From positions 85,308 to 149,307 of the forward strand of contig JAQBUT010000004.1 of the NCBI GenBank assembly GCA_027623195.1: 64,000 nt of DNA, in the 5' to 3' direction. The first letter of the stretch is position 1. Every line of letters begins with the position of its first letter. The notes under the pieces were generated by a model. The model ran no database searches and had not been told where the DNA came from. It saw only the letters and a list, made by a program, of their open reading frames with translations. Positions 1 to 64,000 of the stretch are shown here, piece after piece. The DNA is from Chloroflexota bacterium (GTDB lineage Bacteria > Chloroflexota > Dehalococcoidia > Lucifugimonadales > JADFKI01). A program made the translations under genes and the position numbers.

Positions 1-518
1 TCCGGTATAAGGGCGACATAAACGAATAGAGTACTACCGATCAGGTAGGTCATCACGGCGCTGGGGTCCCAGACAAAGGGAGAGCGAATGTTCATGAAAA
101 GGCCGCGAGAGAAGTCGTAAGGGTAAACCCAGAACAGCCTCCACGGCCTGCCAACGTGGAACATGATGTTGGACAGCGCTGCCATCAGCGAGAATATCGT
201 CATAACTTCAGCTACGCGCGTAACTGGCCTACGCCACTCAGCCTGAGTGAGGCGCAGAATAGCGGAAATCATAATACCGGCGTGGCTAATACCAATCCAG
301 AAGACGAAATTGGTGATGTAGAATCCCCACAAAACCGGCCTGTTAAGGCCAGTAACGCCGAGACCCTTATTTATCTCATAGCCATAAGCGCCAATTCCTG
401 TGGCAATAACAAGCAACAGGAATCCGACTGCCCCGAGCCACCACTTGGGCATACCTAATACGCCGGCCAGGAGATCGTCGTTTATCTTTTTCTGACTAAG
501 TTGGACGTGTTCCTGCAT
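1..518 (-). CDS. actC: Alternative complex III/Qrc NrfD-family membrane subunit (ActC-like), runs off the left window edge
   Basis: Not in the ORF track. Manual translation from ATG at 518 (GGAG RBS) gives MQEHVQLSQKKINDDLL...WGFYITNFVFWIGISHAGIMISAILRL...WRRPVTRVAE...HVGRPW, typical ActC/NrfD motifs. Confidence 0.88.
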   Translation of the reverse strand, partial: MQEHVQLSQKKINDDLLAGVLGMPKWWLGAVGFLLLVIATGIGAYGYEINKGLGVTGLNRPVLWGFYITNFVFWIGISHAGIMISAILRLTQAEWRRPVTRVAEVMTIFSLMAALSNIMFHVGRPWRLFWVYPYDFSRGLFMNIRSPFVWDPSAVMTYLIGSTLFVYVALIP

Positions 519-551
519 TTAGCAGCTACTCCACCCTCGGCATGTTTTGAA

Positions 552-2000
552 TTATCTAGGTTTGCCCAGCACGAGGACTTCAGTTCGATGATATGCCTTG
601 TGCAATTTGTAAAGCATTAACTCTTTTTGTTCCCATATGCTTACGGGTGGAATCAACCTGGCGGCGAGCAAATAGAACAGCACTGCGCCCCCAATTACTC
701 CGAGCACGATCAATACATCCGGGACACCGGGCATATTAGCCGCGGGTATCGAATCAAAAGGTATCTCGTGCTTGTCCACCCTGTAATCACCAACGCCCGG
801 GTAAGACCAGGCCGCCACGTATAGACGAAGCCTGTCGAAGAAGGTCCCGGCGAGAACGGCGACCGACATAATAGTAGGACCCCAGAAGCTCTTTCGAACG
901 CGGTTCCACATCATCACCAGAAGCGGTGTCACAAAGCTTAGTATGAAACCCGCCATGAACGCAGGCTGATAAGACCCAACCATGAGATATTTAAGAACGG
1001 CCTGCTCACTAGGCTTCTTTCCGTACCAGAAGACATTAAAGCTAGAGAACCAGAACCAGAACCACAACAAGGACAAAGCAAAGAGCAGCTTGCTCATCGC
1101 CCAGAACTGGTCCAATGTAAAGTAGTCCTCGTACCCTCCGAATTTTCGAAGGAAGAACATGGTCAAAATTACAGTTGCGACGCCTGCCTGCAATGAGTTA
1201 GCAGCGTGAGTCAGCGGATAAAGCGAGTCTATCCAGCCTGGCACCAGCGTCATCAGAAAGTCCGTGCTCACCAAGTAGTGCACAAACACCAGCATCATGA
1301 AATATAACGCGCCAACAATGCCCATGCGATGGTGAAGCATATTCCATTGTTCCGTGGTCCCAATCCATCGTCCGGAAAGACGAGCGGACCATTTCTGCTT
1401 CCACCCGGTACTATGCTCACGCATCAGGGCAAGATCCGGCATTGCTGATAGCCAAAGCAGCATAATGCCAAGCGCTGCTAACGACAGTAGAGCTGCCGTA
1501 GTCCATATATGCGGGGAATACACCGGCACCTTGCTAAAGAACGGGTCGTCGGAGTTATAAAACCAAAGGCTACGGCGTCCGTCGGTTAGCGGCGGCAATA
1601 TCCACAGCATGGGAATAAACAGCAAAAGACTGAAAATACCAGCAGCCGACCAGAGTTCAGCTACACGGGAGACTGGCCTACGCCAATGTGCGTTTGCCAA
1701 CCTGGGCGCAATCGCGACCATCGGCGCGGCTGACGCGGTTGTGAGAATGAAGCTAAACATCATGGCGTAGTAGGCCCACACCATCCTGTCACTCACGCCG
1801 TCATTTACCCTCATCACAAAGCCGATGACGCCAAGCACTAGCAGAAACCCAGCAGCAGCTACACCGCTCAACCACTTGTCGCTGATCTTGTCATGTTTGG
1901 TTACGAGGTCGTTCACCACCTCCCTTTGGGAAGTGAACGGCACATACATACCTTCTGCATGATGCTCTTCGTTATGACCGCTGGCGTTGTGACTAGCCAT
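552..2000 (-). CDS. Second NrfD/PsrC-family membrane subunit (ActF-like paralogue)
   Basis: About 10 TM helices and WRRPVSRVAE motif shared with the ActC-like gene; likely start ATG 2000 overlapping the upstream stop. Confidence 0.8.
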   Translation of the reverse strand: MASHNASGHNEEHHAEGMYVPFTSQREVVNDLVTKHDKISDKWLSGVAAAGFLLVLGVIGFVMRVNDGVSDRMVWAYYAMMFSFILTTASAAPMVAIAPRLANAHWRRPVSRVAELWSAAGIFSLLLFIPMLWILPPLTDGRRSLWFYNSDDPFFSKVPVYSPHIWTTAALLSLAALGIMLLWLSAMPDLALMREHSTGWKQKWSARLSGRWIGTTEQWNMLHHRMGIVGALYFMMLVFVHYLVSTDFLMTLVPGWIDSLYPLTHAANSLQAGVATVILTMFFLRKFGGYEDYFTLDQFWAMSKLLFALSLLWFWFWFSSFNVFWYGKKPSEQAVLKYLMVGSYQPAFMAGFILSFVTPLLVMMWNRVRKSFWGPTIMSVAVLAGTFFDRLRLYVAAWSYPGVGDYRVDKHEIPFDSIPAANMPGVPDVLIVLGVIGGAVLFYLLAARLIPPVSIWEQKELMLYKLHKAYHRTEVLVLGKPR

Positions 2001-2751
2001 GAACCTCATGTTCCTCGGCCGTCTTGTCGACCTTCTTTAGGTATACAACATTAGGATGTGTGCCCAAATGCTCAAGCATATGGTAGCCTCTGCCGCCAGG
2101 ACGCGATCCGGCAGGCTGCTTGAGCTCCTCTTTGGACTGTTTTGAAATCGCGCTATCTGAGTCATCAAGGTTACCGAACGTTAGCGCATGGGTCGGGCAA
2201 GCGTTCACGCAAGCCGGACTCATACCCCTATCGCCGTCTTCGACCTCTTGGCCATCCTTGGCGGCCTCTCGAGTCGAGCGACGAATTCGCTGAATACAGA
2301 AGGTGCACTTTTCCATGATGCCCCTGCTTCGCACGGTGACATCCGGGTTTAGCTGATTTTTAAGGCTCTCAGGCCACTCAGGCTCCCAGAAATTGAAGAA
2401 CCTTGCCTGATATGGGCAGTTGTTGGCGCAGAACCTGGTGCCAATGCAGCGGTTGTAGACCTGAACATTCAGGCCTTCGCTGTTGTGATACGTCGCGTAT
2501 ACAGGGCATACGGGCTCACATGGAGCGTCATCGCACTGTTGACAGAACACAGGAACAAAGCGAGCCCTAACATTGGGGAACTCCCCTTCCCAGTAGCGTT
2601 CTATTCGAATCCATTCGATAGCACGTCGCTGGTTGAAGTGGCCTTCCTCGTTAATGGGGATATTGTTTTCGGACTGGCATGCAACAACGCACGCCTGACA
2701 GCCGATACACTTGTCGATATCGACGATCATTCCCCATTTATTCTCTGCCAT
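1993..2751 (-). CDS. 4Fe-4S dicluster protein (ActB2/QrcC/NrfC-like)
   Basis: CIGCQACVVAC, CQQCDDAPCEPVCP, CIGTRFCANNCPY, RGIMEKCTFC..PACVNACP motifs. Confidence 0.92.
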   Translation of the reverse strand: MAENKWGMIVDIDKCIGCQACVVACQSENNIPINEEGHFNQRRAIEWIRIERYWEGEFPNVRARFVPVFCQQCDDAPCEPVCPVYATYHNSEGLNVQVYNRCIGTRFCANNCPYQARFFNFWEPEWPESLKNQLNPDVTVRSRGIMEKCTFCIQRIRRSTREAAKDGQEVEDGDRGMSPACVNACPTHALTFGNLDDSDSAISKQSKEELKQPAGSRPGGRGYHMLEHLGTHPNVVYLKKVDKTAEEHEVHG

Positions 2752-2813
2752 ACCCAGTTCCTCCGGTAACCCTTCTTCACGCCCGGGCCCCTACGGTCTA
2801 CTTGTCACCCGCT

Positions 2814-5063
2814 TTAGCTGTCCAGCGGAGTTATCTCGATAATAAGTCGCTCATCGTCCCGTGGTGGCTCTGTAACGGTGTTCTCGAGCTTGGGAACCCG
2901 TTTCCACTCACCGGTTTTAACGATGTCCACCTTTGTCGCAGCCCAAGCGAGCGCGCCAGTTGTTGAATCCGAACTAGCGTCCAATATGGAGTAAACGTTC
3001 GAGCCACGATCCTTCGCGTACCTGCCGCCTGCGATATGACCTTGCCCAACCGGCACAGCCACAACGTTCGGCGAAACTCCGGGATGCGGGTAAGCCAGCG
3101 CTTCGATACTCCCGGCGTCCGACGTTATTCTGACGACGTCGCCCTCGCTAATGCCGAGTTCCTCGGCAGTGTGCATGTTAATCTCAACCCACGTTTGCCA
3201 GGTGGCAGACGTAATAGGGTCAGGCGTAGCCTGCATCCAAGGCAGCGCCGCGCCTCTGCCATCGCCAATCCCCGTTGTGGCAAAAGGCATCAGGTAAAAA
3301 TCTCTGTTACTGAAACTGGCCTGCGGGACTTCCACTAGGGGTGAAGCAGCAAACACATGAGTTTCCTTTTTCGAATCGTCCCACCAACCGCCCCGCTGTA
3401 GCAACCCGTTCCAGAAACCCTCGAACGTAACGGCCTTGACGGAGCCTCTGTTCTCCTCGAACAACTGACGAGCACCGTCTTTCAGTACGTCCTGGAATGT
3501 ATCACCAGGCAATTCCAGGTCCATTTCCAGACCCAGGGCAACTGCCATCAGTGTATCCCCAAAATTCCTGGTTCCCAGGTGCTCGCCTCTGTGCTCAAAG
3601 AAAGGCCTGACGACCGGCTGCTGAAACCCTACAGTCTGGTAGCCGGGACCAGCATCCGGAATGTCGCTGCCCCAATCTTCCAGAGAGTTGTGTTGAGGAA
3701 GCACGAGGTCAGACATCGCCGTTGTGTCGTCTATGAATCCCGAGAAGCTGACAATCAGCGGCACATTGAATGAAGCACCTTTAAAACCGGTTGCTTGCGG
3801 CAGGCCGTGGAACAGGTCCGCATCACGGACCATGAGTACCTGCACCCCACCGTTGCGCATCTCTTCTGCAAGCCGGTGCCAGTCAGCGAAGGAGTCCACG
3901 CCGGCAGTTACCGGCACGTCCTTAAACGGAGACGTCGGATTTAATATCACCCCGCCCGGCTTATTCACGCTGCCCACAAGTTGGTTCAGCGAGTAAATGG
4001 CAACCAGGTTGGCGAAACCGTTGGTGTGCGCGCCGGCGGAACCTCCGCCAATGGCCACCGACGGACCGTGGCTGGCGAACTGAACCGCCACCTCGTGAAT
4101 CCTCTCAGCGGATACGCCAGTCGCACCAGCGACATTGTCTGGAGCAAATGCTCCCAGATTAAATCTTCCGTTGTTGGTTAGCGCCTGCGCGGCGGCAGCG
4201 TCACCCAGACCCTCGTCAATGATGACCTGAGCGATACTTAAAGCCAGCAGACCCTCAGTACCAGGATTAACAAAAACCCACTTGTCGGCGTTGGCCGCCG
4301 TCATAGAAAAGCGCGAATCGACGTGAATGAAATCGCCACGCTCGCGGTCGCCCTGCCGAAACTCGCCGTATCCCCTGGCGTGCCGAACCGGCGAACCCCA
4401 GGTGTTTAGGAAATCGGCCCCGAAGGACAGGACTACATTGGAATTTTCAATATCGAAGTCAGGCATCGTATCCTGACCAAACACATGCTTGATGGCGCGA
4501 CGTACGGTGGTGCGTTCCATAGGCTCGTAACCCATGTGTCGTCCGCCGTATTTGGATACGAACCGCTCAACGACTCCACCAAGGTGGCCACCCACCGGGT
4601 CTGTTGCCATAACAACCGACGACTGATTACCGTCGTTTTGAATATTCTGGAGTTGCTCGGTCAGACGCCCCAGGGCATCCTCCCAGCTAATCTCTCGGAA
4701 CTGCCCAGACCCGCGCTCGCCAACCCGAACCATGGGCCCGCGAATCCTGTCCGGGTGGTAGAGAGCTTGAAGGCCAGCCTCGCATCGGGCGCTATGGCTA
4801 CCCTGATTAATCGGGTAGTCGATGTTGCCTTCGACCTTCTTGGCGCGGCCTTCCATAACTCTAACAACGATACCCTCGCTGGTTGAGCACTGGCGGCACA
4901 AAGTGGCGTACCAGTTGTCCAGGCCGGTGACCAGGTCCTCAGGCATCTCGACAGGCGCTTGCACGAGCAATTCGTCAGCCGGCACGCCGCATGCCTGAAA
5001 CACTACCGCACCTGCGGCAGAGCCACCAACATAGGTCATAAACTGTCTTCGAGTTATCGCCAT
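2814..5063 (-). CDS. Molybdopterin-oxidoreductase-fold subunit (ActB1/QrcB-like), Tat-exported
   Basis: TRRQF Tat motif with a lipobox-like FQAC; Mo-bisPGD family fold motifs (LYHPDRIRGP, SFGADFL, DLVLP, WVEIN...A..LGI..GD). Confidence 0.88.
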   Translation of the reverse strand: MAITRRQFMTYVGGSAAGAVVFQACGVPADELLVQAPVEMPEDLVTGLDNWYATLCRQCSTSEGIVVRVMEGRAKKVEGNIDYPINQGSHSARCEAGLQALYHPDRIRGPMVRVGERGSGQFREISWEDALGRLTEQLQNIQNDGNQSSVVMATDPVGGHLGGVVERFVSKYGGRHMGYEPMERTTVRRAIKHVFGQDTMPDFDIENSNVVLSFGADFLNTWGSPVRHARGYGEFRQGDRERGDFIHVDSRFSMTAANADKWVFVNPGTEGLLALSIAQVIIDEGLGDAAAAQALTNNGRFNLGAFAPDNVAGATGVSAERIHEVAVQFASHGPSVAIGGGSAGAHTNGFANLVAIYSLNQLVGSVNKPGGVILNPTSPFKDVPVTAGVDSFADWHRLAEEMRNGGVQVLMVRDADLFHGLPQATGFKGASFNVPLIVSFSGFIDDTTAMSDLVLPQHNSLEDWGSDIPDAGPGYQTVGFQQPVVRPFFEHRGEHLGTRNFGDTLMAVALGLEMDLELPGDTFQDVLKDGARQLFEENRGSVKAVTFEGFWNGLLQRGGWWDDSKKETHVFAASPLVEVPQASFSNRDFYLMPFATTGIGDGRGAALPWMQATPDPITSATWQTWVEINMHTAEELGISEGDVVRITSDAGSIEALAYPHPGVSPNVVAVPVGQGHIAGGRYAKDRGSNVYSILDASSDSTTGALAWAATKVDIVKTGEWKRVPKLENTVTEPPRDDERLIIEITPLDS

Positions 5064-5097
5064 TCTCTAAATAAAGCCTCTAGAAATGACCCTAATC

Positions 5098-5805
5098 CTA
5101 ATAATGACAGGTAGTACAGTCAGTCGGGGCACCGTTATCTCGGTGACAGTCCACGCAATCGCCCATCTTCAGGGGACGTACCTGTTCGACCGTAGCCATA
5201 CTGCCCACATCGCCATGACAGACGGAGCAAACCTGCGCCTCGGCAATCTCCATGGTCTGACCCACTGATACGCTGGGGTCAATTCTCAGCGCCTCGCCCA
5301 ACCTGATTTCCCCAGCCTGCTCGTTGGGATCGGTCCATTCCTCAACAACGGTTTTCACGCCTGAGAATCTTCTGATATGAGCTTCGTGAACGAAATGTAC
5401 ATGGTCTGGGACTCGATGCACACGCACCCAATCGATGGGTCGATCATCCGCGACCTGCTCCCGCATATTTTCAATCTGCTCCAGACCATCGCCTACAACC
5501 TGATGACAGGTCAGACATAGTCCAGCAGAGGGTATGGTGGCGGCGGCGCCCTCCGTTACATTCCTGTGACAGAAGGTGCAGTCCAACCCCAAATCCTGAA
5601 CGTGAGTTGGATGTGGGAATGCAATTGGTTGCGTGGGGCCCTGGTCGTGAGCAAATATGACTGGCATTCCTAGCCATGCAGACACAATCCAGGTGAGCCC
5701 TAATGCAATAGCAACGAAGCTACCCAGGCCCACGACACCAAGAGTGCCGAATATAGCCAGTTGTTTACTTGTAGGCTTCTTGACTTGAAAGTCGCCAGGT
5801 ATCAA
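5098..5805 (-). CDS. actA: Membrane-anchored pentaheme cytochrome c (ActA/QrcA-like)
   Basis: N-terminal TM helix; five CxxCH motifs (CTFCH, CLTCH, CSVCH, CVDCH, CTTCH); QPIAFPH and WVRVHRVPDHVHFVH. Confidence 0.9.
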   Translation of the reverse strand: MIPGDFQVKKPTSKQLAIFGTLGVVGLGSFVAIALGLTWIVSAWLGMPVIFAHDQGPTQPIAFPHPTHVQDLGLDCTFCHRNVTEGAAATIPSAGLCLTCHQVVGDGLEQIENMREQVADDRPIDWVRVHRVPDHVHFVHEAHIRRFSGVKTVVEEWTDPNEQAGEIRLGEALRIDPSVSVGQTMEIAEAQVCSVCHGDVGSMATVEQVRPLKMGDCVDCHRDNGAPTDCTTCHY

Positions 5806-5817
5806 AGTCGGTGTTCC

Positions 5818-6108
5818 CTAAATATAGTAATCGGCCCAAAAGTTACGGAGAATTCCCGCGAGATCAATCACCCGGTAGAGAAAGAACATTGCCAGCCCGA
5901 AGCAAATGATCGCGAAGGAATAGAAGGCAATCCTGGCCTTTTGCCAGTAGTTGGGAAGGTGTCCGGACATAACGAATGAAGGTAGAAAGTTATGCCCTAC
6001 AATCATGTTCGCAGCCATCAAGACTACGAAAAGAACCACCATCCAAAGCGAAACCAGTAGTTTGCCTAGTTCGCTCCACTCAAAGGGGCCAAGCGCAGCA
6101 GGGTCCAT
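5818..6108 (-). CDS. Small two-TM hypothetical membrane protein, first gene of the ACIII-like operon
   Basis: 96 aa, two hydrophobic helices, 12 bp from actA, GAGG RBS. Confidence 0.7.
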   Translation of the reverse strand: MDPAALGPFEWSELGKLLVSLWMVVLFVVLMAANMIVGHNFLPSFVMSGHLPNYWQKARIAFYSFAIICFGLAMFFLYRVIDLAGILRNFWADYYI

Positions 6109-6169
6109 TTATTGCCTTGCCTCAGAATTTACGTTTGCTGTTGTGTTCAACAATTGGCTTTATCAGCCT

Positions 6170-6204
6170 GGTGAAAATTATCACAGTGGTTAAGCCGGTG
6201 TCAA
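6170..6204 (-). promoter_or_regulatory. Sigma70-like promoter of the ACIII-like operon with an overlapping Rex/CRP-like palindrome
   Basis: Minus strand TTGACA-16 bp-GATAAT (TG-extended); TGTGA-TAATTT-TCACC (6170-6185) overlaps the -10. Confidence 0.55.
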
Positions 6205-6344
6205 GGGTTTACTAGGCAAATACGCGGCCGCCGGTCCCTAACATTAACTATTCCAAAGCGCCAATAAAAGGATTCCTTTTTGACACAATGTCCACGATTT
6301 TTGCGGCGAGTTTTCCACGGTAGACGCGGACGAAACATGGCAGA

Positions 6345-7535
6345 TCAGTCACGGAAACCTTCCACAGTGTGAGCCTTAAGAAAGTCTTCGTCCAGGTTCA
6401 TACCAAGGCCTGGCCTATCAGACACGTACAGATCGCCGCTACGGATATCCAAAGGGACATCCATAAACTTGTCGTAACCACTCAGGTCGTATCGAATTGT
6501 CTCCAGTTTGTAGAAGTTCGGCACGGTCATCATCACCTGCGCTCCGGCCATGATATTGATTGGCCCGCTGGCGTCGTGCGGAGACACAGGTATGTAATAA
6601 GCCTCGGCCATGGTCGATATCTTCTTCAGCTCGCTGATGCCGCCGGTCCAGGTAACGTCCGGCATGATGTAGTCGGCCAGGTTGTTCTCGAAAATAGGCA
6701 CGAACTCGAACCGTGTATGCAGTCGCTCGCCCACGCTAATTCTGCAGGAAATTTTTTCACGCACCTGCTTCAGGGCCGAGTAGCTCTCCACCGGAACAGG
6801 CTCCTCGAACCAGTGGATGTTAAAAGGCTCCAGCGCGTTGGCCAGCTGAATAGCAGTAGGCACGTTGTACCGACCATGAGCGTCGATAAGCACCTCTATT
6901 TGCGGGCCAACGGCCTCACGTACGGCAGCGGTAATGTCCACAGCCTCAGCCAGCCCTTGCGGACTGAGTTCGCCATCCATGAAGCTGATGTTGCCGTCCT
7001 TCAGACCGCCGTGCAGCGAGTGCATCATGGGGTCCATCTTGAGGCCGCGGTGGCCTGAGGCTACGATCTCTTTCGCGTCTGCCACCGCTTCCTCAGGCGT
7101 GTTGGGCTCAGGCGGATGGGTGTACAGCGCGATGCGGTCTCGAACGGGACCGCCCAGCAACGCGTATATGGGTTTGCCGAGGCTCTTGCCCAGGATGTCC
7201 CACAACGCAATGTCGATTCCGCTTATGGCCGCTGTCGTTGCGCCACGAGTGCCGGTGTAGGTGAACAGCCGGAAGGTCCGCTGCCATATGTACTCGATGG
7301 CCCTGGGGTCCTGTCCCACCAGGAACTGCTTCAGCTCCTGTATGTACCGACCCACCGCTCGGTTGCCCACAAAGCCAGGATAGTTGGTGACCTCTCCCCA
7401 GCCGGATATACCCTCGTCGGTCTCCACTTTAACGAAGATGAACTGTCGCCTGGTGGGTAGCCTTGGCCGGTCACCGCCAGGCCTGTCGTCCCAATCGGTC
7501 TCGATAACATACGTCTTGACGTCGGTTATTTTCAT
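6345..7535 (-). CDS. Mandelate racemase/muconate lactonising (enolase superfamily) protein, sugar-acid dehydratase-like
   Basis: MKITDVKT start, ISGIDIALWDILGK, KMD, DAH, EEP, GE metal ligands; start trimmed to ATG 7535 (GAGG RBS). Confidence 0.9.
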   Translation of the reverse strand: MKITDVKTYVIETDWDDRPGGDRPRLPTRRQFIFVKVETDEGISGWGEVTNYPGFVGNRAVGRYIQELKQFLVGQDPRAIEYIWQRTFRLFTYTGTRGATTAAISGIDIALWDILGKSLGKPIYALLGGPVRDRIALYTHPPEPNTPEEAVADAKEIVASGHRGLKMDPMMHSLHGGLKDGNISFMDGELSPQGLAEAVDITAAVREAVGPQIEVLIDAHGRYNVPTAIQLANALEPFNIHWFEEPVPVESYSALKQVREKISCRISVGERLHTRFEFVPIFENNLADYIMPDVTWTGGISELKKISTMAEAYYIPVSPHDASGPINIMAGAQVMMTVPNFYKLETIRYDLSGYDKFMDVPLDIRSGDLYVSDRPGLGMNLDEDFLKAHTVEGFRD

Positions 7536-7767
7536 GTTTTTCCTATCCTCAAAGCCTGTTTCATTGTTGGCGTTCCCGGTTGCCTGCATCGTTCATCTTT
7601 TCTTGGAGCATAATGCATGCTCGGGCCAGTCGTTCGACAAGTCCCCACTCTGTCGAGGATGCTCGATTGAATCGGCACTCACCACAGCCTTAAATTCTAA
7701 GAAGTGTTCGCCTTGAATTCATCCAAAGGCAGCACACTCAAAATCTTGCCAGCGCAGGGGAAGTGCG

Positions 7768-9048
7768 CTACGTAATATTCCAGCGCGGATGCGCCGCCGC
7801 CTCTTTCTGCATGCGCTCCGGAAGCCAACCCCTTACAGCAGGGTCCACGTAAAAGGTCGGATGAAGCAGTTCGTCATCGTTCTCTATCATTCCCTCATCC
7901 CTTGCCCTGCGCGAAAGCGTTGTGTACGGCAGCAAGCGGTTACCTATTCTCAAAGTAACGAAAGCCGGCTGGGTCTCCCGAAGGAAGTCCAGCTTCTCGT
8001 TTACCGTATCCTCTGTCTCGCCCGGCAACCCAAACGCAATGTTCATCGTGTGCGGCAGGTCTACCGACTTGCATGTGGCAGACGTATCCCGAAGCTGATT
8101 TAGACGTGACGTGAGGTCCTCTGCGGTAGCGCTGCCCTCATTGAGCAGCGCCAAGGAGCACCCGGCCCTCTTCATCAAATCAGCCGTTTCGCCATCGAAG
8201 TCCACAGGATGAATACCTGAGTTCCACCGGATTCCTATACTCGCGTCTATGATGGCCTGACACAACTCTTTTGCGTGATCCATTGGCACATTGAAACCGG
8301 ATGATATGAAGAAGAATTTGCGTATACCGAATTCGGCCTGAATATCCTTCACTTCACTCACAACCTCGGCTACGTCCTTGATGCGCCACTGGTCGCTGTC
8401 GGACTGGGACGATTTCCCTTCGGTGGGGTAATAGGCCTGGGCAAGCTTGGTTATCACCCCTACGCCGAACCCGGAACCGTCATATTTCTTCATGTCCAAA
8501 AGATCAAGCCGGGGCTTACTTTGATAGTTGGATGAAAAACTACCTTCACTAATTACCGTTTTACCGCCTTCTCGATGGACCAGTCCAGGAATGGCCTTGT
8601 AGTCCGAACCCGTGTCCAACTTGTCAAGCAACTGCGAGAACGCCTGCCCGGCGTCGCCTACAACTCCAAAGTCGGCTCCCACATATTCCAGGCACGGGGC
8701 GGGCAGAATGCTGAATGCCGGGCCACCGCAAACCGTGGTGGCACTACCAGCCGAACTTATGCGATCGATTGTCTCCTTCACCGCCGGTAAGTTGGACACC
8801 GGGTTGAAGTAGCTCTGGTTGTCCAGGTTGCGTAGGGACAGGCCCACAACTTCGGGCTGGAACTCTCTAACCGTCGCCTCTACATCGGCGGCCCCATCCT
8901 CAGAAAACATAAGGTCCAGCACCCGCATCTCGTGGCGCGATTCGTCCACACTCGCAGCCAGATATGCCAGACCAATGGGTACAGGGCGCACGACCATCCT
9001 GTCCATAAACCTATTCGTCTGATTGGTGGCAACTAACAAAACTCGCAT
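7768..9048 (-). CDS. Cobalamin-binding radical-SAM-like protein lacking the CxxxCxxC motif
   Basis: B12-binding domain (PIGLAYLAA, VVGLSLRNLD, CGGPAFS) and radical-SAM C-terminal FGLPGET; start ATG 9048 with GAGGAG RBS. Confidence 0.8.
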   Translation of the reverse strand: MRVLLVATNQTNRFMDRMVVRPVPIGLAYLAASVDESRHEMRVLDLMFSEDGAADVEATVREFQPEVVGLSLRNLDNQSYFNPVSNLPAVKETIDRISSAGSATTVCGGPAFSILPAPCLEYVGADFGVVGDAGQAFSQLLDKLDTGSDYKAIPGLVHREGGKTVISEGSFSSNYQSKPRLDLLDMKKYDGSGFGVGVITKLAQAYYPTEGKSSQSDSDQWRIKDVAEVVSEVKDIQAEFGIRKFFFISSGFNVPMDHAKELCQAIIDASIGIRWNSGIHPVDFDGETADLMKRAGCSLALLNEGSATAEDLTSRLNQLRDTSATCKSVDLPHTMNIAFGLPGETEDTVNEKLDFLRETQPAFVTLRIGNRLLPYTTLSRRARDEGMIENDDELLHPTFYVDPAVRGWLPERMQKEAAAHPRWNIT

Positions 9049-9229
9049 TGAGACTCCTCTCGAATCGCCGCTAATCACGACGGAGGATATCATAATTTTG
9101 TTGAGGATTCACCGTGCCGCTCACGCCTTGATAGACGGTTACAAGCGACATGTTGTACGAGGCTTTACCATGCAATACAATAGCGCCGATTCGTCCTGCG
9201 GATAAACGGAATTATGAGAGGATCATACC

Positions 9230-9946
9230 ATGAGAGTAAACAACGTTATTACGAAAATGCAGGCTGGCGAAAGGGCGCTCGGATGCAACTTTTCGTTCCC
9301 GTCAACAACGCTGATTGAATTGGCCTCCATGGCCGGATTCGATTTCGTCACGTTCGACAGCGAGCATGGCCCTTTCACGGTGGATATTCTGGACGACCTC
9401 TGTCGGCTCTCCTCTGCTCTGGGTTTGACGCCTATGGCAAGGGTGCCCAACATAGAGGACTCAACTATCCTTCGATTCCTGGACCGGGGTATTATGGGCA
9501 TTACAGGGCCGCACATCATAAACGGCGACCGAGCGAGGCAACTGGCAGGCGCCTGCCGATACGTGCCCAGGGGCAAGCGCAGCTTCGGATCGGGTCGTGG
9601 CGCGTATTACGGCGATTTTGAGTCAGGCCCAGCTTACATGGAGCATACCAACAACAACATCCTCGTCATTGCCCAGTTGGAGGATGCGGAAGTCCTCAAC
9701 AATATCGACGACATCTTGTCTGTGCAAGGCATCGACCTCTTTACGTCAGGGGCTCAGGACATCGCCCAGTCGATGGGATTGCAGGGGCAACCCAATCATC
9801 CCGACGTGCAAGCTTTTGAGGCCAAAGTAAAAGACCTCGTCCACGCTGCGGGCCGAAAGATGGCCGAAGACGTTATGGCGTCAGTCCGCGCCGCGAACCT
9901 GTTCCTGGACGGGTGCAAAGGCTACCTGGCCCAAAACCGACCCTGA
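9230..9946 (+). CDS. HpcH/HpaI aldolase family protein
   Basis: GFDFVTFDSEHG, ARVP, LDRG, QLE motifs. Confidence 0.9.
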   Translation: MRVNNVITKMQAGERALGCNFSFPSTTLIELASMAGFDFVTFDSEHGPFTVDILDDLCRLSSALGLTPMARVPNIEDSTILRFLDRGIMGITGPHIINGDRARQLAGACRYVPRGKRSFGSGRGAYYGDFESGPAYMEHTNNNILVIAQLEDAEVLNNIDDILSVQGIDLFTSGAQDIAQSMGLQGQPNHPDVQAFEAKVKDLVHAAGRKMAEDVMASVRAANLFLDGCKGYLAQNRP

Positions 9947-10018
9947 TCTCTAAGGCCAGTCTAAGTCGTCGCATTAGAGCAACTGACGTAACAGTTTGTG
10001 ATATAAGTCTGAGATTTG

Positions 10019-10096
10019 CCCCCATCCTAACCTTCCCCCGCGGCGGAGGAACGGACACAAATCCTCGCCCTGAGGGAGAGGATTGAGGTGAGGGGG
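10019..10096. repeat. REP-like inverted palindromic element
   Basis: CCCCCATCCTAACCTTCCCCC ... GGGAGAGGATTGAGGTGAGGGGG imperfect inverted arms, with internal hairpin AATCCTCGCCC-TGA-GGGAGAGGATT. Confidence 0.5.
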
Positions 10097-10144
10097 AAAC
10101 GCTGCGCCAACAACAAAGTATCGGAAACGTCGAAAGGACGAAAA

Positions 10145-12124
10145 ATGCGAAGCCAGGTCCGTCTAAATATTCAATCTCCAAAACCTTTTGCCGATGGGAT
10201 GGCCTTTGGCGACGTTGGGCCTTACGAGGCCATTGAGGGCAGCGTAGACTTCGCAATCGATCCAAACGACCTGGCCAACGCCGGCATCGTCGACCTGAAG
10301 CAGGCGCCTCGAAACGCGGAAGGCCTGGTGGAGTATTCGACTGAGTTTTACATTCTTCGGCCCGTCGACCTGGAACGTGGTAACGGCCGACTAATCTACG
10401 ACGTGAACAATCGCGGCAACAAGCGCATCCTGCAGTTCTTCAACGACGGAGTTCACAGCAACACGCCCATCACCGCAGAGAACGCGGGCAATGGATTTCT
10501 CATGAGGCGAGGCTACTCCATAGTGTGGTCGGGCTGGCAGGGAGATGTCCTTCCGATTGACAGCCAACTCTCCATGCGGCTACCCGTGGCCACGAATAAC
10601 GGCGTCTCCATCACAGGCGATGTACGCACCGAGTTCATCATAGAAACTCAAGGCGTCCAGTGCAGGCCATTGTCGGCAGCCGATTACGCGGACAGCTATC
10701 AGGCTGCCAACACGGACACTACCCTGGCAACCTTCACGATGCGGGAGTACCCGTACGACGAGAAGATCGTCATACCGTCGGACCAGTGGAGCTTCTCTCA
10801 GCTGGGCACAGACGGTAAGCTCACGGAATCCGCCAAGCATGTGTACCTGGCGAACGGCTTCCGACCCGGCTGGATTTACGACCTCATCTACACTGCCAAA
10901 GACCCCAAAGTCATGGGGCTGGGACTATCGGGCCTCCGAGACCTCACCTCTTTCCTGATGCACGACGGGCAGGACGAAAACGGCGTGCCCAATCCATTGA
11001 GGCAAGGGGAGACGGGAATGGATAAGGCCTACGCCTGGGGCCGTTCCCAAAGTGGCCGGTTCTTGCGGGAGTTCGTGTACAGGGGCTTCAATCAGGCTTG
11101 CGATGGCAGCAGGGTTTTCGACGCCATGTCGCCGCACGTAGCTGGGGGTGGACGCATCGTGCTGAATTACCGCTTCGCTCAACCGGACCGATTCCCACGA
11201 CAGCATTTCCATCACACCTACCCGTGCGACCAGTTCCCCTTCTCATACGCGGAGTCTACGGACGCTCTCACCGGCGAGACCGACGCCATTCTCAAGAGGC
11301 CAGAGACCGACCCGCTGATTATTCACACGCAGACCTCGGCGGAGTACTGGGAGCGACGAGCCTCGCTGTCCCACACTGATTCGCTGGGCAACGACCTGCC
11401 GCAGCCCGAAAACGTACGCATATTTTGCTTTGCTGGCTCGCAGCACAGCGCCGACCCGCTTGCCAAGGGACCGTCCCAGGGCAATCACCAGTACCCGTCC
11501 AATCCGCTGAACACGTCTCCCCTGCTCCGGGCGCTTCTGGACGCTCTCGACGCCTGGGCGACAGACGGCACGACTCCACCAGATAGCCGTGTTCCGAGTC
11601 GGTCCAACGAAACGGCCGTCCCAGCAGATGTGGCCAAAGCTAATTTCCCGAACGTTCCGGGGGTAACCCATCCAGTAAACGCCAACCGTCTGTTCGCACA
11701 AGACCACGGGCCGGACTTCAACAAGGGCATCATTGCTGAGCCGCCAAGGGAGGACGTTAGCAAGGAGTACCAGATTCTAGTGCCTCAGGTGGACGCCGAC
11801 GGCAACGAGCTTCCGGGCATACGCACACCGCAAATCCAGGTGCCTTTGGCCACGTACACCGGCTGGAATTATCGTCCTGTGGGCTCCGCAGAGAAAAGCC
11901 TGGCCGGACTCGTCGGCAGCTACCTCCCATTCGCTCGCACCAAGGCGGAACGCGACGAGACAGGAGACCACCGGCCCTCGTTAGAAGAGCGTTACGGCTC
12001 TAAGGAAACCTACGTGAAGGCCATCGAAAAGGCAGCGCAGAGCCTAGTCCAGCAGCGGCTCCTCCTCCAAGAGGACGCCGAAAGGTACGTGGCGTTGGCC
12101 AGGGCGCAAACCGTATTTGATTAA
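10145..12124 (+). CDS. Alpha/beta hydrolase domain protein
   Basis: GRSQSGRFLR nucleophile elbow, VNNRGNK, PQVDADGNE, YTGWN motifs; start at ATG 10145. Confidence 0.8.
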   Translation: MRSQVRLNIQSPKPFADGMAFGDVGPYEAIEGSVDFAIDPNDLANAGIVDLKQAPRNAEGLVEYSTEFYILRPVDLERGNGRLIYDVNNRGNKRILQFFNDGVHSNTPITAENAGNGFLMRRGYSIVWSGWQGDVLPIDSQLSMRLPVATNNGVSITGDVRTEFIIETQGVQCRPLSAADYADSYQAANTDTTLATFTMREYPYDEKIVIPSDQWSFSQLGTDGKLTESAKHVYLANGFRPGWIYDLIYTAKDPKVMGLGLSGLRDLTSFLMHDGQDENGVPNPLRQGETGMDKAYAWGRSQSGRFLREFVYRGFNQACDGSRVFDAMSPHVAGGGRIVLNYRFAQPDRFPRQHFHHTYPCDQFPFSYAESTDALTGETDAILKRPETDPLIIHTQTSAEYWERRASLSHTDSLGNDLPQPENVRIFCFAGSQHSADPLAKGPSQGNHQYPSNPLNTSPLLRALLDALDAWATDGTTPPDSRVPSRSNETAVPADVAKANFPNVPGVTHPVNANRLFAQDHGPDFNKGIIAEPPREDVSKEYQILVPQVDADGNELPGIRTPQIQVPLATYTGWNYRPVGSAEKSLAGLVGSYLPFARTKAERDETGDHRPSLEERYGSKETYVKAIEKAAQSLVQQRLLLQEDAERYVALARAQTVFD

Positions 12125-12157
12125 TTATTAAGGCAGCCGAATATTCGGAGGAATAAC

Positions 12158-12913
12158 ATGAGACTAGAGGGCAAAGTTGCGTTCATTAGTGGCGGGGCCA
12201 GGGGCATGGGAGCGGCTGAGGCTAAGCTATTCGCGAAGGAGGGTGCCAGCGTTGTCGTAGGCGACCTGCTGGACGAAGAAGGCAAGAAGCTGGAAGCGGA
12301 AATCAACGAGACTGGCGGACAATGCCTGTTTCTTCACCTAGACGTCACTAGCGAAGCCAACTGGAACGAGGCCGTGGCAGCCACAGTCCGACAGTTCGGC
12401 AAGCTGGACATCATGGTGAACAACGCCGGAATAGGCGGGACCGGCAGCAAGGTCGAGGACACCACTGTCGAGGAGTGGGACGAGACCATGAACATTAACG
12501 CCAAAGGTGTGTTCTTCGGCACCAAAGTTGCCATAGCCGAGATGCAGAAGACCGGAGGCGGGTCCATTATCAACATATCTTCACAGCTAGGCCTGGTTGG
12601 CACCGACATCAGCAGTCCGCAGTATCAGGCATCCAAGGGCGCGGTGAGGATATTCACCAAGGCGGCAGCAATCCAGTACGCCGCAGACGGTATCCGAGTC
12701 AACTCAGTTCACCCCGGACCCATCGTCACCGCTATGACGGAGCAACGCCGGTCTGAGCCGGAAAACTTCGCGCTGATGACCTCACGCATCCCCATGGGTC
12801 GGTTCGGACGACCGGAAGAGGTCGCCAACGGAGCCCTGTACCTGGCGTCCGACGAGTCCTCATACGTCACCGGGAGCGAACTGGTCATCGACGGCGGGTG
12901 GACAGCGCAGTAG
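12158..12913 (+). CDS. Short-chain dehydrogenase/reductase
   Basis: SGGARGMG, NNAG, YQASK, VNSVHPG. Confidence 0.93.
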   Translation: MRLEGKVAFISGGARGMGAAEAKLFAKEGASVVVGDLLDEEGKKLEAEINETGGQCLFLHLDVTSEANWNEAVAATVRQFGKLDIMVNNAGIGGTGSKVEDTTVEEWDETMNINAKGVFFGTKVAIAEMQKTGGGSIINISSQLGLVGTDISSPQYQASKGAVRIFTKAAAIQYAADGIRVNSVHPGPIVTAMTEQRRSEPENFALMTSRIPMGRFGRPEEVANGALYLASDESSYVTGSELVIDGGWTAQ

Positions 12914-12920
12914 GACGCGG

Positions 12921-12948
12921 AGCTTTCAGCCGGCAGCGATCGGCAACA
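12921..12948. repeat. Degenerate heptamer tandem array, left arm flanking the four-helix-bundle gene
   Basis: AGCTTTC-AGCCGGC-AGCGATC-GGCAACA. Confidence 0.55.
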
Positions 12949-12964
12949 AGGCTTATGCATAGAT

Positions 12965-13324
12965 ATGAGAGATTTCAAAACCTTAAAGGTATGGGAACGG
13001 AGCCATCAATTGACTCTGCCCGTCTATCAGGCAAGTGGCGGCTTTCCTAGGGAGGAAATTTATGGTTTGACCAGCCAGATGCGAAGAGCCTCAGCATCGA
13101 TTGCGGCAAACATCGCAGAAGGTTGCGGCAGAGGCAGTGAAGCCGATTTCGCCAGGTTTTTGCAGATGGCAGCGGGTTCAGCCAGCGAGTTGGAATATCA
13201 CGCGATCCTAGTGCGTGACCTCAAATTCCTCGACGGCCCAATATATGAAAACATCAACCAAGAGGTTACTCAAATTAAACGAACGCTTACCGCATTCATA
13301 AAAACGCTGAAAGCTGATGGCTAA
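12965..13324 (+). CDS. Four-helix-bundle protein (23S rRNA intervening-sequence protein family)
   Basis: F..LKVW, FP.EE.YGLTSQMRRAS.SI.ANIAEG.GR signature. Confidence 0.9.
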   Translation: MRDFKTLKVWERSHQLTLPVYQASGGFPREEIYGLTSQMRRASASIAANIAEGCGRGSEADFARFLQMAAGSASELEYHAILVRDLKFLDGPIYENINQEVTQIKRTLTAFIKTLKADG

Positions 13325-13340
13325 CGGCTAATAGCTAATT
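13306..13340. repeat. Degenerate heptamer tandem array, right arm, inverted relative to the left arm
   Basis: GCTGAAA-GCTGATG-GCTAACG-GCTAATA-GCTAATT; 13306-13315 is the exact reverse complement of 12921-12930. Confidence 0.65.
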
Positions 13341-13358
13341 TCTAATCCGGAGGATTGA

Positions 13359-14510
13359 ATGAAAATAACCGACATCAAAACTTATTTGGCACACCCTGGC
13401 AGAGGCAAGAACCTCTGCTTTGTGAAAATCGAAACGGATGAGGGCATCCACGGCTGGGGCGAGTGCTACACGCAGGCCGACCGCGATATACAGATCACAG
13501 CGCACGTCGACCAGCTAAAGCGCTACCTCATCGGGCGCGACCCCACGAACATCAAGCACTTTACACAGATGGTGTACGACGACTTCGCAGGCAGACGCGG
13601 GTCGATGGACTTGTATTGCGCCGTCAGCGGGCTGGACCACGCCATGCACGACGTTACCGGCAAGATGCTGGGAGTCCCGGTGCACAAGCTCATTGGCGGG
13701 GCCTGCCGAGACAAGATTCGTGTCTACGCCAACGGCTGGTCGGAGGGCGCCAAGACGCCTGAGGCCTTGGCGGAGAAGGCTCAGCAGGTGGTGGAGATGG
13801 GCTTCAACGCAATGAAGTTCGACCCCATCCCTGGTCCGTGGCGCACCTTCATCAACAAAGACGTGGAGCGCGCCGCCGTAAATAACGTCCGCGCGGTGCG
13901 GCAGGCGGTCGGCCCCGATGTGGACATCCTCATAGAGATGCACCGCAGGCTTGCTCCTATGCACGCCATCAAAATCGCGCGCGAGATCGAGCAGTACGAG
14001 CCCTTCTGGTACGAGGAGCCGGTGTTAGCAGAGAACATCGACGCACTGGCAGCAGCCAAACGACAAATCAACATACCGGTGGTCACCGGTGAAGAGTTGT
14101 ACACCAAGTTCGAGTTCCGCGAGGTCTTCGAGAAGCAGGCGGCCGACATCATCAACCCGGACGTCTGCAACGTGGGAGGCATTCTGGAGCTTAAGGAGAT
14201 CGGCGCAATGGCCGAGCCCTACTTCGTGGTGGTCTCCCCCCACAACTACAACAGCACAACTATAGGTCTGGCGGCGACTCTGCACGTATCGGCAGCCATG
14301 CCCAACTTCCTTATCACCGAGTACTTCGTGAGCCTGGAGGAGTTCGGCAAGCAAGTGGGTAATCCGCCGTTCCAGGTGGAGAATGGCTACATCAAATTGC
14401 CTACAACCCCTGGCCTAGGCATCGATCTAGACGAAGAGGCTCTGCTGAAATTCCCATACCAGCCATTCGCACCACGCTCGCCTCGCCAATACTATGAAGA
14501 GGGGCCGTAA
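13359..14510 (+). CDS. Enolase superfamily protein, galactonate dehydratase (DgoD)-like
   Basis: VKIETDEG..GWGE, VYANGW, KFDP, EMH, EEP, GEE, PHN motifs. Confidence 0.88.
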   Translation: MKITDIKTYLAHPGRGKNLCFVKIETDEGIHGWGECYTQADRDIQITAHVDQLKRYLIGRDPTNIKHFTQMVYDDFAGRRGSMDLYCAVSGLDHAMHDVTGKMLGVPVHKLIGGACRDKIRVYANGWSEGAKTPEALAEKAQQVVEMGFNAMKFDPIPGPWRTFINKDVERAAVNNVRAVRQAVGPDVDILIEMHRRLAPMHAIKIAREIEQYEPFWYEEPVLAENIDALAAAKRQINIPVVTGEELYTKFEFREVFEKQAADIINPDVCNVGGILELKEIGAMAEPYFVVVSPHNYNSTTIGLAATLHVSAAMPNFLITEYFVSLEEFGKQVGNPPFQVENGYIKLPTTPGLGIDLDEEALLKFPYQPFAPRSPRQYYEEGP

Positions 14511-14546
14511 GATTTCTTTGACCGTCGATATTCAGGAGACGAAATT

Positions 14547-14750
14547 ATGAATGAAAAGACTGGCCTCTCATCGGAAGAATTTGCCACGCTGGTTCGACGT
14601 GCGGGCATGACCATGAATGAGGCCGAGCTAGAACACCTGAAACCCATGTACGAGCATTTCGCGGACTCGGTTCAGCAGATGCACCTGCTGGACCTCGGCA
14701 TGGAGGACCTGGCGGTGACGTACATACCGAACTGGGAACCACTGGTTTAG
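14547..14750 (+). CDS. Small GatC/AtzG-like amidase accessory protein
   Basis: 67 aa acidic helical protein, AGGAG RBS, directly upstream of the amidase. Confidence 0.6.
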   Translation: MNEKTGLSSEEFATLVRRAGMTMNEAELEHLKPMYEHFADSVQQMHLLDLGMEDLAVTYIPNWEPLV

Positions 14751-14783
14751 CCGAAGGCTCATCAACAAGAAAAGGGAAAAGCC

Positions 14784-16178
14784 ATGACAGAATTGCACTA
14801 CCTGACAATACCACAGGCGGGAAAGCTACTAAAGTCCGGCGAGCTATCGCCTGTGGAGTTGACCAGGGCCTTCTTGGAGCGCATCGACGCACTGGACTCC
14901 AAGTTAGAGGCCTACATCACGGTCATGTACGACAGCGCCATGGTGGAGGCCCGTAACGCCGAGGCAGAAATCCTGCGCGGGGAGTACCGAGGCCCGCTGC
15001 ATGGGATTCCTATCGCGCTGAAGGATCTTTACGACACCAAGGGCGTGCGTACAACTGCCAGTTCCAAAGTCATGGCCGACCGTGTGCCCACGGAAGACGC
15101 CACCACCACGGCGAAGCTTAGTCAAGCGGGCGCTGTGTTACTGGGCAAGCTGGCCATGCACGAGTTCGCGCTTGGCGGGCCCGATCCTACAAACGGGTTC
15201 CCACTGGCCAAGAATCCCTGGAACCTGGACCACATTCCGGGCGGCTCCAGCAGCGGTTCGGGAACGGCTATTGCAGCGGGGCTGGCCATGGGTACGCTAG
15301 GCTCATGCACTGGAGGCTCCATACGAGGCCCGGCAGCATACTGCGGCATTGCGGGTATCAAGGCGACCTACGGCAGAGTGAGCCGTTACGGTGTCGTGCC
15401 GTTGAGTTGGAGCCTCGACCACTGCGGCCCATTGACGTGGACTGTGGAGGACTCAGCCATCATGCTGCAGGCCATCGCCGGTCACGACCCCAAAGACCCG
15501 ACCTCCAGCCGTGCGCCGGTGCCTGACTACACGGCATCGTTGCGGGAGGACGTGAAGGGCCTGCGAATCGGCGTACCCCGGCATTTCTTCTTTGCCGAAG
15601 ACGACCGGATTAATAGCGAGGTAAAGACCGTCGCCGACGCGGCCATCCGCACCTTCGAGGCCATGGGGGCCACTATCGTAGATGTCTCAGCCCCTATGTT
15701 GGATCACGCAGGAGCCGCGCAACCAGTCATTATGCTAAGCGAGGCATTCGCATACCACCGTAACAACCTTATCAACAAGCCCGAGCTATTCGGCGACATG
15801 GTGCGGGCGCGTTTCCGTACAGGCGGTCTTTTCTCCTCAGCTGATTACGTGCAGGCGCAGCGAGTACGCAACGTTCTTAAGCGTGAGTTTGCAGAGATCC
15901 TGCAGGGTGTGGATGTAGTGATGTCGCCTACTATGTCCACCACAGCCCCAGCGTTCGAAGGTATCGACGCCATGACCACGTCACGTTCGCCTAGCTTCAC
16001 GGGGCCTTACAACCTGACGGGCATGCCGGCCATTTCGGTGCCATGCGGCTTTACGTCGGCTGGACTGCCCGTCGGCCTGCAAATCGCAGGCAAGCCCTTC
16101 GACGAGCCAACGGTGTTTCGGGCCGCCTACACCTACCAGCAGCAGGCCAAGTTCTACGAAACGCGGCCGGTGGTGTAA
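14784..16178 (+). CDS. Amidase signature family protein (GatA/AtzE-like)
   Basis: GIPIALKD, PGGSSSGS, GSCTGGSIRGPA (Ser-cisSer-Lys triad intact). Confidence 0.92.
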   Translation: MTELHYLTIPQAGKLLKSGELSPVELTRAFLERIDALDSKLEAYITVMYDSAMVEARNAEAEILRGEYRGPLHGIPIALKDLYDTKGVRTTASSKVMADRVPTEDATTTAKLSQAGAVLLGKLAMHEFALGGPDPTNGFPLAKNPWNLDHIPGGSSSGSGTAIAAGLAMGTLGSCTGGSIRGPAAYCGIAGIKATYGRVSRYGVVPLSWSLDHCGPLTWTVEDSAIMLQAIAGHDPKDPTSSRAPVPDYTASLREDVKGLRIGVPRHFFFAEDDRINSEVKTVADAAIRTFEAMGATIVDVSAPMLDHAGAAQPVIMLSEAFAYHRNNLINKPELFGDMVRARFRTGGLFSSADYVQAQRVRNVLKREFAEILQGVDVVMSPTMSTTAPAFEGIDAMTTSRSPSFTGPYNLTGMPAISVPCGFTSAGLPVGLQIAGKPFDEPTVFRAAYTYQQQAKFYETRPVV

Positions 16179-16238
16179 GCGCTTACCTCTGCTGTTGTGG
16201 TATGGGTTCGCGCCGAGCAGGCTCTTTGCCAGGAATTA

Positions 16239-16972
16239 TTACTGGCCGCGCCTCAACGTCATGGTGGCTAGGGATATGAAAATAGCGCCAAACACGCCCA
16301 GCGCGGCGATATCTACCATGACGTCACCGAGGCCGTCGCCCTTAAGCATGATGTTCTGAATTCCATCAACTGCGTAGGTCAGTGGCAACATCTGCGCAAA
16401 GACTTCAAGAGGTGTAGGCATCTGTCGGACGGGAACTATAACGCCCAGTAAGAATATCTGTGGAATGATAATGATAGGTATGAATTGCATCACCTGGAAT
16501 TCATTTCGCGTAAAGGTGGATATGAATATGCCCAGGCTTACTCCCACAATTGAGAGCATGAACAGGAACACAATGACTTCCGCCAGGTTTCCTCGATAAC
16601 CTATCTGCAATATGAAAATGGAAAAAAGTAATTCCAAAATAGATTGAATCGCGGCGAATAACAGGAAGCCCAACATATAGCCAACCATGATATCCCCACG
16701 TCCAACAGGCGTTGTTACAGTCGCTCCAGCGTGCCCTGCGCACGCTCCCGGAGAAAGGTAACTCCCGTAAGCAAGAAGGAAAAGAACAGTACGAAGACGG
16801 CCAGTAATGCGGGGGTTATGTGGTTCAAAACGGCCCTGTGACTACTTAGCCCAAATCCCACAAGAGCCATGACAATAATCGGAGCAATTAGTATCAGGGC
16901 GAGTGAGCGGCGGTCCTTGAGGATCTGGTGAACCAGAGGCTTGGCAATTGCCAGCGTGCTAAGAGGATCCAA
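16239..16972 (-). pseudogene. ABC-2 type permease split by a 1-bp frameshift near 16717
   Basis: RERAQGTLERL-TAA; adding one base restores ...LERLxTTPVGRGDIMVGY in frame with the 16239..16688 ORF. Confidence 0.8.
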
Positions 16973-17714
16973 TCGACTTGCTCTCCCTCACAAAATACAG
17001 GAACACTTCCTCCAGCGACGCGTTTGGGTTGCCTGTGGCCGCCTTTAGCCCGGATGGACTGCCATCGGCAACTATATGTCCTTCTTGTAGGAATACAAGC
17101 CGGTCGCAATGGGCAGCATCATCCATGGTGTGGCTGGAAAGCACGAGTGTTGAGCCCTGGTCGGCGAGTTCTCGAAAATGCTGCCAGAACGAGGCTCTAA
17201 GCTCAGGGTCGAGACCCACCGTTGGTTCGTCCAGCATAAGAAGAGAAGGACTGTGTACGAGTGCAATAGCAAGGCTTACACGCTGCCTCATGCCCCCGCT
17301 AAGGCTCAGCACAGAATCCCGACGACGTTCCGTGAGTCCAACGGTTGCGATAGTGCGTTCCACGGCCTGTTGCCTGGCGCGTTTGTCGAACGAACCGTAC
17401 ATGCTTGCAAAAAAGTCGACGTTTTCCTGGACGGAAAGCTCTTGGTACACGGCGCTAAGCTGAGGCATGTAACCGATACGTTCGGCGAATTTAGTTGACG
17501 GCCTCTCGCCAAACACTTGAACAGAGCCCGAATTCGGCTTCAGCAAACCCACAATCAATTTCAGGAGCGTGGTCTTTCCTGAACCATTGGCCTCCAAGAG
17601 CCCGAATATCTGACCAGTGGGTATTTCGATTGACAGGTGGTTTAGAACCAGACGCTTTCCATAGCTGAAAATCACATCGTTGACACTGATCGCAGGGCCT
17701 TGATGGATACTCAA
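16959..17714 (-). CDS. ABC transporter ATP-binding protein (Walker A first Gly replaced by Glu)
   Basis: LLEANGSGKTT, LSGGMRQR, LMLDEPT, SSH switch. Confidence 0.85.
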   Translation of the reverse strand: MSIHQGPAISVNDVIFSYGKRLVLNHLSIEIPTGQIFGLLEANGSGKTTLLKLIVGLLKPNSGSVQVFGERPSTKFAERIGYMPQLSAVYQELSVQENVDFFASMYGSFDKRARQQAVERTIATVGLTERRRDSVLSLSGGMRQRVSLAIALVHSPSLLMLDEPTVGLDPELRASFWQHFRELADQGSTLVLSSHTMDDAAHCDRLVFLQEGHIVADGSPSGLKAATGNPNASLEEVFLYFVRESKSIGSS

Positions 17715-17758
17715 CTTTTCATATCCTTCTCGAGGGATTCGTCAGAGGCGAACGTCAT

Positions 17759-18127
17759 TTACGAGGCTTTCTCAGGCTGCTGTAGCAGTTGCAACGTATT
17801 GCCGTCGGGGTCAAGTAATGTGGCGACCCATCCGCCCCAATGCTCCTGCTCAGGTGGGCGCACGAACTCCACGCCCTTGGCTGAAAGAGTCTTGTAGGCG
17901 TTCTGGATATCCTCAGTGCCCAGATTAATCATCACCCGCTCCGGCTCCACGGTCCTGCCGCTCACATGCTCGTGAGTGCCTATGCTGAACCTCACCTCGC
18001 CCAACTGGAAGGCAACGAAGTAGGGGCGCACTGAGTGCACGGGAAAGCTCATCGTGTCTCTGTAGAACTCCGTCATCTCGTCCAACCTGTCCGTCCAGAT
18101 GATGACGCCGACAACTCCATCTATCAT
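17759..18127 (-). CDS. VOC/glyoxalase family protein
   Basis: FYRDTM, GVEF..PP...WGG...DPDGN.LQL. Confidence 0.88.
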   Translation of the reverse strand: MIDGVVGVIIWTDRLDEMTEFYRDTMSFPVHSVRPYFVAFQLGEVRFSIGTHEHVSGRTVEPERVMINLGTEDIQNAYKTLSAKGVEFVRPPEQEHWGGWVATLLDPDGNTLQLLQQPEKAS

Positions 18128-18417
18128 ATCGATTTCCTTTGCTTATTCATGAATACGATGGTTAGTCCAAACATCATGTTATTTGCCAATAGCCGGTCGG
18201 TCAATCCGGCGGTCAGCGGGGGCGGATCAACCAAGAAACACACAAATTCAACTCATAGGTTATTTCCAAATACCGGATTTGCAGTTATAATGGCACTTGG
18301 AGACATGGATGTTGATGATGACAGTTTTTGGTTGGGTCTCTAGAAAGGAGGATGTTACATTGGATAGACGTACGGGGGGGTGCCCCAGGTAGGTGTTCCC
18401 TTGGGCACCTTCTTAAC

Positions 18418-18457
18418 GTAAAGGCCCGTTCGCTCAGTCGGACGGGCCTTTACTTTT
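18418..18457. terminator. Intrinsic terminator hairpin
   Basis: GTAAAGGCCCGTTCG-CTCAGT-CGGACGGGCCTTTAC-TTTT. Confidence 0.7.
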
Positions 18458-18585
18458 GTCTGGATTACGGGCAGGCCACGCTTGAAACAAGGGGCTTAGG
18501 CCTGCCAGAGGAGATCAAATCCAGTGAACGATTGGCACGGAAGCCATCCATTTTGGGAAACTTCAGTCGTATAGGCCGGTTGAAA

Positions 18586-18960
18586 TTAATCCGGCAGCTT
18601 GGTTGACTGCCAGGCCACCATCTGCCAACCGTCGTTCCTCTGCACCCAGACGTCGGTGAATCGCACGCCGAAGTCCAGCTTCTGGCCACGCGTGGAGACC
18701 TTGAACCGTGCTGTGCCTGTTACCACTCCTGACGAACCGTAAACCCTAGCTTCCACATCCGCCGGGGTAATAGAGTCGAAGGTAGTGGCACCAACCTCCA
18801 TGCCCCCTATCAGGCTCTGCTTGGTGTCTACCCTGGCTGACGAATGAAAGTAGCTGAGCTCATCAGCGAGTAGGGCATTCAGCGTAGTCACGTCCCCACC
18901 AACCATGGCATTCATACGACTTGCGTCAAGATCAATTAATGTCTGCTCTGTTCCTGGCAT
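18586..18960 (-). CDS. NTF2-like (DUF4440) protein
   Basis: LLADELSYFHSS...RFTDVWV...WQMVAWQST. Confidence 0.85.
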   Translation of the reverse strand: MPGTEQTLIDLDASRMNAMVGGDVTTLNALLADELSYFHSSARVDTKQSLIGGMEVGATTFDSITPADVEARVYGSSGVVTGTARFKVSTRGQKLDFGVRFTDVWVQRNDGWQMVAWQSTKLPD

Positions 18961-19049
18961 TCTACATTTCCCCTTCCGATAATATTTTCCCCCATTCGGT
19001 CTCCGATCACTGGCCTACCGTTAACGCATGGGTCTAAAATCTCTATTGT

Positions 19050-20003
19050 CTATTTCTTACCCTCGAAGAAGCGACGAGGGTTATCCACCATTATCTTGTT
19101 AATGTCTTCTGGCGACGCGCCCAACTCCTGGAGCCTGGGCAAGACGTTACGGGTGATGAACAGGTAGCTGTCGGGATTATTTGCGTCCCGGACGGCCCTG
19201 GCCTCGCGATGAGCAGGTATGCTGGCTACGGACCAGTCGTGGCCAAGCATGATCCGGTCCACGAAACCTGCCTCGATGAGCTTGTAAGTAGTCTCGGTAC
19301 GCGCCTCCCAATTGGGAAGCTCCGGCCGAGAGCCTGGGTTCCGGTCCAAGCCTATCCAAACGCCCTTCTCCAGCAGGCCGGTAAGGTAGCCCAAATCCGT
19401 CGTGTCGTTGCTATGGCCCACGTAGACCCGATTAAGATCTACACCCTCGTCTTCGAATATACGGACCTGCTGCTCCCCCACCCGTTCAGGGGCCCACGTA
19501 TGCGATGATATAGGCACTCCCGTGGCCTTTTGTGCTCGCGCGGCCGCCCGGAGAATAATCTCCCCCTCGTTGGTCACGCCGCCCATGTCGTTGGCCACCT
19601 TAATGATGCTGGCCCTGATGCCGGTTCCTTCGATGCCCTCTTCGATTTCCCTGATGAACAGCGGCGCTATGGCATCTGGAGAGGCGGTCCAGAAAACTCG
19701 GGGAATGTCCCGCCAGACGCCGGTGGCACAGATGATATTGACGCCCGTCTCTCTGGAGACCTGTTCCAGCATACGAATATCCCGACCAAGGTCTATAGTG
19801 GTAACGTCGATTATGGTGCGAAGGCCTTCGTTATAGGCCTCCGTAAGGTCGTGAATGGCCCGCGCTATCGTGCCATCACGGTCTATGAATTCCGGATATA
19901 GCTGCTGGATGCTCGCCGATGAGGTGATTACATGCTCGTGGGACAGGGTGAATCCCATGTCGGCGGTGTCCATTGGCCCCAAAACAGAATTAATCGTGGC
20001 CAT
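19050..20003 (-). CDS. Phosphotriesterase-family amidohydrolase
   Basis: TLSHEH, DVT.DLGRD, IIKVA, SHT, VGH, GHD metal-site motifs. Confidence 0.92.
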   Translation of the reverse strand: MATINSVLGPMDTADMGFTLSHEHVITSSASIQQLYPEFIDRDGTIARAIHDLTEAYNEGLRTIIDVTTIDLGRDIRMLEQVSRETGVNIICATGVWRDIPRVFWTASPDAIAPLFIREIEEGIEGTGIRASIIKVANDMGGVTNEGEIILRAAARAQKATGVPISSHTWAPERVGEQQVRIFEDEGVDLNRVYVGHSNDTTDLGYLTGLLEKGVWIGLDRNPGSRPELPNWEARTETTYKLIEAGFVDRIMLGHDWSVASIPAHREARAVRDANNPDSYLFITRNVLPRLQELGASPEDINKIMVDNPRRFFEGKK

Positions 20004-20006
20004 GAA

Positions 20007-20789
20007 TTATGCCTCCAGAACTACGGGGTTGCTGAGCACGCCGATGCCGTCAATATCCACCTCACAGGTGTCCCCTGGCTTCATGTTTTGCGTGGCTCCG
20101 TCGGTGCCCATCCAGACCATGTCGCCAGGAACAAGCGTGATGTGCTGGGTCATTACGCTGAGGTAGTGCGCAACGCCAAAGATCATATTGTTAGTGGGGA
20201 AGTCCGAAACGACTTCGCCGTTAACGCGAACCTGAGTTCGTAGCTTATCAAGCTCCACATCCGTTTCAATCCACGGCCCCATAGGCTTAAAGGTATCGGA
20301 ATTCTTGGAGCGCCACATTGTCCGGTCAGCGGACTGCCAGTCGCGTTCGCTCACATCGTTGCCTATGGTGTAGCCCAGAACACAGGACAGCGCGTTGGCC
20401 TCGGTCAGATGCTTAGCCTGCTTGCCAATGACAACTACCAGTTCGCCCTCGTATTGGAAACGCTCCCCAGCGTCTTTGGGCTTCACGATAGCTTCGTTAT
20501 GTGCAATCAGTGCATTGTTGGCGCGATAGCCAATGTCTGCCTTGTCCGGTAGGTCCGGCTCCCGCCCAAGTAGCTTGGCAGCCTCTCGCACGTGCTCTTC
20601 GTAGTTAATGCCCGCCGCGTAAAAGGTCTTGGGCTCAAAGGGAATTAGCAGTTTTACTGAATCCAGGGACCGGGTGGTGCCAGTCTCGCTGTAGCTCTCA
20701 AATGGGCTGCCCGTAACCTCGCTAATCTGCTCGCCGTTTAGTATGCCAAACGACGTATTTCCGTCTGCCTCGTAACGTACCCAACGCAT
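20007..20789 (-). CDS. Fumarylacetoacetate hydrolase family protein
   Basis: YEGELVVVIG, GYTIGNDVSERD, K.SDTF.PMGPW, GDMVWMGT. Confidence 0.92.
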   Translation of the reverse strand: MRWVRYEADGNTSFGILNGEQISEVTGSPFESYSETGTTRSLDSVKLLIPFEPKTFYAAGINYEEHVREAAKLLGREPDLPDKADIGYRANNALIAHNEAIVKPKDAGERFQYEGELVVVIGKQAKHLTEANALSCVLGYTIGNDVSERDWQSADRTMWRSKNSDTFKPMGPWIETDVELDKLRTQVRVNGEVVSDFPTNNMIFGVAHYLSVMTQHITLVPGDMVWMGTDGATQNMKPGDTCEVDIDGIGVLSNPVVLEA

Positions 20790-20867
20790 TTTTCACCCCT
20801 CCTTCAATCTCTTATTCAAATCTTGATATCAATCGGCTATTTTTTCGATCTACTGAAGACGTGGTGC

Positions 20868-21980
20868 CTATCGCTCCGCGTTCATCAGCTCCTTTGCTAT
20901 GGGCAAGACATCCGATGCCACCCTGCTGCACTCCTCGACGTGGGGGTAGCCGGAAAGGATGAACTCATCGATGCCCAGCCGCCAGTAGCCCAGTAACTCC
21001 TCCGCCACCTGCTGAGGCGAGCCCACTATTGCCGTGCCACAGTTGACCCGCACCGTAGAAATTCCGTTCCACAGGTGGGCTCCGACCCTGTGTTCCTCGA
21101 CAACCTGGGCCTGCGCTCTCTGCCCCACCATAGCCGTGCCTGCGAACACGGCCTGTCTTTGTCCTTTCACCACCGTTTCTGCTCTGGACAGCAGATCCCC
21201 GGCAGCGTCCCAAGCCTGGCTCTCAGTGTTGCGAACGATGATGTGGGTGCGAAGACCATGAACTCCCTGTCGGCCCGCCGCCTGGAACTGCTCGTTGGCC
21301 CTGCGGATATGCGTCTCGATGCCTTCTAGCGGCATGATCCAGGCCAGATATGTGTCAGACTGCCTTCCCGCCAAACCCAACGCCGCATCGGACGCCCCTC
21401 CAAGGTAGAACTTCGGGCCATCGCCTACTGGACCTGGCGAGCAGATAGCGCCGTTCAGCCGGATGTGCTCCCCCTGGTAGTCCACAGGCTCAGGAGAACC
21501 AGCCCACAGTTTCCGGCAGGCCTCAATGAACTCCTCAGCTCTGGCGTAGCGGTGCGCGTGGTCCGAGACCTCTCCCATACGTTCGAAGTCGCCCTGGATG
21601 CCGCCGGGGACAACGTTGAGGTCGATGCGGCCTTCGCTGATGTTGTCCAGCGCTGCAGCCATCTGCGCGAAAAGGCCTGTAGATATGAAGCCGGGCCTGA
21701 CAGCCACAAGAAAGCGTATGCGTTTGGTGACTGCTGCCAGCGCGGTCACGGTGGTCCAAGTCTCTGCCAGCGGCTCCCGCTCCTCGAACAGGCCATTGGC
21801 GAAGCGGGTAGGAATTAGCAGCGAGTAGTAGCCCTCGTCCTCAGCCGTTTGCACCACCTGTTTGAGGTATTCAAAGGTCGGAGGACGCTCAGCCTTTAAC
21901 GTGCCTATGTGCTCGCCATCGCCGTCAATAGGCACGAACCAGCTAAATCTAGGCTCAGGTCTGTTATTCGATAATGTCAT
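20868..21980 (-). CDS. LLM-class flavin-dependent monooxygenase (SsuD-like)
   Basis: WFVP.DGD, LLIPT, FLVAVRPG, FILSGYPH. Confidence 0.88.
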   Translation of the reverse strand: MTLSNNRPEPRFSWFVPIDGDGEHIGTLKAERPPTFEYLKQVVQTAEDEGYYSLLIPTRFANGLFEEREPLAETWTTVTALAAVTKRIRFLVAVRPGFISTGLFAQMAAALDNISEGRIDLNVVPGGIQGDFERMGEVSDHAHRYARAEEFIEACRKLWAGSPEPVDYQGEHIRLNGAICSPGPVGDGPKFYLGGASDAALGLAGRQSDTYLAWIMPLEGIETHIRRANEQFQAAGRQGVHGLRTHIIVRNTESQAWDAAGDLLSRAETVVKGQRQAVFAGTAMVGQRAQAQVVEEHRVGAHLWNGISTVRVNCGTAIVGSPQQVAEELLGYWRLGIDEFILSGYPHVEECSRVASDVLPIAKELMNAER

Positions 21981-22004
21981 GAACAGGCATAGCCTCCGTT
22001 TTGG

Positions 22005-23036
22005 TTACTTCTTTAATTCACTGAGGCCAAACGCCTCGGCCACCAGTTCATACGAGCGCACCCTGTCCTCGAAGGCGTAGCAGATTGTCACGATGCCAAC
22101 GTCGTCGGTCTTGTACAACTCCGCTACTGCTTCAATCTTCTCCCTTACCTGTTGGGGGTCGCCGTCGATGTAATGCTCGCGTAGCTGGTTGATGTAGGCC
22201 AGTTCGTCGGGCCGGAACTGGTATGCCAGCGCCTCATCGATTGGCGGAACAGCCTCCCTCGTGCCCTGCACGGACTTCACCCTTGCAACGTTCCTACTAG
22301 AAGCAATTCGCTGCGCCTCTTCCTCTGTCTCGGCGCACAAGACTTGGAGGCCAACGTTTACCTTGGGCTCGGACAGGTACTTGGAAGGCTTGAACTGCGA
22401 TCGGTACATGTCGGCTATGAGAGGCCCTTGTTCCACGGCCATACCGAAAAAATGGGCAAAACTAAAGGGGAGGCCCATTTCTGCCGCCATGGACGCGCTA
22501 TCCGCTCTGGAGCCCAGCAGCCATACATCCGGAGCGGTGAACTCACCCGGCCCGGCATGCACGGATGCGAAGGGATGTTCCGGGTCCACACTGTTATTGA
22601 GAAAGCCTACGAGGTCCCGAACCTGGTCAGGGTAGTAACGTACGTCGATACGCTGGCGCGGGTGGGACAGCACTGCCGCAGTTAGCTGGTCGCTTCCCGG
22701 CGCCCTTCCCAGTCCCAGGTCGATTCTACCGGGGAAGAACGTCTCCAGCATGCGAAAGGTCTCCGCTACCTTGAAGGGGCTGTAGTGCGATAACATCACG
22801 CCGCCGCTGCCCACGCGTATCGTGGATGTGGCAGCCGCGATCTGGCCTATAAGCACCTCGGGGGCAGTCCCTGCAAAATTGGCAACGTTGTGGTGCTCGG
22901 CGACCCAGTAGCGATGGTACCCCAAGCGCTCTGCCGCCTTGGCCAACTCTACCGTTTCCAGAACGGCGTCTCGGGCAGTGCCGCCCTGGCGCACAGGCGA
23001 CTGATCCACAACACTAAGCTTCAGGTTTGTCTTCAC
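22005..23036 (-). CDS. LLM-class (luciferase-like) flavin-dependent oxidoreductase
   Basis: LSVVDQSP, YWVAEHH, RVGSGGVML.HYSP, RIDLGLGRAPG. Confidence 0.92.
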   Translation of the reverse strand: MKTNLKLSVVDQSPVRQGGTARDAVLETVELAKAAERLGYHRYWVAEHHNVANFAGTAPEVLIGQIAAATSTIRVGSGGVMLSHYSPFKVAETFRMLETFFPGRIDLGLGRAPGSDQLTAAVLSHPRQRIDVRYYPDQVRDLVGFLNNSVDPEHPFASVHAGPGEFTAPDVWLLGSRADSASMAAEMGLPFSFAHFFGMAVEQGPLIADMYRSQFKPSKYLSEPKVNVGLQVLCAETEEEAQRIASSRNVARVKSVQGTREAVPPIDEALAYQFRPDELAYINQLREHYIDGDPQQVREKIEAVAELYKTDDVGIVTICYAFEDRVRSYELVAEAFGLSELKK

Positions 23037-23093
23037 ACATATCCTTTGTTTTGAATGTCAGGCAATTTCATTAACAACACACGCACGCGCAAA

Positions 23094-24788
23094 TTAGTCG
23101 GGCTTCGCCGTGTGCGCCTTCCAGCGATTGATGGCAGCCTGCCCTCGCGGACTGGACTGCCTCTGAATCTGCACATTAATTAACGAGGGCCGCTCCAGCT
23201 TCATGCAACGCTCGATAGCGTAAGGAAGGTCCTCCGGGTTTTCCACCATCTCGCCGTAGCCTCCCAGCCCTCGCACAACCTGATCGTAGCGCGTCGGCAG
23301 CAGGTCTGTGGCAACAGGCTTGCCATAGACTCCTATCTGAATCTGGCGGTCTATGCCCCATGCAGAGTCGTTACCCATCACGGCAACTATAGCAAGGTGA
23401 TGGCGAACCGCCGTGTCGAACTCCATGCCGTTAAAACCAAAGGCCCCGTCGCCCGTAAATGCAAGCACCCGCCGGTTGGGATGAGCCAGCTTGCATGCCA
23501 TAGCCGTGGGTATGGTGTGGCCCAGCATTCCCAGCGTCGGCACGTACCACCAGCTCTTGGGGACCCTCGCCGGCAGGTAGGCACGACCCCAGTGGCAGTA
23601 GTCGCCGCCGTCGAAAACCAGGTAGTCGTCCTCGGCAAGATTCTGGCGTATGGCCTTGTGCACCGTCATAGCGTGTAGCGGGACCTGGGGCTCGGCAAAC
23701 GTTTCCAGGTGCGCGTCCCACTCCTTGCGGGCCTCCGATAGCACTTTGAGCCAGGGGAGGTCTTTCCAGGTGTGCTTGGCCGCCTCGGCTGTTAGCTGCT
23801 CCACAACCGCGCCGACGTCGCCAGCTATGCCAACGGCAACGCCCCTGTTACGGCCAATCTCAGCTTCGGATGGGTCGATCTGGATTATCTTGGCATTTGC
23901 ATTTATCACGGGCGGCATTGCGTAGCCCATAATCAGGTCCTGCTTACGACCCATCAGCACGACCACGTCGGCGTCTCCCACCATCTGCGCCGCGCGGTTA
24001 AGCGCCCTGTCGAAGAAGCCGAAGCAGTACTGGTGCTCGTCGGAAACCAGTCCCCGCGCGTCACCCTCCGTCATTAGTGGCAGCTTCGTTGCCTCAATAA
24101 ATTTGGCCAGGTATTCGCCGTTGCTGGTGTAGGCCGCCGCGCTTCCCGCTATAAGCAGAGGCCTCTCGGCGCTGTTAAGAATCTCGATAGCCTGGCGGAC
24201 CTGGTCCTCGGACGCTCTGGCCGCCCCTATTCCGCGATATTCGGACGGCTCGTAAAATTTCACCTCGTCCTCGGATACGAACTCCTGCTGAAGGTCCACG
24301 GGTATGGTCAAATGGACTGGCCCTCGCCTGCCGCTGTAGGCCACCCTGACAGCGTGAGCAATCATGTCGGGTATGCGCCGGGGGTCGGTGACCATCCACG
24401 CGCCCTTGGTAACGGGCTTGGCCATGCCTATCTGGTCGATTTCTTGCATAGCGCCGCGGCCAAGCTCGGAAATCTCCGCACAACCACTAATGGATATCAC
24501 GGGGCTGCCTGAATGCATCGCGGCGGTCAGGCCGGGTATGGCGTTGGCGAATCCTGGCGTGGTGTACATGACAACGCCGGGCTGTCCCGTAATGCGCCCC
24601 CATGCGTCCGCCATGTGTACGGCCGCCTGCTCGTGCCGCGTGTCTACGAACCGAAAGCCCATGTCATCCATGTCGTTCATCACGGGGAGAACATGGTCGC
24701 CTGCAATCCCAAAGACGTTCTTGACGCCCTCCAACTGCAAGGCCCTACCGATCAGTTGGCCCCCGCTGATTTTTCTGCTACTTGTCAT
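23094..24788 (-). CDS. ThDP-dependent enzyme, acetolactate synthase/2-hydroxyacyl-CoA lyase-like
   Basis: RHEQAA, GDGAFGFNGMEFDT...GND ThDP motif; start ATG 24788 (GGAGG RBS). Confidence 0.9.
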   Translation of the reverse strand: MTSSRKISGGQLIGRALQLEGVKNVFGIAGDHVLPVMNDMDDMGFRFVDTRHEQAAVHMADAWGRITGQPGVVMYTTPGFANAIPGLTAAMHSGSPVISISGCAEISELGRGAMQEIDQIGMAKPVTKGAWMVTDPRRIPDMIAHAVRVAYSGRRGPVHLTIPVDLQQEFVSEDEVKFYEPSEYRGIGAARASEDQVRQAIEILNSAERPLLIAGSAAAYTSNGEYLAKFIEATKLPLMTEGDARGLVSDEHQYCFGFFDRALNRAAQMVGDADVVVLMGRKQDLIMGYAMPPVINANAKIIQIDPSEAEIGRNRGVAVGIAGDVGAVVEQLTAEAAKHTWKDLPWLKVLSEARKEWDAHLETFAEPQVPLHAMTVHKAIRQNLAEDDYLVFDGGDYCHWGRAYLPARVPKSWWYVPTLGMLGHTIPTAMACKLAHPNRRVLAFTGDGAFGFNGMEFDTAVRHHLAIVAVMGNDSAWGIDRQIQIGVYGKPVATDLLPTRYDQVVRGLGGYGEMVENPEDLPYAIERCMKLERPSLINVQIQRQSSPRGQAAINRWKAHTAKPD

Positions 24789-24831
24789 ACCATAGTCGCT
24801 CCTCCGGAAAACACCATTTCGTACCCTGGCA

Positions 24832-24962
24832 ATTGTATCTTCAAGGGCTGTACTGTCAAGTAAAGACATTTTTTTGTCTGAACGTTTTGGGGCGCTCAAC
24901 AGGCAGAGTCGCTTCTTGACACAGACAGGCGCTGAGCCTAGACTCCGATTGCCTGTACAGGC
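24832..24962. promoter_or_regulatory. Divergent promoters with a palindromic operator candidate
   Basis: Minus strand TTGACA-16-TACAAT (24859..24832); plus strand TTGACA-17-TAGACT (24916-24944); perfect palindrome GCCTGTACAGGC 24951-24962. Confidence 0.6.
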
Positions 24963-25008
24963 GCTCCGACACTGTGTCTCGTAGCCGGTGATTAAGATAG
25001 GAAAGCCA

Positions 25009-26259
25009 ATGACTTCACAAAATAAGCCAGCCGCATTGCAGGGCATCAAAATCGTCGACTGGACCATATGGCAGTTCGGGCCCATCGCATCCACCATGCT
25101 GGGAGACCTGGGCGCTGACGTCATCAAGATCGAGTCGCTGGACGGAGACCCAGGCCGCACCGTGTTCCGCGCCGGCGGCGTTGATCGCAGCCTACCCGGC
25201 GGGCGCACATCGTATTTCGAGGCCATTCAGCGCAATAAACGCTCCATCGCCCTGGACCTCAAGAAGCAAGAGGGGGTAGATGTCGTCTTAAAAATGGTAG
25301 AAGACGCCGACGTTTTTATCCAAAATTTTAGGAAGGGAGTTGCGGAGCGTTTAGGGCTGTCCTACGAGGTGCTTCGAGAGATTAATCCCAAGCTCATATA
25401 CGCATCCGGGTCGGGCTACGGCCCCAAAGGCCCAGATGCAGAGATGCCCGCCTTGGACTCGGCTGCTCAGGCACGGAGTGGCCTAATGTACGCCACAGGA
25501 CCGGACGGATCGGACCCCTACCCCATTCAAGGCGTTGTTGGCGACCAGATCGGCGGCATCACTTTAGGCTGGGGCATTCTCGCGGCGCTAATGGCCCGGT
25601 CCATCCACGGCATAGGCCAGCAGGTGGATGCATCACATCTCGGAAGCGCCATTTGGCTGCAGGGATTGGCGGTTGGCATGGGCCAGCTCACCCTGGACCG
25701 ACCACCGTCCGAGATTAACAACAGCTACCACTCACCAAGAGACGCCGCTTTCAATCCTCTGGCCAACTACTACAAGTGCAAGAACGACCGCTGGATCATG
25801 CTTGCCAACTTCCAGGCAGACCGCTACTGGGCCGATTTCGCCCGCGCATTGGGCATCGAGGAGCTTATCGACGAGCCGAGGTTCCACGACATGGACGCGC
25901 GCGGAGAAAACAGGGGCGAGCTGATCGCCATATTAGACAAGAAGTTCTCGGAAAAGACCTACGAGCAGTGGGCGGAAATCCTGGCAAGCTCAGGCGACTT
26001 TATCTTCTCGCCCGTGCAACGGCTATCGGAGCTTAAAGACGACCCGCAGGTGATCGCCAACGGCTACATCGCCGACGTCGACCATCCGACGCTGGGGCCG
26101 GTCAAGCTAGCCGACCACCCCCTGCGGTACAGCGAGACTCCTCACAGCATCCGCACCGTGGCCCCAGAGCTCGGCGAGCACACCGAAGAGATTCTTCTGG
26201 AGATGGGCTACGACTGGGACGCGATTGCCAGCTTACAGGAGAAAGGTGTGATTTTGTGA
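25009..26259 (+). CDS. CaiB/BaiF family (class III) CoA transferase
   Basis: LGDLGADVIKIE, NKRSIALDLK, DVFIQNFR, APELGEHT. Confidence 0.92.
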   Translation: MTSQNKPAALQGIKIVDWTIWQFGPIASTMLGDLGADVIKIESLDGDPGRTVFRAGGVDRSLPGGRTSYFEAIQRNKRSIALDLKKQEGVDVVLKMVEDADVFIQNFRKGVAERLGLSYEVLREINPKLIYASGSGYGPKGPDAEMPALDSAAQARSGLMYATGPDGSDPYPIQGVVGDQIGGITLGWGILAALMARSIHGIGQQVDASHLGSAIWLQGLAVGMGQLTLDRPPSEINNSYHSPRDAAFNPLANYYKCKNDRWIMLANFQADRYWADFARALGIEELIDEPRFHDMDARGENRGELIAILDKKFSEKTYEQWAEILASSGDFIFSPVQRLSELKDDPQVIANGYIADVDHPTLGPVKLADHPLRYSETPHSIRTVAPELGEHTEEILLEMGYDWDAIASLQEKGVIL

Positions 26260-26285
26260 GGGTGAAAGGTTAATTTGTTGGGCCT

Positions 26286-26312
26286 GCCCTTCGAAAAGCT
26301 CAGGGCAAACGG
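26286..26312. repeat. REP-like hairpin element
   Basis: GCCCTTCGAAAAGCTCAGGGCAAACGG, resembling the CCCTTCGACAAGCTCAGGGCGAACGG class of intergenic repeats (recalled, not searched). Confidence 0.5.
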
Positions 26313-26559
26313 ATTTCACCCCGCATATAGCAGCAGCGGGCACTAGGTTGATATAATGTAGCCGTCATGTTTGTTCATACAGGTGTGGCCACGCTCCGGG
26401 ATGTTCCACCGTCGCCGGGGCATTTTTTATGAACTCAATCATCCCCTAGCTCCCATGAAGGCGCAGACCGACACCGCGTAGGCCATTGACAGAGGCAAGG
26501 CCTTGCCATAGCCTGAAATAGGTGCCAGATTGGCATAGGTTTTCGGAGGTACGGCCCTT

Positions 26560-27549
26560 TTGACGACACTCGTGACCGGTTGCGCAGGATTTATAGGATC
26601 TAACGTTTGCCGCATGCTTACGGACAGCGGCGAGACTGTTGTAGGCGTGGACAACATGAACGACGCCTACGACGTTCGCCTGAAGCACTGGCGCATGGGC
26701 GAACTAGAATCCAGGCCTAACTTTCACTACTACCACCGCGACCTTTCAGACCTTGGCTCCATGAAGTCGCTATTCGTCAAATACGCCGCCGAAAGCAACC
26801 CACCCTTCGCATCCGTCATCAGCATGGGCGCGCGGGCAGGGGTTCGTCCCAGCGTGGAGAATCCGTGGGTCTACTACGAGGCCAACACACTGGGCACTCT
26901 GAACCTGCTTGAGCTATGCAAGGACTTCGGCGTCAAGAAGTTCGTGCTCTCATCCACATCCAGCGCGTACGGCGACAACACGCCAATGCCGTTCAAGGAA
27001 GACGCCAACACCAGCAATCCCCTTTCGCCATATGCGGCCTCCAAGAAGGCTGCCGAGACCATGGTGTTCACCTACCACCATTTGCACGACATAGACGCCA
27101 CCGTGCTCCGTTACTTCACCGTGTACGGTCCGGCCGGGCGACCCGACATGAGCATCTTCATTTTCGTCCGGGCCATAGCGGAGGGCCTACCCTTTACGGT
27201 GTTCGGCGACGGTCAGCAGTCGCGGGACTTCACATTCGTTGAGGACATTGCCAGGGGAACCATAGCGGCCACCAGGCCGGTGGGATACGAGATAGTTAAC
27301 CTGGGCAACGACAAACCCGCAGTGCTCATGGATGTCATCAACATGATCGAGGACATGCTGGAGAAGAAGGCCAACATCGGCCACAAGCCCATGCACAAGG
27401 CCGACGTCCGTGCCACCTGGGCCAACATCGACAAGGCCCGGGACATTCTAGGGTGGGCGCCTCAAGTCCCCCTGGAAGACGGCCTAAAGCGCACAGTGGA
27501 CTGGTATATGAAGAACCAGGACTGGGCCAAGGACATTATTGTCGGTTAG
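26560..27549 (+). CDS. NAD-dependent nucleotide-sugar epimerase (UDP-glucuronate 4-epimerase-like)
   Basis: TGCAGFIG, ARAGVRPS, YAASK, RYFTVYGPAGRPDM; TTGACA-17-TAGCCT promoter upstream. Confidence 0.92.
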   Translation: MTTLVTGCAGFIGSNVCRMLTDSGETVVGVDNMNDAYDVRLKHWRMGELESRPNFHYYHRDLSDLGSMKSLFVKYAAESNPPFASVISMGARAGVRPSVENPWVYYEANTLGTLNLLELCKDFGVKKFVLSSTSSAYGDNTPMPFKEDANTSNPLSPYAASKKAAETMVFTYHHLHDIDATVLRYFTVYGPAGRPDMSIFIFVRAIAEGLPFTVFGDGQQSRDFTFVEDIARGTIAATRPVGYEIVNLGNDKPAVLMDVINMIEDMLEKKANIGHKPMHKADVRATWANIDKARDILGWAPQVPLEDGLKRTVDWYMKNQDWAKDIIVG

Positions 27550-27764
27550 GCTTAGGACCGGTCCTACGTTCCTGAGTTTTGACCCTTATTCGGGAATATC
27601 TTCAGACTCACCACTTACAACACAAGAAAGTCGGCGGAGTCTTGATTGATTTCTGACAGAGCCTCAAAATGGCTTGACCGAATACTCACATTCAGTCAAT
27701 TCCAAATAATGATGGCCAATAGCGTCAGGCACTAGTGGGGATAAGGACTGTGGATACTGAAGGC

Positions 27765-28560
27765 CTATCCTTCGTATCTCGCTACAACGAGGTTAAAGAG
27801 GTTGAACTTGCCTACCTCTGGGTAAAAGTAGTGGGCGTCGAACTTCTCGATGGTGAAACCATTTTCTTCTAGGTCCTTTAGAGACACTACGTTATCGGCG
27901 GCATGATAACTTTGAATGGCCTCACCAAGATTATGCGGAGCAATACCTCGGAGCTTACCAAAAGTCCTAAGAAAACTCATAGGATGGGCCTTCATATACC
28001 GGAGGTTGGTTTTCGTGGGCCACCTACGCGCGTGCCCACAGAAGGCTTCAACCTTCTCCAGATGTTGTTCTCAGTAGTATGTCGTCATAGAAGGTTGTTT
28101 TGAATACCGAAGGTCTCTGGACGTCGTATATGGCAGCGGCGGTCTGACCGTCATAGCGAAAATCCAACACCGGCAGGTCCGAAGACCCAATGGGGAAATC
28201 TATAAGAATATAAGCGCCTGGATTGAGCAAGGCCTTCAATTCCCTAATGAATTTCGCATTACTGATTATGAAGAACGACGACCTAAAACAGGTAACTATA
28301 TCGGCTCTCAAAACATCACCAAGAGCGGAAAGATCGTTCAAGTCGTGGCGAAGAGCGCCGGAAATGTCGTCCAAGAACAGGTCGCATGGTCGGTATTGGA
28401 ACGGAAGATCTTGAAGCAGTTCCTCGACCACGATACTAGGTGCCCTTTCCGCCAACCCCAGTACTACAGGGTTGTTCGGCAACTTGGACCTCATATCATC
28501 ATATAGAGGCCTCACGGCCTCTTGTAACCAATTGAAATGGAATTCGTCGCTGACACCCAT
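27765..28560 (-). pseudogene. SAM-dependent methyltransferase-like gene with a frameshift near 28070
   Basis: The ORF 27765..27995 frame stays open upstream (EQHLEKVEAFCGHARRWP...) and overlaps the end of 28048..28560, which has class I MTase-like ADIVTC...LLNPGAYILID. Confidence 0.5.
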
Positions 28561-28769
28561 GATAAAATCAAGATAGCATTATGAGACGAAAAAGGGCAAG
28601 GTGCAGTGGGATTTCCCCAATCCCTTTTCGACTACGGCATTCCGGACTAGGCACCGTAAGGGGTCCAAACATCGCGGCTAGTGCCACAAACGTTAATATC
28701 CAAATTGCAAACGAAATCCCGTGTCACGAATAACCTATCAAATCAAATAATAGGGAAGAAAGTGACTTC

Positions 28770-29384
28770 TTATGGTGCTCCTCGAAACAGCCCTAATGTC
28801 TCTAGCTCCAGCTCCACTTGCGCCATGGACTCGAACCGTATGCCGGTTATACCCAGGCTGGTGGCTGACTCTATGTTTTCAGCCACGTCGTCGATGAATA
28901 CGCACTCATCCGGCGACACGCCCAATACTTCCAGCCCAGAAGTAAAGAAGGCTGTGTCCGGCTTGCAATGGCCTAACTCGTAAGACAACAACGTGTCAGC
29001 GAAGAGCGCCAGCGCGGGCTGCAACTCTGCGCTGCGCTTGTAATGCTCCTCGTCCGTGTTGGAGCCCAGCACCAGTCTGTGTTTTCCCTTAACTCTTTCT
29101 AACAAAGGCAGGGCTTCGAGATTTGGGGCCAGAATGGAATTCCAATGGCCCATGAGTTCGTCAGCGGGCATTTTGATGTCCAGGCTGGCCGCTACGCTGC
29201 TTGCGAACTCGCCTGTATCGATCTCCCCGCGCATGTAAGCGAGGTGCGTATCGCTGTTAAGGACGGTCTCTAGCACCTGCTCGGGAGCCATACCAGCCGC
29301 GCGTCCCAGGGGTTCGGTGGCGTGTTCCCAGTGCGTCCAGACGATCACACCGCCCATGTCGAATATTACTGTCGAAATCGCCAA
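28770..29384 (-). CDS. HAD-family phosphatase
   Basis: IFDMGGV, GSNT, KPD, FIDD motifs. Confidence 0.9.
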   Translation of the reverse strand: MAISTVIFDMGGVIVWTHWEHATEPLGRAAGMAPEQVLETVLNSDTHLAYMRGEIDTGEFASSVAASLDIKMPADELMGHWNSILAPNLEALPLLERVKGKHRLVLGSNTDEEHYKRSAELQPALALFADTLLSYELGHCKPDTAFFTSGLEVLGVSPDECVFIDDVAENIESATSLGITGIRFESMAQVELELETLGLFRGAP

Positions 29385-29452
29385 TTCGAACCCTCATTTC
29401 AATAGTATCGAATATTTGATGAAGCCCATAACGAACCTGCAACGTTGGGCAT

Positions 29453-29616
29453 TTGAACCCTAGAATCTACCCTGTTATTATATAGAGGCAGCCAATCCTA
29501 GCCGGGAACGGTGAGCATTACAATGAAAATCGAACTAAGCGCCTTGGTAGGCGTCTGCGCAGCCACAATTGTAACGGGACAAAGCCTTTCTGACGAGGGT
29601 CGGAAAGGCTTTTGTC
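29453..29616 (+). promoter_or_regulatory. Promoter and structured 5' leader with terminator upstream of the pantothenate operon (candidate pan-motif-like attenuator)
   Basis: TTGAAC-17-TATTAT; small hairpins; terminator GACAAAGCCTTTCTGAC-GAGG-GTCGGAAAGGCTTTTGTC (29578-29616) before the first gene. Confidence 0.55.
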
Positions 29617-29632
29617 GTTGTTTGGGATGTAT

Positions 29633-30619
29633 TTGACTGATTCAATGGGCATTACAGACGTAGAGGGCGTGAAGGTGGGTCATAGTACTAACCTGGAGGC
29701 GGCAACCGGCTGTACCGTAATCCTGTGCGAGGACGGAGCCGTTGGTGGTGTCGACGTACGTGGCCCGTCGCCCGGCACCCGCGAGACGGACCTGTTGCGC
29801 CCCACGTATAACGTCAACGTCGTTCACGCCATCCTGCTCAGTGGGGGCAGCGCCTTCGGACTGGACGCTGCGTCGGGTGTCATGCGCTACCTTGAGGAGC
29901 GAGACATTGGGTACCAGGCTGGTGACGTTAAGGTGCCCATAGTCCCGGCGGCGATACTTTACGACCTGAGAATGATTACAAACAAGGTCCGCCCTGGACC
30001 TGAAGACGGCTACGCGGCCTGCGAAAGCGCCTCAAGAGAGCCTGTCGAAGAGGGCAGCGTTGGAGCCGGCACAGGAGCCACCGTGGGCAAGGTCATGGGC
30101 TACGACCGGGGCGTCAAAGGCGGCATTGGAACATCCAGCATACATCTGGGCGACGGCCTTGTGGTGGGCGCAATAACTGCTGTTAACGCCATAGGCGGCG
30201 TGTACGAGCACCGCACGGGCGCGCTGGTTGCAGGCCCGCGTAACCCAGACTCCGGACTAATGTTGGATTCGCTGGAGCTCATGACCTCTCCAAACTTCAA
30301 GAGGCCGCAGGTGGTGCCGGGAACCAACACGACTATTGGAGTTGTGGCGACCAACGCCCGCCTAACGAAAGAGCAAGCCAACAAGCTAGCGTCATCGTCC
30401 CACGACGGCCTGGCCATGGCGGTAAGACCTGCCCACCTAATGGGCGACGGAGACGTCATATTCGGGCTGGCAACTGGCAAGCACGAGCCAGAGGTCGAAC
30501 TTAACCGGATACTGGCCGCCGCCGCGGTCTGCGTCAGCGATGCCATAGTGCGGGCCATTCGCATGGCCACAGGCCTGGGTGGAATTCCCTGCATTGGTGA
30601 GTTGGCAAAACATGACTAG
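29633..30619 (+). CDS. P1/S58 family (DmpA-like) peptidase
   Basis: ITDV.GVKVGH, GVDVRG..PGTRETDLL, LSGGSAFGL, NTTIGVVATNA, DGD; start uncertain (29633 or 29645). Confidence 0.9.
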   Translation: MTDSMGITDVEGVKVGHSTNLEAATGCTVILCEDGAVGGVDVRGPSPGTRETDLLRPTYNVNVVHAILLSGGSAFGLDAASGVMRYLEERDIGYQAGDVKVPIVPAAILYDLRMITNKVRPGPEDGYAACESASREPVEEGSVGAGTGATVGKVMGYDRGVKGGIGTSSIHLGDGLVVGAITAVNAIGGVYEHRTGALVAGPRNPDSGLMLDSLELMTSPNFKRPQVVPGTNTTIGVVATNARLTKEQANKLASSSHDGLAMAVRPAHLMGDGDVIFGLATGKHEPEVELNRILAAAAVCVSDAIVRAIRMATGLGGIPCIGELAKHD

Positions 30620-31496
30620 TTTCAACCGGCAGTCGAAGATAGCCTTTCTGGGCGCAGGCAAGGTCGGTGGCTCTCTGGCGCTGGCCCTGGCAAACGCTGG
30701 CTATCCCGTAATAGCCGTGGCCAGCAGGACACAAGCCTCGGCCAACGAATTTGCCGAGCGGATCAGCGGCTGCGAAGCCTACCAGGGCTACCAGGAGGCG
30801 GCGGATTTGGCTGATGTGGCCTTCGTAACCACGTCGGACGACTACATTAGCCCGGTGGCAGCATCTGTGACGTGGAGCCAAGGTCAGGCGGTGGTGCACT
30901 GCTCCGGAGCGGCGTCGCTGGACCTGTTCGACGGACCAAAGGCCCAGGGCGCGATACCAGGGGCATTCCATCCGCTGCAAGCCTTCTCGTCTGTGGAAAA
31001 TGGGGTGAAGAGCATACCCGGCACAACGTTCGGCATTGAGGCCGGAGACGACATAAGGCCATACCTGGAGCGGATGGCCCACGATATCGGAGCGAATCCT
31101 GTCCTTCTGAGAGCTGAAGATAAGGTGCTCTACCACCTGAGCGGCGTCCTGATGGGCAACCTGCTCACCTGCCTTGTGGGCATCGCCGGCGGCGTTTGGG
31201 AGCACATAGGCTACACCCGCGCGGACGGCGTTAAAGCGCTGCTCCCCATGATGCGAGCGGTCGCTAACAATATCGAAGCGTCGGGCATACCGGGTGCGGT
31301 AGCTGGTCCTTATCCCCGCGGTGACATCGGCACCATAAACAAACACCTGGAGGCGCTGCGGGACCGTGATCCCAGCCTGCTTCCGCTTTACTGCGAACTC
31401 GCGCTCGCCGGGCTGCCCCAGGCTGTAGAGCGCGGCCTAAACGAAAACACAGGCGAAGAGATTCGCCGTAACATCGAGAAATTTCGAGAGCGATAA
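30612..31496 (+). CDS. panG: Rossmann-like/DUF2520 protein, probable PanG-type ketopantoate reductase
   Basis: [27 protein letters not shown]; located in the pan operon. Confidence 0.75.
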
Positions 31497-31539
31497 CGGA
31501 CATAGGCCCTCACTCAAGAAAGACAAGAGGAGGTACCAG

Positions 31540-32388
31540 ATGCGAGTGACAATCCGAGACCTGAAGAACATGAAGGCGCGTGGCGAGAAGATAGCCATGA
31601 TAACCGCCTACGACTACACGTCGGCCATGATAGTCGAGAGGGCGGGCATACCTATCATTCTGGTTGGCGACAGCCTCGGGCACGTAATAATGGGCCACGA
31701 CTCCACGGTACCCGTGACTATGGCGGATATGATCCACCACATTCAGGCAGTAATGCGCGGCACGGAGAAGACTCACGTAGTCGGCGACATGCCATTCATG
31801 AGCTATCAGGCCGACGCTGCCGACGGCGTTCGCAACGCCGGACGCCTGCTTAAAGAGGGCGGTTGCCAGTCGGTTAAGCTGGAGGGCGGACGCCCGGTGG
31901 CTGACATCGTGCGAAAGATTGTGCAGGCAGGCATACCTGTGATGGGTCACCTGGGCCTGACTCCTCAAGCGGTGAACCAGCTTGGCGGATACCGAATCCA
32001 GGGACGCACCACCAAGGCTGCTGTCGAGCTAATCGACGACGCTAAGGCCCTGGAAGAGGCTGGCGCTTACGCTCTGGTCCTGGAAGGCGTACCCACGCAA
32101 CTGGCCCAGATGGTAACCGAACGACTCAGCATCCCCACCATAGGTATAGGCGCGGGCGTGCATTGCGACGGTCAGGTTCAGGTGTTCCACGACCTGCTGG
32201 GGCTATTCGACGACTTCGCTCCCAAGCACGCCAGAAAATACGCCAACCTGTCGGAAGTTATTCAGGACGCAGTTTCGCGATATGTCAGCGATGTGCAGGC
32301 CCGGACCTTCCCCAATGAAAAGGAGAGCTTCAATATGAAGCCTGAGGTGGCGCAGGAGCTTACCGGCCAGCACTTCGAGACGGTATAA
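31540..32388 (+). CDS. panB: 3-methyl-2-oxobutanoate hydroxymethyltransferase
   Basis: [36 protein letters not shown]. Confidence 0.97.
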
Positions 32389-32399
32389 GTCCTGACTGC

Positions 32400-33230
32400 A
32401 TGAAAGTAATCGACACTATAGCTGAATTTCGGAATACGTCTGCAGGTGCGGCCAAACCGTTGGGCTTGGTGCCCACCATGGGATTCCTACACCAGGGGCA
32501 CATGTCGCTGGTGCAGAGGGCCCGTGCCGAAAACGCTACGGTCGCCGTCAGCATTTTCGTTAACCCTACGCAGTTCAGTCCTAATGAGGATTTTTCGGCC
32601 TACCCACGGAATATGGGCGCCGATCTTGCCATGCTCAGGGAAGCTGGCGTTGATCTAGTCTTCGCCCCACGTGCCGAAGAGGTATACCCGTCGGGCTTCG
32701 AGACGCAGGTGGACGTAGGCAACATCGCCTCCAGGCTGGAGGGGGAACACAGGCCGGGCCACTTCAAGGGCGTCGCCACAGTCGTATGCAAACTGTTGAC
32801 CATCGTCAGGCCCGACAGGTGCTACTTCGGTCAGAAGGACGCGCAGCAATGCCTGGTCATACAACGGCTCAATACCGACCTTAACCTGGGCGCAGAAATT
32901 GTCGTTTGTCCTACGGTGCGGGAACCGGACGGTCTGGCCCTCAGCAGCCGCAACGTAAACCTCAGCCCCGACGAACGTAATGCGTCGTTGGTGCTGTACC
33001 GCGCGCTGTCCAAAGCCAAGGCCATGCGAGACTCCGGGGTCGCCGATGCTGAGGAAATCAAGCTAGCCATGCGAAACTTAATCGAGGGCGAACCCCTGGC
33101 GCAGATTGGTTACGTCAGCGTGGCCGACCCGTTCACCTTGCTGGAGCTAAGTAATATAGACGGACAAGCTCTGGCCTCCATGGCCGTGCACATCGGCAAA
33201 ACCCGGCTCATCGACAACATGGTGATATGA
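32400..33230 (+). CDS. panC: Pantoate--beta-alanine ligase
   Basis: VPTMGFLHQGH, SIFVNPTQF, RPGHF.GV, FGQKD.QQ, GLALSSRN, RLIDN. Confidence 0.97.
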   Translation: MKVIDTIAEFRNTSAGAAKPLGLVPTMGFLHQGHMSLVQRARAENATVAVSIFVNPTQFSPNEDFSAYPRNMGADLAMLREAGVDLVFAPRAEEVYPSGFETQVDVGNIASRLEGEHRPGHFKGVATVVCKLLTIVRPDRCYFGQKDAQQCLVIQRLNTDLNLGAEIVVCPTVREPDGLALSSRNVNLSPDERNASLVLYRALSKAKAMRDSGVADAEEIKLAMRNLIEGEPLAQIGYVSVADPFTLLELSNIDGQALASMAVHIGKTRLIDNMVI

Positions 33231-33252
33231 TGAGTGACCGCAATATGGTTTA

Positions 33253-34050
33253 TTGGAGACCCGCTTGAACATCCTCATCACCAATGACGACAGCGTAAAC
33301 GCGACCGGCCTATGGACGCTGGCCAGGGCATTACAGGAGCTAGGCACCGTGACAGTCGTTGCGCCAGACCGCGACCAGAGTGGTATCGGCGCTGCGCTTA
33401 CGCTGCAAGCCGTCGTTCGGACCCGCGAAGTGGACCCACCTCCAGTGGAAGGCATTCGCACGATTGCGGTAGAAGGCACGCCGGCGGACTGCGTTGTTCT
33501 GGCAGTGGAAAGCCTGGTGTCCGGTCCCATCGACCTGCTGGTTTCCGGGATCAACCAGGGTTCAAATTTAGGCATGGACGTGATGGTATCCGGGACGTTT
33601 GGCGGAGCAATGCAGGGTTACTTTCGCAACATACCCTCCATCGCTATTTCAGTGGCCTCTCTCACCAACGTCCAGTACGATGCAGCCGCGCTAACGGCCA
33701 AAACTCTGGCAAAATCCATTTCCAGTAATGGATTCACGGCGCCTCTCATGTTTAACGTCAACCTACCCAACGCCACGCCGGACCGCATCCAGAATGTAGA
33801 CATCACCCGGCTGGGACCACGCCAATACCTGGAGAACGTGGAGCGGGGAACCAACGGTCGAGCGACTCACTACTGGATAAAGCACAACAAGAACATCAAC
33901 CCCACCGTCGCCGAGGGCACGGACATATGGGCCATTCGCAACAGCCGTATATCAATCACCCCTATGAACGGCCTGTTTGGCCCCGATGAATCCTCTCCTG
34001 ATTTTCAGGTGCTGGCGGACGATGTGGCAAACAGCCTGGGCATCGCATGA
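33253..34050 (+). CDS. surE: 5'/3'-nucleotidase SurE
   Basis: ILITNDD, VVAPDRDQSG, GTPADCV, SGINQG.N.G. Confidence 0.93.
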   Translation: METRLNILITNDDSVNATGLWTLARALQELGTVTVVAPDRDQSGIGAALTLQAVVRTREVDPPPVEGIRTIAVEGTPADCVVLAVESLVSGPIDLLVSGINQGSNLGMDVMVSGTFGGAMQGYFRNIPSIAISVASLTNVQYDAAALTAKTLAKSISSNGFTAPLMFNVNLPNATPDRIQNVDITRLGPRQYLENVERGTNGRATHYWIKHNKNINPTVAEGTDIWAIRNSRISITPMNGLFGPDESSPDFQVLADDVANSLGIA

Positions 34051-34158
34051 CGCCTCCCTGTTCATCTTAGGGAACAGTTGACAGGCATTGGCCTCCCCCA
34101 CGACAATTGGCAGCGAGCGAATACCCGCTAACTACGTGCTAATTAATAGGAGGCCACC

Positions 34159-34485
34159 ATGATCTACGAGTACCGCGTTTACGAGACTTTACCTGGAATG
34201 CTCCCTAACCTTCACGCCCGATTCCGCGACCACACCACCAAGATCTTCGAGCGACACGGCATCAAGAACATCGGCTACTGGACTTCCGAGGTAGGCGACT
34301 TCTCCGACAGACTCATTTACATCGTGGCCTTTGAAGACGCCGGACAGCGTCAAAGGGCCTGGGAATCCTTCCGCAACGACCCAGAGTGGCAGAAGGTCCG
34401 CGCAGAATCCGAGGCCAACGGTCTCATCGTTAAGCGCGTGTCCAACAGTCTTCTGAATCCCACCGACTACTCGCCCCTACAGTAG
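34159..34485 (+). CDS. NIPSNAP family protein
   Basis: IYEYRVY, RF.DHT...F.RHG, W..F..DPEW, PTDYSP. Confidence 0.9.
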   Translation: MIYEYRVYETLPGMLPNLHARFRDHTTKIFERHGIKNIGYWTSEVGDFSDRLIYIVAFEDAGQRQRAWESFRNDPEWQKVRAESEANGLIVKRVSNSLLNPTDYSPLQ

Positions 34486-34639
34486 ACAATCTATCCACCG
34501 GAATTATGGTTCCTTGCCATACCGCCGTCGCCGTTATATGCTAGGCGGCGGCACTGGCGTGGGCACGCCTTCCCGCACCGTGTGCCATCATGAAAATTGC
34601 TTTCCGCTATACATCTAAAAAGAGGAGGAAGAGCACGCA

Positions 34640-35782
34640 ATGGCTGATTTGCGCAGAACTGTCGCCATAGTTGGCGTAGCCGAATCCGACGAGATCGGAC
34701 GAGTAGAGAAATCAAATCTTCAGCTTCATGCCGAAGCTGCCTACAACGCCCTGGAGGACGCCGGGCTGACAATGAAGGACGTCAACGGCCTTATGACGGC
34801 TGGCACCTCAACGATCAACCTGGGCGAGTACCTGGGCGTACAGCCCATGTTCACAGATACCACGGCAGTTGGCGGATCGTCGTTCATCATCCACATAGCC
34901 CACGCTATGGCCGCCATCAACGCCGGCTACTGCGACACCATCCTGGTCACCCACGGCGAGGCGGGACGCAGCGCCCGTTCCCGGCCCGGCGCGAACGCCT
35001 CGGATCCGGGGCCGCAATACGAGATTCCGTACGGGTTCATCGGCGCCCCCATCAACTACGCCATGGCCGCCCGACGTTACATGCACATCTACGGCGACGA
35101 CTATACTCGGCAGGGCATGGCCGAGGTAGCCGTGGCAACCCGCAAGTGGGCCAACCTTAACCCCAAGGCCTACATGCAGGGTCAGGAAATGTCCTTCGAC
35201 GACTACCACGACTCCCGCTGGATCTCGTGGCCTTTCCATCTGTTCGACTGCTGCCTGGTGACAGACGCCGGCGGCGCATACGTGGTCACTACGGCCGAGC
35301 GCGCACGCAACCTGCCCAAGAAGCCCGTATACGTATTGGGCGCAGGCGAGGGCCACGACCACGGCATCCTTAGCCAGATGCCTGACCTAACCCGCACATG
35401 GGCCAGGAACTCCGGCCCTGCTGCCATGAAAATGGCAGGCGTCACTCACAACGACATCGATCTGGCCATGATTTACGACTCCTTCACCTACACTGTGCTG
35501 GCCACACTGGAAAGCCTGGGCTTCTGCGGTCCCGGAGAGGCTCCTGACTTCGTCAAGGACCAGCGCACGGCACCCGGTGGAAACTTCGCCATGAACACCA
35601 GCGGTGGCGGCCTGTCCTACACACACTCGGGCATGTATGGCATGTTCCTGGTGCTCGAGGCGGTACGTCAGCTTCGCGGCGAGACCGGCGAAAGGCAGAT
35701 TGATAATCCCAAGCTGTCTCTGGTCCACGGTACCGGCGGGTCCCTGTCATCCACAGGAACCGTAATCCTGGGTGTCGACTAA
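34640..35782 (+). CDS. Thiolase-superfamily protein (SCP-x/Ltp2-like, no catalytic Cys)
   Basis: VAIVGV, DCCLVTD.GGA, YDSFT, NTSGGGLS; GGSS in place of the thiolase Cys motif. Confidence 0.85.
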   Translation: MADLRRTVAIVGVAESDEIGRVEKSNLQLHAEAAYNALEDAGLTMKDVNGLMTAGTSTINLGEYLGVQPMFTDTTAVGGSSFIIHIAHAMAAINAGYCDTILVTHGEAGRSARSRPGANASDPGPQYEIPYGFIGAPINYAMAARRYMHIYGDDYTRQGMAEVAVATRKWANLNPKAYMQGQEMSFDDYHDSRWISWPFHLFDCCLVTDAGGAYVVTTAERARNLPKKPVYVLGAGEGHDHGILSQMPDLTRTWARNSGPAAMKMAGVTHNDIDLAMIYDSFTYTVLATLESLGFCGPGEAPDFVKDQRTAPGGNFAMNTSGGGLSYTHSGMYGMFLVLEAVRQLRGETGERQIDNPKLSLVHGTGGSLSSTGTVILGVD

Positions 35783-35808
35783 CAACTACTTATAATGAGG
35801 AGCCGATA

Positions 35809-36225
35809 ATGACTTCCGATTACAAAAAGCCAATACCCGTCCCGCAGTTCGAGTCCGACCACTACTGGCAGAAGGCCAAGGAGAAGGAGCTGTGGCTGCG
35901 CAAGTGCAACGCCTGCAGCAAGGTCTACTTCTACCCCAGGGACATTTCGCCGTGCTGCTTTTCCAGGGACACCACCTGGGTTCAGGCCAGTGGCAAGGCC
36001 ACGCTATTCACCTACGGCATAGTGCAGAGGGCGCCCCATCCTGGTTTCGTGCCGGATGTGCCCTTCGTTACTGCAATGGTGGAGCTTGAAGAGGGACCTA
36101 TCATGGCAACAAACATCGTCATGGACGACCCTACGCCTGAGAAGCTGCAAGTTGGCATGGCGCTAGAAGTGGTGTTCGAGGACATCACAGACACGATCGC
36201 TCTGCCGAAGTTCAAGCCTGCATAG
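35809..36225 (+). CDS. DUF35 Zn-ribbon/OB-fold protein
   Basis: CNAC...YPR..SPCC, ASGKATLFTY, VELEEGP; adjacent to the thiolase-like gene. Confidence 0.9.
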   Translation: MTSDYKKPIPVPQFESDHYWQKAKEKELWLRKCNACSKVYFYPRDISPCCFSRDTTWVQASGKATLFTYGIVQRAPHPGFVPDVPFVTAMVELEEGPIMATNIVMDDPTPEKLQVGMALEVVFEDITDTIALPKFKPA

Positions 36226-36238
36226 GCTGCGTCATGAG

Positions 36239-36279
36239 AAAAAAAGAGGGCCGGTCAATTGACCGGCCCTCTTTTTTTT
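36239..36279. terminator. Bidirectional intrinsic terminator
   Basis: A-tract-GAGGGCCGGTC-AATT-GACCGGCCCTC-T-tract between convergent genes. Confidence 0.85.
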
Positions 36280-36282
36280 GCC

Positions 36283-36609
36283 TTAGCTTTTGGCGTTTGC
36301 CTTGCACTCGTCGCAAGGACACAACTTTCTAAGCAGTTCAAATGGGTAAATGCCCGTATAGTGGGTATCGCTCCAGAGGAATTGAATAGCATATTTACCC
36401 ACAGGAATGTGGTCTTCTATGCGAATGTTCGCCTCCACAGTGGCAGGGTCCAGTAGAGGCCGGTTCGTCCACTCTTCCACGCATTCAGCACATGAGCAGT
36501 TGATTCGCAGGTACTTGGACTCATAGTGACTCATGTGGCCGTCACTCCACTCCAAGTCCAACCCATCGTCGCCTATTTTTAGCCTGCTTACCTTGTGATT
36601 GGTCGTCAT
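36283..36609 (-). CDS. DUF971/gamma-butyrobetaine hydroxylase N-terminal-like protein
   Basis: WSDGH.S.Y...LR..CSCAEC, VGKYA...WSD.H.TGIY. Confidence 0.88.
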   Translation of the reverse strand: MTTNHKVSRLKIGDDGLDLEWSDGHMSHYESKYLRINCSCAECVEEWTNRPLLDPATVEANIRIEDHIPVGKYAIQFLWSDTHYTGIYPFELLRKLCPCDECKANAKS

Positions 36610-36728
36610 ACGTTCCTCGGCTGATGCTGCGTTAGGTGCTTTCGCTGCGTCGCCCCGCGCACGTAGGCTTTGGCGTGGGGCGTTGTGACGTAGTTCCAGT
36701 ATATGGCACCTTGGAATCCCACAACAAC

Positions 36729-36766
36729 AGAAAGGCCGTCCTGAAACTAATCAGAGCGGCCTTTCT
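36729..36766 (-). terminator. Hairpin downstream of the S8 peptidase
   Basis: AGAAAGGCCG...CGGCCTTTCT. Confidence 0.5.
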
Positions 36767-36794
36767 AGCTAATCCATTTGGCGATTTTGAAGTG

Positions 36795-38628
36795 CTACGG
36801 CTTGAAGATCACCATCGTGGTGCCGTCGCTATCTGCATCCGGGTCGTGATTGTCGTCCTGGTCATAGGTATACGTCTTATGGCCGACACCGGTGACTTGG
36901 AACGTTACACCGGCTACGCCGTCATCAAATCTGTCACTTCTGAACCTACAGGTGCCATCCAGCTTTACACGGCAGGAATCAGTATCGGTTCCGTCAGGTG
37001 TAGTCCAAGTAACCTCAACCCTGGCCCGATTTACGGCAACTTCGCCGGAGTCGTGAACAAGGACAGTCACGTATGCCTCCCACCTACCACGCCTACCTTG
37101 TTTGATCGAGACATCTATGTCTCCAACGTGCATCAGCTTAAGAACTACGGGGGGTGCCGAACTTACGGTCAGCGTCGCGTTGTTACTAATAACGCCGTCC
37201 ATAAGTGCCACGATATTCGCGGTGCCCTCTTCTACGCCGTTGGCCATACCCGTGTCATCCACAGTGGCCACGGCTGTATCAGAGCTATCCCAGTTAACGC
37301 TTGACGTCACGTTTACAAAAGAGCCGTCGTCATAATTCGCAACAGCCTTGTACTGCTGGGACTTGCCCTTCTCTATGGTCTTATTGGCAGGCGAAACGTC
37401 GATAGAAGTCAAAACCGGGTCAGATGTCGGAGGAGGTGGTGACGCCGTTCCTACGTGGGGCAGTCCATATCCGGAGGCTACATCGTAGCCAACGCCTGCG
37501 CCCCTGCCGCTCGTGATATCAGTAGCCGTCGTCCTCAGATACGTTCTGGTGCTATTGGGGTCGCCCTGCCACAGCTTTGCAGCCAGGCCCGCGACCTGCG
37601 GTGCGGCCATGGAAGTGCCCGAGTAATAGGCATAACCGCTAGGTTCAATTGCAGTAGGGAACGTTGATTCCACAATTTTGCCGGCAGCGGCAAACTCGAT
37701 TTCGCCGATGCTAACCACGCTGTCGTCACCGTCGTCCACGCCTCGGCTGCTGAAATTAGTCACAGACTCGGCATTATCTATGGCCGCAACGGCAATGACG
37801 TTAGGGTCCCAGGCAGGATACTCTATGCTACCGCGGGCAGGTCCAGTGTTACCAGCCGAGGCTACAAATAGAATGCTGCCCTTATGCCTGTCTATGGCTG
37901 CCGCTATCCGAGAGTCAGACGACGGACCGCCAATGCTCATTGTTATTACGTTAACGAGATTGTTATTACCCAGGTAATCTATGGCTGCCGCAATGTCGTC
38001 GGCAAGGCAACCCGAGGAGGAGCAGACCATTATGGAATAAAGGCCCGCCTCCGGAGCTACGCCCCAAATGCCGGTGTGAGTGGAGCCACCATCAGCCACA
38101 GCCGAACCAGCCGTGTGGGTGCCGTGGCCGTCCCAGTCCTGGCAGGTATTGTTGGCTGCATCACTTAGGGCAAGGCTACCAGTGGCATCCTTGCAACCCA
38201 CTACACGGCCAACCAGGTCGGGGTGATTCCGGTCAATGCCGGTATCCAGGTGACCAATGGTAATGCCTGCGCCACCGGATGTCTGGCTAATACCAGTATC
38301 AGAGTAGATCTGCTCAATTCCATAAGGCGTAGGGTCTGAGGGTACACCGTTGGGATGGTAGACCGCTACGTTGCTCGTGCTTAGACCAAGGTTCTTAACG
38401 TCCTGCCTGGATTTGCCATCCAGCTTGACAGAGAAGCCGCCCTGGAATCCGTGCCTATATTCCACCATCGCTACGCGCCAGAAAACTCTGTACCTCAGGC
38501 GAGCTCTCATCAGCGTCTATGTAGACGTATTCGGGAGCGTCGGCATCCACGTGGTAGGTCCCTACCGTGGATGCAAGGACAATGGCAGCTGTTAACGCCG
38601 CCAGGATGCTCCATCGTCTATTCACCAC
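36795..38628 (-). pseudogene. Secreted S8 (subtilisin-like) peptidase with Ig-like C-terminal domains, frameshifted near 38465
   Basis: Catalytic DTG, HGTH and GTSMA motifs in 36795..38510; signal peptide and propeptide start (MVNRRWSILAALTAAIVLAS..., GAGGAGG RBS) lie in another frame at 38455..38628. Confidence 0.75.
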
Positions 38629-39247
38629 TTCCTCCTCGTCCTTAACTTCGTAATTCAGCCACGAAGTAGCCGGTGGTCTACACCCTGTTGTTTACACCCG
38701 TAGGTTGTTCGTGCAGACCGCAATACGCATAATATATCCCGTATTCGGGCCTGCGAAACCGTATTAAACAGCCATTCACATAATCGTCGCCTATACAAAA
38801 CATAACCACTCTTCTCGTTAATCTGCTCCGCCGGCCTGCCTCCTAGATATAAACCAGATGGGATTAAGATTTGCACATGAAATCAAGAATCAGCGCAATA
38901 CGAACAATTACGCTATTTTCCTGTGATTCGTGCGGAGGGCAAACCCTTAAGCGCAGCCTAACAATGACGTCAAGAAAGCAAATGTAACCTGGAACCGAAG
39001 GGCATTGTTGAACTGGCGCACTATGATAATCTTGCGGCAAGGCTAACTTGGGCTCGAAGCCTGTTTTTCCAACGGACCCTTCAGCGACAAACGTGCTTCG
39101 TTCTGCGCCTGGAAATAGCCAAAACGTCATGCATCTTTTCGGAGGAGCCTGAACTGGTCGATTTGTAGGTCTGATCAACATAACCAGGGCCGAATCAGTT
39201 CGGAAATCGAAGATGTCTGGCCTATTGAACGTAGTGGGAGTGATGAA

Positions 39248-40060
39248 ATGAAGATGAAGAAGACCCGATGGCCGCTATTTGTGGTGGCGACACTCTTGGT
39301 TGCGATGCTAACCCTGCCTGCTGTGGCGAGTGCAGACCACGCCTGGGGTAGTTACCACTGGGCCCGCACAGCTAGTCCCCTGCCTCTGTCCCTCGGAGAC
39401 AACGTCTCCGGAGCTTGGGATGTGCACCTGGCCGCCGCCAATTCGGATTGGAACCTGTCACCGGTGCTCGACAATACCGTGGACGCAGGCCGCACTAATC
39501 CAAGAAAATGCAGCCCCGGTTCGGGCTTGGTCGAGATTTGCAATGCCCAATACGGCTTTAACGGCTGGCTCGGCATCGCTGGTATCTGGGCATCCGGAGA
39601 CCACATTACCAAGGGTTACGTGAAGGTTAACGATTCGTACTTCGACACTAGCACCTACAACACACCCGAGTGGCGTCAGTTGGTGATGTGCCAGGAGGTC
39701 GGTCACGTATTCGGCCTTGGTCACCAGGACGAAAACTTTAACAACCTGAATCTTGACACCTGCATGGACTACTCGAGCAGTCCTGGTTCAAACCAGAACC
39801 CAAACCAGCATGATTACGACATGTTGGCTTCAATGTATGCCCATTTAGATGCCTTTGACTCCTATTCTGCCGCGCCGATCGACGGCGGGTCCGGCGAAGG
39901 AAATGGTAATGGCCGGGGCAAAAAGGGCGAGGCGCCTGGGCTGGTCATGAGCGAGTGGGGCAAAGCCATCAGCACCGATGGTAAAGGCCGCCCCGACCTA
40001 TTCGAGGTCGATTTGGGGAACGGCAACAAGGTGCTCACCCACGTGTTCTGGGCCAACTAA
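39248..40060 (+). CDS. Secreted zinc-metallopeptidase-like protein (metzincin-like)
   Basis: Signal peptide (..PAVASA); CQEVGHVFGLGH and TCMDY Met-turn. Confidence 0.75.
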   Translation: MKMKKTRWPLFVVATLLVAMLTLPAVASADHAWGSYHWARTASPLPLSLGDNVSGAWDVHLAAANSDWNLSPVLDNTVDAGRTNPRKCSPGSGLVEICNAQYGFNGWLGIAGIWASGDHITKGYVKVNDSYFDTSTYNTPEWRQLVMCQEVGHVFGLGHQDENFNNLNLDTCMDYSSSPGSNQNPNQHDYDMLASMYAHLDAFDSYSAAPIDGGSGEGNGNGRGKKGEAPGLVMSEWGKAISTDGKGRPDLFEVDLGNGNKVLTHVFWAN

Positions 40061-40083
40061 GCCTTCGACACCACCTGTAATTG

Positions 40084-40120
40084 AAAAGAGGGCCTGGCTT
40101 ATCGCCAGCCCCTCTTTTTT
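40084..40120. terminator. Bidirectional intrinsic terminator
   Basis: AAAAGAGGG-CCTGGC...GCCAG-CCCCTCTTTTTT. Confidence 0.7.
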
Positions 40121-40144
40121 ATTAGCTAGACTTCGTTCTGAGCT

Positions 40145-41101
40145 CTAGCCCTGCTTTACCAGCTTCTGCATGGAGCGTAGCTCTTTCGGCGGGTCCATCT
40201 TGCTGCCGTAGTCTGCCCAGGAGACCTCCGCCACGTAGATGTCGCCCTTCGAATCCACCGCAATCCCATGCGGCGAGTAGAATCTGCCAGGCTCATCCCC
40301 GTAGGTCTCCAAGCCTAACTTGGCAAGATAGTTGCCCTTCAGGTCGCTGATCGTCACCCTGGGGCCAAGATTCGTACCCATGCGGTTATTGCCAATGCCG
40401 GCGAAGTACTCCCCGATGTACATCAGAGGCTGGCTTCCACGATAATCCAGGTGAAGACATGCGGCTCTGGACAGGTTCACCCACTGAGTCTCGTACTTGC
40501 CTTCGGGGCTGAAGACCTGAATGCGGTGGTTCTCCCTGTCTGCAATGTATACCCAGCCATCGCGATCAACTGCCACGTAGTGGACGATGTTGAACTGTCC
40601 CTCGGCCGTGCCGGACTCGCCCCAGGAGAGAATCTCCTTGCCGTCCGGCGAGTACTTATGCACCACAGCGTTGGAGTAGCCATCCGCGATGTAGAAGTCG
40701 CCGTTGCGCGGATCGAATCCCACGTGAGTCGGTCCGCTGAATGGCTTGCCGCTCATGGGAACAGAACGCTGGCCCGGCGTGCCCATCGTCTTCAGTAGCT
40801 TTCCGTCAGAGGTGAACTGCCTTACTGAATGGTCGGCATTATCCACACACCATATGGTTCCATCCGGCCCCACCGTCACGCCGTGCGGGCTGGTGAATAT
40901 GCCGTGACCCCAGGTCTGCTGCACCTTGCCATCAGTGTCGAACACTATCATGGGATTGGTGCCGCGGTTGAAGACGTACACGTTGTCATTGGGATCCACG
41001 GCTACAGACGTGGCTTCCTTATAAGTCGAGCCTTCCGGGATGTCACCCCAGTCTTCGCCCGACACCTCGTAAACATAATCGCCAGAGCCTAGTAAAGGCA
41101 T
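40145..41101 (-). CDS. NHL-repeat beta-propeller protein (PAL-like)
   Basis: Repeated F..PHG..VD..G.IYVAD..N.RIQVF units. Confidence 0.88.
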   Translation of the reverse strand: MPLLGSGDYVYEVSGEDWGDIPEGSTYKEATSVAVDPNDNVYVFNRGTNPMIVFDTDGKVQQTWGHGIFTSPHGVTVGPDGTIWCVDNADHSVRQFTSDGKLLKTMGTPGQRSVPMSGKPFSGPTHVGFDPRNGDFYIADGYSNAVVHKYSPDGKEILSWGESGTAEGQFNIVHYVAVDRDGWVYIADRENHRIQVFSPEGKYETQWVNLSRAACLHLDYRGSQPLMYIGEYFAGIGNNRMGTNLGPRVTISDLKGNYLAKLGLETYGDEPGRFYSPHGIAVDSKGDIYVAEVSWADYGSKMDPPKELRSMQKLVKQG

Positions 41102-41346
41102 CGTAGACCTCCATTCATGCTAAGACGCCGCCTGTTAGACGTACGCCTTGAATATCGGTCAGATAGTACCAATTGCGGCATGTAGTTACAACAAGGCGGC
41201 GAAAGAGATTTTTTAGGAGCATCTTCAACACCCTGCTCTTCACCGGGTTCCAAACCAAATGTTGACCGTGCACCACTTGCGAATATAATACGGTCAGACC
41301 TACCGCGTTACTGCGGGAGGAAACGACCATGGATTCAGGAGCGCTT

Positions 41347-42096
41347 ATGGGAAGATTCGACGGGCAGGTGGCTATCGTCACGGGAGCCGCCACAGGCATT
41401 GGATACGGCATAGCCAAACGATTGGCCAGTGAGGGCGCCAACCTGGTTATGGTGGACCTGAACGGGTCAATGGGAGAACAGTCGGCAAGCGAAATTGCTG
41501 CGCGGGGCACCGAGACAAGACTTGTGGTAGGCGACGTTGGCGAAAGCTCAACTGCCGACGAAGCTGTACGGCAGGCTGTGGATACCTGGGGTAGGCTAGA
41601 CATTCTCATTAACAACGCAGGTATCACCGGCGTGGACGGAAACATATGGGAGACGCCTGTCGAGGAGTTGGACAGGGTTTATCGCGTCAACCTGCGAGGG
41701 GTCTTCTCGTTCTGCCACGCGGCCATACCCGCCATGCTGGAGAGGGACTACGGTCGTGTCGTCAACATAGCGTCTATTGCCGGTAAAGAGGGCAATCCGC
41801 GCATGGTGCCATACTCCGCAACGAAGGCCGCCGTCATCGGCCTAACCAAATCCGTGGGCAAGGAGTTGGCCAAAACCGGCGTTAGGGTGAACTGCGTCGC
41901 GCCGGCAGTAGTGCATACCCGCCTTCTTGATGAGCTCACGCCTGAACAGATCCAATACATGGTGGACCGCATTCCAATTGGGCGCACCGGAGACATCAGC
42001 GAGATCGCTGCGTTGGTTGCCTGGCTGGCATCCGAAGAGTGCTCCTTCAGCACTGGGGCTGTCTTCGACATTAGCGGGGGCCGCGCGACTTACTAG
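41347..42096 (+). CDS. Short-chain dehydrogenase/reductase
   Basis: TGAATGIG, NNAG, YSATK, FDISGGRATY; start 41329 or 41347. Confidence 0.92.
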   Translation: MGRFDGQVAIVTGAATGIGYGIAKRLASEGANLVMVDLNGSMGEQSASEIAARGTETRLVVGDVGESSTADEAVRQAVDTWGRLDILINNAGITGVDGNIWETPVEELDRVYRVNLRGVFSFCHAAIPAMLERDYGRVVNIASIAGKEGNPRMVPYSATKAAVIGLTKSVGKELAKTGVRVNCVAPAVVHTRLLDELTPEQIQYMVDRIPIGRTGDISEIAALVAWLASEECSFSTGAVFDISGGRATY

Positions 42097-42192
42097 TGTG
42101 GCCACACACCTCAGAACCTTCTGACAAACGGCGCATCTAATTGGCGCCGGTCCCTAACGGGGAAGACCCAAAAATGCGGAGAGGACGAGAAT

Positions 42193-42744
42193 ATGCCGTG
42201 GATTGACCAGGACGAAAGCCTTAACGTTGGGAACGTAATCAAGATAATGTCCCTGAGGCCCAAAGCCATGCAGGCCGTAATGGATGTAAATCAGGCCGTC
42301 ACATTCGGAGGGTCGGCGCTAACGCGAGTCCAGGAGGAGGCGATTGCCACCACTGTGGGCGTCGTCAACAAGTGCCGCTACTGAACGATGTCCCACGGGG
42401 CGTTGCTCCGTCAGATGTCCGATGACCCCGAGATGGCCAGCATGGTGATGTATGACTACACCAAGGCCAACATCGATCCCCAGTTGAAGGGAATCCTGGA
42501 TTTCGCCACCAAGCTAACCCTCAAGCCAGGCGAAATGGAGGAGACCGACATTCAGACCTTGCGCGTTTCCGGCCTGAGCGACGAGGAGATTCTCAGCGTT
42601 GTCATGGTGACTTGTAACTTCAACTTCATGACGCGGCTTGCAGACGCCCTGGGTGTGGTCTTCGAAGACTCACGTCAACAACAGATGGAGCGATGGCTGA
42701 CTGGTCCCGTTAAAGACCAGGAATGGCTCATGAAGCAGAAGTAA
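42193..42744 (+). CDS. AhpD/carboxymuconolactone decarboxylase-family peroxidase-like protein, probable selenoprotein (UGA at 42382-42384)
   Basis: ORFs 42193..42384 and 42388..42744 are in frame; junction reads NKC-R-Y-(TGA)-T-M-S-H, i.e. CxxU-xxx-H; hairpin begins 11 nt downstream. Confidence 0.75.
42395..42411 (+). promoter_or_regulatory. Candidate bacterial SECIS hairpin
   Basis: ACGGGGC-GTT-GCTCCGT stem-loop starting 11 nt after the in-frame UGA. Confidence 0.5.
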
Positions 42745-42823
42745 CTTGGAGAAACTGGACATACCGATAAAGGCGGCGGCAGGTACCGGAGTTGGATGGA
42801 ACCGCTCTCGAAGCTAAAGTAAC

Positions 42824-44203
42824 TCAGTCGGCCCCGCTGCCGGTAGGCGCTGGCTCTGGGTTGGACACTCCATGCCCCTCGGTCCCGAAGACCTGCTCCA
42901 CTTCCCAGTCTGGTATCAGTATTTTGTGCGTAGGCTCAAGCACCACGATGCTGACCATGCCCGCAAGGCTCGCCACTATGGCTATCATCAGGGCCAAGTC
43001 ATAGCTGCCAGTCATATCGTAAATTGGCCCGCCGACCCATCCACCCAGCGCCATGCCGAGGCCTGCTCCAAGCATCTGAATGCCATAGGGCGAGCCCGTA
43101 GGCGCGTGGCCGTAGTATTTTCGATTCAGTATTGGGAAGCCGCCGGTCTCGCCTCCGTAGCCTATCCCGAACAGCACTGCGAATAGGTAGAACATCCACG
43201 GGTCATGCGTCCAGAATAGCGACACCACGGTGATGCCCTGCAGAAAGTAGAAAATGGCCATGACGGTCCGGGTGCCCATGTGCTCGCAAAGTATAGGCAC
43301 GGCGATTCGAGATATTATGCTCACGGCTGACATGACCGTTAATAGTGCCGCCGCCGTCACCAGGGACAGCCCTTCGCTGACAGCCAACGGTATGATGTAT
43401 ATCAGTATCACAGCGTGGCCAACGCATCCCAGGAAGTGTATGGAGCTCAGGTTCCAGTATGCTGCCGTCCGGCGCATGTGGCCGTTGAACATCTTGATCC
43501 GCTGCGGGTCGACGACCTTTTCTTCCGGAGATGGGTCGCCAGGCCTATGCCCGTAAGGCAAGATGCCCCGGTCCGACGGCTTGTTGCGAAACACCACGAT
43601 AAGCCCCGCCATAATCAATGCGGAACCAACGCCCAGCGCCAGGAAGGCCTGCTGCCATTCCATGTACTGAATCATGGCGCCAATGGCAGGGGCAGCCAAT
43701 GCTGGCCCCAACCCCCACGCCGCCATTATCAGGCCCATGCCAACGCCCAAGTGACGCCTGAACCAGAGCATTGCGGCAGGAATTAGAGGCACGAGGAACA
43801 TGGCCTGAGCCACTCCCAGAAGGACGCCGAAGTAAAGATAGAGGTGCCAAGGTTGCGATATGTAACCTGTGAGGATCATGCCCACAAGGAAGAGCGCCGT
43901 CCCGACCGCCATGGCCTTGCGCGCTCCAAAGCGGTCGCCGAACCAGCCAGCGAATGGCGATGACAGAGCGGTTACTAAGCTGGTAATGGCGTAGGCTAAG
44001 GTGATGGTGCCCTGGCTCCAGCCGAAACTCACTTCTAGGGGTTCGATGAATACGCCGAACGCCATGCGAACCGATGTCCCGACCATTTGCATGACTGCGA
44101 TAACCGTTACGATTACCCAGGCGTAATGAGGGTAGAAGACCCGGCCATTTCCGCCATCTTCACCTTTACCTGGGTCCCTACCCAGATTGACACCGAGTGC
44201 CAT
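42824..44203 (-). CDS. MFS transporter
   Basis: About 12 TM helices; GWFGDRFGARK motif A. Confidence 0.92.
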   Translation of the reverse strand: MALGVNLGRDPGKGEDGGNGRVFYPHYAWVIVTVIAVMQMVGTSVRMAFGVFIEPLEVSFGWSQGTITLAYAITSLVTALSSPFAGWFGDRFGARKAMAVGTALFLVGMILTGYISQPWHLYLYFGVLLGVAQAMFLVPLIPAAMLWFRRHLGVGMGLIMAAWGLGPALAAPAIGAMIQYMEWQQAFLALGVGSALIMAGLIVVFRNKPSDRGILPYGHRPGDPSPEEKVVDPQRIKMFNGHMRRTAAYWNLSSIHFLGCVGHAVILIYIIPLAVSEGLSLVTAAALLTVMSAVSIISRIAVPILCEHMGTRTVMAIFYFLQGITVVSLFWTHDPWMFYLFAVLFGIGYGGETGGFPILNRKYYGHAPTGSPYGIQMLGAGLGMALGGWVGGPIYDMTGSYDLALMIAIVASLAGMVSIVVLEPTHKILIPDWEVEQVFGTEGHGVSNPEPAPTGSGAD

Positions 44204-44227
44204 TCAGCTTGACCTCTTTGTTTACAT

Positions 44228-44530
44228 TCAATGCAGTGGGCAGGCGAATAGAAATGCTCGTTCCCATCCCTGCTCTTCCCCTGGGTTTCCCAGGGAACCC
44301 GCTAACGCCCCATTAGGACTAGCCTGTTGGCCGGTCCGAAAATCAAACTGGGCCTCGCCCAAACCGGCCTGGGCATATGGATTGTTGCGGGCTTCGATGC
44401 GAGCATCAGCGGCCCACGCGCCAAAGAAAATAGTGATGGCTAGACTCAAAACCACCACCACAACGAACTGGAGTGGCAGCCCAAGCACGCGCATTTCGTT
44501 GAGACGAGATGCCAGACTGTCGTTCTGCAT
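44228..44530 (-). CDS. Small single-TM hypothetical protein ending in FACPLH
   Basis: TM helix and C-terminal ERAFLFACPLH; start uncertain. Confidence 0.6.
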   Translation of the reverse strand: MQNDSLASRLNEMRVLGLPLQFVVVVVLSLAITIFFGAWAADARIEARNNPYAQAGLGEAQFDFRTGQQASPNGALAGSLGNPGEEQGWERAFLFACPLH

Positions 44531-44599
44531 ATTTAAGTTACCATATAATAAACGGGGGCAGGCTTTCAAACCTGCCTCCGTTTATTCCATTAATTCTAT

Positions 44600-45073
44600 C
44601 TAAGCGGGAATGGCCGCTCTAGCGATCGCGAGGAGATCCTCTTCCGAGTCGTCCAAGTTCACGGGGTCGCCGTGCGGCTGCGGGACGGGGAAGCCAGTCT
44701 TGTAGTAGACCTCGAACGTATTGCCCTCGGGGTCGGTAGCGTACATTCCAAATGCGTTGCCGTGGCTGACGGTGCGCTGTATGCTGACGTTCTCTTCCTT
44801 GAACACTTTGTAGAAGCCTTTCAGCTCGGCCAAAGAGTCTACCTTGAAAGAGATCTGCTGCACCACTTTGGCGTCAGCGTCCACGTTGCGGCCCTTCATA
44901 ATCACGAACTCGTGATGCTCTTCACCGGGGTTAGCGCTCATGAAAACCATGCCACGCTGTTCCAGGTCCTCGTCCGTTATCTCGAGGCCCATGACCCTGG
45001 AATAGAAATCACGCTGCTTCATGAGGTCCGTAACATAAATTCCGACATGGCCCAGTCCACTAAGTTTAGGCAT
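44600..45073 (-). CDS. VOC family protein (extradiol dioxygenase-like fold)
   Basis: LGHVGIYV, FYSRVMG, HHE, HG...MY..DPEGN.FEVY. Confidence 0.88.
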   Translation of the reverse strand: MPKLSGLGHVGIYVTDLMKQRDFYSRVMGLEITDEDLEQRGMVFMSANPGEEHHEFVIMKGRNVDADAKVVQQISFKVDSLAELKGFYKVFKEENVSIQRTVSHGNAFGMYATDPEGNTFEVYYKTGFPVPQPHGDPVNLDDSEEDLLAIARAAIPA

Positions 45074-45245
45074 TCGTCTACCTCCGATGATATAAAGCCG
45101 ATTTCAACCCATATTTAGGCTGCCGTTGGCGGGATTGTACCACAATACAGCCAGCCGCAACGACTGCCGCGACGGCTTCCGGTTTCATGCCTTTAACTCC
45201 GGTACGAACCGGGTTGCAGTCGACTGTCGTCGCTATAAAGCGGCC

Positions 45246-45872
45246 CTAACTGGTGACCCAATCAACGGCGTTCACGACTAGTTGTTGAAAGAGCGTGGTC
45301 TGAAAGCTCAACCCATCGTGCCCGAGGGTCGTCTGGAAAACTTTACCGTTGCCATACGTGCGCGTCCACGCCATGGGATAGGTCTGGCCGTCCAGGTCCG
45401 CCGTCAAGAATACCTGATTGCCGGGTCGCCAACCCAATTCGGTGTAAAGCTCGTCATTGGTAATAAAGTCGCGTATACCGGCGCTGCACTGGTGACTCGG
45501 ATCGCTGACGTTTACGGTGAACTGTCCGTAAGGTGGGTGGGTACTGGCGCCCGAGACCCAACCTCCCCCGGAAACATCATGGTACTCGTTCCAGTTGTCC
45601 GGCCTACACCCAGATATATGCAGGCAGACGAACCCTTTGCCACCACCTATGAACCTTGTAAATTGAACCTGTTCGTCTCGGGTAAGGGTAAGCTCCGCCT
45701 CACGCCTCGTGTTGAAAATAATAGCGTCATATCCCCGCAGCTTTTCAGAAAGCAAAACGCTGGAGTTTTCGGTCACCTGCACCTGGTGGCCTGCCGCCTG
45801 CAGGAAGTCGGCCAGGATCGGTGTTGATTCATCGTACGGATGCCGTCCGCCTGACAATACCAGCAGGTCCAT
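45246..45872 (-). CDS. ThuA-like domain protein
   Basis: GG.H, GGKGFVCLH, DELY, PMAWTR.YG.GKVF.TTLGH. Confidence 0.88.
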   Translation of the reverse strand: MDLLVLSGGRHPYDESTPILADFLQAAGHQVQVTENSSVLLSEKLRGYDAIIFNTRREAELTLTRDEQVQFTRFIGGGKGFVCLHISGCRPDNWNEYHDVSGGGWVSGASTHPPYGQFTVNVSDPSHQCSAGIRDFITNDELYTELGWRPGNQVFLTADLDGQTYPMAWTRTYGNGKVFQTTLGHDGLSFQTTLFQQLVVNAVDWVTS

Positions 45873-45992
45873 GGGAATCCTCCATTCAAATGAGTTGGGG
45901 CATAACTCCCCATGACGGGAAGCCGCTCATACACGCCTAAATCGAGTTTATACCAGGGTATTTAAAAGGGTCAAGGAATACGGAGACTCTAA

Positions 45993-46670
45993 TTAGAGGG
46001 CTTGTGAAAACCTCTTGAGCAGCGACTGCAATGGCATGTCGGATAATGCGTTCAATCGCAGGTCGGCGCCTTCGAAAGCCATATCCGCCGTCATAGGGTT
46101 CGGAACAACCACGCAGTTTACGCCCGCGCTCCTCGCCGAGTTAAGTCCATTCAGGGAGTCCTCGATGGCCAGCGCGTTTGCGGGATAGACGCCCAAGCGG
46201 TCAGCGGCCTTAAGGTAAATTTCTGGATCTGGTTTGGCCTTCTTCACATCATCTCTGGTCGTAATAGATTCAAACAGGCCCAGCATTCCTCTAGAGTTCA
46301 GGTGTCCGCGAACCCATTCGCTGTCGGAGCTAGATGCAACCCCGACTTTAAGGCCCAAAGCCCTGGCGCCGTTAATGTAGTCCAGTATTCCAGGTAAGAT
46401 CGGGTTTGACTCAATTTGTGCCAAATAGCGCGGCCGCATATCCGCCCGTACTGCCTGTCTGTCTATGGCTCGACCAGACATCTCTTCCAAGTGCTGGTAG
46501 ATATTAAAGGTCCCAGCCTCAGTGCCGATGGACTGTTTCCAAATATCGGGGTCAAGAACGGTGCCGTAGCCTTCAAAAACATCTCGCCATATATTAAAAT
46601 CTGGCGTCTCTGTATCGAGAATAACGCCGTCGAAGTCAAATATCAGCGCGGAGATTTCAGGCAATTCCAC
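45993..46670 (-). CDS. HAD-family hydrolase (beta-PGM/CbbY-like)
   Basis: IFDFDGVILDTE, VASSS, KPDPEIY, IEDS.NG; start trimmed to GTG 46670. Confidence 0.9.
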   Translation of the reverse strand: MELPEISALIFDFDGVILDTETPDFNIWRDVFEGYGTVLDPDIWKQSIGTEAGTFNIYQHLEEMSGRAIDRQAVRADMRPRYLAQIESNPILPGILDYINGARALGLKVGVASSSDSEWVRGHLNSRGMLGLFESITTRDDVKKAKPDPEIYLKAADRLGVYPANALAIEDSLNGLNSARSAGVNCVVVPNPMTADMAFEGADLRLNALSDMPLQSLLKRFSQAL

Positions 46671-46839
46671 TTCCCTAATTAAATAACCAGGATGATATAA
46701 TTGAAAAGAATAAGGCATAAGGATTATATCACTGCGTCGATTATCCCTTGCACACCCCCGCCCTATGAACGTAGAATAGTATGTTGTCATTTTTGTTTTA
46801 TGACAATTTGAAAATATGATAATTGGTAGGTAAATAGCC

Positions 46840-47178
46840 ATGGAAGCCTACGAGCTAATCGAGCTAAAGCCCAACGAGAAAATAGAAGAGTTCCAGCCCG
46901 GAGACACCGTACGCGTGGACATCCGCGTTACAGAGGGTGAGCGAACGCGAACCCAGGCCTTTCAGGGCGTGGTCATACGCCGGCGCGGTGGCGGCCCGGG
47001 CGAGTCCTTCACAGTGCGGCGTGTAGCACACGACGTAGGTGTGGAGAGGACTTTCCTCATGAACTCGCCAAACGTGGAGGCGGTTGTCGTCACACGAAAG
47101 GGCAAGGTTCGCAGGGCGCGACTTTACTACCTCCGAGGCCGGTCCGGCAGAGCAGCGCGAATTAAAGAGCGCCGATAA
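46840..47178 (+). CDS. rplS: 50S ribosomal protein L19
   Basis: F.PGDTVRV, EG.R.R.Q.F.GVVI, GVER.F, GKVRRA.LYYLR. Confidence 0.97.
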
Positions 47179-47199
47179 GCCCTCTACGAGGATTTACCC

Positions 47200-47232
47200 A
47201 AAAGGGCGTTCGCCGTGGCGAACGCCCTTTTC
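47200..47232 (+). terminator. Intrinsic terminator after rplS
   Basis: AAAAGGGCGTTCGCC-GT-GGCGAACGCCCTTTT. Confidence 0.85.
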
Positions 47233-47262
47233 GTTTTCCACAATATAGCCAGAGCATCTTGC

Positions 47263-47274
47263 GAACATGCGTTC
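47263..47274. promoter_or_regulatory. LexA (SOS) box upstream of priA
   Basis: GAAC-ATGC-GTTC inside a TTGCGA-18-TAGAAT promoter. Confidence 0.65.
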
Positions 47275-47338
47275 CGTTAAGATAGAATATGCTCGCTAGC
47301 AAAGTCGCAACCGCATATCCCCGACAGGCCTACGTTAC

Positions 47339-49801
47339 GTGATATACGCCGAGATAGCAGTCGACGCCCCTATCGGTCCTGAAAAAACCTTCAGTTACTC
47401 CATACCTGACGGCCTCGAACTAAGGCCAGGCCACCTGGTCAAGGTGCCCTTTGGCCCGCGAAGCATCCAGGGGGTCGTAATGTCCCTGTCCACCACCTCA
47501 GCCGTGGCACAAACCCGTGACGTCTACGACGTAGCTTTCCTGGAACCCGTTGTGGACGAAGCCCGGCTGAAGCTGGCCAGTTGGGTCAGCAGCTACTACA
47601 TGTGCTCTCTCTTTGAGGCGCTTTCGCCAATGCTTCCCCAGGGAGGACGCGTCCGAGGTAATACGAGGCTGACATTAATCGAAGACGTTAACGACATAGC
47701 TTCCGGACAGGCGTACACCCCGTTCCAAGAAAAAATTCTCACCTTGTTGCGAAGCCGCCCAGGCGTAAGTCAGGAACAGTTGGTGCGCAGGATGGGCGAT
47801 GGCGCACGGTCGGCAATCGCAGCCCTGGAGCGTCGTGGGGTTCTCACCCGCGAACCCGGTTCTCTGGAACCCAGCGTTAAAGAGAAGCTCAGGCACGTCG
47901 TTACCATTGCCCCCGGCGCACGAGACAGCGCGAACCAGTGGCTTCACGACGCTTCAAACAGGGCCAATCGACAGAAGGCTCTGGCTCAGGCCCTACTGGA
48001 CTCTCAAGAGCCTTTGGACATTACCTCCGCCCGCAAAGAGTATGGAGCAGGTGCAGTCAAGTCGCTGAGAGAACGAGGCTGGCTTAACGTTAAGGCGGTA
48101 CAGGTGGACCGCGATCCCTTGGAAGGCAGGAGCTTCCCACCCGAACGACCAGTGACCTTAACAGCGCCGCAAACAGCAATCGCGGAGGAAATCCGACGCT
48201 CGCTAGATGATTCCTCCGGGCAGCGAGACACCTACCTGCTGCAAGGCGTAACCGGCAGTGGCAAGACGGAGGTTTACCTGAACGCCGCACAGCATTGCCT
48301 CGCTCTGGGAAAACGAGCCATAGTCCTTGTACCGGAGATAGCGCTGACGTACCAGACCATCGAGCGGTTCGCCTCCCGGTTTCCCAACGACGTGGCAGTG
48401 CTGCACAGCGGCCTCACTGCTGGAGAGCGCTTCGATCAGTGGTGGAAGGTGCGCCAGGGCCGATACGGCGTCGTAGTAGGGTCACGCAGCGCTGTCTTCG
48501 CACCGCAACCCGACCTCGGCTTGATAATCATAGACGAGGAGCATGAGTGGACGTACAAACAGCACGATGCCGTGCCGCGATACCACACCAGGGAGGTCGC
48601 CGCCGAGGTAACCCGGCTGACTGGCGCTACGCTGCTCCTGGGCAGCGCATCGCCGGACCTCTCTTCCTACCACCGAGGTAAGCGCGGTACGTACAAGCTT
48701 CGACTGCTGACTGATCGCATTGCCTCTATCGATAACGGGCTTGCAGACGCAGGGACGGAACCGGTGGTGGCTCCGCTGGCGTCGGTTCAAATCGTGGACA
48801 TGCGCTCCGAGCTTCGCGAGGGCAACCGGGACATATTCAGCCGCCCGCTCACAGCGGCCATGAATGATTGCCTAGACTCTGGCCAACAGATGATGCTTTT
48901 CATCAATCGCAGGGGATCGTCAGCCTACCTGCAGTGCCGTAGCTGCGGCTTTAGTCTGCGTTGCCGCAGTTGCGACGTTCCCATGACGTACCACAAGAGG
49001 GCCAAGCGACTCATGTGCCATTACTGCGGCACCCGCCGAATACCACCGGACAAGTGCCCGCAGTGCCTGGCCTACCGCCTGAGTTTCTACGGTGTGGGCA
49101 CCGAGGGTATAGCCGAGCAATTGGCTTCTAAATATCCAGGGGTTGAGGTGCTGCGTTGGGACAGGGATACAGCCACCTCTCCCAAGGCGCATGAAGATAT
49201 ACTTACTCGGTTCAGGTCCGGGGACGCCCGAATACTGGTAGGCACTCAGATGATTGCCAAGGGCCTACATTTTCCGTCCGTGACCTTGGTTGGTGTCGTT
49301 TCGGCCGACGTTGGCCTGAACGTGCCGGATTACCGTGCCGGGGAGCGAACCTTCCAACTGCTGTGTCAGGTGGCAGGAAGGGCTGGTCGCGGAACTTACG
49401 AGGGCAAGGTTATTCTGCAGACCTACCAGCCAGACAATTACGCCATCAAGGCGGCGGCTTCGCAGGATTACCAGGGCTTTTATGACAAAGAGATGGCGTT
49501 TCGAAGAGACCACTCTCACCCGCCGTACAGCCGGCTAATCAGGCTTATGCACTCGGACACAAACCGGGCCAAGGCAGAAGGAGAGGCCATCCGGATGGCA
49601 GAGGTTCTTCGTGCGGGACAAGATGAGTGGGGCCTGTCGGACACCGATGTGCTGGGGCCGACCCCTACGTGGCCTGCAATGTTACGCGGCCGGTACCGTT
49701 GGCACATCATACTGCGCGGCCCTAACCCAAGGTCGCTGCTGAATAAGACCACGATGCCCCAGGGTTGGGTGGTAGACATCGACCCTGTATCGTTGACGTA
49801 A
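47339..49801 (+). CDS. priA: Primosomal protein N' (replication restart helicase)
   Basis: GVTGSGKTEVY, VPEIALT, DEEHE, tandem CxxC motifs, GTQMIAKG, QVAGRAGR. Confidence 0.97.
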   Translation: MIYAEIAVDAPIGPEKTFSYSIPDGLELRPGHLVKVPFGPRSIQGVVMSLSTTSAVAQTRDVYDVAFLEPVVDEARLKLASWVSSYYMCSLFEALSPMLPQGGRVRGNTRLTLIEDVNDIASGQAYTPFQEKILTLLRSRPGVSQEQLVRRMGDGARSAIAALERRGVLTREPGSLEPSVKEKLRHVVTIAPGARDSANQWLHDASNRANRQKALAQALLDSQEPLDITSARKEYGAGAVKSLRERGWLNVKAVQVDRDPLEGRSFPPERPVTLTAPQTAIAEEIRRSLDDSSGQRDTYLLQGVTGSGKTEVYLNAAQHCLALGKRAIVLVPEIALTYQTIERFASRFPNDVAVLHSGLTAGERFDQWWKVRQGRYGVVVGSRSAVFAPQPDLGLIIIDEEHEWTYKQHDAVPRYHTREVAAEVTRLTGATLLLGSASPDLSSYHRGKRGTYKLRLLTDRIASIDNGLADAGTEPVVAPLASVQIVDMRSELREGNRDIFSRPLTAAMNDCLDSGQQMMLFINRRGSSAYLQCRSCGFSLRCRSCDVPMTYHKRAKRLMCHYCGTRRIPPDKCPQCLAYRLSFYGVGTEGIAEQLASKYPGVEVLRWDRDTATSPKAHEDILTRFRSGDARILVGTQMIAKGLHFPSVTLVGVVSADVGLNVPDYRAGERTFQLLCQVAGRAGRGTYEGKVILQTYQPDNYAIKAAASQDYQGFYDKEMAFRRDHSHPPYSRLIRLMHSDTNRAKAEGEAIRMAEVLRAGQDEWGLSDTDVLGPTPTWPAMLRGRYRWHIILRGPNPRSLLNKTTMPQGWVVDIDPVSLT

Positions 49802-49825
49802 TCGACAGAGAAGTCCTGCAAAAGA

Positions 49826-49855
49826 AAAAGGACAGGGCATAATGCCCTGTCCTCT
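49826..49855. terminator. Hairpin terminator between convergent genes
   Basis: AGGACAGGGCA-TAA-TGCCCTGTCCT preceded by an A-tract. Confidence 0.7.
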
Positions 49856-49878
49856 CGCTGCGCAATCTGTAAAAGTTT

Positions 49879-50874
49879 TTACAGGTTGAACTGTGGATCC
49901 ATGTAATCCTTTTCCTTGGAGTAAACCTGGAGCCTGCCCCGAGTGCTATCAGCGACGATCAGGTTGTCGTTCTCGTCAATGGCAATTCCCACCGGGCGGT
50001 TGAAAAGACCTAGCTTGGTCTTGTCCTTAACTCGGCGATATGCCTTGACCGCATCCGGATTGGCCTCCACCACTTCCTTGGCCCACTTGGAGAACTCTAC
50101 TGCGTCTCCAACAAGCTGCGTTATGATGGTGCCGTCAGCCTCGAAAATCTTCACCAGTTTCTCACCCCAGTCGGACACGTAGACATCGCCCTCGCTGTCA
50201 ACCGCCACGTCAGCCGGATGATCAAGGAAAGCTGCCGGTCCGCCGGTCTCTTGCCCGAATGTAAGGAGATGCGTGCCGTCTGGTGAGAACTTCTGCGCCC
50301 GGTTGTTTCCCCAGTCGGCAACAAAAATGTCGCCATTGGAGTCGACACAAATTCCCCAAGGCCTGTCCATTTGGCCCGGACCAGTCCCGTTGCTACCGAA
50401 AGCAGAGATGAAGTTGCCAGTCTTGGTAAACTTCTTTACCTGGCCAGTGGAGGTCTCCACAACCAGAAGGTTTTCGTCCGCATCGAAGGCTATACCTGAA
50501 GGACTCTGAAGTCCGCCTTCGCCATCCCATTCACTAACCAGCTGCCCGTCGGCATCGAAGACCTTAATGAGCTTCTCAAACTCGTCTGAGCAGTAGACAT
50601 TGCCGTCCTTGTCGACGGCCAGGCTGCAAGGGAAGGTCAACTGTTCGCGTCCGAAGTCCCCGATGAACCGCTCGTCCATGGTTACTTTGCCAATGCGCTT
50701 ATTGGGCGCGACCACTCCACCGGCCCCGTCGTTGCCACGACTTAATACGTAAAGCACGCCACCGGGAGCTACGACCACATCGGTGGGCTGTGTAAAGCCA
50801 TTCCCCGCCGCGGCATTCCTACCGATGGTATGACTATAGTTCCAGGTGCGACCTGCTACAGTCGTTGTTAGCAT
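49879..50874 (-). CDS. NHL-repeat beta-propeller protein
   Basis: Repeated P.GI.VD..G..YV.DWG units. Confidence 0.88.
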   Translation of the reverse strand: MLTTTVAGRTWNYSHTIGRNAAAGNGFTQPTDVVVAPGGVLYVLSRGNDGAGGVVAPNKRIGKVTMDERFIGDFGREQLTFPCSLAVDKDGNVYCSDEFEKLIKVFDADGQLVSEWDGEGGLQSPSGIAFDADENLLVVETSTGQVKKFTKTGNFISAFGSNGTGPGQMDRPWGICVDSNGDIFVADWGNNRAQKFSPDGTHLLTFGQETGGPAAFLDHPADVAVDSEGDVYVSDWGEKLVKIFEADGTIITQLVGDAVEFSKWAKEVVEANPDAVKAYRRVKDKTKLGLFNRPVGIAIDENDNLIVADSTRGRLQVYSKEKDYMDPQFNL

Positions 50875-50980
50875 CGTTCCACCCCTAAATCTTTGGATAT
50901 AGGCGTCCGCCGTAGCGGACGCCTTATGTTCGTTATTTCCGACTCACCGCCGAAGCGAAGAGTTTGTGGACCGATTGGGT

Positions 50981-52123
50981 TTAGCGACCGTTGACCTTGA
51001 CGAACTTCGGCTGTTCGAAATGGCCGTTGACTATGGAAGGAGCATCAAGCTCCATCCAGTCCTCCAGTATGGTGGAGTAAACGCCGCGGTAGTCCAAATT
51101 AGGAACCAAGTCACCCTGTTGCAGGGCCTCTGCGCGCGTCTCAGGGTACTCGCTATAGTAGCCACCCTGCACCCTGGGACCAAGGGCGAATGCAACACCG
51201 GCTGCGCCATGGTCCGTTCCGGAGCCGTTGTCGCGGACTCTACGACCGAACTCAGAGAACATGAACATCACCACGTTCTCATCGGCATTGTGCTCGCGGA
51301 GGTCGTCCCAGAAGTCTGCAACAGCCTCTGAAACCTCAGACCACAACTGCGCGTGGATTGCTCCCTGCGCTGCGTGGGTGTCGAAGCTGCCGTGGCTGGT
51401 GTAGAACACTCGCGTGCCTACTTCAGCGGTGTGAATCATTGCGATGTCCCTTAGCTTTTGGGCTATGGGGCTGCTTCCGTATTCGACACTTGACTCGTAC
51501 TGCTGTGGGGCCACCTTCAGAATGTCGGCGCCCCTAAGAGCATCCAGGCCTGTCTGGCCCAGGTACTCCATGACCTGTCCGGAGCCAATCGCCGGGCCGT
51601 ACATTTTGGCGAAACGATCAAGCACCTGCAGCCTCTGCTGCTCTTGCTCAATGTTGGTGAGCAGGCCGTAAGTAGAGACATCAGCCACGGACGCCACTGA
51701 GACGCCGGGGGCCACAAGCGCTCGTGGAAGCGCCTGGTCAACGTTAACGCCCGTTACTGGGTTTTCGGCGTTGGGGTCAATATGCTTCAAAGCGCGGCCC
51801 AGCCAGCCCTCGGTGCCGACCTTATCCGGCTCGCATGTGTGCCAGATGTCCATCGAGCGGAAGTGGGACCTGGGCGAGTTCTCATAGCCGATGCCATGAA
51901 TTATCGCCATGTCGCCGCTCTCGAAAATGTCCTTCATGGGACCCATCGCCGGGTGCATACCCATCTTGCTGTCGAGCTTTATGATTCGCTCTTCGGGTAT
52001 CTGCAGCGACTTGCGATTGGTGTAGTAATTACCGTCGGTGTACGGAATAATCGTGTTGAAGTAGTCGTTTCCGCCAGTAAGCTGCAGTACAACCAGTACT
52101 GGTGGTTTTGTCGTAGTTGTCAT
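50981..52123 (-). CDS. DUF1501 domain protein
   Basis: VVLQLTGGND..NT, RSHFRSMDIW, FDTH, FSEFGRR..NG.GTDHG. Confidence 0.9.
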   Translation of the reverse strand: MTTTTKPPVLVVLQLTGGNDYFNTIIPYTDGNYYTNRKSLQIPEERIIKLDSKMGMHPAMGPMKDIFESGDMAIIHGIGYENSPRSHFRSMDIWHTCEPDKVGTEGWLGRALKHIDPNAENPVTGVNVDQALPRALVAPGVSVASVADVSTYGLLTNIEQEQQRLQVLDRFAKMYGPAIGSGQVMEYLGQTGLDALRGADILKVAPQQYESSVEYGSSPIAQKLRDIAMIHTAEVGTRVFYTSHGSFDTHAAQGAIHAQLWSEVSEAVADFWDDLREHNADENVVMFMFSEFGRRVRDNGSGTDHGAAGVAFALGPRVQGGYYSEYPETRAEALQQGDLVPNLDYRGVYSTILEDWMELDAPSIVNGHFEQPKFVKVNGR

Positions 52124-52184
52124 TCGTTCCTCCTTACTTTCCTGCTTGGAACTATCAAAGTTCCAATTTAATTATCAGGTCTGC

Positions 52185-53591
52185 TTAGCCGAACTGGTAC
52201 TCCCTGGTCGCGCCGATGAGAGCTAGCATTTCTCCGGTGCGGCGAGCGGATGATTCCGGATCGGCTTGCCAGTTAATATCGCCTTCGCTTTCGGCCTGAG
52301 AAAGAAGCTGTTCGCGAGTGTTGTCGGTTACAGGGAGAGGGCCCATCTGGTTCAGGCACTGCTCCACGAATTCGGTCGGTGACATTACCGGGCCGTTGGC
52401 TCCAGAGACGAGTTCTACGATTCGCTTTACGCCAGGAAGGTCGGTGTTGCTGATCCTGTCAGCCACAAAGTTCACGCGCTTCACAAGGGAACCGCTGTTG
52501 ATCCACTCATGGCCCGTATGCCAACCTTCGACGCTTGGAGGATCAAGTATTTCCTGACCCATATAGCCTGACTCGCGCGCCATCGATTCCAACCGAGGAT
52601 CAGGACCGGTCAAGTCACCAGTCATGCGAAGCGTGCCAACCACAACCTCGACGGGGTTTCTGACCTTCTTATACTGAGCCTCTTTGAAGAAGTCGGAGTT
52701 GAACAGCACACGGAGCACCGGAAGGATCTCGTAATTGTTGTCCACCAGCGTTTTCGCAAGAAGCTCTACCGCAGCAGGATTCCTGGGAGGATCGATGTTC
52801 CACGCTGGAACCTGCTCCTCGTCTTCCACGAAGAAGTTGTAAAGGTGCCGAGCAATGAACTTGGAGCAGGCAGGCTGCTTCAAGATGATGTCGATGATGT
52901 CCTCGCCATTGAAATTGCCGACATTACCGAGGAATGTCTTCTCAGAGTCGTCGTGGTCTTCCGGACGATACTCGAAACTCCAGGCGTGACGGCCATATGG
53001 ATAACGAGGTATCTTCGCGCCAATAGTCCAGCCGGTGAAGGCCCTGGAGCACTCAAAAACGTCCTTCTCGGTGTAGTTGCCTACGCCAAGCGTGAACAGC
53101 TCGAGAAGCTCTCGGCCCCAGTTTTCGTTGGGGGCGGCCTTGTGGTTCTCGTTATTGTCCAGCCAGTAAATCATCGCGGGGTCGCTGGCAAGCTTTACCA
53201 AAAGGGTTCGATAATTGCCCATGCCCTCATCGCGGAACATCTGGATCTGGTCAAGAAGATGGTTGCAGTTGTCAACCTTAGAGTTGCCAGTGGCGAACAC
53301 ATGGTGCCAGAACAGGGCGACCTTCTCCTGCAACGGGCGCTTGGTGTTTACCATCCAGTACAGCCAGTTGGCCTGCCCTGGAACCGCGGCCCCTCCTGGT
53401 ATCTCTGTGATCGGGTGATATCGATAAAGAGTATAGTCGTCGACGGGTTCCTGGCTCTCGTAGTCGAGTAGCGTCTCGACGGTAGCCTCGTAGCCGTCTT
53501 CAGCCATTGCCTCGACCTCATCCCGTGTGGCGCCAAATCCCGCGCGCCTCATCAGATGGGAAAACAGAGCTATGTCTTCTTTAGTGGCCAT
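52185..53591 (-). CDS. DUF1800 domain protein
   Basis: HL.RRAGFG, LQEK..LFWH..F, AM..WLDN..N....PNENWGRELLELFTLG, PPSV.GW. Confidence 0.92.
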   Translation of the reverse strand: MATKEDIALFSHLMRRAGFGATRDEVEAMAEDGYEATVETLLDYESQEPVDDYTLYRYHPITEIPGGAAVPGQANWLYWMVNTKRPLQEKVALFWHHVFATGNSKVDNCNHLLDQIQMFRDEGMGNYRTLLVKLASDPAMIYWLDNNENHKAAPNENWGRELLELFTLGVGNYTEKDVFECSRAFTGWTIGAKIPRYPYGRHAWSFEYRPEDHDDSEKTFLGNVGNFNGEDIIDIILKQPACSKFIARHLYNFFVEDEEQVPAWNIDPPRNPAAVELLAKTLVDNNYEILPVLRVLFNSDFFKEAQYKKVRNPVEVVVGTLRMTGDLTGPDPRLESMARESGYMGQEILDPPSVEGWHTGHEWINSGSLVKRVNFVADRISNTDLPGVKRIVELVSGANGPVMSPTEFVEQCLNQMGPLPVTDNTREQLLSQAESEGDINWQADPESSARRTGEMLALIGATREYQFG

Positions 53592-53677
53592 GCATGTCCT
53601 CCTTACAATTATTTGCTTGACTGTAATAAGTTACTGCCATTGCATTCATAGCAACCACAACATACGTCAGGTACACG

Positions 53678-54166
53678 TCACCCCCTTTCTCCCTTTTCGC
53701 TATCTGTCAAAGAAGAGACTAGAGGTTCGCCCTGACAATCCGGGCACACGCCGTAAAAGTCCACTCGGCGGCGCAGTATACGGTATCCCGTGGAGTCGGA
53801 AATTTCCTCGAAAGGATCTTTTAACTCCGCGATATCCAGATCTTCAACCTTCTCGCATACCTCGCAGACGAGGTGCGGGTGAGATCTAGGAATACGTCCG
53901 TCATAACGATTCGAAGCGCCGCTAAATTCGATCTCCAGTACTTGACCAGTATCTTTTAGCAGCTCAATGGTGTTGTAAATCGTCGCGAGGCTAGTGCCGG
54001 GGTAGTAACGCTTCACGCCCTCGTGAATTTCGCTGACTGAAGGGTGGCGATCACTGGCTAGGAGTACCTCCAGAAGCTGCTCTCGGCGGGGCGTTATGGT
54101 GACGCCTCGATCACTCAAGGCTGCCTTCATTTCGCCAAGCCTAATCTGTAGGCCTTCGCTTAGCAT
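53678..54166 (-). CDS. perR: Fur-family transcriptional regulator, PerR-like
   Basis: T.RR, HPS, SLATIYNT, RYD...HPHLVC..C, C..C. Confidence 0.75.
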   Translation of the reverse strand: MLSEGLQIRLGEMKAALSDRGVTITPRREQLLEVLLASDRHPSVSEIHEGVKRYYPGTSLATIYNTIELLKDTGQVLEIEFSGASNRYDGRIPRSHPHLVCEVCEKVEDLDIAELKDPFEEISDSTGYRILRRRVDFYGVCPDCQGEPLVSSLTDSEKGERG

Positions 54167-54220
54167 AGGTATTTCACCATGGTGTTCGCCCTATATTCGC
54201 TAATGTGAAAAATTACACCA

Positions 54221-54237
54221 ATTAGAATCATTCTAAT
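54221..54237. promoter_or_regulatory. PerR/Fur box
   Basis: Perfect 8-1-8 palindrome ATTAGAAT-C-ATTCTAAT about 55 bp upstream of the perR-like start; resembles the Per box TTATAATnATTATAA. Confidence 0.7.
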
Positions 54238-54593
54238 AGCCCGTTTGCGGTAAGATAATAGAACCCACAAAAAATGTCAAGTGCGACTTTTTTTATGTAT
54301 TGCTTAATTGTAACAAACCCTGTTTAGACTGGAAATTGACGATTCGCGGACCCGGTCAAGCGGCCACCTGATGTTGCAACGTAAACGGTCCGTAATTGAA
54401 CTTTTGTCTGACTTAACGACTGCCCGGTGGCCATGGTAATTGACCCAACGCGCCCAAACAATGCCAGTATCGGCGTTGACCGCATCACACAGGCGTCCAT
54501 ATAATCAAGCAATAGTCTATTGCGGGCCAGATGGACCGCCCTCTGGCTAAGCTTAGGCAACGACAACGAAGCGCCGCCCGCGGGGAGATACAT

Positions 54594-56063
54594 ATGTCCA
54601 TACAGCCGGTCATACTGGCCGGAGGCTCCGGCACCAGGCTTTGGCCTTTGTCGCGAGAACTCTACCCCAAACAGTTCCTCCCTTTAATGGGGGAACGCTC
54701 TCTGCTTCAGGAGACTGTCAGCCGACTTGAAGGCCTGACGGACGTAGCTGCGCCTATCGTTGTCTGCAACGAGGAGCACCGCTTTCTGGTTGCAGAGCAG
54801 ATGCGCCAGATGGACATACAACCAAAAGCTATTGCTCTCGAACCGGAAGGACGAAACACTGCACCGGCTCTCACCTTAGCAGCCCTTATCCTATGCAATG
54901 CGTTAGGCCCTGACTCCCAGCCCAGCGGAGACGACGACGTAATGCTGGTGATGCCGGCCGACCATGTGATAAATGACGTTCCAGCCTTCCAGGCGGCCCT
55001 ACAAAACGGGGCCAAGCTGGCAAAGAATGGAAGCCTTGTAACCTTCGGCATAGTCCCTACATCACCGGAGACAGGCTACGGTTACATTCACAAGGGGGTA
55101 TCCGAAGAATCGGCGTTCCATGTGGCCGAATTCGTTGAAAAACCAGACGTGGACTCGGCAAAAAATATGCTGGCAAGCAAAGACTACCTCTGGAACAGCG
55201 GGCTTTTCATGATGCAGCCCTCTGTTTGGTTACGTGAGCTAGGCCGCCACAGGCCAGATATCGCCGAGGCGTGCGAGGCGGCACATGCAGCCAGCCACCT
55301 GGACGGCGATTTCTACCGGCCCGACAGGGAACTCTTCGCGGCGTGCCCATCCGAATCGATAGACTATGCGGTAATGGAGCGAGTCGGCGCATCGGGCAGC
55401 GAAGGCACGTCTACGTGCCTGGTCGTTCCGCTGGAAGTAGGATGGTCCGACCTGGGCGCATGGTCCACACTTTGGGAGCAGGGCGCCAAGGATGCTAACG
55501 GCAACCTGATCCAGGGCGACGTGTACGCCCACCCTTCTATGAAGGATTCTCTGCTTATTAGCCAGAATCGGATGGTCGCTGCGGTTGGCCTCAAGGACGT
55601 CATCGTAGTAGAAACGGCAGACGCGGTCCTCGTTGCCCACAAGAACAGCGTTCAAGATGTTAAGGACCTGGTTGCCCGCCTTAAAGGTGAGAAGCGCCCG
55701 GAGCAGCATAACCACCGTAAGGTGCACCGGCCCTGGGGCAGCTACGAGACTGTGGACGTCGGAGGCAGATTCCAGGTGAAACGGCTTTCGGTGAATCCAG
55801 GTGCGGCGCTTTCCCTGCAGATGCACCACCACAGGGCAGAGCACTGGGTCGTCGTCACAGGAACAGCCAAAGTCACCAGGGGCGACGAGGAGTTCCTCCT
55901 CACGGAAAATCAGTCCACTTACGTTCCTGTAGGGGTGCAGCACCGACTAGAAAACCCAGGGACCATCACCACGGAGATAATCGAAGTGCAGACCGGCGGC
56001 TACCTGGAGGAAGACGATATAGTCCGGCTCGAGGACCGATACAACCGGCATCACGAGGACTAA
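54594..56063 (+). CDS. manC: Mannose-1-phosphate guanylyltransferase/mannose-6-phosphate isomerase
   Basis: ILAGGSGTRLWPLSR..PKQF, EP.GRNTAPA, FVEKP, GWSDLG, RPWG, SLQMHHHRAEHW. Confidence 0.95.
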   Translation: MSIQPVILAGGSGTRLWPLSRELYPKQFLPLMGERSLLQETVSRLEGLTDVAAPIVVCNEEHRFLVAEQMRQMDIQPKAIALEPEGRNTAPALTLAALILCNALGPDSQPSGDDDVMLVMPADHVINDVPAFQAALQNGAKLAKNGSLVTFGIVPTSPETGYGYIHKGVSEESAFHVAEFVEKPDVDSAKNMLASKDYLWNSGLFMMQPSVWLRELGRHRPDIAEACEAAHAASHLDGDFYRPDRELFAACPSESIDYAVMERVGASGSEGTSTCLVVPLEVGWSDLGAWSTLWEQGAKDANGNLIQGDVYAHPSMKDSLLISQNRMVAAVGLKDVIVVETADAVLVAHKNSVQDVKDLVARLKGEKRPEQHNHRKVHRPWGSYETVDVGGRFQVKRLSVNPGAALSLQMHHHRAEHWVVVTGTAKVTRGDEEFLLTENQSTYVPVGVQHRLENPGTITTEIIEVQTGGYLEEDDIVRLEDRYNRHHED

Positions 56064-56223
56064 TGCCCTCTGTAGCACAACGGCCTCCCCTGCCCAGCCT
56101 AGGCCACATAACTTGCCTCGCCAATAACTGCTGCAATACCCATTTACAGGATGTACAATAATTTGGAACCTCTGCCGTTAACGTTGGCGTTAACCAAGTA
56201 ATCACGACTTCTAGGTGTTGTTA

Positions 56224-57426
56224 ATGACTCAAACCGACCTCCCCCCGTCAGAAGTGCCTATGCTGCCGGCCCGTACCCTCCTGGGGCCTGGACCAAGCAA
56301 CGTAGACCCACGGGTGCTGCAAGCCATGACCCAGGGCATGATCGGCTACCTGGACCCCGAATTCACGAAGATCATGGACGAAGTCACGGACCTGATTCGT
56401 CGTGTTTACAAGACCGCCGATGGCCGCACGATGGCCCTGTCGGGAACGGGGATGTCGGGAATGGAAGCCGGGTTGGCCAGCCTGCTCGAGCCCGGCGATA
56501 CGGTGGTCATGTGCCTCTACGGATACTTCTGCGAGCGCATGGTGGAGATAGGCACGAGAGTACGGGCCAACGTAATACCATTAAGGTCTGATTGGGGAGG
56601 TCCTTTCCCTGAGGAGATGCTAGAGCAGGAGCTTAAGAAGCATAAGAATGTGAAAGTCGTCGCCACGGTACATGCTGAGACCTCTACAGGGGTGCTACAG
56701 CCTCTAGAGGGACTGTCCAAGCTGGCAAAGGCCCATGATGCACTGTTCATGGTGGACGCCGTGACCTCACTAGGCGGCGTAAATGTGGCCTTTGACGACT
56801 GGGGTATGGATTACGCTTATTCGGCCACTCAGAAGTGCCTGGGATGTCCTCCTGGCCTGTCCCCCGTCTCGCTTAGCGAACGAGCCTTGCACACCGCCCA
56901 GAACCGAATTGAGAAGCCATTCACCTGGTATCTGGATCTTGGAATGCTGGCTAATTACTGGGGATGGGGAGAGCAGCGTGTTTACCATCACACGGCGCCA
57001 GTGAGCATGATACTCGCGCTAAGGGAGGGCCTAAGGCTAGTCTTAGAGGAGGGCCTGGATAACAGGTTCCAGCGCCATGCAACGAATGCAGCAGCCCTGG
57101 TGGCTGGCCTGGAAGCGTTAGGTCTGAAGCTGGTTGTGCCGGCAGGGCATCGCCTCAACCAGATAACACTGGTGTGGATACCAGAAGGCATAAACGACAT
57201 GGACGTCAGAGGTCGGCTTCTAAAGGGTCACGGCATTGAGATAGGCGCTGGTCTAGGCGATTTCGCTGGTAAGGTGTGGCGTATAGGACTTATGGGCGAG
57301 TCCAGCAAGGCGGAAAACGTGATCACGCTGCTATCTGCGCTGGAGAAGATACTTCCCGAAGTCGGTTTCGAGGTTGGCAAGGGCGCCGGCGTAAAGGCTG
57401 CCGAGGACTCCCTGGCCTCCAGTTAG
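56224..57426 (+). CDS. Class V aminotransferase (alanine-glyoxylate/serine-pyruvate type)
   Basis: LLGPGPS, VHAETSTG, VDAVTS, SATQKCL (PLP lysine), YHHTAP, WRIGLMG. Confidence 0.93.
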   Translation: MTQTDLPPSEVPMLPARTLLGPGPSNVDPRVLQAMTQGMIGYLDPEFTKIMDEVTDLIRRVYKTADGRTMALSGTGMSGMEAGLASLLEPGDTVVMCLYGYFCERMVEIGTRVRANVIPLRSDWGGPFPEEMLEQELKKHKNVKVVATVHAETSTGVLQPLEGLSKLAKAHDALFMVDAVTSLGGVNVAFDDWGMDYAYSATQKCLGCPPGLSPVSLSERALHTAQNRIEKPFTWYLDLGMLANYWGWGEQRVYHHTAPVSMILALREGLRLVLEEGLDNRFQRHATNAAALVAGLEALGLKLVVPAGHRLNQITLVWIPEGINDMDVRGRLLKGHGIEIGAGLGDFAGKVWRIGLMGESSKAENVITLLSALEKILPEVGFEVGKGAGVKAAEDSLASS

Positions 57427-57490
57427 CCTGCTTTAGTGAAGGCCAGGGAGCTCCTTGAACCTAGAGTAACGCTCCCCATGGGGGGAGGCG

Positions 57491-57712
57491 TTACGCCACT
57501 TCTCCCATTTCGAACCCGCCGCCCGCCATCATTGCGGCCATTCGCCCCGGGGATATTACGTCCTTCGTGTGTCCACACTGAAGGCAGGTATTGAACTCGC
57601 TATATATGTCCCTACCCTGGTGCATATCTCCTCCACACCGTGTGCAGCACTTGAATTGCAAAAGCCTACCCGACTGATTAACCAGTGCAGACCGATTGGC
57701 ACGCGTTTCCAT
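57491..57712 (-). CDS. Small Zn-ribbon protein
   Basis: CTRCGGDM...CLQCG; GGAGG RBS before ATG 57712. Confidence 0.7.
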   Translation of the reverse strand: METRANRSALVNQSGRLLQFKCCTRCGGDMHQGRDIYSEFNTCLQCGHTKDVISPGRMAAMMAGGGFEMGEVA

Positions 57713-57772
57713 AATCCAGCTCCTCCCAATTGCCTCTTCGTTATTTTTGTATTGCCTGGGTAAAGTTGGCAT

Positions 57773-57849
57773 AATTTAGAACATTCGTACGGTCCAGTCA
57801 ATATACCGTGAAGGTCAATATTTAACGAATCCAAACGAATGTGCTAAAT
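57773..57849 (-). promoter_or_regulatory. Promoter with a LexA-like box and an inverted 15-bp operator pair
   Basis: Minus strand TTGACT-17-TAAATT; GAAC-ATTC-GTAC (57779-57790) in the spacer; ATTTAGAACATTCGT (57774-57788) versus inverted copy at 57835-57849 (14/15 identical). Confidence 0.55.
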
Positions 57850-57875
57850 CGGAACACCGGCATGTGGCGGCCAAA

Positions 57876-57910
57876 TAAAAAAGGGCAGAGCCTATTGGCC
57901 CCGCCCTTTG
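57876..57910 (-). terminator. Intrinsic terminator after HU
   Basis: AAAGGGC...GCCCTTT stem with T-tract on the minus strand. Confidence 0.65.
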
Positions 57911-57935
57911 ACTTTGCGTTCTATTTTTAAGAGAT

Positions 57936-58226
57936 CTAGTTAGCGGCCTTGCTTAGCTCCGCCCCTGCTGTGAATCCCACACGCTTGTGCGCTGGGACTG
58001 TTATCAAATTGCCAGCCTGACCGCCCCTAATGGGACGTACCTTCCTGGCCTTCACCTGACGTACCTCGAAGGATCCAAATCCAGTTAGAACTACTCTGTC
58101 ACCAGACGACAAGGCATCCTGGATGCTGTCCAGTACGGCGTTTAAAGACGCCTCGCCCTGTGCCTTCGAACCCTTCATCTTCGACGCGACACGTCCTGCC
58201 ATGTCACTCTTTCGTAGGGTTGCCAT
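57936..58226 (-). CDS. hup: HU-family DNA-binding protein
   Basis: K.D....VA, L..GD.V.L.GFGSFEV, VPA....F.AG..L. Confidence 0.9.
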   Translation of the reverse strand: MATLRKSDMAGRVASKMKGSKAQGEASLNAVLDSIQDALSSGDRVVLTGFGSFEVRQVKARKVRPIRGGQAGNLITVPAHKRVGFTAGAELSKAAN

Positions 58227-58465
58227 AAGTATGTACCTCCTTGAGCCTTATGAAATGCTTACTCTCGACGCCACCCCCTGAATCTCGATTGCGATAATAT
58301 TTACAAAATATTGGCCTGTCAATAACTACACTCACGAATGCAATAAAACTTGGCTGTAGGAACATGAAATGCCCGCAATAAAAACCTTTTTACCTTCCGA
58401 AAAGTCCGGCAAACGAGCTTCGAAATCTTAGCCAATAATAAGGCGACGATAACGGAACCGAGGGA

Positions 58466-58474
58466 TGGTATAAT
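58466..58474 (+). promoter_or_regulatory. Extended -10 promoter of ssrA
   Basis: TGGTATAAT 11 nt upstream of the mature tmRNA 5' end. Confidence 0.6.
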
Positions 58475-58485
58475 GTGTAGTAAGT

Positions 58486-58849
58486 GGGGACGCGTGGTTT
58501 CGACAGGGGATTAACTTCGAAGGATTGCAGGTCGAGGCGCCATCATCACCTCGTAAAAAGGTGGCAAAAAAATTAATTGGCAACTCACAAGAGTACGCCC
58601 TAGCCGCCTAATTTAGGTGACTACATCCATGGTTTCTTCTCCTCGAGGGAGGCTAATGGGTGATATAACATCGAGGTGCTGCCCGATTTACGCCGATATT
58701 GAGGGCCTAAGACTTATCGGCTGTGGGTTTGCAGTCGCTCCCCGCTGGAAGGTGCTGCCGACTCAAGATTAAAAATTCCGGCTAAGCCTGTAGTATATCC
58801 TCGTAGTCGTTTTCTGGACGGGGAGTTCGACCCTCCCCCGTCTCCACCA
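58486..58849 (+). ncRNA. ssrA: tmRNA; tag peptide GNSQEYALAA (58579-58611)
   Basis: 5' GGGGACG..TTTCGAC; 3' T-arm GGGGAGTTCGACCCTCCCC and CGTCTCCACCA acceptor end; internal ORF ending YALAA-stop. Confidence 0.96.
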
Positions 58850-60313
58850 ACTCCAAACTTGGAGTCGGTCTGTTTCATCCGGAGAGTGCAGCGTAAGTGC
58901 TGCGCTCTCCACCCTGGCCATAGCCTTTTCGAGCAACGTGCTAAAGGCAGCGGCTGGCCGGATGGCCCCTATAAGCCTGCTGTCTATATCTACGTACACA
59001 CGCTCAATAAGCGGGCTGATTAGCTTACGCCTCTCTTCAGGCGTCGCCTCGTTCCATAGGTCCTTTACGCTTGCGAACAGATGTGCTGCTTCTTCCATTG
59101 TAGGCAATTCGACATTTTCGGTCAATCGTAGGCCGGCATCAATCTCGGTGAGTTTCGCTTTATATTCAGCATCGCTAATGCCCCCAGCCATATAGGCCCG
59201 GGACACCCTCCGTTTTCGCTCCTGCAACTCCTTAGGGTCAGGCCCTTTATGGTCGGCCACAGCTAGCTGTGCCATCTCTTCTCGCCACTCCGGACGGAGT
59301 TCTATCGAAGTCAGAATGTCTTGAATCTGTTGATCGACCTTCGGCGCCATCATGGAGCGCCCGTTAGTGACGCACTCGCGGGAGTGGCGTTCCCGGTACA
59401 TCGCCCCGCCATAGCGGTGCCGGTCGGACTGGATTCCCTTTCCGCAGTTGCCGCAGGAGATCATCCCTTGGAGCAGACCCTTGGGACCCTGGACCGTGCG
59501 TACAATGGTCCGACGTTTCCTGCGGCTCTGGACTTGTTCGTATAGCTCTTCGGAGATGATGGCCTCATGTTGTCCCAGGTACTCATCTTCATTGTATATA
59601 ACCTTACCTAGGTAGAACCGACAGTTCAGCATGTCCTTCACCGCGTGGCTGGTAAAGATTCCACCCTGGCGGGTCTTTAGGCCCTGGGCATTGAGCCAGT
59701 TGGCCAGCGAACCGGTAGACTCCCCGCCGGCTCGGCGACGGAAGACCTCAAGTAACGCTTTTGCTTCTATTTCCTCGGCCTGAGGAACTCCCCCCGGTTC
59801 CACAATCCGGTAACCAAAGGGAATCGGCCCTATAGGGAGCCCGATGGTGGCTCGATACCGCTGGGCCTTGGAAACGTGGACGGCGAGTTGATCGGAAAAG
59901 AACTCGGCCACGCCGCCTATCATTGTGAGCATCAGCTTGCCGCTCGGGATAGTGAAATCGAAATCTTCCATGACGCTTGCGAAGCCTACTTGGGCGTCAC
60001 CCAGCGACTGTAGGGCTTGGCGCTGTACACCGACGTTCCTAGACCACCTGTCAATGGTGTGGACAACCACTATGTCGAACAGCCCTGCCTTGGCATCCGT
60101 CAGCAGTGCCATGAGCTTGGGACGTCGGTCTATTCGTTCGGTGTGAGCACTTTTCCCCTCTTCGACATAGACACCTACGAGATCATACCCACGCCGCTTA
60201 CACCAGCGCTCGATGTCAGCCTTCTGGGCATCGATGGAGTACTTCTCCACCTGGGAGGGGTCGGACACCCTTATGTAAGCGACAACTCGGTTAGCTGAGG
60301 CTTTCTTCTTCAT
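58769..60313 (-). CDS. Large serine recombinase (ssrA-targeting integrase, DsiB-like)
   Basis: AYIRVS catalytic Ser, DR.SR, PFGY recombinase domain, CGNCG zinc ribbon, coiled coil; 3' end overlaps the tmRNA antisense. Confidence 0.92.
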   Translation of the reverse strand: MKKKASANRVVAYIRVSDPSQVEKYSIDAQKADIERWCKRRGYDLVGVYVEEGKSAHTERIDRRPKLMALLTDAKAGLFDIVVVHTIDRWSRNVGVQRQALQSLGDAQVGFASVMEDFDFTIPSGKLMLTMIGGVAEFFSDQLAVHVSKAQRYRATIGLPIGPIPFGYRIVEPGGVPQAEEIEAKALLEVFRRRAGGESTGSLANWLNAQGLKTRQGGIFTSHAVKDMLNCRFYLGKVIYNEDEYLGQHEAIISEELYEQVQSRRKRRTIVRTVQGPKGLLQGMISCGNCGKGIQSDRHRYGGAMYRERHSRECVTNGRSMMAPKVDQQIQDILTSIELRPEWREEMAQLAVADHKGPDPKELQERKRRVSRAYMAGGISDAEYKAKLTEIDAGLRLTENVELPTMEEAAHLFASVKDLWNEATPEERRKLISPLIERVYVDIDSRLIGAIRPAAAFSTLLEKAMARVESAALTLHSPDETDRLQVWSWWRRGRVELPVQKTTTRIYYRLSRNF

Positions 60314-60539
60314 GCGCTTGCTTCCTTCGTATCAGGATCGCCCTGCCTACCTCGGCCCAGACCTTGCATAGCTGCTCGATATCCGCCTCGGCCGGTTCGG
60401 TGGTGGCGTCACCACATATTGGCTCACCCGTTGGGGAATTAGCAAGACCCTCTTGAGCTATCTGCTCTCTGGGAAGATGCTCGTTGCCTTTCCGGTTGTT
60501 TGGCGTATTGACCTTACCATCACCCTGACTGAAGTACAT
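60291..60539 (-). CDS. Small hypothetical protein overlapping the recombinase start (possible directionality factor or regulator)
   Basis: 82 aa; C-terminal amphipathic helix LCKVWAEVGRAILIRR; overlaps the recombinase by 23 nt. Confidence 0.5.
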   Translation of the reverse strand: MYFSQGDGKVNTPNNRKGNEHLPREQIAQEGLANSPTGEPICGDATTEPAEADIEQLCKVWAEVGRAILIRRKQAHEEESLS

Positions 60540-60545
60540 ACTTCA

Positions 60546-60602
60546 AGTCTAAGGAAATGCCCGGTGCAAGAAGTGGTGGTTTTTCGGTGCATTAACGGTG
60601 CA
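60546..60602 (-). promoter_or_regulatory. Phased direct-repeat operator plus -10 box upstream of the small ORF/recombinase
   Basis: Minus strand TGCACCG x3 (60596, 60585, 60562) plus a degenerate copy (60574), spaced 11/11/12 bp; TAGACT 10 nt after the last repeat and 6 nt before the ATG. Confidence 0.6.
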
Positions 60603-60613
60603 GGGGAAAATGA

Positions 60614-62335
60614 CTAAGGGAAAGGGATATTCAGCCGGTAAATGCCTCTTCCATCGGCTCGCACCACCAGACGGTTCCATGCGGTGGAGTCGCGGAAGAC
60701 CTGAGCCAAGTTCTGACTACCGATGTCCAAGGTTTCCAGGATGTACGCCTGGCTCAGGGCAGCGCCACCGGCAATATGCTGGTTGGCGAGCAGTTCCACT
60801 ACGCGGGACTGGTTGGTAGTCAGGTCGAACCTCTCGTCCCCCAACCAGACCTCTCGATAGTCGGCGTTGTGGCGGAAAAAATCCGTCTGCGACCCAGCCA
60901 CTACCGCGTAGGAGCCAGCAATCAGCCTGAGGAGGCACCCAGGCGGTAAAGCCTGTCTGGCCAGTTCACTCCTCGCTAGGGCAATCTGATCCTCGATTAC
61001 CTTTATGATCGTGCTGGCGTGGCGCTTGACCATGCCAGTCAAACTGGCAGCTACGGTCCCGGCATCGGGATCAGAGGGATCAATGCATTCAAATAGCTCG
61101 GCGTACCGGTGAAACAACCCGGTCGCATCCAGAGGTTCTACTTCGGAGGCGAACCTGGCGTACGACAAGGCCATGGTCCGGTCCTTCGGAGAGGGCAGTT
61201 CCTGGCGGAATATGTCCACCCGGTATCGTTCCGGAGGGTCGTATTCCTCCATTTCGGCGGCGATGGTGGCAAAACGCCGGTCAATACACTGAGAGCAAAC
61301 CCCACAGTGGGATTGCATCCGGGTCTGGTAGCGCCCATGGGAGCAGGAGTTGGTTTCCTCAACCAAAGCTACCGAACCGGTATCCTGCAACACTTTCAAA
61401 GTCTCGGGTCTGGTCCGATTCCACAGTGGGTTGCTGACCTTGGGGCCGTTGGCGAACATCAGCTGGATGAAACGGTTAAACAGGCGTAGGAATTTGGGGT
61501 GGGTCGAACGGGTGGCCCGGGCCCCGATCAGCTGTCCGTTGATTGGCAAGTTCAGGCTCACCACTCCATTATCAGCCAGACAGACATCGGTGATCGCCAG
61601 GCGGTCCGCGATGACCGCTCCGAGACTAGCGAACAAGAACGCTCTGGTTCGTTGGCTGTAATCGCGGGCATCTGAGCCGGTACGGTGGATGGCGACGCTC
61701 ATTAGAGGAAATGACCAGTCTTCTCGAAACCGTTCTCGGATCAGCCTGGCCAGACTATGTTGACGGTTTCGGATGTTGAAAGCTGGCGAGTGGCTGACCA
61801 GCAGCGGACGCTTCCCCTGCTGAACCGCCGCCTCCAGCACTGCGCAGAGACTGTCCAGGCCCCCTGAAAAGAGGTAAACCCCGTCAGGGTTGCCTAATAC
61901 CGAGGTGGGGTCTAATTCCAGGTGCAACTGGCTCTGCTCGGCCATCATCTCGGTAAAGTGGAAGTCCCAGGTGTCGTCGGAAGCGAAGTTCAGTGTTTCA
62001 GCCAGTGACTCTTTTACCTGCTCTCGGTTCCAGAATTCCAGGTCACTGACTGGCAGGTGCAGGATGAAGTGGCGTTTCCATGAATCGCCATGTGCGTCGG
62101 CCTCGCCACCCCGGCTGACGCTCTGGTCGGCAGCGTAGACGTAGGAGGCGAGCCGCACCAGATCCGCAGCCCGATGTTCCACGGAGGCCAGCAATGCGCT
62201 GGATGGGCTTTGGATTCCCAGGTTCAGATTGGCTTCCGGCCCCCGGTGGTTTAGAGACTGGCGAAGAAGCACCGCTGATTCCTGGGGAGCCGGCGGGATG
62301 GTGGCCCCGTCGCAGCCGACCAGGAACTGCTTCAC
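60614..62335 (-). CDS. qatC: QatC-like QueC-family (PP-loop, Zn) enzyme with a C-terminal winged-helix-like domain
   Basis: DL..LA..VYAAD..VSR, LFSGGLDS PP-loop, SQRTRAFLF, NG..SLN.P, TRSTHP, SCS..HCGVCSQC..RR; extra ~85-aa C-terminal domain ending RGIYRLNI. Confidence 0.8.
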   Translation of the reverse strand: MKQFLVGCDGATIPPAPQESAVLLRQSLNHRGPEANLNLGIQSPSSALLASVEHRAADLVRLASYVYAADQSVSRGGEADAHGDSWKRHFILHLPVSDLEFWNREQVKESLAETLNFASDDTWDFHFTEMMAEQSQLHLELDPTSVLGNPDGVYLFSGGLDSLCAVLEAAVQQGKRPLLVSHSPAFNIRNRQHSLARLIRERFREDWSFPLMSVAIHRTGSDARDYSQRTRAFLFASLGAVIADRLAITDVCLADNGVVSLNLPINGQLIGARATRSTHPKFLRLFNRFIQLMFANGPKVSNPLWNRTRPETLKVLQDTGSVALVEETNSCSHGRYQTRMQSHCGVCSQCIDRRFATIAAEMEEYDPPERYRVDIFRQELPSPKDRTMALSYARFASEVEPLDATGLFHRYAELFECIDPSDPDAGTVAASLTGMVKRHASTIIKVIEDQIALARSELARQALPPGCLLRLIAGSYAVVAGSQTDFFRHNADYREVWLGDERFDLTTNQSRVVELLANQHIAGGAALSQAYILETLDIGSQNLAQVFRDSTAWNRLVVRADGRGIYRLNIPFP

Positions 62336-63117
62336 GCCGCCGCCATTTGCTGCCTGAGTTCGGTGCGTAGCTTGCGCAGCGCGTAGGCCATAAACCGCTG
62401 GGTTTCATCCCGGTTCACCGCCCCCTGGGACTCCCAGTTGTGGCGGGAGTACCAGCCTCCGGCGAAATCCTCGACGATTCGGGATGACTGGCGGGCATGC
62501 AGGTCAAGGGCCTCCAAGAATTCGTGACTTTGGTTCAAGTTGGATAGTCCCGCTGATGCGCCCAAGTGGTTGGACAGTTCCCGGTCTACGTAGGAATGAA
62601 GTAGCCGGGCGAAGAAGTCGCCGAAGAACCGGTGGGCCAGTCTGCCAAACTGGACCTGGGTGGAGTAAGTCCGAAAGGCGTTCTGAAGATCATCAAGGGA
62701 ACTGCCAAAGAGGCTGGGGCCTTGCTGTGCTACTGTGTCGGTCAGCGCGGTGCGCAATGCCAGGGAGCCCAGCTCGGCGAAATCTCCTCCTGAGGGACTC
62801 GTGGCAAGCTCCTCCCTCACCCGGTCAGTTACCTGGGCGATTAGCTGTAGGGAAGAGGTGTTGGAGTTGACGTTGATGCCCAGACGAGCCAGGTCGGCCA
62901 CAAAGTCCGGGCCGCGGGCTGCCCAGGCGATACGGGTCAACAACCAGAAGCTGTAGCCTAGACCCTCATCATTGGCCAGTTGACGCAGGCGGCCTTCTGC
63001 GGCGAAGACAACCGCTCCTGCCAGAGATGAAGGATCGAGGGCAGGAGCATCCAGGAGGTTGATTACCTCGGTCCAACGACGGGTCTTGGGTAGGCGTCCC
63101 AGACGCAAGTGTCCCAT
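62332..63117 (-). CDS. Hypothetical alpha-helical protein, translationally coupled partner of the QatC-like gene (QatB position)
   Basis: 261 aa; starts MGHLRLGRLPKTRRW; stop overlaps the next start (GTGA). Confidence 0.8.
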   Translation of the reverse strand: MGHLRLGRLPKTRRWTEVINLLDAPALDPSSLAGAVVFAAEGRLRQLANDEGLGYSFWLLTRIAWAARGPDFVADLARLGINVNSNTSSLQLIAQVTDRVREELATSPSGGDFAELGSLALRTALTDTVAQQGPSLFGSSLDDLQNAFRTYSTQVQFGRLAHRFFGDFFARLLHSYVDRELSNHLGASAGLSNLNQSHEFLEALDLHARQSSRIVEDFAGGWYSRHNWESQGAVNRDETQRFMAYALRKLRTELRQQMAAA

Positions 63118-63508
63118 GCTTGCTACCCCCTAATCAGTCGGCAATGCTACTAGCAAAACCGAAAGGCCGCGAGAGGTTGTTCTCCGAATGGCCCTAAGGA
63201 TAGAAGGTTTTAGCCCAGATCAACCACCTGCGCCGGAAGAGCGGCAGCGGCAGCCCCCAGCGGCTGAAGAAGGAGGAGCAGGCCCTGCAGGTGGAACAGC
63301 AAAAACTATTTTAGCATCGATCGTTCATATAAGCGATTTTTTCTTAAAAGCTCCGGCAGTGGCGGCCGTCTCAAGTCTGCAAGATTATTGCATGGGTTTC
63401 CCGAGACGTAAACCACCTTAGGGTGCCAACCAAGTGCTAAATGACGAAGGTTGTTCTCAAATGACCCACGGTATGTACAACCAGGGTTCCATTAATGGGA
63501 TAACGCCC

Positions 63509-63883
63509 ATGAATACACTGAATCTTACCCGAGCCTATATGTCATGCGCCGTTGCCCTGCTGCTGCTGTGCGGCTGCGCCCAACTGGGCATATATCGGCT
63601 GGAATTGCTGGCGTTGCCTCAGGAAGGCCCGGCTCCCCTGACCGTTTCCTTTGCCGCCAGCATTACTGGTGGTCTGGACATCAGCCCTGAGCTTTATTGC
63701 CAGCAGCAGACCTGGGACTTTGGCGACGGGCGTCGGGTGGGTGTTTTCGGTCTTTGTCAGTCCTTGAGACCCGGGAGGAAGATAGACCGTCAATTCGGGC
63801 AGTATTACCCTCAATCTGTCATGCTGGATGACCAGCCGTGCCTTTTACATCCAGGGCGGGGAATCCTCCCCGCCTGGCCTTGA
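63509..63883 (+). pseudogene. PKD-domain lipoprotein, probably truncated
   Basis: Lipobox-like LLLCGC; P..G.APLTVSF and WDFGDG PKD motifs; sequence looks non-homologous afterwards. Confidence 0.45.
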
Positions 63884-64000
63884 TTGAGTCAACTATTGAC
63901 TTGATGTCACTCCGAAAAGCTTAAAGTATTGAGCCGGACTCTCCGGTCGTATCTAGGCTCAAAGTTCAGCTTTTCATTCAGACCGTAAATTATTGTGGCT

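Follow-up and report, generated by a model that had tools for sequence, protein, structure and literature searches.

Several described systems bear on the locus reported here. The pho boxes recognised by PhoB are 7-bp repeats with a 4-bp A/T spacer that substitute for the -35 element (PMC4971064), and the operators of SARP regulators of the PimR/AfsR type are direct repeats of like arrangement (PMC10580950). In the element ICEMlSym(R7A), FseA binds ahead of the nearly silent promoter PrdfS, expresses an RDF and thereby triggers excision (PMC11963761). For large serine recombinases, verified RDFs are predicted to bind the junction of DBD2 and the coiled coil, not the coiled-coil tip (PMC12286644).

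A second body of work concerns QatC, an enzyme of the QueC family. An N-terminal glycine is required of the QatB-type substrate, while the reaction that QatC catalyses and the trigger for it are described there as open questions (PMC13279940). Plain QatC is reported to show no binding to DNA (PMC13376578). The words 'fused' and 'transcription' have no matches in the main text of the Qat structure papers, whose supplements could list fusions. Here we describe a QatC-like protein with a predicted DNA-binding tail, encoded directly ahead of an array of phased repeats, a putative RDF gene and a serine recombinase gene.

Results

The QatC-like fusion protein and its partner

Within the window, by which we mean the whole stretch of 64,000 nucleotides that was analysed, the minus strand encodes a 573-aa protein (60614..62335) whose first ~470 residues are QatC-like (PADLOC QatC, 1.7e-61; NCBIfam QatC, 220.7 bits, below the cut-off of 280). 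All members of the QatC motif set given in PMC13329287 are present, namely SGGxDS, the catalytic Asp, RxR, HP, CGxCxxCxxRR and Tyr, and the columns D58, S157-S162, R229/R231, H279, C331-R354 and Y371 are invariant in 64 homologs. Of the 120 best homologs, roughly half are fusions over the full length, with identities as low as 40%, and the closest named homologs, among the matches listed, come from Dehalococcoidia, which hints at the lineage of the host. Elsewhere the QatC-like core bears other tails, one of them a nuclease. The core has also been combined with no fewer than three predicted DNA-binding tails of different kinds, each with its own repeats downstream, suggesting repeated selection for coupling.

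The start of the fusion gene is overlapped by a gene for a 261-aa helical protein (62332..63117, minus strand), a candidate QatB-like substrate. Its M1 and G2 are invariant in 44 of 44 aligned homologs, with the consensus MGH and not MGTS. In the ESM Atlas this protein scores 0.88 to a cluster of which 15% is QatB, which we treat as a lead only, and it has no QatB profile match in PADLOC or among PDB sequences. Neither QatA nor QatD was seen by the fusion gene, the QatC-like gene being followed directly by the promoter and the small ORF, and none was recognised by eye upstream in 14 homologous loci.

The remaining ~85 residues of the fusion protein (approximately 487-570; 60626..60877, minus strand) had been annotated initially as a winged helix, and modelling points in the same direction, to an OmpR/PhoB-type fold. 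With an alignment of 31 rows, AlphaFold2 folded the domain at a pLDDT of 95.7 (44 without the alignment) into three strands, three helices and one hairpin. The 10 best ranks in Foldseek and the 10 best rows in VIA-align were all regulators of the OmpR/PhoB family. The structural match to their DNA-binding domains is consistent but middling, with a best VIA-align Z of 7.4 (below 8; rmsd 3.1 Å, 84 residues aligned) and a best Foldseek E of 0.013 (none below 0.001). Sequence profiles place the domain in no family of the PDB, Pfam or NCBIfam, and the ESM Atlas returned only unnamed clusters with scores below 0.9. The fusion protein contains neither a receiver domain, as in PhoB, nor a BTAD domain, as in SARP proteins; the rest of it is QatC-like.

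A phased repeat array in the intergenic gap

A gap of 74 bp (60540-60613, minus strand) lies between the fusion gene, whose stop codon is at 60614, and an 82-aa ORF, whose ATG is at 60539. In the direction of the genes, a distal TGCACCG (60596..60602) lies 11 nt past the fusion-gene stop codon and is followed by a second TGCACCG (60585..60591), by a degenerate copy, ACCACCA (60574..60580), which covers the -35 position, and by a promoter-proximal TGCACCG (60562..60568). Ten nucleotides further on is a -10-like hexamer, TAGACT (60546..60551), which stands 6 nt ahead of the ATG, so that a leaderless start is predicted near 60539. The repeat periods are 11, 11 and 12 bp, and the first two spacers are TTAA and AAAA. 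The repeats, their spacing, the hexamer and its distances from the last repeat and from the ATG had been given in the initial annotation, and they proved exact when the gap was read again. The same annotation had noted the lack of a spaced -35 and of a ribosome-binding site; indeed, a sigma-70 scan of the gap found no properly spaced -35/-10 pair, and no Shine-Dalgarno-like word was read ahead of the ATG. The gap thus has the features of a PhoB/SARP-type promoter, that is, 7-bp direct repeats with a 4-bp A/T spacer and an 11-bp period, which take the place of the -35 and end just ahead of the -10.

How rare is such an array? When the gap was shuffled with its dinucleotides preserved, 77 of 20,000 shuffles contained some 7-mer three times, phase not being demanded. 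Exact, helically phased 7-mer triplets within 50 bp occur at six places in the 3.0-Mb genome, this gap included. The triplet pattern alone is therefore rare and not unique; the decisive support for the array comes from homologous loci, in which its layout is conserved. A pattern search for the same array together with its -10 returned a single site in the genome, this gap, and the array therefore does not belong to a host regulon.

Conservation of the layout in homologous loci

For the comparison we took the best 80 of 555 and the best 80 of 541 related loci, plus further loci related through the domain only, and dropped duplicates, loci with less than 70 nt downstream, those in which the domain is not C-terminal, and two 1,300-aa proteins. 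The 44 loci kept, which include the locus in the window and two frame-broken genes, all end in the same ~85-aa domain. Over the 65 nt that follow the stop codon, the autocorrelation of 3-mers reaches z values of 18.6 at lag 11, 11.5 at lag 12, 5.6 at lag 22 and 9.1 at lag 23, values that overstate independence because the 44 loci are related. At single loci the signal is modest, with only 6 of the 17 QueC-fused ones exceeding the 30 shuffles made of each at p<0.05.

A -10-like element recurs as well. The pattern nAnnnT stands exactly 6 nt ahead of an ATG or GTG in 24 of the 44 loci, as against 0-6 of 44 for ten other spacings, 1 of 15 for control loci with a nuclease-type tail, and 93 of 1505 (6%) for the long ORFs of this genome. 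The remaining 20 loci lack the exact 6-nt spacing followed by a 40-codon ORF. When the 24 loci are aligned on the start codon, position -12, which had not been selected for, is T in 17. The same alignment has maxima of C-rich cores at -59, -48, -37 and -26, which keep phase with the -10. As far as the compared loci go, the phased-repeat promoter layout is a trait of the domain family. By the terms of the initial annotation, homologous loci without such repeats and adjacent recombinases would speak against its reading. This is not what was found: phased repeats are kept directly behind the winged-helix gene, their period and their phase with the -10 back the activator-type geometry proposed initially, and the recurrent 6-nt spacing gives the leaderless start comparative backing.

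The same comparison bears on the function of the array. Repeats in helical phase are a mark of excisionase sites and iterons as well, and five other phased triplets exist in this genome, so one may ask whether the array is a set of recombination accessory sites, replication iterons or a product of chance, and no promoter at all. However, the attachment site is 1.7 kb away from it, none of the genes that follow it here is a replication gene, and across phyla the array keeps a fixed phase to a -10-like hexamer and a start codon, which makes this reading hardly probable at all.

If the array is a promoter element, the winged-helix protein could bind it as a repressor, keeping the operon of RDF and recombinase silent and the island fixed until the enzyme part releases it on a signal. 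The direction of control is not readable from sequence, OmpR-type domains can act as repressors, and RNA polymerase binds in the region that the array occupies. Against this, there is no -35 to repress, either in the sigma-70 scan or in the 24 start-aligned loci, where no TTGACA-like consensus appears, and the array stops ~10 nt short of the -10 and in phase with it, as do pho boxes (PMC4971064) and SARP operators (PMC10580950). We consider repression improbable.

A third question is whether the neighbouring domain is the one that binds. Helper-activated excisionase promoters are common (AcaCD/SetCD), islands switched on by helper ICEs exist, and the geometry would suit any protein of the OmpR family, whether a host regulator or the activator of a helper element, in which case the fusion gene would be incidental. 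Yet the array varies with the tail. In 15 loci with the same enzyme core and a nuclease-type tail the autocorrelation after the stop codon is flat, with no periodicity and no array; in 68 loci with another tail class it peaks at lag 21, giving a 21-bp period; and the repeat word changes with the neighbouring domain. Together with the single occurrence of array and -10 in this genome, which leaves no host regulon, these points render a factor acting in trans very improbable.

The repeat words differ among loci. In 41 of them (the 44 minus two frame-broken genes and one weak hit), the similarity of the words tracks overall similarity of the domains, with a partial correlation of 0.26 (p 0.0005), and the aligned sequences thereby show co-inheritance of repeat word and domain. 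A recognition code between helix and word is only suggested. CAC-dominated repeats accompany 6 of 6 domains with Gln at helix position 62, that of the window included, and 0 of 21 with Asp, a split whose threshold was picked after looking and which amounts to three changes on the tree, one of them on well-supported branches. After correction for the remainder of the domain, the recognition helix alone correlates with the repeat word at a partial value of 0.07 (p 0.17, the same 41 loci), and we do not regard a recognition-helix code as established.

Distribution of the domain and the place of the enzyme

The domain stands at the end of 663 protein clusters at 50% identity, and 120 of 124 domain-bearing clusters that were scanned had no Pfam match at 1e-4. 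Samples of the phylum and of the class contained it in 2 of 401 and in 12 of 391 genomes. In two samples centred on Planctomycetota it turned up in 15 of 251 and in 9 of 201, some of the matches being long proteins or weak ones, which were dropped. Of two other phyla, one gave 1 of 151 genomes and the other 0 of 201, where zero means not found among the genomes searched. Collections of phages and of plasmids gave one usable match each. A single-protein scan of genome contigs found no homologs; an alignment-based scan found them.

Both the domain and the promoter layout also occur with unrelated, non-QueC N-termini, and coupling to defence is therefore not needed to explain the repeats. In the Planctomycetota loci of this kind, the first gene is usually what we take, from the translations, to be an excisionase-like helix-turn-helix protein, followed by presumably primase-like ORFs.

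These observations raise the possibility that array and activator are real and that the QatC-like enzyme and its partner are passengers, joined by a chance fusion to a generic activator of mobile elements whose activity is set by expression level or oligomerisation, no signal being sensed. The wide use of the domain, the persistence of the layout with other N-termini and the other tails of the enzyme core, a nuclease among them, would all fit. On the other side, the fusion is old and intact, as its full-length homologs and invariant catalytic motifs testify, the Met-Gly of the partner is invariant, and the joining of the core to at least three predicted DNA-binding tails with their own repeats suggests repeated selection. 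This reading, which competes only with the sensing step of the switch that we propose below, appears to us a substantial possibility, if one rather more apt to fail than to hold.

The small ORF, the recombinase and the inferred attachment site

The 82-aa ORF (60291..60539, minus strand) overlaps the start of the recombinase gene by 23 nt. Its homologs share the same start and a conserved C-terminal helix, with a poorly conserved N-terminus, and it belongs to no known family. The recombinase is a large serine recombinase of 514 aa (58769..60313, minus strand) with resolvase, recombinase and zinc-ribbon domains (Pfam PF00239, 1.6e-28; PF07508, 7.3e-18), CcrB/XisF-like and below the family cut-offs. 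Its ORF points into the 3' end of the tmRNA gene ssrA (58486..58849, plus strand; ARAGORN) and overlaps it. We infer that the island has its left attachment site in this 3' end, of which the genome holds further copies elsewhere. The far end of the island is unseen because the contig ends at 64000, 883 bp past the 261-aa gene; no long ORF on the same strand was found in these 883 bp.

Co-folding of the 82-aa protein with recombinase residues 150-495 scored 0.77, as against 0.02 for the best of three controls. Among solved complexes, 116 of 157 attain the mark for such scores, and among mismatched pairs 2 of 215 do, counts that hold roughly here because the analysis used its own alignments. At least 74% of contacts are common to the runs, with a pLDDT of at least 62 for the partner. 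The modelled interface comprises recombinase residues 343-352 and 401-460, which lie on either side of the coiled coil (~355-400, by our reading of the sequence) and leave its tip free. The model supports, and does not show, that the 82-aa protein binds at the junction of DBD2 and the coiled coil, and we accordingly speak of a predicted RDF. Of the RDF predictions tested after a published virtual pulldown, 4 of 11 were false (PMC12286644). If correct, the predicted identity of the small ORF strengthens the link of the operon to excision.

The recombinase adjacent to the module, already pointed out in the initial annotation, is also present in homologs. A recombinase on the same strand lies within 4.5 kb in 15 of 17 QueC-fused loci and within 600 nt in 12 of 17, mostly behind an ORF of 45-80 codons; the other two have none within 4.5 kb. 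Several homologous loci end in sites, which are tRNA-Pro, -Asp, -Arg, -Gln, -Asn and -SeC genes, ssrA and a comM-like gene.

Contigs from four DNA runs of two studies join the module to a diverged small ORF and recombinase start. The listed differences are dense at 60437-60498 and in 60231-60263; of these, one is at 60545 and none touches the repeats or the hexamer. From this pattern of variation, the sensor genes and the operator seem to travel as a unit before exchangeable recombinase alleles. No interpretable excision joint was found in these contigs.

Discussion

The locus combines repeats, a -10-like hexamer and an ATG in fixed register within an element at the 3' end of ssrA. We consider it likely that the winged-helix domain binds the array head-to-tail, replaces the -35 and starts a leaderless message for the predicted RDF and the recombinase, upon which the island excises. 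In this proposed switch, one copy of the domain would occupy each 11-bp repeat, and the proximal copies would recruit RNA polymerase, by analogy with PhoB and SARP proteins. Transcription would start at the ATG (60539) or immediately beside it and continue through the small ORF into the recombinase gene. The small protein would then bind the coiled-coil junction of the recombinase, as the model suggests, and turn it to excision.

The weakest step of the proposed switch is the signal. The QatC-like enzyme and its Met-Gly partner may gate the activator according to some signal, for example infection by a phage. The case for gating is weak because the domain is found behind many unrelated N-termini and because no QatA or QatD is seen; selection for gating can be argued because the enzyme is intact, the glycine invariant and the fusion to different DNA-binding tails repeated. 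On balance, we would give such gating somewhat less than an even chance.

With this in mind, one may speculate that the QatB/QatC-like pair serves as a portable sensor of infection, with an exchangeable C-terminal tail that sets its output, a nuclease serving to fight and one of several DNA-binding domains with a private operator serving to flee. According to this speculation, the pair would here fire the leaderless operon of RDF and recombinase so that the island excises under attack, and it would be one of an undescribed family of one-component activators of mobile elements, with hypervariable sensors, in Chloroflexota, Planctomycetota and other phyla. We put this wider model forward tentatively, with more doubt than confidence. 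If the sensing step is true, immune-type sensing would be linked directly to the escape of an island. A fusion that turns the state of QatC into transcription from a 74-bp promoter would, moreover, give a simple reporter for the QatC question. The loci also offer what are predicted to be matched pairs of activator and operator with different words, and new pairs of recombinase and predicted RDF with tRNA or ssrA targets. No description of this combination was found in the literature searched.

Comparison with known systems

With PhoB- and SARP-controlled promoters the locus shares 7-bp direct repeats, 4-bp A/T-rich spacers, a replaced -35 and an OmpR/PhoB-type fold, here predicted. It differs in that its regulator has no receiver or BTAD domain and carries a DNA-binding domain of no Pfam or NCBIfam family, and in that its operator directly follows the regulator gene's stop codon, is private to the element and precedes a predicted leaderless start. 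The likeness to FseA and PrdfS, by analogy, is that of an activator encoded by the element and a promoter of an RDF gene, here predicted, that lies downstream of its site. FseA recognises an inverted repeat, is under quorum-sensing control and works with a tyrosine integrase and a DNA-binding RDF (PMC11963761), whereas the island has direct repeats, a QueC-family fusion, a serine recombinase and an RDF that is predicted to bind protein.

The enzyme resembles that of qatABCD, with its QatB-QatC core, and Cap9 of type IV CBASS in being of the QueC family with the QatC motifs (PMC13329287), and as in qatABCD its gene follows that of a helical partner bearing a glycine at the N-terminus (PMC13279940). 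Unlike qatABCD, the island has no QatA or QatD in view, its partner starts with MGH where QatB has MGTS and matches no QatB profile, and its enzyme bears a predicted DNA-binding tail, while no DNA binding is reported for plain QatC (PMC13376578). As in the Dehalococcoides ssrA islands (DsiB), a CcrB-like serine recombinase is encoded on the reverse strand and directed into the 3' end of ssrA (PMC3146451). The six syntenic genes of the DsiB module (DsiA, RecF-like, ParB-like and others) do not, however, stand beside the recombinase of the island, where the small ORF, the promoter and the two-gene module take the place of the other module genes, and homologous loci of the island use other sites, tRNA genes and a comM-like gene, besides ssrA. 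Like the RDFs of large serine recombinases (PMC12286644), the small protein is predicted by modelling to sit at the junction of DBD2 and the coiled coil and not at the tip; unlike known RDFs, it has a single conserved helix and a poorly conserved N-terminus and falls in no known family.

By these defining features the proposed switch is not a member of the PhoB, SARP, qatABCD or DsiB-module families. Its promoter logic is familiar, and its regulator family, its private operators and its predicted RDF family appear to be undescribed.

Discussion

The QatC-like core of the fusion gene does not always carry the winged-helix tail seen in the window. Its commonest ending is a tail of ~230 aa belonging to another class (L034-L081, L092-L126 and other related loci), and in these loci dyad-like arrays with a 21-bp period lie 3' of the stop codon. 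The array words (GCTAC/GTAGC, GTGAA/TTCAC and GGACAC/GTGTCC) vary with the sequence of the tail, which suggests that tail and array form a second undescribed regulator-operator family. In a third class the tail is again a predicted winged helix, and is followed by GTCAC repeats (L083, L141, L145, L148, L162 and others). For a fourth class, no obvious array was seen at L012, L016, L029, L089, L091, L095 and L103. In 16 loci the core ends in a DpnII/MboI-like nuclease tail, for which PF18742 is given in some homologs.

Two loci are decayed copies: in L015 the winged-helix domain is split by an internal stop, and in L165 the array is shortened and fused to a recombinase fragment. Other phased arrays occur in the window's own genome, namely a many-copy TGTGCCA array at a contig end (G000 C57:1-110) and three copies of CCCTGGC at G000 C27:15902-15945.

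A similar layout is found in satellite-like elements of Planctomycetota (L170-L173, L177-L179, L186, L201-L207), where a winged-helix gene, whose N-terminus is of no known type, is followed by phased repeats, a predicted leaderless excisionase-like gene and a primase-like gene.

A short stretch upstream of the Met-Gly gene (window 63214-63255), at which the contigs of other strains end or diverge, is the likely outer limit of the exchangeable module. In 7 of the 14 loci viewed (L004, L011, L021, L025, L084, L086, L090), a conserved ORF of ~310-340 aa precedes the Met-Gly gene; judged by eye, its product looks like a tyrosine recombinase. No such ORF was seen in the window.

Copies of the ssrA 3' end occur elsewhere in the genome (G000 C11:14716-14743, C13:1080-1206, C63:2045-4617). 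One copy shares the contig with ssrA, 129 kb upstream of it, and has a further serine recombinase (16779-18260) in its vicinity. The far end of the island could be one of these copies. The reading frame of the island's recombinase extends 81 nt into the tmRNA gene (window 58769-58849), so that excision would give the protein a C-terminus other than the one it has in the integrated state. Such a difference is also noted for DsiB, the CcrB-like recombinase of Dehalococcoides ssrA islands (PMC3146451).

Follow-up and report, generated by a model that had tools for sequence, protein, structure and literature searches.

A QatB–QatC pair with a fused winged-helix domain, possibly a switch for the recombination genes of a tmRNA-gene island

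QatB and QatC form the core of the anti-phage system QatABCD (9y01/9y02, 9zee/9zef and 9vlk/9vll). QatC is a PP-loop enzyme with a zinc site and is recognised by a series of motifs (D-x4-R...WxR, DxWxxxF, RxRxxxF, ExG, HP, Px4TK, the zinc cysteines and a Thr pair; PMC13329287, PMC13279940). The tail of QatB is the part that binds QatD (PMC13639016). In type IV CBASS, the QueC-family enzyme Cap9 stands beside a Gly2-bearing partner, CdnD. Here we describe a variant of the QatB–QatC core in which QatC carries a C-terminal winged helix and its gene stands ahead of serine integrase genes. We give a probability of about 50% to the reading that this QatBC core is a sensor gating the fused domain, an activator of the island's recombination genes.

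The pair lies near one end of the window, by which we mean the whole stretch of 64,000 nucleotides that was analysed, taken from a Chloroflexota genome that is 87% complete. On the reverse strand, an open reading frame of 261 aa beginning M-G-H (62332..63117) is joined to one of 573 aa with a GTG start (60614..62335), the two overlapping by GTGA. Both frames are real genes, and in comparison with two homologous loci the partner, the enzyme and its winged helix are conserved by codon position in the manner expected under purifying selection. Where a locus has 300 nt of flank or more, the order of partner followed by QatC is kept in 70 of 71 cases. Neither qatA (KAP NTPase) upstream nor qatD (TatD) downstream of the pair was found in the window, which ends with the contig 0.9 kb upstream of the pair, so that the island is seen over 5 kb and from one side. 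The QatA and QatB HMMs had no match in this incomplete genome, one TatD match fell under the cut-off on a different contig, and a contig continuing the island was sought in the assembly and not found. Among the relatives, none of the 122 neighbour ORFs from 33 loci was qatA or qatD. The first-pass annotation had described a stand-alone, translationally coupled module of a PP-loop/Zn QatC-type enzyme and an M-G-H protein, and this description stands.

The predicted model of the enzyme aligns with QatC over residues 2–475 (9y02_B; Z 34.6, 404 of 427 residues) and the PADLOC QatC profile matches it at E 1.7e-61; its NF041925 score of 220.7 bits lies below the equivalog cut-off of 280. The SGGLDS loop and four zinc cysteines (C331/344/347/350) are present, as are the QatC motif residues D70/R75/W86/R88, D121/W123/F127, R229/R231, D255-N-G (Asp for the Glu of ExG), H279/P280 and P303...T308-R309. 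Where QueC and Cap9 have a Tyr/Asp pair, this enzyme has a QatC-type Thr/Ser pair, T275 and S277 occupying the positions of T278 and T280 in QatC, so that the adduct may be other than the deazaguanine assumed in the first-pass annotation. Canonical QueC proteins have about 220 aa with the motifs YxQxH, VPxRN and YPDC and belong to a que operon; the motifs are absent from this much longer enzyme, which scored 29.8 bits against 150.3 with TIGR00364. As modelled, the enzyme is a QatC followed by an OmpR/PhoB-type winged helix.

The partner had been taken for a non-QatB protein, and this claim has to be withdrawn. By sequence it matched nothing in Pfam, NCBIfam, PADLOC, PHROGs or the PDB, where QatB was not among the hits, and the QatB sequence family (NF041924, PADLOC) matched neither the partner nor nine distant partners. 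A broader structural comparison gave a list of weak helical matches (Z 5.9 at best) in which QatB did not appear. QatB nevertheless took Foldseek ranks 1 and 2 (E 0.036 and 0.065), and the all-helical model of the partner follows the QatB fold over its full length (9y02_A, Z 13.7, r.m.s.d. 3.8, 204 of 211 residues; 9y01_A, Z 13.2), at about 10% identity, while the next structural match reached only Z 5.4. The model thus indicates a remote structural homologue of QatB, and hence a variant of QatBC rather than a new class of substrate. Of the outcome that the first-pass annotation had set against its own reading, a clear QatB orthologue accompanied by qatA and qatD, the first half came about in this remote form, and neither qatA nor qatD was found in the 5 kb of the island that is seen. 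The homology does not extend to the N-terminal tail: about 7 residues precede the aligned core in the partner compared with about 63 in QatB, model residue 8 corresponding to QatB residue 64, and M-G-H-x-R stands in place of the MGTS motif and the disordered tail of 30–90 residues. Gly2 itself is kept in 133 of the 134 distant relatives whose representatives reach the N-terminus, and in 112 of 121 relatives with starts as called, so the conservation anticipated for this residue is borne out.

The partner and the enzyme are predicted to form a complex, with a score of 0.90 in three runs against 0.00 for the best control; the score mark was reached by 116 of 157 solved pairs and by 2 of 215 mismatched pairs, and because a similar complex has already been solved, the pass may reflect likeness to it. 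Between runs, 91% or more of the contacts recur, and partner pLDDT is at least 84. In the modelled interface, partner residues 2–11 meet enzyme residues that include 75–87, 259–277 and 347–349, and Gly2 would lie on the active-site side, as had been proposed. The linker at residues 476–484 is flexible and of low confidence in the predicted model, and no winged-helix residue belongs to the interface, so that the structure gives no hint of how a modification would reach the tail.

The C-terminal domain (residues 483–571, or about 483–572; 60623..60889, reverse strand) has no Pfam Trans_reg_C match, and its model (pLDDT about 87–96 over residues 491–570) contains the N-terminal beta-sheet, three helices and C-terminal hairpin of an OmpR/PhoB domain. 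It aligns with the DNA-binding domain of CovR at Z 8.0 (r.m.s.d. 2.8, 83 of 96 residues) and with GlnR (Z 7.6), VicR (7.4), PmrA (7.4) and OmpR (6.0), more than ten such domains falling at Z 6–8. The winged-helix-like terminus noted at first reading is therefore upheld by the predicted fold, and DNA binding or transcription is supported as its likely output.

The C-terminal domain of QatC is a swappable slot, a finding new to this work. Among the tails of 164 relatives, 79 are winged helices like that of the window (class A), 54 are other predicted DNA-binding domains, 22 are PD-(D/E)xK nucleases and one is a TIR domain. Classes C, D and F would be DNA-binding by position, motif and appearance; profile comparison of class A found nothing against D or C (probability 0.5% and 0.1%) and little against F (6%, E 0.006), and the class-F tail weakly matches CarR (E 0.24) and TcpP (E 0.79). 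The class-A and class-D domains also resemble unnamed clusters of 92–105 aa and 174–265 aa in a protein atlas. Seven short class-A-domain proteins were considered as stand-alone regulators and rejected as QatC fragments.

The tails bear on whether core and winged helix work together at all. QatBC without QatA and QatD defends against lambda, and P. aeruginosa and E. coli have minimal QatBC systems (PMC13279940); the core may therefore act without help from the fused domain. QatBC could then be a stand-alone anti-phage core, and the winged helix the element's own ungated activator of the repeats described below, fused when the cassette landed before it. The flexible linker and the absence of winged-helix contacts in the predicted complex would fit two independent functions, as would the fact that unrelated proteins, MalT-like TPR regulators among them, can bear class-D tails, a similar motif following the stop codon in three of the inspected loci. 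The history of the fusion argues otherwise: the tree shows 13 changes of tail where 7 would be the minimum, the class-A winged helix was seen at QatC-type loci only among 401 genomes (2/401), and fusions to a nuclease or TIR domain would require gating to avoid self-killing. We regard two independent functions as rather unlikely, and gating as the preferred account.

Tail type also goes with genomic setting, which is likewise new here: winged-helix versions occupy the regulator slot of integrative elements, and nuclease versions stand among defence genes, adjoining Ppl-like, BREX-like and type I restriction genes. A sister nuclease tail aligns weakly with EcbAgaN (E 0.068), its D298/E309/K311 matching the invariant PD and ExK, and the nuclease tail of locus L108 matches PADLOC Aga_Helical-REase at E 2.6e-6. 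The stronger tie of winged-helix versions to integrases than to defence genes, and the host's separate canonical queC (on C24), which has a queE-like gene beside it, could suggest that the module reports host metabolism, such as the CDG/preQ0 pool or another carboxylate, and tunes mobility to the state of the host with no anti-phage role. There is little to recommend this, given the defence neighbours of the nuclease-tail sisters, the resemblance of their tail to an abortive-infection DNase of long-B Argonaute systems, and characterised relatives that are all anti-phage.

Directly after the enzyme stop codon lies a candidate target promoter (60546..60613, reverse strand). Three TGCACCG repeats (60596–60602, 60585–60591 and 60562–60568; spacing 11 and 23) precede a −10-like TAGACT hexamer (60551–60546), 6 nt ahead of the ATG of a small ORF. 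A pho box has the same layout, tandem direct repeats of about 11-bp period ahead of a −10. A sigma-70 scan did not list the site, which has no −35. In 13 class-A loci, which share ancestry and are not independent of kinship, the self-match at lag 11 after the stop averages 8.0 of 11 compared with 5.9 ± 0.27 in shuffled sequences, none of 300 shuffles attaining the observed value; it is only 5.3 in 10 nuclease-tail loci. Twelve of the 13 have a TAnnnT hexamer at a constant distance, and in 8 of these an ATG or GTG follows 6 nt on. With the window left out of its construction, a matrix gives the window site 33.1 bits, compared with 15.4 for the runner-up among 5.99 million positions in the genome; on leaving one out, 3 of 12 class-A sites score poorly (5.0, 6.0 and −7.1). 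The downstream motif differs by tail type: classes D and F have other repeats, in words picked by eye from the same sequences, nuclease tails have none, and four class-C loci showed none. The class-A locus L034 has neither the motif nor a serine integrase in its 1.8-kb flank. The exact repeat pattern occurs at two loci in viral contigs, both without the pair. Neither a target site behind the stop codon nor a swappable tail had figured in the first-pass annotation.

A domain that binds DNA need not be an output. QatA, missing here, binds DNA (PMC13279940), and the fused domain could replace it as an input that guides QatBC to the DNA of phages or plasmids, or else could repress or autoregulate, the repeats being an integrase promoter bound by another protein; the direction of regulation cannot be read from sequence. 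We find this improbable. The motif tracks tail type and not the integrase, since among 27 other loci with integrase homologues it scores at most 11.4 bits and in 26 under 3 bits; one locus of this kind, whose winged helix is divergent, bears a repeat of 11-bp period and a hexamer of its own. Pair and motif share a contig in two runs from one other study, where the small-ORF allele differs. Moreover, the site lies downstream of the pair, outside its promoter region, and is the sole strong match in the genome.

The repeats precede the small ORF (82 aa; 60291..60539, reverse strand), which overlaps by 23 nt the start of a large serine recombinase of 514 aa with Resolvase and Recombinase domains (58769..60313, reverse strand; CcrB-like match below cut-off). 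The small ORF has no family match in PADLOC, Pfam, NCBIfam or PHROGs; its C-terminal motif recurs ahead of close integrase homologues, and it is a candidate directionality or excision factor. The 3′ end of the recombinase gene overlaps the tmRNA gene (ssrA; 58486..58849, forward strand), in keeping with the ssrA island proposed at the outset; the 3′ end of ssrA is the likely attachment site, and copies of it were found elsewhere in the genome. In 9 of 9 class-A loci tallied, an integrase match begins 189–500 nt downstream on the same strand. In other elements, this slot before the integrase is taken by HTH-like genes or by an unrelated pair of genes that ends in a class-D domain.

A DNA-binding domain on the enzyme, with matching repeats ahead of integrase genes, makes the pair probably a mobile-element switch rather than a simple weapon. 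In the gated switch that we favour, the tail-less QatB would form a 1:1 complex with QatC, placing Gly2, exposed after removal of Met, in the active site, where QatC with ATP might conjugate a carboxylate-bearing small molecule (CDG or related) to the glycine amine, a reaction already proposed for QatBC. The winged helix, controlled by the state of this complex, would bind the tandem repeats behind its own gene in place of a −35 element and activate a leaderless transcript of the small ORF and the integrase. The module could thus be a sensor that switches on recombination of its own island, most likely excision, the trigger probably being phage infection or the arrival of a helper element; a nuclease or TIR domain might instead be what this core drives in sister systems. 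That the QatC reaction is yet to be reconstituted in vitro (PMC13279940, PMC13639016) counts against this account. Somewhat short of even odds, we would extend the idea: QatBC might serve generally as a sensor switch whose output is exchangeable, a nuclease or TIR in defence clusters, and a transcription activator in widespread tRNA/tmRNA-integrating elements, where glycine modification turns on excision genes when phage arrives.

The partner family comprises 1,480 clusters at 50% identity, with one match in the plasmid collection and none in the phage collection; the genome-contig search, made with a single protein query, gave two loci only and undersamples the taxonomic range. Because QatB models miss this branch, a detection rule requiring QatB would not call it. 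Gating, if true, would link anti-phage sensing to genomic-island mobilisation in Chloroflexota and other phyla; the extended idea would make protein–nucleobase conjugation a signal for transcription and turn a defence core into an inducer of mobile elements. These natural fusions of QatC to an output could be read directly, from a promoter as reporter or from a nuclease as killing; the readouts bear on the QatC reaction, its trigger and how QatB modification stops phage, and, being selectable, would allow screening for what triggers the system and for its small-molecule substrate.

In comparison with known systems, the pair shares with the core of QatABCD the order B then C, both full-length folds, Gly2, the PP-loop, zinc site and motifs of QatC with a hydroxyl pair in place of Tyr/Asp, and, in the model, a long enzyme loop (259–277) packing on the partner. 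It differs in lacking adjoining qatA and qatD, in a partner beyond the reach of QatB HMMs with a different and far shorter N-terminus, in the extra swappable domain on QatC, and in its constant position ahead of an integrase. Type IV CBASS likewise couples a QueC-family enzyme to a Gly2 partner, and the QueC core aligns (9nto_B, Z 13.4), but our partner has the QatB fold and is no CD-NTase, and the enzyme has QatC extensions and lacks the CDG-binding Tyr/Asp pair. The fused domain has the fold of OmpR/PhoB activators, and its candidate site their repeat layout; unlike them, it has no receiver domain, takes a QatC enzyme as N-terminal input, and is 11–21% identical. The nuclease tails of sisters, not the window, recall bAgaN of long-B Argonaute systems (PMC10620215) by a weak sequence match, although the sister nuclease is fused to QatC. 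Dehalococcoides ssrA islands (DsiB integrase; PMC3146451) have the same reverse-strand serine integrase with its 3′ end overlapping that of ssrA; they differ in the dsiA-recF-parB-mom module, not seen by the integrase in the 5 kb here, and where they have dsiA/parB/mom, this island has the small ORF, the candidate repeat promoter and QatBC with its winged helix. The nuclease-tail sister L108 is itself cargo of a canonical Dehalococcoides-type ssrA island in genome G021.

The partner (62332-63117, 261 aa, starting M-G-H) and the enzyme (60614-62335, 573 aa) lie on the reverse strand and overlap by four bases, exactly as the first-pass annotation had placed, sized and coupled them. Identity to two homologous loci was 0.75-0.86 at second versus 0.36-0.45 at third codon positions in both genes and in the enzyme's C-terminal domain, which indicates that all of them are under selection as proteins. 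Downstream of the pair is an 82-aa small ORF (60291-60539), followed by a large serine recombinase (58769-60313), the frame of which overlaps the end of the tmRNA gene (58486-58849, forward strand). This overlap is common to the window and the Dehalococcoides ssrA islands described in the accessible part of PMC3146451, and the annotated location on an ssrA island stands. An HU-like protein (named by eye; 57936-58226), divergent from the tmRNA gene, is ordinary host flank. The window ends with its contig (C11), 0.9 kb upstream of the partner, where a forward-strand ORF (63434-63883) with a lipoprotein-like start and, by eye, a PKD-like stretch had no family match and is probably truncated cargo. 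Exact copies of the tmRNA 3' end (58820-58850) are present elsewhere in the genome, one of 28 nt on C11 itself (C11:14716-14743), two on contig C13 (26 and 22 nt) and others of 18-21 nt on contig C63; they could mark the ends of islands, be scars of tandem islands or represent the 3' end of a tRNA. Over the integrase region 58937-60271, run contigs were shorter and shallower than over the pair or the chromosome on its flank, and the pair was followed by a different but related small-ORF/integrase allele. At this junction the window may be mosaic or may carry an allele that is in the minority.

The structural models indicate that the enzyme is QatC with an added winged helix, in agreement with the first reading of both parts. 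It matched PADLOC QatC (E 1.7e-61) and, below the cut-off, NF041925. In the model (pLDDT 88), residues 2-475 align to QatC 9y02_B (Z 34.6, r.m.s.d. 3.0), and the QatC motifs given in the available text of PMC13329287 are present. T275/S277 occupy the positions of QatC T278/T280, which are Tyr/Asp in Cap9/QueC (accessible part of PMC13279940). Residues 483-572 resemble the DNA-binding domain of CovR (Z 8.0, r.m.s.d. 2.8, 83/96 residues) and those of GlnR (7.6), VicR (7.4), PmrA (7.4) and OmpR (6.0), with many OmpR/PhoB members recurring among the matches and winged helices outside this family at Z 6.0-6.4; moderate Z-scores such as these are to be expected of a small domain within a long model.

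The partner had been annotated as a non-QatB protein, and this part of the annotation has to be revised. None of the sequence libraries searched recognised it. Its model (pLDDT 85) nevertheless points to a remote QatB: the two best Foldseek matches are both QatB (E 0.036 and 0.065), and 204/211 residues superpose on QatB with Z 13.7, r.m.s.d. 3.8 and 10% identity, the next-best match reaching Z 5.4. Partner residue 8 pairs with QatB residue 64, and the long QatB tail is absent; this loss fits the loss of qatD, because QatB residues 2-46 are the QatD-binding part according to the accessible text of PMC13639016. Gly2 is conserved as anticipated, in 112/121 close sequences as called and without exception in the 107 that were aligned, 14 having been removed because the N-terminus was missing or extended or the sequence was nearly identical to another. 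Among distant representatives, 133 of the 134 reaching the N-terminus have Gly2 (16 of 150 do not reach it and were left out of the count).

The pair stands alone, and it is real and widespread. The partner profile gathered 1,480 clusters at 50% identity and occurred in 8/401 genomes of the phylum, and QatC starts at most 150 nt from the partner end in 70/71 loci. As the annotation held, qatA and qatD are missing beside the pair: no KAP NTPase or TatD was found among 122 neighbour ORFs (scanned of 159 candidates) at 33 loci, many with short flanks, and the source genome has no QatA or QatB match and a single, sub-cut-off TatD elsewhere. The available text of PMC13329287 places qatA or qatD near about one-third of the QatC cluster and leaves the rest undescribed. 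Upstream of the pair, often 77-130 nt off and on the same strand, is a conserved tyrosine recombinase of ~310 aa (L003:4775-5698 and homologues), separated from it at some loci by variable cargo (GmrSD, NfeD/flotillin, IS); these elements thus have both tyrosine and serine recombinases. Decayed copies also occur (L082:5690-6536, L114, L002): at L082 the partner, the motif and a remnant of the winged helix persist while the QatC core is gone, L002 has QatC split into three pieces, and genome G398 has a broken pair ahead of its integrase.

Sequence comparison shows that the C-terminus of the enzyme is a slot in which domains are exchanged. Clustering of the tails of 164 full cores gave class A (the winged helix, 79), D (~217 aa, 37), B (~150 aa, 22), C (~184 aa, 13), F (~155 aa, 4), a single TIR (PF13676, E 7e-11) and 8 other or truncated tails. 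Class B is a PD-(D/E)xK nuclease: its tails match DpnII-MboI (E 5.7e-6 to 0.08) and have invariant E, PD and ExK, which align with EcbAgaN at its catalytic residues D298/E309/K311 (E 0.068; accessible part of PMC10620215). A FastTree phylogeny of 137 cores required 13 tail changes, against a minimum of 7 and at least 55 in shuffles; one C tail is nested within A tails (support 1.0, core identity 81%) and one A tail is paired with a C tail (support 1.0), although some swaps were read from single assemblies and could be chimeric. Profile comparisons of classes C, D and F with A gave no link. The class A domain occurs in 2/401 genomes, both at QatC-type loci, and the class D domain in 13/401 (two unpublished genomes, G272 and G173, were kept out of further analysis), where it usually sits on proteins other than QatC, MalT-like TPR regulators among them. 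The class D domain, for which there is no Pfam model, is C-terminal on MalT-like TPR and ~290-aa proteins (L116, L121, L123, L124, L125), and a TCACGCC motif follows it ahead of unrelated genes at L116, L124 and L125; it may be an as yet undescribed output domain of regulators that has a site to itself.

A candidate target site (60546-60613, reverse strand) follows the QatC stop, with three TGCACCG copies at spacings of 11 and 23, then a TAGACT hexamer and, 6 nt on, the small-ORF ATG. Class A loci have a lag-11 self-match of 8.0 of 11 versus 5.9 +/- 0.27 in shuffles (0/300 attained the class A value); classes C, D, F and nuclease have 6.5, 5.65, 5.0 and 5.3. A TAnnnT hexamer stands at a fixed offset in 12/13 class A loci, with ATG/GTG 6 nt on in 8/12. 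With a matrix trained without the window, its site scored 33.1 bits, and the next-best of 5.99 million positions 15.4; in leave-one-out, 9/12 class A sites scored at least 28, and non-A classes at most 1.5. Counting words picked by eye, D tails are followed by TGTCGC/GTGAA-type repeats (3.5 per locus versus 0.25-0.31) and F tails by GTCACA repeats (2.25 versus at most 0.08). Two ~117-kb viral contigs (L134, L135) lack the QatBC pair but have 4 or 5 copies of a TTCACCGCAAA repeat immediately ahead of an ORF.

Pair and motif travel together. In two runs of one other study (X2, X4), a single contig covers 60403-63213 with 26 differences and diverges past both ends; 17 of the differences listed fall in 60437-60498, within the small ORF. 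Of 27 other integrase-homologue loci of the bacterial class, 26 scored below 3 bits and one 11.4. The slot upstream holds HTH-like ORFs (named by eye) at L137 and L140 and, at L165 (located via the integrase, not the partner), a QatBC-winged helix of divergent sequence, behind which lie a distinct repeat (7 of 8 at lag 11) and a hexamer. At L164:1146-3433 (genome G507), the order is tyrosine recombinase, two genes, D-type motif, small ORF and serine integrase; the two proteins (386 and 382 aa, the second ending in a class D domain) have no Pfam or PADLOC match and are unrelated to QatBC, making this a second sensor-like pair in the same slot. The C-terminal motif of the small ORF recurs ahead of the six closest integrase homologues, which makes the small ORF part of the integrase module.

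Neighbours, tallied with a custom query set, differ by tail class. For class A, a same-strand match to serine integrase starts 189-500 nt downstream in 9/9 loci tallied, and a tyrosine recombinase is upstream in 8/9; at a tenth locus outside the tally, L034, the 1.8 kb examined has no serine integrase, and the motif is missing as well. At L002, L009, L013, L016, L025, L068 and L082, the integrase is succeeded by a tRNA or tmRNA. Class D has an integrase or a primase no more than 1 kb away in 11/15 loci, class F a primase in 2/4 and class C an upstream tyrosine recombinase in 3/3. Nuclease-tail loci have no integrase, primase or recombinase within 7 kb (0/7), and 5/7 neighbour Ppl-like, BREX-like, type I or Eco57I-type restriction, or AIPR genes. 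One nuclease-tail pair (L108, genome G021) is directly upstream of a Ppl-like PHP-ATPase. Both lie in a canonical ssrA island, close to an ORF that by eye resembles a reductive dehalogenase; the genome is complete and 1.5 Mb in size.

PhoB-type activators use tandem repeats at one helical turn in place of a -35 box. From the fold and the covariation, we predict that the fused domain probably binds the candidate repeat site and, with somewhat less confidence, that it activates the small ORF and integrase. The winged helix on the tandem repeats would stand in for the -35 box, and the co-expressed small gene would most simply be a directionality factor, giving excision. QatBC chemistry would gate the fused activator, which is the weakest step of the proposal; we assign the overall reading, gated activation of the integrase genes, a probability of about 0.5. 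The predicted partner-enzyme complex scored 0.90 versus 0.00 for the best control (the mark is attained by 116/157 solved and 2/215 mismatched pairs), with at least 91% of contacts shared and partner pLDDT of at least 84. Of the suggestion that Gly2 enters the active site, the predicted geometry stands, partner residues 2-11 facing the enzyme's active-site side in the interface; the score itself reflects likeness more than binding, because a QatBC structure is already solved. No winged-helix residue is listed in this interface. The lack of such a contact, a flexible linker and the ability of QatBC to defend without any fusion would suit a winged helix acting without QatBC gating, a reading we consider less likely. 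In favour of gated activation, the same core bears nuclease and TIR tails, which need to be gated, and the slot is also held by other partners that look like sensors. CDG is probably available, because the host encodes a canonical queC next to a queE-like gene. According to the accessible text of PMC13639016, QatB carried a low-level NDG peptide in vivo, and no activity was observed in vitro.

Our literature search, lying outside most subscription journals and supplements, found no description of QatC fusions, a stand-alone branch or an integrase link, nor do the accessible parts of PMC13376578 and PMC13639016 hold a passage on them. Natural QatC fusions offer a direct readout for open QatBC questions. 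By its likeness, the pair probably works like QatBC, but it departs from the QatABCD anti-phage system in qatA, qatD, the QatB HMM, MGTS and the tail.
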